Below the pieces are notes generated by a model. That model did not search any database. It was given only the letters and a program-made list of their open reading frames with translations, and was not told the DNA's origin. A stretch of 26,884 nucleotides of DNA from Salinarchaeum sp. (GTDB lineage: Archaea; Halobacteriota; Halobacteria; Halobacteriales; Salinarchaeaceae): contig JBKHFN010000001.1 of assembly GCA_046540195.1 (NCBI GenBank), forward strand, positions 1 to 26,884, read 5' to 3'. Every line of letters starts with the position of its first letter. Position 1 is the stretch's first letter. Shown here piece by piece: positions 1 through 26,884 of this stretch. A program made the position numbers and the translations under genes.

Positions 1-679
1 TGTAGGGGACGTAGGACTTGGCGTCCTTGTTCCAGGTCGGACACTGCGTGAGGAAATCGATGTGGGCAAACCCATCATGCTCAATCGCCTCGGCGATGAT
101 CTCCTGAGCCTGTCGCGGATTGGTTGCCGCGGTCCGAGCGACATAGGAGGCACCGGCTGACAGCGACCACGAGAGCGGTCGAACGGGGTCTTTGGCCGAC
201 CCGTGGGGCTGAGTCTTCGACTTATGTCCCTTTGGACTAGTCGGCGAGGTCTGGCCCTTGGTCAGCCCGAAGATCTCGTTGTTGAACACGATGTACGTCA
301 GGTCGTGGTTCTCCCGCGCGGTGTGCATGAAGTGGTTGCCACCGATGCCATAGCCATCACCGTCACCGCCGGCGGCAATCACCTCAAGATCGGGATTCGA
401 GAGTTTCGCTCCACGGGCAACCGGGAGGGCCCGGCCGTGAATAGCATGATAGCCGTAGGTGTCGACGTAACTGTTGAGCTTGCCCGAACAGCCGATCCCG
501 GTGACGACGAGCGTCTCGTCGGGTCCCTTGCTGACATCGGAGAGTGCGCCCTTCAGAGACTTGGCGACCGCAAAGTCACCGCAGCCCGGACACCACGTCG
601 GCTGGGGCTCTCCCTCAGGAGTGTAGTCATCGCGGCTATGCTCGTGTGGGTCGTTGATCGCGCTGAAGTCACTACTCAT
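1..679 (-). CDS. porB: 2-oxoacid (probably pyruvate):ferredoxin oxidoreductase beta subunit; 3' end runs off the window
   Basis: Not in the ORF track. Hand translation from ATG 679: MSSDFSAIND...PTWCPGCGDF...GIGCSGK...HGRALPVA...GGDGDGYGIGGNHF...NNEIFGLTKGQTSPT, which are the TPP-binding beta-subunit motifs. Starts 2 nt after the alpha-subunit stop. Confidence 0.93.
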   Translation of the reverse strand, partial: MSSDFSAINDPHEHSRDDYTPEGEPQPTWCPGCGDFAVAKSLKGALSDVSKGPDETLVVTGIGCSGKLNSYVDTYGYHAIHGRALPVARGAKLSNPDLEVIAAGGDGDGYGIGGNHFMHTARENHDLTYIVFNNEIFGLTKGQTSPTSPKGHKSKTQPHGSAKDPVRPLSWSLSAGASYVARTAATNPRQAQEIIAEAIEHDGFAHIDFLTQCPTWNKDAKSYVPY

Positions 680-681
680 GA

Positions 682-2577
682 TCAGTCATCTGCGGTGTGC
701 CGGAGTTTCGCCGTCGTCGATACCAGTGTGTCCCGATCGTCGAGGATTTCGACCTCAAAGCCATCGACAATCTCGCCGGGGGTGAACGGTTCGCCGTCAT
801 ATTTGAGAAGGCTCGCCAGCTGATCGCCGAATCGGCCGAGTTCCCGCTGAATCAGCCCGCGGAACTGCCCGCTGGCGTTCATCTCGACGACAAGGGCTTC
901 ATCAACGGACTCTAAGAAGGCGATCATCTCCTCGTCGGGGAACGGCAGCAGTTGGCTGACTCCCAGACCCTTGACCGAGACGCCTTGGTCGGTAAGTCGT
1001 TCGACCGCCTCGAAAACGGTGTCCTGCTGCGTGCCCCACGTGATGATGCCGTAGGTGGCGTCCTCGGGACCGACGTGACGCTGGAGGCCTGTCGACTGCT
1101 CGGCGAGGTCATCCTCAACTGCATCGAGTTTCGCCATCCGACGGTCCATCTGAGCGGTCCGGATCTCTGGGTCTTCAGTAATGTGACCGCTCGGAACGTG
1201 CTCGTTGCCTGTTGCGAGGAACCGACCGCCGGACTGGCCCGGAACCGACCGCGGTACCGCCGTCTCGGCGTTCACGTCGAAGCGCTCGTACTTGCCGGAG
1301 ACATCGTGAGCGGCTTCGGCGAGGTCCTCCTCGGTCATGACGTTGCCCGGATCGGTCGTCGGCTCACGATCAAAGAAGTCTGCCGGGAGCGTTCGGTTCT
1401 CGCCGGAGAACTTCTGATCATAGACAATGATCGCCGGTAGGTGGTACTCATAGGCCAACTCGAAGGCCAGGCGAGTCTGATCGTAGGCCTCTCGGAGGGT
1501 TCCCGGAGCGAATACGATGCGGTTGGAGTCACCCTGACTGGTGTACAGCACGTGCTCAAGATCGGCCTGTTCGGGCTTTGTCGGCATGCCCGTTGATGGG
1601 CCGGCGCGCATGGCCTCAAGCAACACCAGCGGTGTCTCGGTCATCTCAGCGAGGCCAACAGCCTCGGACATCAACGCGAAGCCACCGCCGGAGGAGCCAG
1701 ACATCGCCCGCACCCCGGCGTGGGAGGCCCCGATCGCCAGGTTGATCGCCGCAATCTCGTCTTCAACCTGCTCGGAGACGCCATCAAACGACGGCAGGTT
1801 CTGGGACATGATGGTGAACACGTCCGTCCACGGCGTCATCGGGTAGCCCGAAATGAACCGACAGCCCGCATCAAGTGCCCCGTAGGCGATGGCATTTGAC
1901 CCTGAGAGGAGCGCCGGCTGGCTGTCATGCTCGCCGTCAGGGACGGCGACATCGTGGTCCGCCTCAAGTTCGGTATCGACGAGTTCAACCGCATCTGAGA
2001 GGACATTCAGGTTTTGATCGCGGATATCACCGTCCATCGACTCCGTGATAATCTCCTCAATGTAGGAGACATCGAAACCAACGAGTTCGGCAACAACGCC
2101 GACGCCGGCAGTATTACGCATGACATCCCGGCCGTGTTCGCGCGCAATTGCCTGGAGATCAACCGGATAGACCTGCCAGTCGTGTTCGGCGGCGCGCTCG
2201 TCAAAGTTTTCGATGGCATCGGTGTCGAGAACGCCGTCGTCGTAGACGATGATCCCGCCGTCACGGAGGTCATCAAGGTTCTCCGCAAGCGGTTTGATCT
2301 GCTCGTTGTCGTAGTAGGCGTCCTCGTCGGTGCTCCGAGCAAAGGAGTCCCCCAGTGCGAGCAGACAGTCGTACTCGTCCGCGCGGGCCCCAACCGGATC
2401 AGGGGCCGCCCGAACCTCAACGTAGGTGTGGCCGCCGCGGATCCGTGAAGGAAAGTGTCTATGCGTGAAGACGTGCAGTCCAGAGCGCATCAGCGCGGTC
2501 GCAAAGTTCCGACTCGTGGAGTCGATCCCGTCGCCGGAGCCACCTGCGATCCGCCAGATGAATTCATCCGAATGCAT
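682..2577 (-). CDS. porA: 2-oxoacid:ferredoxin oxidoreductase alpha subunit, haloarchaeal pyruvate type
   Basis: 631 aa with IAGGSGDGIDS, HFPSRIRGGH, GYPMTPWT, QVEDEIAA, SGSSGGGFALMSE and RAGPSTGMPT motifs. The N-terminus 'IWRIAGGSGDG' resembles the haloarchaeal pyruvate enzyme more than KorA (recalled, not searched). Confidence 0.9.
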   Translation of the reverse strand: MHSDEFIWRIAGGSGDGIDSTSRNFATALMRSGLHVFTHRHFPSRIRGGHTYVEVRAAPDPVGARADEYDCLLALGDSFARSTDEDAYYDNEQIKPLAENLDDLRDGGIIVYDDGVLDTDAIENFDERAAEHDWQVYPVDLQAIAREHGRDVMRNTAGVGVVAELVGFDVSYIEEIITESMDGDIRDQNLNVLSDAVELVDTELEADHDVAVPDGEHDSQPALLSGSNAIAYGALDAGCRFISGYPMTPWTDVFTIMSQNLPSFDGVSEQVEDEIAAINLAIGASHAGVRAMSGSSGGGFALMSEAVGLAEMTETPLVLLEAMRAGPSTGMPTKPEQADLEHVLYTSQGDSNRIVFAPGTLREAYDQTRLAFELAYEYHLPAIIVYDQKFSGENRTLPADFFDREPTTDPGNVMTEEDLAEAAHDVSGKYERFDVNAETAVPRSVPGQSGGRFLATGNEHVPSGHITEDPEIRTAQMDRRMAKLDAVEDDLAEQSTGLQRHVGPEDATYGIITWGTQQDTVFEAVERLTDQGVSVKGLGVSQLLPFPDEEMIAFLESVDEALVVEMNASGQFRGLIQRELGRFGDQLASLLKYDGEPFTPGEIVDGFEVEILDDRDTLVSTTAKLRHTADD

Positions 2578-2765
2578 GGGTGACCATCGGCCAGCCGCTG
2601 GCCGGGAGTATTGTGACAGTTCGTCCAGTAATACTAAAGCGTTTGCTATAGATTACCAAGAATAGATCGTGAAGGTTTGCTGCAAGTCCACGGATACCGG
2701 CGAATAACGGGGTGTATTTTCAGCCAACAGTAATGCACAATGATGCACAATCGCCCGGCGAGGAC

Positions 2766-3956
2766 TCACTCCTCGCGTCGGGGATTCGAGGGATGATACT
2801 CGGTATCGTAGACGCCCGGCCGGTCATCAAGCCGGTCGGGATTAAGTCGGCCACCGAGCAGCATGAAATCAAGCACGGTTACATAGAGCATGGCCTCAAC
2901 GACGGGCACTGCACGTGGGGGTAACGACGGGTCATGTCGGCCAACAACATTGATATCCTCGTGCTCGCCGGTCTCCCAGTCGACCGTCGTCTGCTCTTTG
3001 GGGATCGATGTCGGCGCGTGCCAGGTCACCTCACCGTAGATCGGCTCGCCGGTCGTGATCCCCCCCTGGAGGCCGGCATGGTCGTTGCCCTCCGGAACCG
3101 GGTCGCCCTCCTCAGCGACCGTCGCCGGGCGAGTCTCACCGTCTGCAAACGTCCAGTCCTCGTTGCGATCAGAGCCAGCGACCGCCGCAGCATCACGCCC
3201 AAGGCCAAACTCGACAGCGGTTGTCGCTGGGATGGCGAACATTGCCTGGCCGAGTCGCGCCGGAATGCTATCAAAGCGCGGAGCTCCCAGTCCGCGGGGA
3301 ATCCCGCGGGCCTCAAAGTAAATCGTTCCGCCGACGGAGTCACCACGCTTCTGGTACTCCTCAAGCAGTTCGCGCATCTCCTCGGCCGTCTCCAGATCCG
3401 CACACCGCACCTCTGTCTCTTCAGTATTCTCAAGCATCTCCTCGAAACTCACCGGCGACGCCTTGATGTCGTGAAGCTGGTTGACGTGTGCCTTGATCTG
3501 GACATCGTACTCGGACTGGTTGAGCACCTGCTTGGCAACGGCGCCGGCGGCGACCCAGTTAACCGTCTCGCGGGCCGACGAGCGGCCTCCACCGCCCCAG
3601 TTGCGAGTACCGAACTTCGCAGAATAGGTGTAATCGCCATGTGAGGGACGGGGAGCCGTCACGAACGGCTCGTACTTGCCCGAACGGGCGTCTTTGTTCT
3701 GAATGACCATCCCGATCGGCGTGCCGGTCGTGTAGCCATCCTCCAGACCAGAGTTGATCTGCACCCGGTCGGGCTCCCCCCGACTCGTCGTGATCGTCGA
3801 CTGTCCAGGCTTGCGGCGGTCGAGTTCGCGCTGGATGTCCGCCTCGTCGAGTTCGACGCCGGCCGGACAGCCCGAGACGGTCACGCCCATCGCCTCGCCG
3901 TGGCTCTCACCGTATGTCGTCACTTCGAAGAGCCGACCGAATCGGTTCCCGTTCAT
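2766..3956 (-). CDS. aroC: chorismate synthase
   Basis: TTYGESHG, RRKPGQS, PRPSHGD, GGRSSARET, GLQGGIT and GRHDP signature motifs; 396 aa. Confidence 0.97.
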   Translation of the reverse strand: MNGNRFGRLFEVTTYGESHGEAMGVTVSGCPAGVELDEADIQRELDRRKPGQSTITTSRGEPDRVQINSGLEDGYTTGTPIGMVIQNKDARSGKYEPFVTAPRPSHGDYTYSAKFGTRNWGGGGRSSARETVNWVAAGAVAKQVLNQSEYDVQIKAHVNQLHDIKASPVSFEEMLENTEETEVRCADLETAEEMRELLEEYQKRGDSVGGTIYFEARGIPRGLGAPRFDSIPARLGQAMFAIPATTAVEFGLGRDAAAVAGSDRNEDWTFADGETRPATVAEEGDPVPEGNDHAGLQGGITTGEPIYGEVTWHAPTSIPKEQTTVDWETGEHEDINVVGRHDPSLPPRAVPVVEAMLYVTVLDFMLLGGRLNPDRLDDRPGVYDTEYHPSNPRREE

Positions 3957-4005
3957 ATCCGTTGGTGAGAGTCCCCAGCATATGACCGTTTGGCCTTCCC
4001 CCCGA

Positions 4006-5297
4006 TCACTCCTGCCGCTTGAGGGTCACTCCGAGCTCCTCAAACAACTCGAAGAAGCCGGGGAACGACACATCAACGTGCTCCGCATCTGCAATCGTGA
4101 TCGGTCCCTCAGCGACAAGTCCAGCGATCGACAGCGCCATGATGATCCGGTGATCGTGGCGGCCATCAACGTGTCCATCGGTGAGGGTGCTTTCGGCGCC
4201 GTGGACGATTAGCTCGTCCTGTCGCTCCTCAACATGTGCTCCAAGGGTCTCGAGTGCGTCGGCCATCGCGGACACCCGATCAGTCTCCTTGTACCGGACA
4301 TGTTCGCACTCGGTGATACGAGTCGTGCCATCAGCGATCGCACCGAGCACGGCAATCGTCGGCAGCAGATCCGGCGTATTCGCGACATCAACGGTCACCC
4401 CGGTCAACGAGGACTGGGTAATCGTGATCTCACCCGCCTCGCGATCCCACTGGAGATCTGCTCCCATCCGATCGAGTATGTCAACAATCGCGGTATCGCC
4501 TTGGGCACTCGGGCGTGCCCCGCCACGCGCAGTCCTGACGGGGCCGCAACGGCACCGGCCGCAAGCAGGTACGACAGCGAGGAAAAATCCCCAGGAACCT
4601 GATATTTTCTCCCCGGCGGATCATAGGTCTGCCCGCCATCGACAGCAAAGCCGTCGGTCGTATGACGCGCGTCAACCCCGAAGGCATCAAGCAGTTCGAT
4701 CGTAATCTCGACGTACGGCGCTGACTTCAGCTCAGTCTCAAGGGCGACCTCAATGCCGTCACGCGTAACAGCGCCAGCCATCAGCAGCGCCGTGATAAAC
4801 TGCGAGGAGACATCACCCGGGATCGACACTCGGCCGCCGTCAATTGGTCCGGTGACAACAAGCGGGGCCTGTCCATTGTCCCGAGTGCTCCGCGCTTGGC
4901 CGCCGAGTTGGTCGACCGCCGAGAGCAACGGCCCCTGTGGACGCGAGCGCAAGGAGGCGTCGCCGGTCAACACGGTCACGCCGTCAGCGAGCGCCGCTGC
5001 GGCCGTTACGAGCCGGATGGTCGTCCCGCTGTTTGCACAGTCGATGACATCCGCGGGTACAGCCGGCCGGCCATCGAAGCCCGTCACCTGTAGTCGCTCG
5101 TCGGCCATCTCGACACTACCGCCGAAGGCCTCCACCGCGTGCATCGTTGCCCGGGTGTCCGCGCTCACCAGCGGTGCCTCAATCGTCGTCTCTGAGGGGC
5201 CATAACCGGCCGCGAGAATCGCCCGGTGGCTATAACTCTTCGATGGGGGAGCGCGAGCCCGCCCGCCGACATCACTGGCCCGAATGGTCACGTCCAT
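4006..5297 (-). pseudogene. aroA: EPSP synthase interrupted by a single-base frameshift at 4518-4521 (real lesion or sequencing error)
   Basis: The N-terminal part ([36 protein letters not shown]) and the C-terminal part (PDLLPT, RYKETDR, DHRIIMA, SFPGFF) lie in different frames. Adding one base to the C4 run gives 1293 nt = 430 aa and reads ...[22 protein letters not shown]... Confidence 0.93.
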
Positions 5298-5549
5298 GTC
5301 AGAGCCAACGGGGGAGGCCCCTATCATGATTGTGCCATTCGATGGCGACTAGTCGTCTCTTGGAAAACAGCGCCCGGCGTGTTCGTCGCGAACGTCTGTT
5401 GAGCGTATCGAGCACGGTGAGGGGGTCAACGAGCCGCGCACTTTTCGCACATGTCCACGCTTCCCAGGGCGACACGGTGACACAGGAGCTGCCGGGGTGA
5501 CGGCGAGCGACGGGAAGATTTGAAGGGCTTGGCCGCTGAGTGTCAGAGG

Positions 5550-7007
5550 ATGATCACGAGCGAACGGATGGCGATGGTTGATCGCAACGCCGTCGCTGTC
5601 GGCGTGTCGCGACAGCAGCTCATGGAGTCAGCCGGGAATGCCGTTGCCCGGGCGGTTCGCGAGATGAGTGCGTCGGGTGACGCTGTTACTGTCATTGCCG
5701 GGCGCGGCAATAACGGTGGTGACGCCTTCGCGGCAACGCGGTTTCTCGACGACCGTTCGGTAACCGTCCTCTTGCTTGGTCGGGCTGATCGAATCCGGAG
5801 CGACCACGCCCAGGCCAACTGGGACGCACTTCAGCAGGGGGCATACGATACGCGGGAGGTGCGCGACTCGGCGGCTCTGCGCGAGGGCGCCGCGGGCGAC
5901 GCCATTGCGTCGGCAGACGTCATCGTCGACGGTATCCTCGGCACCGGTATCGCGGGAGAGCTCCGCGAACCCGCTGCATCGGCCGCCGCCCGGATCAACA
6001 ATGCCCCCGCACGTGTCGTCTCCGTTGACGTCCCATCGGGGGTAAACGCTGACACAGGTGCTGGCGCGACCGGCGCCGTCACCGCCGACCGCGTTGTTAC
6101 GTTCCACGACATGAAGCCCGGACTCGTGGATCTCGAAGCCGAGGTGACCGTCGCGGACATCGGCATTCCACCGGCAGCTGAGCGGTTCGTTGGCCCTGGT
6201 GACCTCCAGGCGCTCTCACGACCTGCAGACGCCCACAAGGGAGACAATGGCGAGGTACTGGTTGTCGGTGGCGGACCGTACTCGGGCGCACCGGCGCTCG
6301 CCGCCCAAGCTGCCCTCCGTGGTGGAGCCGATCTGGTGCGCGTCGCCTGTCCCGCGGCCGTCGCTGACGCGATCAAGGGATACAGCGAGAACCTGATTGT
6401 CCGAGCGCTTCCCGGCGATCACCTCAGACCGGACCACGTCGAGCGGCTTCAGACCCTTGCTGCTGAGCACAACAGTGTCGTCTTGGGACCCGGACTCGGT
6501 CGTGCTGATGCAAGTCTCAAGGCAGCGACCGACCTCCTCAAAACACTCGACGGTCGGGTTGTCGTCGATGCGGATCCACTGCAAGTCATCCCCGGGGTCG
6601 ATACCGATGCCGAACTACTGTGCACCCCCCATCGCGGAGAGCTGGCACGGATGGGCCAGGAGACGCCGGATGACTGGCACGAGCGGGCCGATATCGTCGG
6701 AGCCTTCGCCGCCGAGCTTGGTCATACACTCCTAGTCAAGGGCCCGAACGATATCATCTCCGATGGGACCGACACGCGCATCAACCGGACGGGAAATCCG
6801 GGCATGACCGTCGGGGGTACAGGCGATGTCCTCGCCGGATTAGCCGGCGCACTGCTCGCAACGCACCCGCCACTGCAGGCCGGGACGATCGCCGCATACG
6901 CCAACGGCGCTGCTGGCGACCGCATTGTCGAAGAACGGGGGTACGGTTTACTGGCAACCGACCTTCCACCGGTCGTCGCCGAAACGCTATGGAACACGGA
7001 CCGATGA
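5550..7007 (+). CDS. nnr: bifunctional NAD(P)H-hydrate epimerase/dehydratase (YjeF/Nnr)
   Basis: LMESAG, GRGNNGGD, DGILGTG, VDVPSG, HKGDNG, GPGLG, VVDAD, TPHRGE and GGTGDVLAG motifs. Start placed at ATG 5550, about 30 nt after a TTTGAAG box. Confidence 0.95.
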   Translation: MITSERMAMVDRNAVAVGVSRQQLMESAGNAVARAVREMSASGDAVTVIAGRGNNGGDAFAATRFLDDRSVTVLLLGRADRIRSDHAQANWDALQQGAYDTREVRDSAALREGAAGDAIASADVIVDGILGTGIAGELREPAASAAARINNAPARVVSVDVPSGVNADTGAGATGAVTADRVVTFHDMKPGLVDLEAEVTVADIGIPPAAERFVGPGDLQALSRPADAHKGDNGEVLVVGGGPYSGAPALAAQAALRGGADLVRVACPAAVADAIKGYSENLIVRALPGDHLRPDHVERLQTLAAEHNSVVLGPGLGRADASLKAATDLLKTLDGRVVVDADPLQVIPGVDTDAELLCTPHRGELARMGQETPDDWHERADIVGAFAAELGHTLLVKGPNDIISDGTDTRINRTGNPGMTVGGTGDVLAGLAGALLATHPPLQAGTIAAYANGAAGDRIVEERGYGLLATDLPPVVAETLWNTDR

Positions 7008-7486
7008 GCGACGACTTGACCCACACTGACGCAGATGGGACCGCCGAGATGGTTGATGTCGGGGACAAGCCCGATACAGCTCGACGGGCCGTCGCCACCG
7101 GAACGATCGATCTCCAACCAGCGACAATCGACGCGATTGAGGCGGACACCATTGAGAAGGGAAACGTCCTTGCGACCGCCCGAATCGGCGCAATCCGCGC
7201 GGTCAAACACACCTGGGAGACAGTTCCACTATGTCACCAGATTCCGATCACGAACATCGAGACGACATTCGATGTCCGTGATGAAGCGGTCACCATCGAG
7301 GTAGCCGTCGAGACGACCGGCAAGACCGGCTGTGAGATGGAGGCGATCCAGGGTGTGACGACCGGCCTCGGTGTCCTCTGGGACATGGTAAAGGCCGCCG
7401 AGAAGGACACCGATGGACAGTACCCGGAGACGCGTATCCACGACGTCCGAGTGCCCGAAAAGGAGAAGCGCCCCCTCGACACATGA
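7004..7486 (+). CDS. moaC: cyclic pyranopterin monophosphate synthase MoaC
   Basis: LTH...MVDVGDK, IPLCHQI-like VPLCHQI, TGCEMEA and WDMVKA motifs; ATGA overlap with the nnr stop. Confidence 0.96.
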   Translation: MSDDLTHTDADGTAEMVDVGDKPDTARRAVATGTIDLQPATIDAIEADTIEKGNVLATARIGAIRAVKHTWETVPLCHQIPITNIETTFDVRDEAVTIEVAVETTGKTGCEMEAIQGVTTGLGVLWDMVKAAEKDTDGQYPETRIHDVRVPEKEKRPLDT

Positions 7487-8220
7487 CGGGCTCCGCAACG
7501 TCGCTCCCGACTACACTGGCCGCCGAGTCGGGGATCGTCTGTGCCGTCGGCGCCGGCGGCAAGAAGACGACGTTGTACGCGCTCGCCGACGCGCTTGATC
7601 GCGCGGTTGTCACCGCCACCGTTCGGATTCCGATCTTCGACGACGCGGTTGCCGATGTCGTCGTAACCGACAATCCAGCGGCGGCTGTGCGGGCGACGGA
7701 TGACTGGCCAATCGGTGTTGTGCCCGAGCGCGAGCGCGAGGACCGCTACCGAGGGTACGCTCCATCAACGATTGCCACTATTGACGCCGTTCCAAGCGTC
7801 CAGACGACACTCGTCAAGGCCGATGGCGCGCGGATGCGCCAGCTCAAGGCACCGAACGATCATGAACCACAGCTTCCAGCGGGTGCCGACACCGTACTCG
7901 TGCTCGCGAGTGTCCACACCGTCGGTGAAGCGCTAACCGACGAGTGCGTCCACCGTCCCGAACAGGTAGCCACAATCACCGGCCGTGAGTATGGCGATGA
8001 ACTCACCCCGGTCGATGTCGCGACCGTTCTCGCAAGCGAACAGGGAGGACAGAAGGCCATCCCGGCGGACGCAACCGCCATTGCGGTGCTTAATATGGTT
8101 GATAACGATACTGACAGGGCCGTCGCCGAACGGATCGCCGACGCGATTAGTGAATCGGCGTTTGATCGCGTTGTCCTCGCACGGATGCAAACCCCCGAAA
8201 TCGTCGCCGTCCGGGAGTGA
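7483..8220 (+). CDS. yqeC: YqeC-family selenium/molybdenum-cofactor accessory protein
   Basis: VGAGGKKTTLY P-loop-like motif, VTATVRI and LVKADGARMRQLKAPNDHEPQLP match the YqeC pattern EADG..xxPLKAP..HEP; ATGA overlap with moaC. Confidence 0.85.
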   Translation: MTGSATSLPTTLAAESGIVCAVGAGGKKTTLYALADALDRAVVTATVRIPIFDDAVADVVVTDNPAAAVRATDDWPIGVVPEREREDRYRGYAPSTIATIDAVPSVQTTLVKADGARMRQLKAPNDHEPQLPAGADTVLVLASVHTVGEALTDECVHRPEQVATITGREYGDELTPVDVATVLASEQGGQKAIPADATAIAVLNMVDNDTDRAVAERIADAISESAFDRVVLARMQTPEIVAVRE

Positions 8221-8224
8221 TCGA

Positions 8225-8908
8225 TCAGACAAACTGCTTGACTACGGCTGTGAGGTCGCCCCGTGTGTCGACGCTTTTGAAGCCAATGCCAGCGTTGTGG
8301 GCGTTAATAAGTGACTCGCCGACAGGGGTCCACGACAACGAGTCAAGCGGGGCCAAGGCCTTGCGGTCCCCGCGCTCAAGGGCGCGTTCACAGGCGCGGT
8401 AAGTCGGCATCCGCCGGTACACCGCCTGCAGCGGTTCATACCAGCCCTCAGGCGATATCGGCACGACGGCATCGTACGGCGGACTGTCATCAGGGGGTGT
8501 CGGACCCGCGGCGGGGACTGAAGGTGGATCAAAGCGCCGGTCGTTCGTCACTACCGAAAAGAGCGCATCGACGAACGACGGCACGACCGCTGGCATGTCA
8601 CAGGCGAGCACCGCCACGAGGTTCCCATCAGCAGCGGCGAGTCCGGAGTACATACCGGCCACCGGTCCTTCGTCGGGATGGTCGTCAAGGGCGATCCGCG
8701 TCGATGTTGAACATCCGTCAATGGCGGCGCGGATCGCCTTGCGCTGTTCGGTCCGGCAGTTGACGATCACCTCGTCAACAACCGTACCGAGCCGATCGGC
8801 AACACGGCGGACCATCGGCGTACCGGCGATCTCAACGAGCGCCTTGTCGGCCCCTACGAACCGAGTTGATCGGCCACCGGCCAGGATCACCCCCGAGCGT
8901 GTCGTCAT
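8225..8908 (-). CDS. mobA: molybdenum cofactor guanylyltransferase
   Basis: GVILAGGRSTRF..DKAL, GPVAG, LACDMP and EPLQAVY motifs. Confidence 0.9.
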   Translation of the reverse strand: MTTRSGVILAGGRSTRFVGADKALVEIAGTPMVRRVADRLGTVVDEVIVNCRTEQRKAIRAAIDGCSTSTRIALDDHPDEGPVAGMYSGLAAADGNLVAVLACDMPAVVPSFVDALFSVVTNDRRFDPPSVPAAGPTPPDDSPPYDAVVPISPEGWYEPLQAVYRRMPTYRACERALERGDRKALAPLDSLSWTPVGESLINAHNAGIGFKSVDTRGDLTAVVKQFV

Positions 8909-8933
8909 CGCGAGTGATTACTCAGCAGGCAGA

Positions 8934-9971
8934 TTAGGCGTTACGCCGTCGGTGGGCAAGAATTCCCGCCCCGGCCAGCGCCGTAGCCGCCACGCCGATG
9001 CCAAACCCGGGCTGTGGGTCCTCCGAGGTGGGTGGCGTTGATGCGTTCACCGTCGTGTCAGCCACCGGAAGCGTCGCGTTCGGGTGGAAGGCGTGTGCCA
9101 TCCGGGTGAGTGGAGTGACGACCCGAGGTCCAGGCTGACTCACGCGGTCAGCATCAACTACGAGGACCTGGTCGGACTGGACAGCGGTCGTCTCCATGAA
9201 GGGGGTCTCGTTGGTTGGCACACCAGCGTGACTGGGCGTCACGATCCACTCGGGATCAGACTGCGCGATGACTTCCTCGGAGATCGGTCTGAAGCCGGTG
9301 ATTCCGGCCTCAGAAGCGACGTTCTCGCCACCCGCAGTCGTGATAAGTTCGCCGATGAAGGTCTCTTCGCCAGCGGCGTACCCGAAGAAGTAGTATAGCA
9401 CACGCGGCGAGTCGCGATCGGTCACTGCCGTCTCAATGGTCTCGACGTGCTGGCGCATGTCAACGACGGTCTGATCGGCGGCACTACACGCCCCGAGGAA
9501 CTGACCGAACAGTCGCGTCTGAGTGTAGATCTCATCGAGCGATGCCGGCTCCGAGCGCTGATAGACGGTGATCCCTGCGGTCCGAAGCTGTCGGATGGTT
9601 GCGTTCCCGACGTAGTTCGGAGCGATCACCAGGTCCGGCTGCTGGGCGATGACCGTCTCGACATCAATCGACTCAATCGATGATCCCGTCACATCGGTCT
9701 TGGTTTCCGAACCATCGAGATACGATGTGTACTCGCCGACGGGCATACCGACGACGCGGTCTTCGGCACCGATTGCCCAGATGATCTGGGCAGCCGCCGG
9801 TTCCAAGACGACGACGCGATCGGCCGGTGTTGTCACCTCGACGGTCGTGCCGGTGTGATCCTCAACCGTCACCGGGTAGGTACACTCCGCGGCAGCCCCC
9901 GTAGCGAGAGCACCGCCGGCACCAACGAGGAGAACGGTGACCAGCGCGATTCGAATAACGTTCCGTCGCAT
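8934..9971 (-). CDS. btuF: PGF-CTERM-anchored ABC substrate-binding protein, cobalamin/Fe-siderophore (BtuF) class
   Basis: N-terminal signal peptide; 'DVETVIAQQPDLVI' and 'QPGPRV' class III binding-protein motifs; C-terminal PGF + hydrophobic helix + RRR archaeosortase signal; divergent from btuCD. Confidence 0.85.
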   Translation of the reverse strand: MRRNVIRIALVTVLLVGAGGALATGAAAECTYPVTVEDHTGTTVEVTTPADRVVVLEPAAAQIIWAIGAEDRVVGMPVGEYTSYLDGSETKTDVTGSSIESIDVETVIAQQPDLVIAPNYVGNATIRQLRTAGITVYQRSEPASLDEIYTQTRLFGQFLGACSAADQTVVDMRQHVETIETAVTDRDSPRVLYYFFGYAAGEETFIGELITTAGGENVASEAGITGFRPISEEVIAQSDPEWIVTPSHAGVPTNETPFMETTAVQSDQVLVVDADRVSQPGPRVVTPLTRMAHAFHPNATLPVADTTVNASTPPTSEDPQPGFGIGVAATALAGAGILAHRRRNA

Positions 9972-9991
9972 AGGAGCGTCTGCGCGTCCAG

Positions 9992-10013
9992 TACAAAAGA
10001 GATTTAATTATTA
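9992..10013. promoter_or_regulatory. compact divergent promoter of btuF and btuC
   Basis: AT-rich core TTTAATTATTA at 10003-10013 within a 58-bp gap between the divergent start codons. Confidence 0.5.
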
Positions 10014-10029
10014 CAACTGAGATTGTTCT

Positions 10030-11076
10030 GTGGTACTCCATCGGACGCTCCGGTGGTCGGCCGGACTCGGTGTCGTCCTGCTGGGAGTCATCGTCGGTAG
10101 CGCCACCATCGGACCGGCAGACATCGGGGCCTTCGAGACGATAGCCATCCTCCTTGAGATGGTCGTGGTGCCCACCTACGCGGCCGGGAGTCTCGAGTGG
10201 ATCCACCCATTTGCCGCAGACGTGTCGACGACGACCCGTACCATCGTTGGATCAATCCGTCTGCCACGGATCCTCCTTGGGGCGGTTGTCGGGTTTGCGC
10301 TTGCGACCGCCGGCACGGTGTTCCAGGGATTCTTCCGAAATCCGCTGGCTGATCCGTCGATTATCGGCATCTCCGCTGGCGCCGCAACCGGAGCCGTCGG
10401 CTACATCGTCGCACCAGTTACCGTCCCATACGGACTCCCAGCGGCGGCGTTCGTCGGCGGGCTGTTTACCGGCGGGCTGGTGTACGTTATCGCGACGGAA
10501 GGCGGACGAACACCGGTTGCGACACTCCTGCTGGCGGGGATTGCCGTTCAGACGTTCTTCGGTGCCGTCATTTCCTATCTACTGTTGAACGCCGGGAGGA
10601 GCCTCGAACGCGTCGTGTACTGGCTCATGGGTCATCTCCACGCCAGCACGTGGTGGCGACTGAGCATTGCGGTGCCGCCAGTCCTGGTCGTCTTTGCCCT
10701 TCTGTTGGCTCACACCCGTGACCTCAATCTGCTGATGATGGGCGAGGAGCACGCCCACGCGCTCGGTCTTAACGTCGAGCGCAGCAAACGCAACCTCCTT
10801 GCCGGCGCCAGCATCGTGACCGCGGCCGGGGTCGCCGTTTCGGGCGTTATCGGGTTTGTCGGTCTCGTCGTCCCCCACATCATGCGCCTGCTTGTCGGCC
10901 CCGATCATCGGGTGCTACTCCCCACGAGTGCGCTTGCTGGCGCGATCTTCCTCGTAGCGACAGATACCGTTGCCCGCGCCGGGGCCGCAGAACTCCCCGT
11001 GGGGATCGTTACGGCCGCCCTCGGCGCGCCGTTCTTTCTGTACCTCCTCATCAGTCGTGAGGTGCACTCGGTATGA
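10030..11076 (+). CDS. btuC: vitamin B12-type ABC transporter permease (FecCD family)
   Basis: IRLPRIL, FRNPLADPSIIGISAGA, GEEHAHALG, IGFVGLVVPH and ELPVGIVTA motifs. Confidence 0.92.
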   Translation: MVLHRTLRWSAGLGVVLLGVIVGSATIGPADIGAFETIAILLEMVVVPTYAAGSLEWIHPFAADVSTTTRTIVGSIRLPRILLGAVVGFALATAGTVFQGFFRNPLADPSIIGISAGAATGAVGYIVAPVTVPYGLPAAAFVGGLFTGGLVYVIATEGGRTPVATLLLAGIAVQTFFGAVISYLLLNAGRSLERVVYWLMGHLHASTWWRLSIAVPPVLVVFALLLAHTRDLNLLMMGEEHAHALGLNVERSKRNLLAGASIVTAAGVAVSGVIGFVGLVVPHIMRLLVGPDHRVLLPTSALAGAIFLVATDTVARAGAAELPVGIVTAALGAPFFLYLLISREVHSV

Positions 11077-11849
11077 TCAAGGTTAACGATCTTGTCGTCA
11101 AACTGGGCGGCCAGCAAATCCTCAAGACAGTATCATTGTCGGTGGCGACCGGGACCGTCCTTGGGCTGGTCGGCCCAAACGGTGCCGGCAAGACGACGCT
11201 GTTGCGAGCCATCGACGGATTCCTTGATCCGACCGCCGGAACGGTGCGGATCGACGGCGACCGGGTTGAGACACTCGATGCGAGCGATCTCGGACAGCGA
11301 GTCGGGGTCGTCCCACAGGAGTCGACGATTGGGTTTGACTTCGATGTCGAGACACTCGTCGAAATGGGGCGATACCCTCACCGCGGACGCTTTGGCACGC
11401 CGACGGAGGCCGACCGACAGGCGATCGAGACGGCGCTTAAACGGACGGACACGACCGGTCTGCGCGACCGGTCGATAACAACGCTCAGCGGCGGACAGCG
11501 GCGGCGGGTGCTCATCGCTCGTGCGCTCGCACAGGACCCTGCCGTCTTGCTACTCGACGAGCCGACGGCCAGTCTTGATATTAACCACCAGACCGCAATT
11601 CTGTCGCTTGTACGGTCGATCGCTGCCGACGATCGAACGGTCATCCTCGCGATACACGACCTTGATCTCGCGGCGCGGTTCTGTGACCGGGTTGCACTCC
11701 TCGAAAACGGAACGATCCGCGCACGCGGTCGGCCACAGGACGTACTCACCGCCGATCGACTCAAAGCGGTGTTCGGCGTCGATGTGGCCGTTGAACCGCA
11801 TCCAGCGACCGGGCACCCATCGGTAACACCACAGCCGGAGGACGGCTAG
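11073..11849 (+). CDS. btuD: ABC transporter ATP-binding protein (BtuD/FepC type)
   Basis: Walker A GPNGAGKT, signature LSGGQRRR, Walker B LLLDEPT and H-loop IHDL; ATGA overlap with btuC. Confidence 0.92.
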   Translation: MIKVNDLVVKLGGQQILKTVSLSVATGTVLGLVGPNGAGKTTLLRAIDGFLDPTAGTVRIDGDRVETLDASDLGQRVGVVPQESTIGFDFDVETLVEMGRYPHRGRFGTPTEADRQAIETALKRTDTTGLRDRSITTLSGGQRRRVLIARALAQDPAVLLLDEPTASLDINHQTAILSLVRSIAADDRTVILAIHDLDLAARFCDRVALLENGTIRARGRPQDVLTADRLKAVFGVDVAVEPHPATGHPSVTPQPEDG

Positions 11850-13156
11850 ACCGACTCGACGGTTGCAACGAGGTCGCTAGCCTTCGAGCGCGACTGTGCG
11901 ACAACAGAGGGGTGGGCCGCAAACTCGATACAGACGCTATCGTTATTATAGCTCACGTCATCAACGCGCGCGTGGTCGTGCACCCATGAAACGACACTCA
12001 TCGTCTCATCGGTCATCGGCATCACCAGTCGCTCGTGCTCAAGTGCCGGCAGTTCCTCGTGGATCCGATCACGCAACGAGGCAATGTTAGCCCCGGTTGT
12101 GGCACTCACCGCGACCGGGTCGGTCGCCAGCGCCGAGAGTGCAGCGCGCTTCTCTGCGAGTTCGATCTCGTCAACGCGGTCGGTCTTGTTGAGGACCGTC
12201 GCAATCGGCGCCTCATTGCGCTCATAGAGCGTATCGTGGGCGGTCACGAGTTTCTCGCGGATGTCCTCAATCGGTTCGCTCACGTCAACAACGAGCAACA
12301 CAAGGTCGGCCCGGTAGACCGCATCAAGCGTCGACTTAAACGACTCCACAAGCCAGTGTGGCAAATCGCTGATAAAGCCGACCGTGTCCGTCACCAGCAC
12401 GTCGCGGCTGTCGATGGCCGCCTCGCGGGTAGTCGTGCCGAGGGTGGTAAACAGCCGGTCCTCGGATTCGGCTGTCGGGTCAAGATCCGGGTGGAGGTCC
12501 TCGTTTTCGTCGACATCAAGATCGGCCGCCAATCGGCGAAGCAGCGTCGATTTGCCGGCGTTCGTATAGCCCGCTAGCGCCACCAGATCGAAGCCAGACT
12601 CGCGGCGCTGGGCGCGACGGTCAGCCTCGGTCTGTTCGATGGCCTCAAGTTCGTCACGAATCCGGCTGATGCGCGCTTTGATGTCCTGTTCGCGGCTCTC
12701 GTCGTACTCGCCGAGCCCCATGAACCCGGGATGTTCGTCCCGTTTGGCGAGGCTCGTTTTGGCCTCCGTCCGCGGGAGTTCATAGCGTAACTCCGCAAGT
12801 TCGACCTGGAGTTGGGCCTTGCGCGTCTGTGCGCGCTGGCCGAAGATGTCCAAAATGAGCTTGAACCGGTCAAGTACCTCAGTCCCTTCTGGAAGTTTCT
12901 GTCCGAGATTGTACGTCTGATAGGGGCCAAGACGGTTGTCGAATAGGACCGTCTCTGCGTCGGTCGTGAAGACCGTCCGGGCGAGTTCCTGTACCTTCCC
13001 GGCGCCGATGGCCGTCGCCGGATCCTCCGGGCGCGTCTGGGTGATCTCTCCGACAACGGTATAGCCGGCCGACTCCGCGAGGTGTGTGATCTCCTCGGTG
13101 TCAGCCGTCCCCTGATCAACCCGCTTTACGATGACCGCACGCTGCTCGCCTGACAC
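11846..13156 (-). CDS. hflX: ribosome-associated GTPase HflX
   Basis: ILDIFGQRA, QVELAELRY, GYTNAGKST, LFTTL, DTVGFI and NKTD motifs. Confidence 0.96.
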   Translation of the reverse strand: MSGEQRAVIVKRVDQGTADTEEITHLAESAGYTVVGEITQTRPEDPATAIGAGKVQELARTVFTTDAETVLFDNRLGPYQTYNLGQKLPEGTEVLDRFKLILDIFGQRAQTRKAQLQVELAELRYELPRTEAKTSLAKRDEHPGFMGLGEYDESREQDIKARISRIRDELEAIEQTEADRRAQRRESGFDLVALAGYTNAGKSTLLRRLAADLDVDENEDLHPDLDPTAESEDRLFTTLGTTTREAAIDSRDVLVTDTVGFISDLPHWLVESFKSTLDAVYRADLVLLVVDVSEPIEDIREKLVTAHDTLYERNEAPIATVLNKTDRVDEIELAEKRAALSALATDPVAVSATTGANIASLRDRIHEELPALEHERLVMPMTDETMSVVSWVHDHARVDDVSYNNDSVCIEFAAHPSVVAQSRSKASDLVATVESV

Positions 13157-13209
13157 GTATACAGGGGTAGCTTACGGGCTCGGGAATAATAAACCCCGCC
13201 GCGACCGGG

Positions 13210-14154
13210 TTACACCAGTAGTCCAACAGCGAAGGTGACCGCGTAGGCCAACAGCAGCTTGCCGGTTCGCTCAAGCGCCGGGTTCAACGCATCACCGTCG
13301 GTGTGTGTCCAGACAGTGTTGGTTATCACGAGCCCATACGGAAGCGTCACAAGCGGTAATAGCGCACCGATGCCGGCTGGTTCGACCCCGACACCGAGCC
13401 AGAAGACCACGGGGACGAGGTATGACACCACCATCATGAGAAGAAATTCGATACGGCTGAGGCGGTAGCCAATGAGCACGGCGAGAGTGTGTTTGCCGGC
13501 GGCCCGATCTGACTCAAGATCCCGCACGTTGTTCACCACAAGAACGTTTGTCGACAGCGCCGCCATCGGAAGGCTCGCAACGAGGGCTTCAAGTGGAACC
13601 GTCCCGGCCGGAACACCGACCGGGGTCAGTACACCAAGACTCGCGACCGCCTGGACGTAGACGGTGCCAGTCACCGCAATGACTCCGAAGAAGACGAACA
13701 CGAAGAGATCACCAAGCCCGTGTGAGCCAAGCGGGTAGGGCCCCCCCGCGTAGGCGTAGCCGCTGATCAAGCTTGCCAGTCCGATGACGAGGATCGGGAC
13801 ACCACCGACGTACACCAGGTAGCCGCCCACCAGCAGCGCAAGGCCGTAGGTCGCAAGCGCCGCGGCTTTGACCCGATGGGCCGGGATCAATCCGGACTGG
13901 GTGACGCGCGTGTAGCCGTCCTCGCGGGCCGCATCAACGCCGCGAACGCCATCGTGATAGTCATTCGCGAAGTTCGTGCCGATCTGGATCAACAATGCCC
14001 CAACCAAGGCGGCGACAGCTGGACCGACGGCGGCAAGATCAAGCCAAAGTGCGACGGCGACGCCGACAATCACGGGGGCGGCCCCCGCAGGAAGTGTCTG
14101 TGGCCGAGCAGCCATCAGCCAGGCCCGGCGGCGACTGACCTCAGTACGCATCAT
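13210..14154 (-). CDS. menA: 1,4-dihydroxy-2-naphthoate polyprenyltransferase
   Basis: AARPQTL, NFANDYHD, YAGGPYPL..HGLGD and NNVRDLESDRAAGKHTLAV motifs; multi-TM. Start trimmed to ATG 14154 (or 14151). Confidence 0.93.
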   Translation of the reverse strand: MMRTEVSRRRAWLMAARPQTLPAGAAPVIVGVAVALWLDLAAVGPAVAALVGALLIQIGTNFANDYHDGVRGVDAAREDGYTRVTQSGLIPAHRVKAAALATYGLALLVGGYLVYVGGVPILVIGLASLISGYAYAGGPYPLGSHGLGDLFVFVFFGVIAVTGTVYVQAVASLGVLTPVGVPAGTVPLEALVASLPMAALSTNVLVVNNVRDLESDRAAGKHTLAVLIGYRLSRIEFLLMMVVSYLVPVVFWLGVGVEPAGIGALLPLVTLPYGLVITNTVWTHTDGDALNPALERTGKLLLAYAVTFAVGLLV

Positions 14155-14270
14155 TTCTGTGATGTCCGGGCAGCCGATTACCTTTGTCGGACTGGACGGA
14201 CGGGCACTCACACCTGCTGTGATCGGGGATACCTCCAACAGTTATGTGGCTTGACCCCGTCACCCTGTAT

Positions 14271-14441
14271 ATGCAGAACCTTCGCGCACCCCAACGCCGC
14301 ACCTGCGAGCGGTGCGGACGCTGTGAAGTATGGATCGACGGCGGCTGGCAGATTGACGAGGACAACAAGTGTCGTGTCGGTAGTCCCTACTGTATCCATG
14401 AGTGGGACATCACCGGCGATTTCTCTCCTCTTGACGGCTAA
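14271..14441 (+). CDS. small HEWD-family putative zinc-binding protein (56 aa)
   Basis: MQNLRAPQRRTCERCGR...PYCIHEWDITGDFSPL: CxxC plus CxHEWD, a small haloarchaeal family recognised from memory. Confidence 0.75.
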   Translation: MQNLRAPQRRTCERCGRCEVWIDGGWQIDEDNKCRVGSPYCIHEWDITGDFSPLDG

Positions 14442-14497
14442 GCGCGCGCTGCGGAGAAAAAGCAACCCTTAACTCGCGATAGCGGGTCTTTTTCTCC

Positions 14498-14980
14498 ATG
14501 AGCGATACGATTGAGGTTCTGGTCCCCGGTGGCCAGGCGGATCCTGGTCCGCCGCTCGGGCCGGAACTCGGTCCGACACCGGTCGATGTCCAGTCGGTCG
14601 TCCAGACGATCAACGACGAGACGGCGGCCTTCGATGGCACCGAAGTTCCCGTGACGATCACCTACGAGGAGGATGGAAGCTTCGAGATTGACGTCGGAGT
14701 GCCACCGACCGCCGAGCTCATCAAAGACGAAGCCGGCTTCAAGACCGGCAGCGGCACGCCACAGGAGGAGTTCGTGGCCGATCTCTCGGTCGATCAGGTC
14801 AAGCAGATCGCCGAGCAGAAACAGTCCGACCTGCTCGCGTACGACCTGAAAAACGCCGCCAAGGAGGTCGTCGGTACCTGTACCTCGCTTGGCGTGACCA
14901 TCGAGGGAGAAAATCCCCGTGAGTTCAAGGCGAAAATCGACGCCGGCGAGTACGACGACCACTTTGCGGCGGCCGCCTGA
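14498..14980 (+). CDS. rpl11: 50S ribosomal protein L11 (uL11)
   Basis: GGQADPGPPLGPELG, VPPTAELIK and KEVVGTCTSLG motifs. Confidence 0.97.
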   Translation: MSDTIEVLVPGGQADPGPPLGPELGPTPVDVQSVVQTINDETAAFDGTEVPVTITYEEDGSFEIDVGVPPTAELIKDEAGFKTGSGTPQEEFVADLSVDQVKQIAEQKQSDLLAYDLKNAAKEVVGTCTSLGVTIEGENPREFKAKIDAGEYDDHFAAAA

Positions 14981-15008
14981 GACAAGTTCGACGGCCGTCG
15001 ATAAGGAG

Positions 15009-15016
15009 TTTTATTA
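15009..15016 (+). promoter_or_regulatory. TATA box of the small HTH gene; the T-tract may also serve as the rpl11 terminator
   Basis: TTTTATTA located 24-31 nt upstream of ATG 15040. Confidence 0.5.
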
Positions 15017-15039
15017 TCGTCGAAGTTGTGCTCCCGAGT

Positions 15040-15279
15040 ATGGCGGCCGTCCTCGACAGCGAGACACGACAGCGACTGATGGCAAAGATCGATTCAACGA
15101 CAGCCAAGCTGGTCTTTCACTCGCTCGCCCTTGAAGGGGCGGCGACGGCGTCACAGCTGCAACGCCGACTCGACCTGCCACAGTTGACGATTTTGAGCGT
15201 GCTCGGCACACTCGCGCAACGTGGCGTCGTCGACACCGACACCTCCGGCGAGCAGGTCCGGTATCGTGCGGCGATCTAA
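15040..15279 (+). CDS. small winged-HTH protein (TrmB/MarR-like, 79 aa)
   Basis: 'STTAKLVFHSLALEGAATASQLQRRLDLPQLTILSVLGTLAQRGVV' fits a wHTH pattern; own TATA box. Confidence 0.7.
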   Translation: MAAVLDSETRQRLMAKIDSTTAKLVFHSLALEGAATASQLQRRLDLPQLTILSVLGTLAQRGVVDTDTSGEQVRYRAAI

Positions 15280-16106
15280 AGTTCGATCCGCTCGACGAGA
15301 TCCTGGCCCTCTGCCTCTTGGGTGTTGATCGCAACGATCCGGACGTGCTCCTCAAGGCCTGAGCCCTCCAGTTTTGCCTTGAGCAGCGAATCGACTTGGT
15401 AGACACCAACGGCGCTGTTCATCTCAATCTCGGCGGCGACCGGAACATCGTCTCCGGGTTCAAGCACGACCCGTTCGATTGCCCGACTCGAGAGCGTGTT
15501 GATTCCACGGCCACCTTTCTCGTAGGGCGTCCGCGACCGCCCCCGTTCCATGTCGAGTGCGTCAGCCACGCGAATAACGCCGGCCTCGGTCGTCAGCGGC
15601 TGCTCCTCGGTGTGATGACACAGGATTGCGTGAAGCACTTCGGCTTTGACACGGATAGCCGTTGACGGGTCATAGAACTCCGGAAGAATGTCATCGAGCA
15701 GCGGCGTTGCAACCGGAATCGAGTAGTAAGGGTGGTCGTGTCGGTGGACAATATGGCCAACGTCGTGCAATGTTGCCGCCAGCGCGATGATGACCGGTTC
15801 GTCAGCCTCCGTAAGTCCCTGCTGGCCGGCGTTGAACGGAACGCCAGCACGCTTGAGCAGTTCGTATAGCCGGAGCGCTCGGTCACGGACGATCGCGATA
15901 TGGGTCGGCCCGTGGTCGTTGTAGTTCATCCGGTCGACCGGGTTAACATTCTGGGCCTCAAGATAGGCGGCGATCACCTCGCTATCGGCGATGTACGTAA
16001 GGACGCGGTTGAGCCGCTCTTCGGGGAACGGGTGATCCGCCGTCGGGTTGTAGGTTCGGGTGCGCTCAACGGGATCAGCAAGCGACTCGTCATCAGGCAT
16101 ACCCAT
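15276..16106 (-). CDS. HD-domain metal-dependent phosphohydrolase
   Basis: NDHGPTH, ATLHDVGH, ILCHH and VADALD motifs give the H...HD...D pattern; start at 16106 or 16100. Confidence 0.88.
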   Translation of the reverse strand: MGMPDDESLADPVERTRTYNPTADHPFPEERLNRVLTYIADSEVIAAYLEAQNVNPVDRMNYNDHGPTHIAIVRDRALRLYELLKRAGVPFNAGQQGLTEADEPVIIALAATLHDVGHIVHRHDHPYYSIPVATPLLDDILPEFYDPSTAIRVKAEVLHAILCHHTEEQPLTTEAGVIRVADALDMERGRSRTPYEKGGRGINTLSSRAIERVVLEPGDDVPVAAEIEMNSAVGVYQVDSLLKAKLEGSGLEEHVRIVAINTQEAEGQDLVERIEL

Positions 16107-16138
16107 GGTAGTATAGCCCGGACACACAAAGCCCTGGC

Positions 16139-16600
16139 CTACCGCTCAAGGGCGTCAGCAATCGCATCGTACGGCGGTTCAACGGTCGGATTCTCACCGA
16201 TCCATCGGTAGGTGACCCGACCGTCATCATCAAGCAGAAACACCGCCCGCTTGGCGATCCGGTCAAGCCCGATATCGGCGAAGTCGGTCACCACGTCATA
16301 ATCCGCCATGATCGTCGCATCGGGGTCGGCTACCAGCGGGACCGATAGCCCCTCGGCGTCGCGAAAAGCGTTCAACGCGAAGGGAAGATCCCGGCTGATG
16401 CCTACAACCGTCACCGGGGCGTTACCGAATCGTTCCTCAAGGGCGTGCATCTCGCTCGTACAGGTTCCCGTGAATGCTCCTGGAAAAAACGCTACCAGTA
16501 CTGGCGGGTCGGCAAGCAGGTCCGCAAGGGCCGTGATATGGATCTCACCGTCGGCCATCGGCGCGGAAAACCCCAGGGCAACGTCGCCACATTCGAGCAT
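16139..16600 (-). CDS. peroxiredoxin (AhpC/TSA-Bcp-like, 1-Cys)
   Basis: FFPGAFTGTCTSE matches PxxxTxxC; GISRD and 'KRAVFLLD' carry the conserved Arg. Confidence 0.88.
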   Translation of the reverse strand: MLECGDVALGFSAPMADGEIHITALADLLADPPVLVAFFPGAFTGTCTSEMHALEERFGNAPVTVVGISRDLPFALNAFRDAEGLSVPLVADPDATIMADYDVVTDFADIGLDRIAKRAVFLLDDDGRVTYRWIGENPTVEPPYDAIADALER

Positions 16601-16702
16601 ACACGCGGCTTGAGCGCCAGAAAAATAGCCGTTGCGGCCGCGAGCGGACGGTTCGGAGAGGCAAAAAGACTATAATTGCCACCAGGCTACACACGGTCGA
16701 CA

Positions 16703-16963
16703 ATGGTGATGGACACGTTCGTGCCGATGTTCGGTCTCCCCGTTGGCCCGGAGGTGCTGGTGATCGTCCTCATCGCGATCCTGCTCTTCGGTGCCAACAA
16801 GATCCCGCAACTCGCCCGGTCAAGTGGGGAGGCCATCGGTGAATTCCAGAAGGGGAAACAAGAGGTCGAACAGGAACTACAGGAGATGCGCGACGAGGAC
16901 TCCGAGATCAGCGAGGGGCCCGAGGCGGAGCCGTCCACCAATCGATCGACGAATAATAACTGA
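16703..16963 (+). CDS. tatA: twin-arginine translocase subunit TatA
   Basis: GPEVLVIVLIAILLFGANKIPQLARSSGEAIGEFQKG; TATAAT box at 16671-16676. Confidence 0.93.
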   Translation: MVMDTFVPMFGLPVGPEVLVIVLIAILLFGANKIPQLARSSGEAIGEFQKGKQEVEQELQEMRDEDSEISEGPEAEPSTNRSTNNN

Positions 16964-16976
16964 TGCGTGTTGTCGT

Positions 16977-17049
16977 GGGCGTGTGGCCTAGCGGACAGGG
17001 CGAGGGGTTCCTAACCCCTCGATCGCGGGTTCGAATCCCGCCACGCCCG
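16977..17049 (+). tRNA. tRNA-Arg(CCT), intronless
   Basis: Acceptor stem GGGCGTG/CACGCCC, anticodon arm GAGGGG-TTCCTAA-CCCCTC, T-arm GCGGG-TTCGAAT-CCCGC, discriminator G; 73 nt. Confidence 0.97.
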
Positions 17050-17063
17050 TTCGAGTTGTGAAC
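17037..17063 (+). repeat. 27-bp direct repeat, left copy (tRNA 3' end plus 14 nt); att-like
   Basis: CCCGCCACGCCCGTTCGAGTTGTGAAC, identical to 18476-18502. Confidence 0.93.
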
Positions 17064-17070
17064 TAGCGGT

Positions 17071-17550
17071 CTAGACCGGCCAAGTTGGAAGCGAGGGCGT
17101 CTCATTCTCCCAGCGAATCGCCTCTACCGCCGTTGTGAACTGCTGTAGTCGGTCATCGAGGACGGCGAGTGGGTGCGCATCCAGAAACACGACACCATGT
17201 CGATCAACGGGCGTATCTTCGTGATTGAGTTGGATGTGGCAGCGCCCAAGATCCGGATGGTCGGCGTCCTGGTGGAAGCCAATCAGTAGGTTCCGGTCCG
17301 GCTCGATCCAGTTGATGCGGTAGTATTCGTGGTCGACGTCGGCAGGGTACCAGAAGCGAATCTCTAGCCGCGCGGTCGTCGCGTCGTAAAAGTCACTCAG
17401 AAACGTCGTCGGATCGACATCCGCGATGACGTACCGGGATCGGCGTCGAGACGGACGATAGCGCACATCCTCGCACCCAGCCTGCCTCGTCAATCGGTCG
17501 TGAACGTCGCGGAGGAGAGTCCGCTGTGTATAGCGGTCACGGGCCGGCAA
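17071..17550 (-). CDS. hypothetical protein, downstream partner in a TA-like pair; 5' end possibly frameshifted (ATG 17560)
   Basis: 159-aa acidic ORF from TTG with a His-rich motif GFHQDADHPDLGRCHIQ; directly follows the HTH gene. Confidence 0.65.
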   Translation of the reverse strand: MPARDRYTQRTLLRDVHDRLTRQAGCEDVRYRPSRRRSRYVIADVDPTTFLSDFYDATTARLEIRFWYPADVDHEYYRINWIEPDRNLLIGFHQDADHPDLGRCHIQLNHEDTPVDRHGVVFLDAHPLAVLDDRLQQFTTAVEAIRWENETPSLPTWPV

Positions 17551-17577
17551 GGAAGATCATTCTGTGAGAATGGAGGA

Positions 17578-18129
17578 TTAGCTCGTTGCGCGATCAGCCA
17601 CGTCGGTCATTTGTTCGCGAGCGGCTTCGACGTCGGAATAGAGTTCCAGTGCGTGTTTGATGAGGCGGCGATCCTCCTCGTTTTCACGCCAGAACGCGAT
17701 GACGTCACGGCGCTCACGGAGCCCGGCACTTGTGAGGTCGCCGTCAGCGAGCGACTGTTCGAGCTCCTCCCACGTCTCGACGTCGTAGGTCGCCTGCCAC
17801 GCCTCGATCTCCTCGGTGATCGCGGCTAGTTCGCTCCGCAGCTCTTCGCGCGTGTTCTCTTCGATGAGCGCCCGGATTTCCTCGAAGAGCAGTCGCGTGT
17901 AATCCGGCTGATAGCGCGTCGTCTCGCCGGCCTCGACGCGACGCAACTGCCCCTGGTCGACAAGATCCTGGAGTTCCTCGTTAGTCGTGCTCCAGGCGGC
18001 GTCGGCCTGCTCGCTGATCCAGTTAACTGACCGTGGTTCGCGAAGCGTCTCGGCGACCGCTCGAATACGGTCGCGGGCGCTCATCGACTCAGTCCACGAC
18101 TGGACGCCATCTCGCGAGGATTCGGACAT
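17578..18129 (-). CDS. winged-HTH protein with a helical C-terminus (antitoxin-like haloarchaeal family)
   Basis: 'SARDRIRAVAETLREPRSVNWISEQADAAWSTTNEELQDLVDQGQLRR' fits a wHTH; strong TATA ATATATATTT at 18169-18178. Confidence 0.75.
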   Translation of the reverse strand: MSESSRDGVQSWTESMSARDRIRAVAETLREPRSVNWISEQADAAWSTTNEELQDLVDQGQLRRVEAGETTRYQPDYTRLLFEEIRALIEENTREELRSELAAITEEIEAWQATYDVETWEELEQSLADGDLTSAGLRERRDVIAFWRENEEDRRLIKHALELYSDVEAAREQMTDVADRATS

Positions 18130-18201
18130 GCGTGACACCTCTTACAACAGTGTTGATGCTGTGCTCCCATATATATTTGTGCTCTCTCGCATAATCAAGA
18201 G

Positions 18202-18475
18202 TCAGACCTCCCGACGGAGGTTGTCAACACGCTCAATGAAGCCACCCCGGAGCAGTTCCAAGATGTTGCAGCTACGCCGAGGCGTTGGTCGAACACAAAG
18301 CGCGGGAAGCTCGTCTTGTGGAGGATACGGACGACACCGACGTCAAGGAACGCCCCGATGACTTCCCAGAGGGCGTGCCGGCGAAGGCAACGATCACGAT
18401 CAAGGAGATCAACGACAACCGCTACTCCTGCTGGCAGTGGCGGGAAAGGAGATGTGTCCGCCCGAGAATCGGAAG
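18202..18475 (+). pseudogene. decayed small gene of a type found at haloarchaeal integrated-element ends
   Basis: Joined frames read SDLPTEVVNTLNEATPEQFQDVA/YAEALVEHKAREARL...VPAKATITIKEINDNRYSCWQWRE/GD. Frame breaks near 18270 and 18445-18447, no start codon, truncated by the right repeat. Family recalled, not searched. Confidence 0.6.
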
Positions 18476-18502
18476 CCCGCCACGCCCGTTCGAGTTGTGA
18501 AC
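18476..18502 (+). repeat. 27-bp direct repeat, right copy (att-like)
   Basis: Exact match to 17037-17063, preceded by TCGGAAG, a degenerate version of the T-loop TTCGAAT. Confidence 0.93.
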
Positions 18503-18946
18503 GAACTGTGTGCGACAGGCAGCGGCGGAGAATTCGTGAACAAGCAACGGGCCATCGTCTGATTTCGTTCACATAGCGACTGGAAGTCGACGTTCTCTTG
18601 TGGTTCACAGGATTACAACAAGGTATTAGATGAATAGCCCGAATAAGAGACTCAGGTGTCCTGAATCGACGACATGCGATCGTCGGACGTCTGATGAGAG
18701 ACAGTACGTCGTGAGGTCTCAGTCACTTGCAGGCCGATATCGCTCCGTCACCTCGTCAGCAGACGTGTCTTCGGCAGCCGTCATGTTAACGGAGCTCGTC
18801 TAGTGAGGCCACATTGTATTCGTCCTGCAACGACTCGACAGCGGCCTTGGGATCCACAGTGAGTTCGTCCCGGTCGTACCCAATCTCGCTCTGGGTGGCC
18901 AGCGGCTGACGGAGTGTGTCTCACTCGTGGGAAGTCAATGCTTCAA

Positions 18947-20635
18947 TTACTGTCGCACTGGATCCTCAACGGCCTCTGCAGTCGACAGTTCATCGGCCGC
19001 CTCGTACCGGACGTAACCGCCAGTGAGGCTACGAGAGTCGATTCCGTGCTGATTCAGGATGCGCGAGGCCACGTACGAGGCCTTGCCGATTGCACAGTAG
19101 GTGAGCACCTCTTCCTCGTCGCTTAGGTCCGTCTGGGCAATCCACTCGCGCAACTCGGCCAGTGGAACATGCGTTGTTCCGTCGATGTGTCCCTGGGCGT
19201 CGCGCAACTCAGCCGATCGGGTGTCGATCACGAGCGTGTCAGACTGTGCCTTGATGAACTCCTCAAGCTGGATGACATCGGCGACTCCCTCAAGGACGTT
19301 CGTTCCGATCATTCCGAGGACGTTCACCGGGTCTTTCGCGTCAGAATACGGCGGTGCGTACGCCAGGTCAAGATCACGAATGTCGTAGACGGTATCGCCG
19401 TGAGCGATTGCGGTTGCTAGCACGTCGATGCGTTTGTCAACCCCATCGGTGCCGACAGCTTGGGCGCCGAGGAGCGTGCCATCCGTCTCATCGAAGAGCA
19501 ACTTGAAGTGGATGTCCGCTGCGCCAGGATAGTACTCGGCGTGGCTGGCCTCGCTTGTGTAGATCGCCTCATAAGACCGGCTAGCCTCCGAAAGCGCCTC
19601 CTCGGTCATCCCGACGGTGCCGACATCAAGATCGAACACCTTCGCGATCGCCGTGTCGAGGACCGGATCAAGGGCGTCCTCGTGACCAACAATGTCGTTG
19701 GCGGCAACACGTCCCTCACGGTTGGCCGGCCCACCGAGTGGCACCCAGTCACGTCCCTCGCCGAGGACAGTCGGAACCGCAACGGCGTCGCCAACGGCGT
19801 GGATCGCCGGATCAGACGTACGCATCGCGCTGTCGACGGCGATAGCCCCGCTTTCATCGAGTTCGAGGCCAGCTGCCTCCGCGAGATCCGTCCGTGGTGC
19901 AACTCCGGTTGCAATAACAGCGAGGTCGAACGCGTGATCTTCCTCACCGATCTCGGCAGTGACGGTTCCAGAGGCATCCTCACTCAGGCTCCCGACACCC
20001 GTTCCGGTACGAAGATCGGTTCCGTGGTCGTCAAGATGTTGCTCGACAATAGCGGCCATATCTGCTCCGAGGGTGTTTGGCATGACATGATCAAGGAGCT
20101 CAGCGACCACGACATCGAGGCCGGCCTCGGCGAGGTTTTCGGCCACCTCAATTCCAATGTATCCACCGCCGATAACGAGTGCGCGATCGGCTGCCTCGAC
20201 TTCCTCGCGCACGCCGATCGCGTCCGGGACGGTCCGCATCGTATAGCAGTGCTCGAGTTCGTCGAGATCGAACATCGGCGGAACGATCGGCTCGGCGCCG
20301 GTCGCCAATACCAGCTCGTCATACGATAGCGTGTAAGTGTCACCATCCGCAGGCGAGACCGTGACAGTCTGGGCCTCCGGATCGACATCGGTCGCCGTCT
20401 CGTTAGTCCGGACATCAAGCGCGAAGGAGGCCTCAAGCTGGTCGGCCCCAATCACCGCGAGGTCAGACTCCGGGACCGTCTCGCTTAGGTGATACGGAAG
20501 CCCACAACTCGCATAGGAGACGTGGTCGCCCTGTTCGAGCACAATGATCTCCGCGTCCTCATCGAGTCGACGGAGTCGGGCCGCCGTGCTCATTCCCGCT
20601 GCGTTGCCGCCAACCACCACATACTGTTCGCTCAT
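18947..20635 (-). CDS. CoA-disulfide/persulfide reductase with C-terminal rhodanese domain (CoADR-RHD/Npsr type)
   Basis: FAD motif VVGGNAAG, redox Cys in SYASCGLPY, NAD motif IGGGYIG, AVGDA, YAPPYSDAKDPVN and rhodanese loop YCAIGKASY; 562 aa. Confidence 0.88.
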   Translation of the reverse strand: MSEQYVVVGGNAAGMSTAARLRRLDEDAEIIVLEQGDHVSYASCGLPYHLSETVPESDLAVIGADQLEASFALDVRTNETATDVDPEAQTVTVSPADGDTYTLSYDELVLATGAEPIVPPMFDLDELEHCYTMRTVPDAIGVREEVEAADRALVIGGGYIGIEVAENLAEAGLDVVVAELLDHVMPNTLGADMAAIVEQHLDDHGTDLRTGTGVGSLSEDASGTVTAEIGEEDHAFDLAVIATGVAPRTDLAEAAGLELDESGAIAVDSAMRTSDPAIHAVGDAVAVPTVLGEGRDWVPLGGPANREGRVAANDIVGHEDALDPVLDTAIAKVFDLDVGTVGMTEEALSEASRSYEAIYTSEASHAEYYPGAADIHFKLLFDETDGTLLGAQAVGTDGVDKRIDVLATAIAHGDTVYDIRDLDLAYAPPYSDAKDPVNVLGMIGTNVLEGVADVIQLEEFIKAQSDTLVIDTRSAELRDAQGHIDGTTHVPLAELREWIAQTDLSDEEEVLTYCAIGKASYVASRILNQHGIDSRSLTGGYVRYEAADELSTAEAVEDPVRQ

Positions 20636-20661
20636 TATCGTGATGACGGTCCGAGCAGGGG

Positions 20662-20701
20662 TATATATCGTCCGATATCACAATCATTGTATAACATGTT
20701 A
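20662..20701 (-). promoter_or_regulatory. TATA box and adjacent palindromes upstream of the reductase gene
   Basis: TATATA at 20662-20667, about 27-32 nt upstream of ATG 20635; three short inverted repeats at 20665-20701. Confidence 0.5.
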
Positions 20702-20783
20702 CATACTAAGACATTATATCGATTCCAATGGCGACGGTCGCCATGTCGAACCGCTTTTGCCCTGGGTCGCTGCATATCCGGGT

Positions 20784-21701
20784 ATGGATGGTCAGCGGAT
20801 CCTCGTGACGGGTGGCGCCGGGTTCATTGGCTCGAATGTCGCTAACGCACTCGCCACGACCAATGAGGTGATCGCACTCGATGATTGCTACCTGGGAACA
20901 TCCGATAATCTCAATCCATCGGTGACTTTCGCCGAGCGGAGTGTCCTTGAGGAGGATCTCCCGACGGACATGGATGTCGTCATCCACCTCGCCGCACTAT
21001 CCTCGTATGCAATGCACGAGGAGAACCCCCAGCTGGGGGCCCGGGTCAACGTTGAGGGCTTTGTCAACGTTGTCGAGCAGGCCCGTCAGGACGGTTGTGA
21101 GACCGTCGTCTATGCGTCGACCTCCTCGATTTACGGAGACCGGACCGAGCCCTCGCCGGAATCGATGGACGTCGAGGCGAACACCGGCTATGAGGCCTCA
21201 AAACTCGCTCGGGAGCGCTATGCAGAGTATTTCCACAACCACTACGGCCTGTCAACAGCAGGGCTGCGCTTTTTCTCGGTCTACCAGGGCTATGAGGGTG
21301 CCGAGGGGCACAAGGGCGAGTACGCCAACGTGATCGCGCAGTTTGCCGATGACATCGCCCACGGCCGGGCGCCGAAACTCTACGGCGATGGCACCCAAAC
21401 TCGGGATTTCACCCACGTTTCGGACGTTGTCGCCGCAATCGAGCGGACCGCAGAAGAACAGCTCCAGGGCATCTACAATGTCGGCACCGGCCGACAGATA
21501 TCGTTCAACCAGCTCGTTGAGCTGCTCAACGACGTGCTTGGCGCCGAGGTTGACCCGGAGTACGTCGAGAATCCAATCCCTGAGTCGGTCTACGTCCACG
21601 ATACCATGGCGGACGCGACAAAACTCCGTGAGGCGACCGGGTGGGAGCCCCACATCGATCTTGAAGAAGGGCTCGAACAGGTATGTGATCCCTACCTGTA
21701 G
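20784..21701 (+). CDS. NAD-dependent nucleotide-sugar epimerase/dehydratase (extended SDR)
   Basis: VTGGAGFIGS, HLAA, YASTSSIYG, YEASK (YxxxK), LRFFSVY and GTQTRDFTHV motifs; start trimmed to ATG 20784. Confidence 0.92.
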   Translation: MDGQRILVTGGAGFIGSNVANALATTNEVIALDDCYLGTSDNLNPSVTFAERSVLEEDLPTDMDVVIHLAALSSYAMHEENPQLGARVNVEGFVNVVEQARQDGCETVVYASTSSIYGDRTEPSPESMDVEANTGYEASKLARERYAEYFHNHYGLSTAGLRFFSVYQGYEGAEGHKGEYANVIAQFADDIAHGRAPKLYGDGTQTRDFTHVSDVVAAIERTAEEQLQGIYNVGTGRQISFNQLVELLNDVLGAEVDPEYVENPIPESVYVHDTMADATKLREATGWEPHIDLEEGLEQVCDPYL

Positions 21702-21818
21702 CGATCGTTGATACGGCAAGTGCGTGAGTTCGCCGCGCTGCTGTATGGTCTCGCCCGGAACAGCCGGATTGTGGGCCGCTGTTAGCGATCAGTCGGGGCA
21801 CTCTGTTCACCGGGTGAC

Positions 21819-22838
21819 CTACTGGAGCGCGCGGATGCCGAAGGCCGACATTGAGGCACCGCCGATGACCAGTGGAACGCCGAAGATGGCGCCACGGAAA
21901 ATCAATACCGCGGCGGTAATCGCCGAGGCGCTGATGCCCGTCGTCGCGACTAACAGCGTGACGAAGGCGGCTTCGATCCCACCGACGCCTCCCGGAAGTG
22001 GGGTTGCTCCCGCCAGGTTCGCCAGCGGAATAACGAACAGCAACACCGCCGGCGAGACAGAGTATCCGAGGGCTGAAAAGGCCATCAGCAGCGCCCCAAC
22101 CTGAAACAGCCACCCCGTCAACGAAAGTCCGACGACAGCCGTCATCCGCCACCGACTGGCAGCCACGCGCTCAATGTTCTCGAAAAAGCGTTCCATCCGG
22201 TCGGTGAGTTCGGTCTCAAGCGTGTCGGCGTCGAGTTGTGCGATCCCGAACTCGCCTAGCCGTGGAGCAATGACCGGCGGAAGACGCTCAATGATCGCAT
22301 AGCGATAGCGCCAGACCAGCGCCAATACCAGCAGGATGGCGGCGATCAGTACGACAGCGGAACTGACGGCCGTCTCGATACGACTCTCGACAGCAGTCGT
22401 CGTGGCGTAGTAGCCGACGCCAACGAACACCAGCGATATCGACGGCACGACGTTCAGTACGTCGACACTCGCGATCCCGACCAGGCCCGTTTCATACCGC
22501 GAGTTGGACGCCTTCGAGATGAGCATCGCCGCGATCGGCTCGCCGCCAGCCTGTCCGAAGGGCGTGATATTGTTCGCGAATAGGGCTCCAGCATAGACAA
22601 AAAATGCCTTGATCGCAGAGATCTGGACGTCGAGACTCTTCATGACGAGCTTTAGCATAATGCTCCACGCGCCGAGCCAACAGATCGCCATGCCGAAGGT
22701 CGCCACGACGTACGCCGGAGCAGCCGAGAGTAACGCCTCAACAACGCGATCGGCCCCGACAACCACGATGATGACCACGAGGATTGCGATCGCCACGAGT
22801 GCCCCGACGATCAAGGCCCGTCGCTGGTCTCTGTCCAT
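21819..22838 (-). CDS. UPF0104 / lysylphosphatidylglycerol-synthase-TM-domain (flippase-like) membrane protein
   Basis: Multi-TM; FANNITPFGQAGGEP and TPLPGGVGGIEAAF motifs; start trimmed to ATG 22838. Confidence 0.88.
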   Translation of the reverse strand: MDRDQRRALIVGALVAIAILVVIIVVVGADRVVEALLSAAPAYVVATFGMAICWLGAWSIMLKLVMKSLDVQISAIKAFFVYAGALFANNITPFGQAGGEPIAAMLISKASNSRYETGLVGIASVDVLNVVPSISLVFVGVGYYATTTAVESRIETAVSSAVVLIAAILLVLALVWRYRYAIIERLPPVIAPRLGEFGIAQLDADTLETELTDRMERFFENIERVAASRWRMTAVVGLSLTGWLFQVGALLMAFSALGYSVSPAVLLFVIPLANLAGATPLPGGVGGIEAAFVTLLVATTGISASAITAAVLIFRGAIFGVPLVIGGASMSAFGIRALQ

Positions 22839-22945
22839 GGACGTGACACCCTGGGTTCGAGCAGGGTGGACTTGAAACATCTGTTTGGGCACTACCGGCA
22901 GACCGGTTCAATCGGTTTATTTGATCGCCGCGGTGAGTCAGGCAT

Positions 22946-24511
22946 ATGGGCGGATCGACGCAGTCGAATTTGCTATTCGTCGTCCTCGATACGGTCCGAA
23001 AGGACCGGCTTGGACCATACGGTCACGAGCGGGAGACGACGCCGACGCTCGATCGCTTCGCACAGGGGGCGACGGTCTTCGAGTCAGCGGTCGCCCCAGC
23101 GCCGTGGACGCTGCCCGTCCACGCCTCGCTGTTCACCGGGCGGTATCCCAGCCACCACGAGGCTACCCAGGAGAGCCCGTATCTTGAGGCCGACCGGACC
23201 CTCGCCACGCTCCTTGTGGCCGCCGGGTACGACACCGCGTGTTACTCCTCGAACGCCTGGATCACCCCATACACAGGGCTCACCGACGGCTTCGACGATC
23301 ACGCCTCGTTCTTCGAGGCACTTCCCCGGGATGTATTCTCCGGCCCGCTCGCGAGCGCCTGGCGGATCATCAACGATAATGACTACCTCAGATCAATCGC
23401 CTCGAAACTCGTCCGTCTTGGGGCGATGGCCCACGCCCGGTTCGCCAGCAGCCCCGAAGCCGACTCGAAGACACCGGCGGTTATCGACCGGGCTCAGTCG
23501 TTTATCGATGCCAGCGACAGCGATCGCGGCTGGTTTGTGTTCTTGAACCTGATGGACGCCCACCTGCCGTATCACCCGCCCGACGTGTACCGCGAGGAGT
23601 TCGCCCCTGGCGTCGATCCCGACTCCGTCTGTCAGCTCTCGAAGGAGTATAACGCCGGCGTTCGCGACATCGACTCGGAGGAGTGGACGGCCATCCGTCA
23701 GCTCTACGATGCGGAGATTGCGCATATGGACGCCCAGCTCGGCCGGCTTTTCGAGTGGTTGCGCGAGACGGGCCAATGGGATGACACGACCGTTATCGTC
23801 TGTGCTGACCATGGCGAACTCCACGGTGAGCACGACCTATACGGCCACGAGTTCGCTCTTTACGACGAGCTCGTGAACGTTCCGCTCCTAGTTGACCACC
23901 CTGCGCTTGACGCCGATCGCCGGGATGATCTCGTTGAGTTACTCGATCTGTATCATACAGCGCTTGATACCCTCTCCGTTACCGACATCGGAGCGCCGGA
24001 GACGACCGCGGGAGCGGCCGCCTTCGACCCTACCCGATCGCTGGTGGCCGACACCTACCGGGCGTTCGAGACGGTGAAGGCGCCTGATCCTGGGCAGGAG
24101 GCTGTTCAAGCGACCGATAACGACTACGCGTTCATCGAGTATGACCGTCCGGCGATCGAGCTCCACCACCTCGAACAGAAGGCTGCTGAGGCGGGAATCG
24201 ATCTCCCTGAGGACCACCGGGCGTACTCGCGGCTCCGCGCCGCCCGTTCGACAGCAGCGAAGTACATCCGCGCGGATGTAATCGAAGACGAGGCGTACCG
24301 CATCGATACTGATCCGGCGGAGTCAACTTCGCTTACTCCGGACGATGACGATCAGATCGCAGCTGCCGAGGCCGCGTTAGGCCGCTTCGAGACCGCCATC
24401 GGTGGGGCGTGGGAACAGCCAGCCACCGCGGCCGGTAGCGAGCCAACAGCGTTAGCTGACGCTGACGAGCAGACGCGTGAGCGGCTCCGGGAGCTTGGAT
24501 ACCTCGAATGA
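22946..24511 (+). CDS. sulfatase-like hydrolase/transferase (alkaline phosphatase superfamily), Thr at the nucleophile site
   Basis: VVLDTVR, APWTLPVHASLFTG, NLMDAHLPY and ADHGE...GH motifs; no CxPxR; TTTATTT box at 22916-22922. Confidence 0.88.
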   Translation: MGGSTQSNLLFVVLDTVRKDRLGPYGHERETTPTLDRFAQGATVFESAVAPAPWTLPVHASLFTGRYPSHHEATQESPYLEADRTLATLLVAAGYDTACYSSNAWITPYTGLTDGFDDHASFFEALPRDVFSGPLASAWRIINDNDYLRSIASKLVRLGAMAHARFASSPEADSKTPAVIDRAQSFIDASDSDRGWFVFLNLMDAHLPYHPPDVYREEFAPGVDPDSVCQLSKEYNAGVRDIDSEEWTAIRQLYDAEIAHMDAQLGRLFEWLRETGQWDDTTVIVCADHGELHGEHDLYGHEFALYDELVNVPLLVDHPALDADRRDDLVELLDLYHTALDTLSVTDIGAPETTAGAAAFDPTRSLVADTYRAFETVKAPDPGQEAVQATDNDYAFIEYDRPAIELHHLEQKAAEAGIDLPEDHRAYSRLRAARSTAAKYIRADVIEDEAYRIDTDPAESTSLTPDDDDQIAAAEAALGRFETAIGGAWEQPATAAGSEPTALADADEQTRERLRELGYLE

Positions 24512-24561
24512 GGACGAACCAATAAGAATACATGCGTTCCTTCAAAAAGGACGGATAACTG

Positions 24562-25407
24562 ATGGAGGATCATCGCTTTCTGGAGTCAGACTGGGACTAC
24601 GCGATCGTCCTCGACGCGTGCCGGTACGATGTCTTCAGCGAGGTCTACGACGAATATCTCGACGGTGACCTCGAAAAGCGCTGGAGTACGGGCTCGTCAA
24701 CCCCCGAGTGGGCCTACCGGACCTTCACCGACGTCCACGATATCGCGTATTTCTCTGGAAATCCGTTTATTAACAACCTGGGAATCCCATTGAACGAGCT
24801 CAAATGGGGGGCAAGCTGTGATTATGAGTGGGCTGCCTCCGATCATATCAGCGATGTCTACGATGTCTGGCAGACCGGCTGGGACGACGACCTCGAAACC
24901 GTCCCACCCGAGAGTATCGTCGAGGCCTACCGCAACAACCGTAGTGCTGCGGCGGAGGCTGACCGGGTTGTGCTCCACTACATGCAGCCGCATGCGCCGT
25001 ATCTCTCACGGGGAAAGGGTCAGAAGCTCAAACAGATTCAGAAAGGACTGAAAAAAGAGAGCGAGGAAGAAGACGACGGGCCACTCGCAACCGTCACCGA
25101 CGCTGTCCGCCCGCGAGTCGAACAGGCACTTGAAGGGAGCGAGTGGGCCCAGAAGATTGGTCTCATGCTCGAACTTGATCCGATCGACATCGTCAGAGAT
25201 GGTACGCGTGAGGCCGCAATGGAACTCTACGAAGAGAACCTCCGGATCGCGCTTGAATCCGTCGCTGAGGTGACGGACGAACTTGACGGGACTGTGATCG
25301 TCACCGCCGATCACGGAGAGGCCTTCGGCGAGGAGGGCGTCTGGGAGCACCATATCGAGACCCACATTCCTGCGCTGATGGAGGTCCCGTGGCTCGAAGT
25401 CAAGTGA
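24562..25407 (+). CDS. compact alkaline-phosphatase/sulfatase-fold protein
   Basis: VLDACRYD, STGSSTPEW, HYMQPHAPY and TADHGEAFGE..VWEH metal-ligand motifs. Confidence 0.8.
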   Translation: MEDHRFLESDWDYAIVLDACRYDVFSEVYDEYLDGDLEKRWSTGSSTPEWAYRTFTDVHDIAYFSGNPFINNLGIPLNELKWGASCDYEWAASDHISDVYDVWQTGWDDDLETVPPESIVEAYRNNRSAAAEADRVVLHYMQPHAPYLSRGKGQKLKQIQKGLKKESEEEDDGPLATVTDAVRPRVEQALEGSEWAQKIGLMLELDPIDIVRDGTREAAMELYEENLRIALESVAEVTDELDGTVIVTADHGEAFGEEGVWEHHIETHIPALMEVPWLEVK

Positions 25408-25435
25408 CCGGTCCACGTTGTCAGCGTCGTTGACG

Positions 25436-26428
25436 ATGAAGATCAGCCACTATCTTGAGTTCGAGTCACAGATCACCGGCGGTATCCGTGAGTCCGTCGC
25501 CCACCAGCGGGCGATCCTCGACAGTCTCGATGTCACCTATACGACCGAGCCACGACTGGATGTTGACGTACTGCACTGTAACCTCATGGGCCCTCGGTCG
25601 GTCTGGTACGCTCGGCGCGCTCGGGCGCGGGGAGTTCCCGTGATTGCTCATACGCACGTCACCGCGGAAGACTTTGGTGACAGCTTCCGATTTACGAACG
25701 CACTCGCGCGGCCCTTGCGGCCGTATCTCAAACGAGCGTACGCGCAGGCGGACGTGCTCGTTTGTCCATCGGAGTACAATCAGTCGCTACTCAAGACCTA
25801 CGTCGACCGGCCGACAACGGTCATCTCGAACGGCGTCGACCGGGAGAAACTCGCTGGCTTCGAGTCACTTGAAACCGAGTATCGTGATCGCTACGATCTT
25901 GATGGCCCGGTTGTATTCCTCGTTGGACATGTAATCAAGCGCAAGGGGCTTGAGACGTTCGTCGAACTCGCTCGGCAGATGCCCGACTTCGAGTTTGCCT
26001 GGTTCGGTCCGCTTGACCTCTCACTTAAGGACCGTGAGACCACTCGCCTGATCGAGACGGCCCCGGAGAACTGTACGTTCACCGGATATATCGATGATAT
26101 CCGTGGGGCCTTCGCGGCAGGAGACATCTTCTGTTTTCCAACCCACGAGGAAAACGAGGGAATCGCACTACTAGAGGCAATGACAGCCGGTAAACCCGTG
26201 GTCGTGCGCGACATCGAGACGTTCGGCTGGCTCGAAGACGGGGTAGACGCGCTTAAAGTTCCGGCCGATGCCGGTGTCAACGCGTTCGTTGAGGCTCTCA
26301 GACAACTTGAGAGTCCAACCGAGCGCAAGCGACTCGGCGAACGGGCGCGCGAGCGAAGTGCCGCGTTCTCGCTTGAAGCACTCGCCGAGCGGTATCGATC
26401 TCTGTACCGGGAGGTGACGAATACGTGA
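25436..26428 (+). CDS. GT4 glycosyltransferase resembling CpoA-type diglycosyl-lipid synthases
   Basis: MKISHYLEF...GGIRESVAHQR N-terminus, HTHVTAEDFGDSFRF, RKG and ENEGIALLEAM motifs; start ATG 25436. Confidence 0.88.
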   Translation: MKISHYLEFESQITGGIRESVAHQRAILDSLDVTYTTEPRLDVDVLHCNLMGPRSVWYARRARARGVPVIAHTHVTAEDFGDSFRFTNALARPLRPYLKRAYAQADVLVCPSEYNQSLLKTYVDRPTTVISNGVDREKLAGFESLETEYRDRYDLDGPVVFLVGHVIKRKGLETFVELARQMPDFEFAWFGPLDLSLKDRETTRLIETAPENCTFTGYIDDIRGAFAAGDIFCFPTHEENEGIALLEAMTAGKPVVVRDIETFGWLEDGVDALKVPADAGVNAFVEALRQLESPTERKRLGERARERSAAFSLEALAERYRSLYREVTNT

Positions 26429-26459
26429 AAGATTGCCACGACGATCCGAGTGAACGACG

Positions 26460-26884
26460 ATGAGAATCGGCTTTTTTACCGACAGCTACTTTCCCGAGGT
26501 TGACGGTGTCACCTACACACTCAAACTCTGGCGTGAGAAACTCGAAGCGCGAGGGCATGAGGTGTATGTGATCTACCCGGACGGGGCCTACGAACCCGGG
26601 CCACGGGAGATTCCCGTGCCATCAGTGTCAAACCCATTTTATGACGGGTACCGGATCCCGCTGTTCCGGCCGCTTGCGGCCTTGCCGGCCCTTGATGTCG
26701 TCCACTGCCACGGCCCGGCCCCTGTCGGGATGCTCGGTCGGTACTACGCCTGGAAACACGGGGTGCCATCGGTATACACCCACCACACCCCACTTGAGGA
26801 GTACTTTGAGCAGAGCATCGGCATCACGTCGATCGCCAACGGACTCGCGAAGGGGTATGTACCGCTTGAGACCGCCTTCCTTCG
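26460..26884 (+). CDS. GT4 glycosyltransferase resembling LafA/MGS monoglucosyl-lipid synthases; runs off the window
   Basis: Not in the ORF track. Hand translation: MRIGFFTDSYFPEVDGVTYTLKLWREKLEARGHEVYVIYP...DVVHCHGP...VYTHHTPLEEY, open to the window end. Confidence 0.88.
   Translation, partial: MRIGFFTDSYFPEVDGVTYTLKLWREKLEARGHEVYVIYPDGAYEPGPREIPVPSVSNPFYDGYRIPLFRPLAALPALDVVHCHGPAPVGMLGRYYAWKHGVPSVYTHHTPLEEYFEQSIGITSIANGLAKGYVPLETAFL

Follow-up and report, generated by a model that had tools for sequence, protein, structure and literature searches.

A compact and widely conserved gene set at the end of a Salinarchaeum sp. contig is the best available candidate for (sulfated) diglycosyl membrane lipid synthesis in haloarchaea. 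We analyzed the contig over its whole length of 26,884 nucleotides (the window) and confirmed six genes within positions 20784-26884, at the places given by a preliminary description of this DNA: an epimerase, a UPF0104 membrane protein, two sulfatase-fold proteins (here sulf521 and alkp281) and two tandem GT4 glycosyltransferases, GT4-A and GT4-B, whose N-termini (MKISHYLEF and MRIGFFTDSYFPEVDGV, respectively) also read as quoted there. The literature that we searched holds no gene assignment for these lipids, in agreement with the same description. The GT4 pair probably represents glycolipid synthases, and we lean toward the fuller picture in which the locus is the pathway for haloarchaeal diglycosyl diether membrane lipids, including sugar modification and flipping. 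The earlier interpretation as a whole is partly supported.

Gene arrangement and distribution

Table 1. The six genes at the end of the window.
Feature	Position	Strand	Evidence
SDR epimerase/dehydratase	20784-21701	+	PF01370, 162 bits
UPF0104 / LPG_synthase_TM flippase-like membrane protein	21819-22892	-	PF03706, 140 bits
sulf521, 521 aa, sulfatase fold	22946-24511	+	PF00884, 155 bits
alkp281, 281 aa, minimal soluble alkaline-phosphatase-superfamily protein	24562-25407	+	Predicted model and Foldseek
GT4-A, retaining GT4, IagA/BgsA/Dgs (LafB/CpoA) subfamily	25436-26428	+	NF053513, 282.5 bits
GT4-B, retaining GT4, Mgs/LafA-like, N-terminal 141 aa	26460-26884	+	PF13439, NF049988

The plus-strand genes sulf521, alkp281, GT4-A and GT4-B are separated by only 50, 28 and 31 bp, and the UPF0104 gene is divergent from sulf521. 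Of GT4-B only 141 residues are present: the window spans the entire contig, which ends within this gene. The five-gene arrangement is not due to chance, as it recurs in order and orientation in 30 of 80 related named haloarchaeal loci; 18 more have a four-gene form that lacks sulf521. The UPF0104 gene is divergent from the operon in these 30 + 18 ordered loci, a linkage that bears out the earlier suggestion that it belongs with the module. Across the 80 loci we found 62 UPF0104-matching ORFs, with close orthologues of sulf521 in 35 loci and of alkp281 in 69, and at locus L100 a 31%-identical UPF0104 gene adjoins the GT4-A-like gene. Of 15 additional loci, taken from other families, 10 have a GT4-A-like/GT4-B-like tandem that is more divergent.

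A GT4-A-like gene (E <= 1e-50) is present in 167 of 200 Halobacteria genomes at least 90% complete, covering 53 of 67 genera, and among 14 control organisms matches were confined to Lactococcus lactis and Haloferax volcanii. The alkp281 gene was found in 70 of the 200 genomes of the class sample. All 71 alkp281-bearing genomes carry a GT4-A-like gene, which alkp281 adjoins in 51 of 69 strong cases as read from coordinates, while 97 of 168 GT4-A-like genomes have no alkp281 match at E <= 1e-40. In a sample of the genus Natrialba around the N. asiatica genome, three of seven genomes contain the GT4-A-like gene, and the same three contain a close GT4-B. Glycolipids are reported to be absent from Natrialba magadii (PMC3403918), which is presumably among the other four.

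Module loci occur in Natrialba asiatica DSM 12278 and Natrinema gari JCM 14663 (L028, L046). Both species make MGD, DGD and S-DGD, to which N. asiatica adds 2S-DGD; the main glycolipids are diglycosyl diethers in N. asiatica and Haloterrigena turkmenica and mainly triglycosyl in N. gari (PMC10704169). None of the 80 loci kept is titled Ht. turkmenica. The distribution fits the glycolipid producers, as anticipated in the preliminary description. Its expectation that S-DGD producers carry the locus holds for N. asiatica and N. gari, but many diglycosyl-lipid producers have no AlkP-fold gene of either kind near their GT4 pair.

The glycosyltransferase pair

GT4-A aligns over residues 1-328 to positions 1-332 of the 333-position NF053513 (IagA/BgsA) profile (282.5 bits, E 3.9e-84). 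The Dgs model gives it 201 bits, compared with 70 bits for the best non-lipid family and 26 bits for the N-glycosylation model Agl16. Its assignment to the CpoA type, made at the outset, stands insofar as GT4-A is a full-length IagA/BgsA/Dgs relative, although it falls below the curated NF053513 cut-off of 460 bits. At E <= 1e-30, 156 representative clusters match GT4-A. Named relatives include Saccharibacillus and Thermotoga, and one from the Acholeplasmatales is named 1,2-diacylglycerol-3-alpha-glucose alpha-1,2-glucosyltransferase. Among 94 full-length relatives chosen from 150 matches listed, two, at 482 and 470 bits, exceed the BgsA cut-off, and several others resemble Dgs.

In a tree of 92 rows, obtained by a quick search that gave only SH-aLRT support and including many rows of deviant composition, support is 100 for the split between all 87 subfamily rows and the GT4-B outgroup. 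A single clade (support 97) unites all 23 haloarchaeal GT4-A rows with eight representatives that are unnamed or (nano)haloarchaeal; it is sister to the bona fide BgsA/Dgs clade and not nested within it. GT4-A is also unusually basic for its own proteome, with 12.4% K+R. These family relations suggest that GT4-A is the second-sugar transferase, which would convert monoglycosyl archaeol to diglycosyl archaeol.

The 141-residue piece of GT4-B, which opens MRIGFF, scores 57 bits with PF13439 and 56.7 bits with NF049988 (Mgs) over residues 1-116. A full-length orthologue (L017:7995-9035, 346 aa, 94% identical across the 141 aa) scores 90 bits with the GlcNAc-PG synthase model and 89 bits with Mgs, far below the respective cut-offs of 480 and 400 bits; the next family reaches 52 bits. 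A phospholipid could thus be the acceptor, given that an enzyme glycosylating phosphatidylglycerol shares the top match. GT4-B adjoins GT4-A and is the top Mgs-model match in all five genomes searched. The LafA/MGS label attached to it earlier holds insofar as GT4-B is the best genomic counterpart, but the relation is remote, at 51-89 bits where the cut-off is 400. We propose GT4-B as a candidate first-sugar transferase, predicted from its family to convert archaeol to monoglycosyl archaeol.

Membrane, epimerase and AlkP-fold proteins

The UPF0104 protein exceeds the cut-offs of both PF03706 (33 bits) and the TIGR00374 'flippase-like domain' (108 bits, cut-off 43) and has about eight hydrophobic segments. 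Its best equivalog, the GlcN-PG flippase, gives 59 bits, below the cut-off of 320. As a relative of the MprF flippase domain, it is the proposed flippase for the finished glycolipid. The epimerase reached no NCBIfam equivalog cut-off (heptose epimerase, 163 versus 275 bits; GalE, 125 versus 262 bits), and UDP-sulfoquinovose synthase scored only 24 bits. Because its homologue, where found within 10 kb in some related loci (e.g. L025, L028, L045, L075), varies in position, the epimerase is only loosely linked to the module. We annotate it as an NAD-dependent sugar-nucleotide epimerase/dehydratase that may supply the donor sugar.

The formylglycine sulfatase motif is missing in both AlkP-fold proteins, with Thr in its place. 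When sulf521 is aligned to PDB 4upl, Thr occupies the formylglycine Cys position and His the Arg position, such that the Cys/Ser-x-Pro-x-Arg signature becomes Thr-Leu-Pro-Val-His. Thr or Ser is found at the nucleophile position in 26 of 26 aligned sequences, 25 of which keep the motif APW[T/S]LPxHAS (the second sulfatase of L017 does not), and the metal-site motifs DT.R.D and DHGE are retained. No Pfam family matches alkp281 above its cut-off, and its sequence matches score low (20 bits for sulfatase, whose cut-off is 25; 18 bits for PglZ; 29 bits for the STM4013 family). On its AlphaFold model (pLDDT 74.5), alkp281 is predicted to have an alkaline-phosphatase-superfamily fold; the best Foldseek matches are the MCR-1/EptC/EptA catalytic domains, LtaP, phosphonate monoester hydrolases and sulfatases (E about 5e-4, TM 0.40-0.47). 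Its invariant residues include D18, C20, R21, D23, S45, S46, H139, H144, D250, H251 and H263. Neither protein contains a hydrophobic segment, signal peptide or TM segment.

The sulfation ascribed to these proteins in the preliminary description has genetic precedent. Agl30 and Agl31, which have the AlkP/sulfatase fold, are reported as sulfotransferases on the basis of deletion and expression in Hfx. volcanii (accessible part of PMC11980604). Deletion of Agl7 (HVO_2046, annotated as a sulfatase) removes sulfate from the dolichol-phosphate-linked hexose, while deletion of HVO_2047, which is possibly alkp281-like, has no effect. We know of no established sulfate donor for AlkP-fold 'sulfotransferases'. 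AlkP-fold gene number, however, does not track sulfate number: Natrinema gari has both genes and no disulfated lipid (2S-DGD), and alkp281 is split into two ORFs in the Natrialba asiatica draft, though this strain makes 2S-DGD. By analogy, we propose sulf521 as a sugar-modifying transferase, with sulfate the likeliest group, and alkp281 as either another enzyme that modifies the sugar or a sulf521 partner. The AlkP-fold step is the weakest part of the pathway reading, and we hold sulfation by these proteins only tentatively, at somewhat less than even confidence.

Proposed pathway, alternatives and known systems

Comparison lends good support to a pathway that would lead from archaeol through monoglycosyl to diglycosyl lipid, followed by sugar decoration (probably with sulfate) and flipping; from gene content, family relations, synteny and distribution we infer its catalytic steps, acceptor and donor sugars. 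GT4-B, a peripheral cytoplasmic GT4, would add the first hexose to archaeol or a close lipid precursor, and GT4-A would add the second. Relatives of GT4-A form an alpha-1,2 bond onto alpha-glucosyl-lipid, and alpha-1,2 is the linkage in the Man-alpha1,2-Glc-alpha-archaeol core. The soluble sulf521 and alkp281 would modify the sugar at the cytoplasmic face, most likely by sulfate addition, the divergently transcribed UPF0104 protein would bring the product to the outer leaflet, and the epimerase may provide a sugar nucleotide.

The module could instead build a (sulfated) oligosaccharide on dolichol phosphate, destined for N-glycosylation or for some other surface glycan, with the GT4s acting on the lipid carrier, the AlkP-fold proteins sulfating the sugar and the UPF0104 protein flipping it, a scheme that we regard as unlikely. 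The sulfatase-fold proteins with demonstrated roles in haloarchaeal glycan sulfation all come from N-glycan pathways, and the low-salt N-glycan cluster of Hfx. volcanii encodes in tandem a sulfatase, a hypothetical protein (296 aa) and a GT4 (HVO_2046-2048), an order resembling sulf521, alkp281 and GT4-A. Distant alkp281 paralogues likewise lie in glycan islands, and the locus of the nearest relative is followed by genes for a GtrA-like protein and a CARDB surface protein. Against this stand the preference of GT4-A for the glycolipid model over Agl16 and the ordinary GC content of the locus. Moreover, none of nine inspected loci (three type-1, six type-2) has Wzx, GT2, aglB or rhamnose genes around it; their flanks are unrelated housekeeping genes, which upholds the lipid setting favored from the start. 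The true glycan island of genome G027 is different, with a GC content of 0.49, Wzx, GT2, four sulfatases, three other GT4s, and a GT4, a sulfatase and a roughly 300-aa hypothetical protein adjoining one another. Its GT4s reach only 33-40 bits on the BgsA model, and the genome keeps a BgsA-like GT4 pair elsewhere. To our knowledge N-glycosylation is general in haloarchaea, so that the lack of a GT4-A-like gene in 33 of 200 near-complete genomes and in four of the seven Natrialba genomes also counts against a dolichol-linked product.

Two further proposals concern the acceptor and the AlkP-fold reaction. The best family matches of GT4-B and the UPF0104 protein, together with the detection of Gly-PG (hexosyl-PG) in Natrinema gari, Haloterrigena turkmenica and Hfx. 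volcanii (Table 2 of PMC10704169), would suit a GT4 pair that adds sugar to the head group of a phospholipid, for instance archaetidylglycerol, and not to archaeol itself, to give hexosyl-PG lipids with UPF0104 as the matching flippase, mirroring bacterial GlcN-PG synthase/flippase systems. We consider this very improbable: both matches are far under their cut-offs and Mgs equals the PG synthase score, the strong GT4-A relatives extend glucosyl-diacylglycerol and not PG, and the module lacks a deacetylase. Diglycosyl diethers are also the main glycolipids in two of three lipid-profiled Natrialbales strains (PMC10704169), and module loci were found for N. asiatica and N. gari. A minor possibility is that the GT4 pair makes the glycolipid core while neither AlkP-fold protein is a sulfotransferase; they might be lipid-remodelling hydrolases (desulfation or phosphodiesterase) or LtaS/EptA-kind phospho-transferases attaching, for example, archaetidyl, as in glycocardiolipins. 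Both have Ser/Thr at the nucleophile position, as do superfamily members that transfer phosphoryl groups; in structure alkp281 matches phosphoethanolamine transferases and LtaP best, and haloarchaea contain the glycocardiolipins S-DGD-PA and DGD-PA (PMC10704169). The mismatch between AlkP genes and sulfate number points the same way, as do the many S-DGD-capable lineages that appear to lack AlkP genes beside the GT4 pair. Nevertheless, sulf521 and alkp281 have no LtaS/EptA membrane domain, Natrialbales with both genes have nearly no glycocardiolipins and mostly sulfated lipids (PMC10704169), and the sole experimental data on soluble haloarchaeal AlkP-fold proteins favor sulfate addition (PMC11980604, accessible part).

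As a candidate pathway for diglycosyl diether lipids, the module resembles several characterized systems. Tandem Mgs/LafA-like and LafB-like genes are the operon design of Listeria, S. agalactiae, E. faecalis and S. pneumoniae (PMC3089915, in the part accessible), and the Listeria operon also encodes LafC, an 8-TM protein of unknown function (Webb 2009). Like the anchor pairs of Firmicutes and Mollicutes (LafA/LafB, EF2890/BgsA, gbs0683/IagA, Spr0982/CpoA and alMGS/alDGS of Acholeplasma), the locus has two adjacent cytoplasmic GT4 genes, one first-sugar-related and one second-sugar-related, and as in the laf operon a polytopic membrane protein is encoded alongside. Unlike those pairs, both GT4s here fall below curated cut-offs and GT4-A lies in a separate haloarchaeal clade; the module also adds two AlkP-fold genes, and no lipoteichoic acid is involved. 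Archaeal membrane lipids are diethers (archaeol), not diacylglycerol.

The AlkP-fold genes recall Agl7 of Hfx. volcanii and Agl30/Agl31 of Hbt. salinarum, sulfatase/AlkP-fold proteins encoded next to glycosyltransferases and genetically required for sulfate on lipid-linked sugars; Agl31 is soluble, as are sulf521 and alkp281 (accessible part of PMC11980604 for Agl30/Agl31). The Agl proteins act on dolichol-phosphate-linked N-glycans, whereas the proposed substrate here is a membrane glycolipid, and alkp281 is much smaller. The UPF0104 protein shares family and approximate TM number (~8) with the MprF flippase domain and the GlcN-PG flippase and is likewise encoded beside lipid-modifying enzymes, but unlike MprF it has no fused synthase domain, and it would act on glycosyl archaeol. 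Finally, sulf521 resembles formylglycine (type I) sulfatases in its PF00884 match and metal-site motifs, and differs from them in its Thr-Leu-Pro-Val-His signature and soluble, signal-less form.

Gene content of the locus

The window, a complete 26.9-kb contig of even GC content, belongs to a metagenome-assembled genome that is 73% complete. Gene calls and profile matches recover all six genes that the preliminary description had placed at its right end (see the table), and both GT4 N-termini quoted there are exact, so that this observation is correct. The locus also runs past the window, as had been stated: the contig ends within GT4-B, the putative first-sugar transferase, and the related locus in the same-genus genome G004 (L017, gene products 90–99% identical) continues and encodes a GT4-B of 346 aa. 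The four plus-strand genes from sulf521 onward are separated by only 28–50 bp, with GT4-B beginning 31 bp past GT4-A, the putative second-sugar transferase, while the UPF0104 gene is divergent from them with 53 bp between.

Genes at the right end of the window and their profile matches
Gene	Coordinates	Strand	Profile match
SDR epimerase/dehydratase	20784-21701	+	PF01370, 162 bits
UPF0104 / LPG_synthase_TM protein (flippase-like membrane protein)	21819-22892	-	PF03706, 140 bits
sulf521 (521 aa, sulfatase domain)	22946-24511	+	PF00884, 155 bits
alkp281 (281 aa, small protein of predicted AlkP fold)	24562-25407	+	Pfam matches all below cut-off
GT4-A	25436-26428	+	NF053513, 282.5 bits
GT4-B, first 141 codons	26460-26884	+	NF049988, 56.7 bits

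The remaining genes of the window are unrelated housekeeping genes (pyruvate:ferredoxin oxidoreductase, shikimate-pathway, molybdopterin, ABC transporter, HflX, MenA, ribosomal protein L11, and others). A UbiA-family gene at 13210–14238 (minus strand) was considered as an archaeol-synthesis neighbor, and it is unrelated to the locus because it is MenA, the 1,4-dihydroxy-2-naphthoate polyprenyltransferase (342 bits, over the cut-off). UDP-sulfoquinovose synthase was rejected as the identity of the epimerase, at 24 bits against a cut-off of 575. The EPSP synthase gene (aroA, 4006–5327, minus strand) is split into two overlapping ORFs, one (4404–5327) matching profile positions 5–250 and the other (4006–4467) positions 277–415, which reflects either a frameshift or an assembly error of the metagenome-assembled genome. 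Bordering the locus both here and in G004 is a CoA-disulfide-reductase-like flavoprotein with a rhodanese domain (18947–20635, minus strand). Five Natrinema loci (L031, L034, L038, L046, and L047) have a homologue of it, 33–35% identical, at a distance of 1–4 kb downstream of GT4-B.

The tandem GT4 glycosyltransferases

GT4 retaining glycosyltransferases carry an acidic E-x7-E motif in their C-terminal domain. Both proteins combine an N-terminal Glyco_transf_4 with a C-terminal Glycos_transf_1 domain, which places them in GT4: GT4-A matches PF13439, PF00534, and PF13692 at 54.9, 71.4, and 83 bits, and for GT4-B, whose window fragment matches PF13439 at 57 bits, a full-length orthologue (L017:7995-9035) contains both domains (63.9 and 91.5 bits). 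By visual inspection of the translations, the E-x7-E motif is present in GT4-A (...HEENEGIALLEA...), and the counterpart in the GT4-B orthologue, identified in the same way, is ...GDTLGLAPLEA..., in which the first acid is Asp.

The preliminary description had assigned GT4-A to the CpoA-type second-sugar transferases. We compared it with NF053513, the NCBIfam model for the 'LTA glycolipid anchor biosynthesis glycosyltransferase, IagA/BgsA family', which has an equivalog cut-off of 460 bits, and found that residues 1–328 align with positions 1–332 of the 333-position profile (282.5 bits, E 3.9e-84). GT4-A matches Dgs, the processive diacylglycerol alpha-glucosyltransferase, at 201 bits, whereas all other GT4 families score at or below 70 bits (next unrelated family, 69.8) and the N-glycosylation protein Agl16 scores 26 bits. 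At E ≤ 1e-30, a search of 1.84 billion representatives yielded 156 clusters, which make up a compact subfamily. Among the 94 full-length relatives scanned from the 150 listed, two exceed the BgsA cut-off and several are Dgs-like; named members include Saccharibacillus and Thermotoga proteins and an Acholeplasmatales protein whose source name is 1,2-diacylglycerol-3-alpha-glucose alpha-1,2-glucosyltransferase. One source's automatic annotation likewise names an orthologue (P0080) a diacylglycerol-glucose glucosyltransferase. Searches of the ESM Atlas and the PDB with the GT4 sequences returned generic GT4 relatives only (PimA, glycogen synthase) and no solved structure from the subfamily.

In a quick-search maximum-likelihood tree of 92 rows, for which support was assessed by SH-aLRT only, the GT4-A subfamily is split from GT4-B with support 100. 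The haloarchaeal GT4-A proteins form one clade of 31 rows (support 97) that includes eight representatives, two of them from named Haloarculaceae and Nanohaloarchaea assemblies. This clade does not lie inside the bacterial clade that passes the cut-off; it stands beside a 43-row clade holding 20 of the 21 high-scoring BgsA/Dgs rows, and this tree does not resolve how the two are related. The CpoA-type assignment thus stands as far as a full-length, colinear IagA/BgsA match well above other GT4 families can carry it, but not to the point of equivalence, since GT4-A falls below the equivalog cut-off, which none of 201 Halobacteria genomes reaches, and belongs to a separate clade. Because of its scores, its relatives, and its tree placement, GT4-A probably works like a LafB/CpoA/BgsA enzyme, which it resembles by every comparison available, though it is no equivalog. 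It is also unusually basic for the host proteome (K+R 12.4%), a property that would suit a peripheral enzyme at an anionic membrane.

Two further observations concern this subfamily. Eight representatives of ~700–770 aa (P0135, P0136, P0150, P0151, P0170, P0178, P0220, and P0234) match GT4-A in two stretches and look like fused tandem GT4s. Among the haloarchaeal genomes searched, the lineage of L100:7151-12781 (genome G017) has the top score on the BgsA model, 358.6 bits; here a UPF0104 gene adjoins the GT4-A-like gene, a 476-aa type I phosphodiesterase of the AlkP superfamily is encoded 2 kb off, and no GT4-B-like gene was found nearby.

GT4-B had been described as a first-sugar transferase of the LafA/MGS type, and this identification is retained in weaker form. 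The top match to the alpha-monoglucosyl-diacylglycerol synthase (Mgs) model NF049988 is GT4-B or the GT4-B-like gene of a more divergent (type-2) tandem in each of five genomes, yet all scores are far under the cut-off of 400 bits: 56.7 for the 141-aa fragment, 89.2 for the full-length orthologue, and 51–87 across the five genomes. The full-length orthologue scores 90 bits with N-acetylglucosaminyl-phosphatidylglycerol synthase and 89 bits with alpha-monoglucosyl-diacylglycerol synthase, both of which use lipids as acceptors, and 52 bits with the next family. Judged by these profile scores, the relation of GT4-B to Mgs/LafA is weaker than that of GT4-A to its family. The tandem arrangement of LafA-like and LafB-like genes is the design of Firmicute glycolipid operons, as described in PMC3089915.

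Conservation of the module and lipid profiles

Using a profile of GT4-B orthologues, we collected 80 named loci, the best 80 of 214, and mapped the window proteins on them. Among these best 80, the order UPF0104 (minus strand), sulf521, alkp281, GT4-A, GT4-B is found in 30 loci, in taxa that include Natrinema, Natrialba, Haloterrigena, Halovivax, Natronorubrum, Halalkalicoccus, Haloarchaeobius, and some Halovenus. A four-gene form that keeps this order but lacks sulf521 occurs in 18 of the 80; it is seen in every Halorubrum locus except L070 and L098 as well as in Saliphagus, Natronoarchaeum, and others. GT4-A adjoins GT4-B in 61 of the 80, and close relatives of alkp281 and sulf521 are present in 69 and 35, respectively. 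In other families, 10 of 15 fetched loci contain the type-2 tandem (42–59% identity for GT4-A-like, 33–37% for GT4-B-like) with AlkP-fold genes absent. Downstream of GT4-B, L017 (9180–13821) encodes a DUF2070 membrane protein of 619 aa (606 bits), another protein of sulfatase fold, a GtrA-like protein, and one with a CARDB domain. A DUF2070 gene comes after GT4-B in three of the best 80 of 214 loci, all Salinarchaeum-titled, and we do not count these four genes in the module core.

The flanks of three type-1 loci (close relatives of the window genes) and six type-2 loci consist of housekeeping genes that vary by genus, and no Wzx, GT2, aglB, or rhamnose genes were found around these nine. A glycan island in genome G027 (L115 = G027:C1:716000-734000) is unlike the module: it has a GC content of 0.49 and holds GT2, a Wzx-like flippase, four sulfatase-domain genes, three GT4s, an epimerase, and two ~300-aa alkp281-like genes without a Pfam family. 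Its GT4s score 33–40 bits on the BgsA model, and G027 carries its BgsA-like pair at another site. Pairs of a small AlkP-like protein and a sulfatase seem to recur as a module in the glycan clusters of haloarchaea. In G021, a DGGGP synthase gene (L108:4875-5723; NF009521, 366 bits, over the cut-off) precedes the type-2 GT4 pair by ~2 kb, which may be coincidence because it was seen in one of six inspected type-2 loci.

A BgsA-model gene, mostly single, is present in 167 of 200 Halobacteria genomes of at least 90% completeness, spanning 53 of 67 genera (E ≤ 1e-50). In a set of 14 named controls, matches were confined to Lactococcus lactis (over the cut-off) and Haloferax volcanii; Methanocaldococcus, Sulfolobus, Methanosarcina, Bacillus subtilis, Thermotoga maritima, and the seven others gave no reported match at E ≤ 1e-30.

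Purple membrane binds glycosyl and sulfoglycosyl diethers, which also serve as vaccine adjuvant lipids. According to PMC10704169, these diethers are chemotaxonomic markers of Halobacteria, and lipidomics detected mono- and diglycosyl diethers (MGD, DGD) and monosulfated DGD (S-DGD) in Natrialba asiatica DSM 12278 and Natrinema gari JCM 14663, with DGD and S-DGD also produced by three Haloferax species. The module is present in N. asiatica DSM 12278 (L028) and N. gari JCM 14663 (L046), and the presence of the locus agrees with the glycolipid profile in these two S-DGD makers. The Natrialba genus offers a comparison: according to PMC3403918, glycolipids are absent from N. magadii and disulfated DGD (S2-DGD) is present in N. 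asiatica. In a sample of seven Natrialba genomes around that of the N. asiatica locus, three have GT4-A-like genes and the same three have a close GT4-B; the only members of the genus among the best 80 of 214 named loci are N. asiatica, N. taiwanensis, and N. aegyptia. The four genomes that lack the GT4 pair are presumed to be those of glycolipid-free alkaliphiles.

A different product, sulfotrehalose or another soluble-sugar osmolyte, was considered and set aside. Sulfotrehalose is accumulated by N. magadii, as stated in PMC3403918, but that species belongs to a genus in which the pair is absent from four of seven genomes, and glycolipids are the substrates of the strong GT4-A relatives. We favor a membrane glycolipid as the product of the GT4 pair.

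AlkP-fold proteins and a candidate pathway

Type I sulfatases carry a Cys/Ser-x-Pro-x-Arg motif from which formylglycine is generated. Although sulf521 matches the sulfatase family PF00884 at 154.9 bits (cut-off 25), it lacks this motif: alignment with PDB 4upl gives Thr at the Cys position and His at the Arg position. At the formylglycine position, 24 of 26 aligned sequences have Thr and two have Ser. A Ser there would in principle be convertible within a C/S-x-P-x-R context, but none of the 26 keeps the Arg, which is replaced by His or missing. An APW[T/S]LPxHAS motif is kept in 25 of the 26; in the remaining one, the second L017 sulfatase, Thr lies in another context. For its part, alkp281 has no Pfam family above cut-off (PF00884, 20 bits). 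Its AlkP-like invariant residues are D18, R21, D23, S45/S46/T47, H139, H144, D250, H251, and H263, of which D18, S45/S46/T47, D250, H251, and H263 would suit a metal site plus a Ser/Thr nucleophile (roles assigned by eye). With a predicted model (pLDDT 74.5), the best Foldseek matches are the catalytic domains of the phosphoethanolamine transferases MCR-1, EptC, and EptA and of LtaP at moderate similarity (E ~5e-4, TM 0.40–0.47), along with phosphonate monoester hydrolases and sulfatases. Neither sulf521 nor alkp281 has a hydrophobic segment, and hence the N-terminal membrane domain of EptA/MCR-1/LtaS-type proteins is absent from both.

The alkp281 profile identifies 70 of 200 class-sample genomes, and all 71 positives, G000 included, also have a GT4-A-like gene; the two are neighbors in 51 of 69 strong cases (coordinates read by eye). 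Because of this co-occurrence in 71 of 71 genomes, mostly with adjacency, alkp281 is an accessory of the GT4-A pathway, and this small unannotated AlkP-fold family is strictly linked to it. Of 168 genomes with a GT4-A-like gene, 97 have no alkp281 match at E ≤ 1e-40.

Precedents exist for AlkP-fold proteins in sulfation. Agl7 (HVO_2046), annotated as an N-acetylgalactosamine-4-sulfatase in Table S1 of PMC3892788, is needed for sulfate on dolichol-phosphate-bound hexose (PMC3892788), and PMC11980604 presents Agl30 and Agl31 of Halobacterium salinarum as AlkP/sulfatase-fold proteins, named sulfotransferases after deletion and expression in Hfx. volcanii. We liken these to sulf521 and alkp281 by fold class and annotation only. 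The order of the Hfx. volcanii low-salt N-glycan cluster (sulfatase, 296-aa hypothetical protein, GT4) resembles that of sulf521, alkp281, and GT4-A, and deletion of the 296-aa hypothetical had no detectable effect (PMC3892788). A simple rule that two AlkP-fold genes mean two sulfates was rejected, as N. gari has both genes and no disulfated DGD (PMC10704169). In the N. asiatica draft (contig_5, L028:7934-8913), alkp281 is split into two overlapping ORFs (7934–8437 and 8080–8913), and the organism nonetheless makes mono- and disulfated DGD according to PMC10704169; the split is either a draft or assembly error, or alkp281 is dispensable for sulfation. Instead of sulfation, sulf521 and alkp281 may act in phospho-transfer or hydrolysis, and we know of no sulfate donor for AlkP-fold enzymes of the sulfotransferase type. 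In Halalkalicoccus paucihalophilus, a 477-aa protein with weak matches to arylsulfotransferase (ASST) beta-propellers (35 bits) is encoded just beyond UPF0104 (L054:2622-4052), together with a VTT/DedA-domain protein; the ASST-like protein is a possible alternative route of sulfate transfer.

In the pathway that we propose, GT4-B would glycosylate archaeol and GT4-A would add a second hexose. Bacterial relatives of GT4-A form alpha-1,2 bonds on alpha-glucosyl-lipid, and by analogy we infer that GT4-A transfers its hexose in the same linkage to the same kind of acceptor. This would match the Man-alpha1,2-Glc-alpha core shared by haloarchaeal DGD, S-DGD, S2-DGD, and triglycosyl diether (TGD). 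The soluble AlkP-fold enzymes may then decorate the sugar at the inner face, and the product would be flipped by UPF0104, a polytopic protein with ~8 hydrophobic segments that belongs to its family by both models (PF03706, 140.3 bits, cut-off 33.4; TIGR00374, 108.4 bits, cut-off 43.2). All catalytic steps of this scheme are putative. A bolder version, which we consider rather unlikely, is that sulf521 and alkp281 would be the first members of a class of soluble AlkP-fold enzymes in haloarchaea that use a Thr nucleophile and sulfate membrane glycolipids position-specifically through a covalent enzyme intermediate, with alkp281 kept in Halorubrum-type loci, sulf521 placing the second sulfate of Natrialba-type disulfated lipids, and the GT4 pair and UPF0104 completing the first full S-DGD-type gene set. 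Mannose with a 2-O-sulfate occurs in Halorubrum.

No gene assignment for haloarchaeal glycolipid synthesis was found in the full-text literature searched, which covers few subscription journals, so that an earlier report is possible. The candidates are now narrowed to one nearly single-copy GT4 pair, with a GT4-A-like gene in 167 of 200 near-complete genomes. Because the tractable Haloferax volcanii has a GT4-A-like gene, knockout and lipid analysis are practical, and a long-open question of glycolipid genes becomes directly testable in that organism; the question of how sulfatase-fold proteins add sulfate is at the same time extended to lipids. Among systems already described, those nearest to the locus are the glycolipid operons with two enzymes in Firmicutes and Mollicutes, the flippase domain of MprF type, and the Agl sulfotransferases of haloarchaea. 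New in the locus are its archaeal setting, where the acceptor is presumably an ether lipid (archaeol), the separate clade formed by haloarchaeal GT4-A, the strictly linked small unannotated AlkP-fold family, and its Thr-type sulfatase-fold partner.
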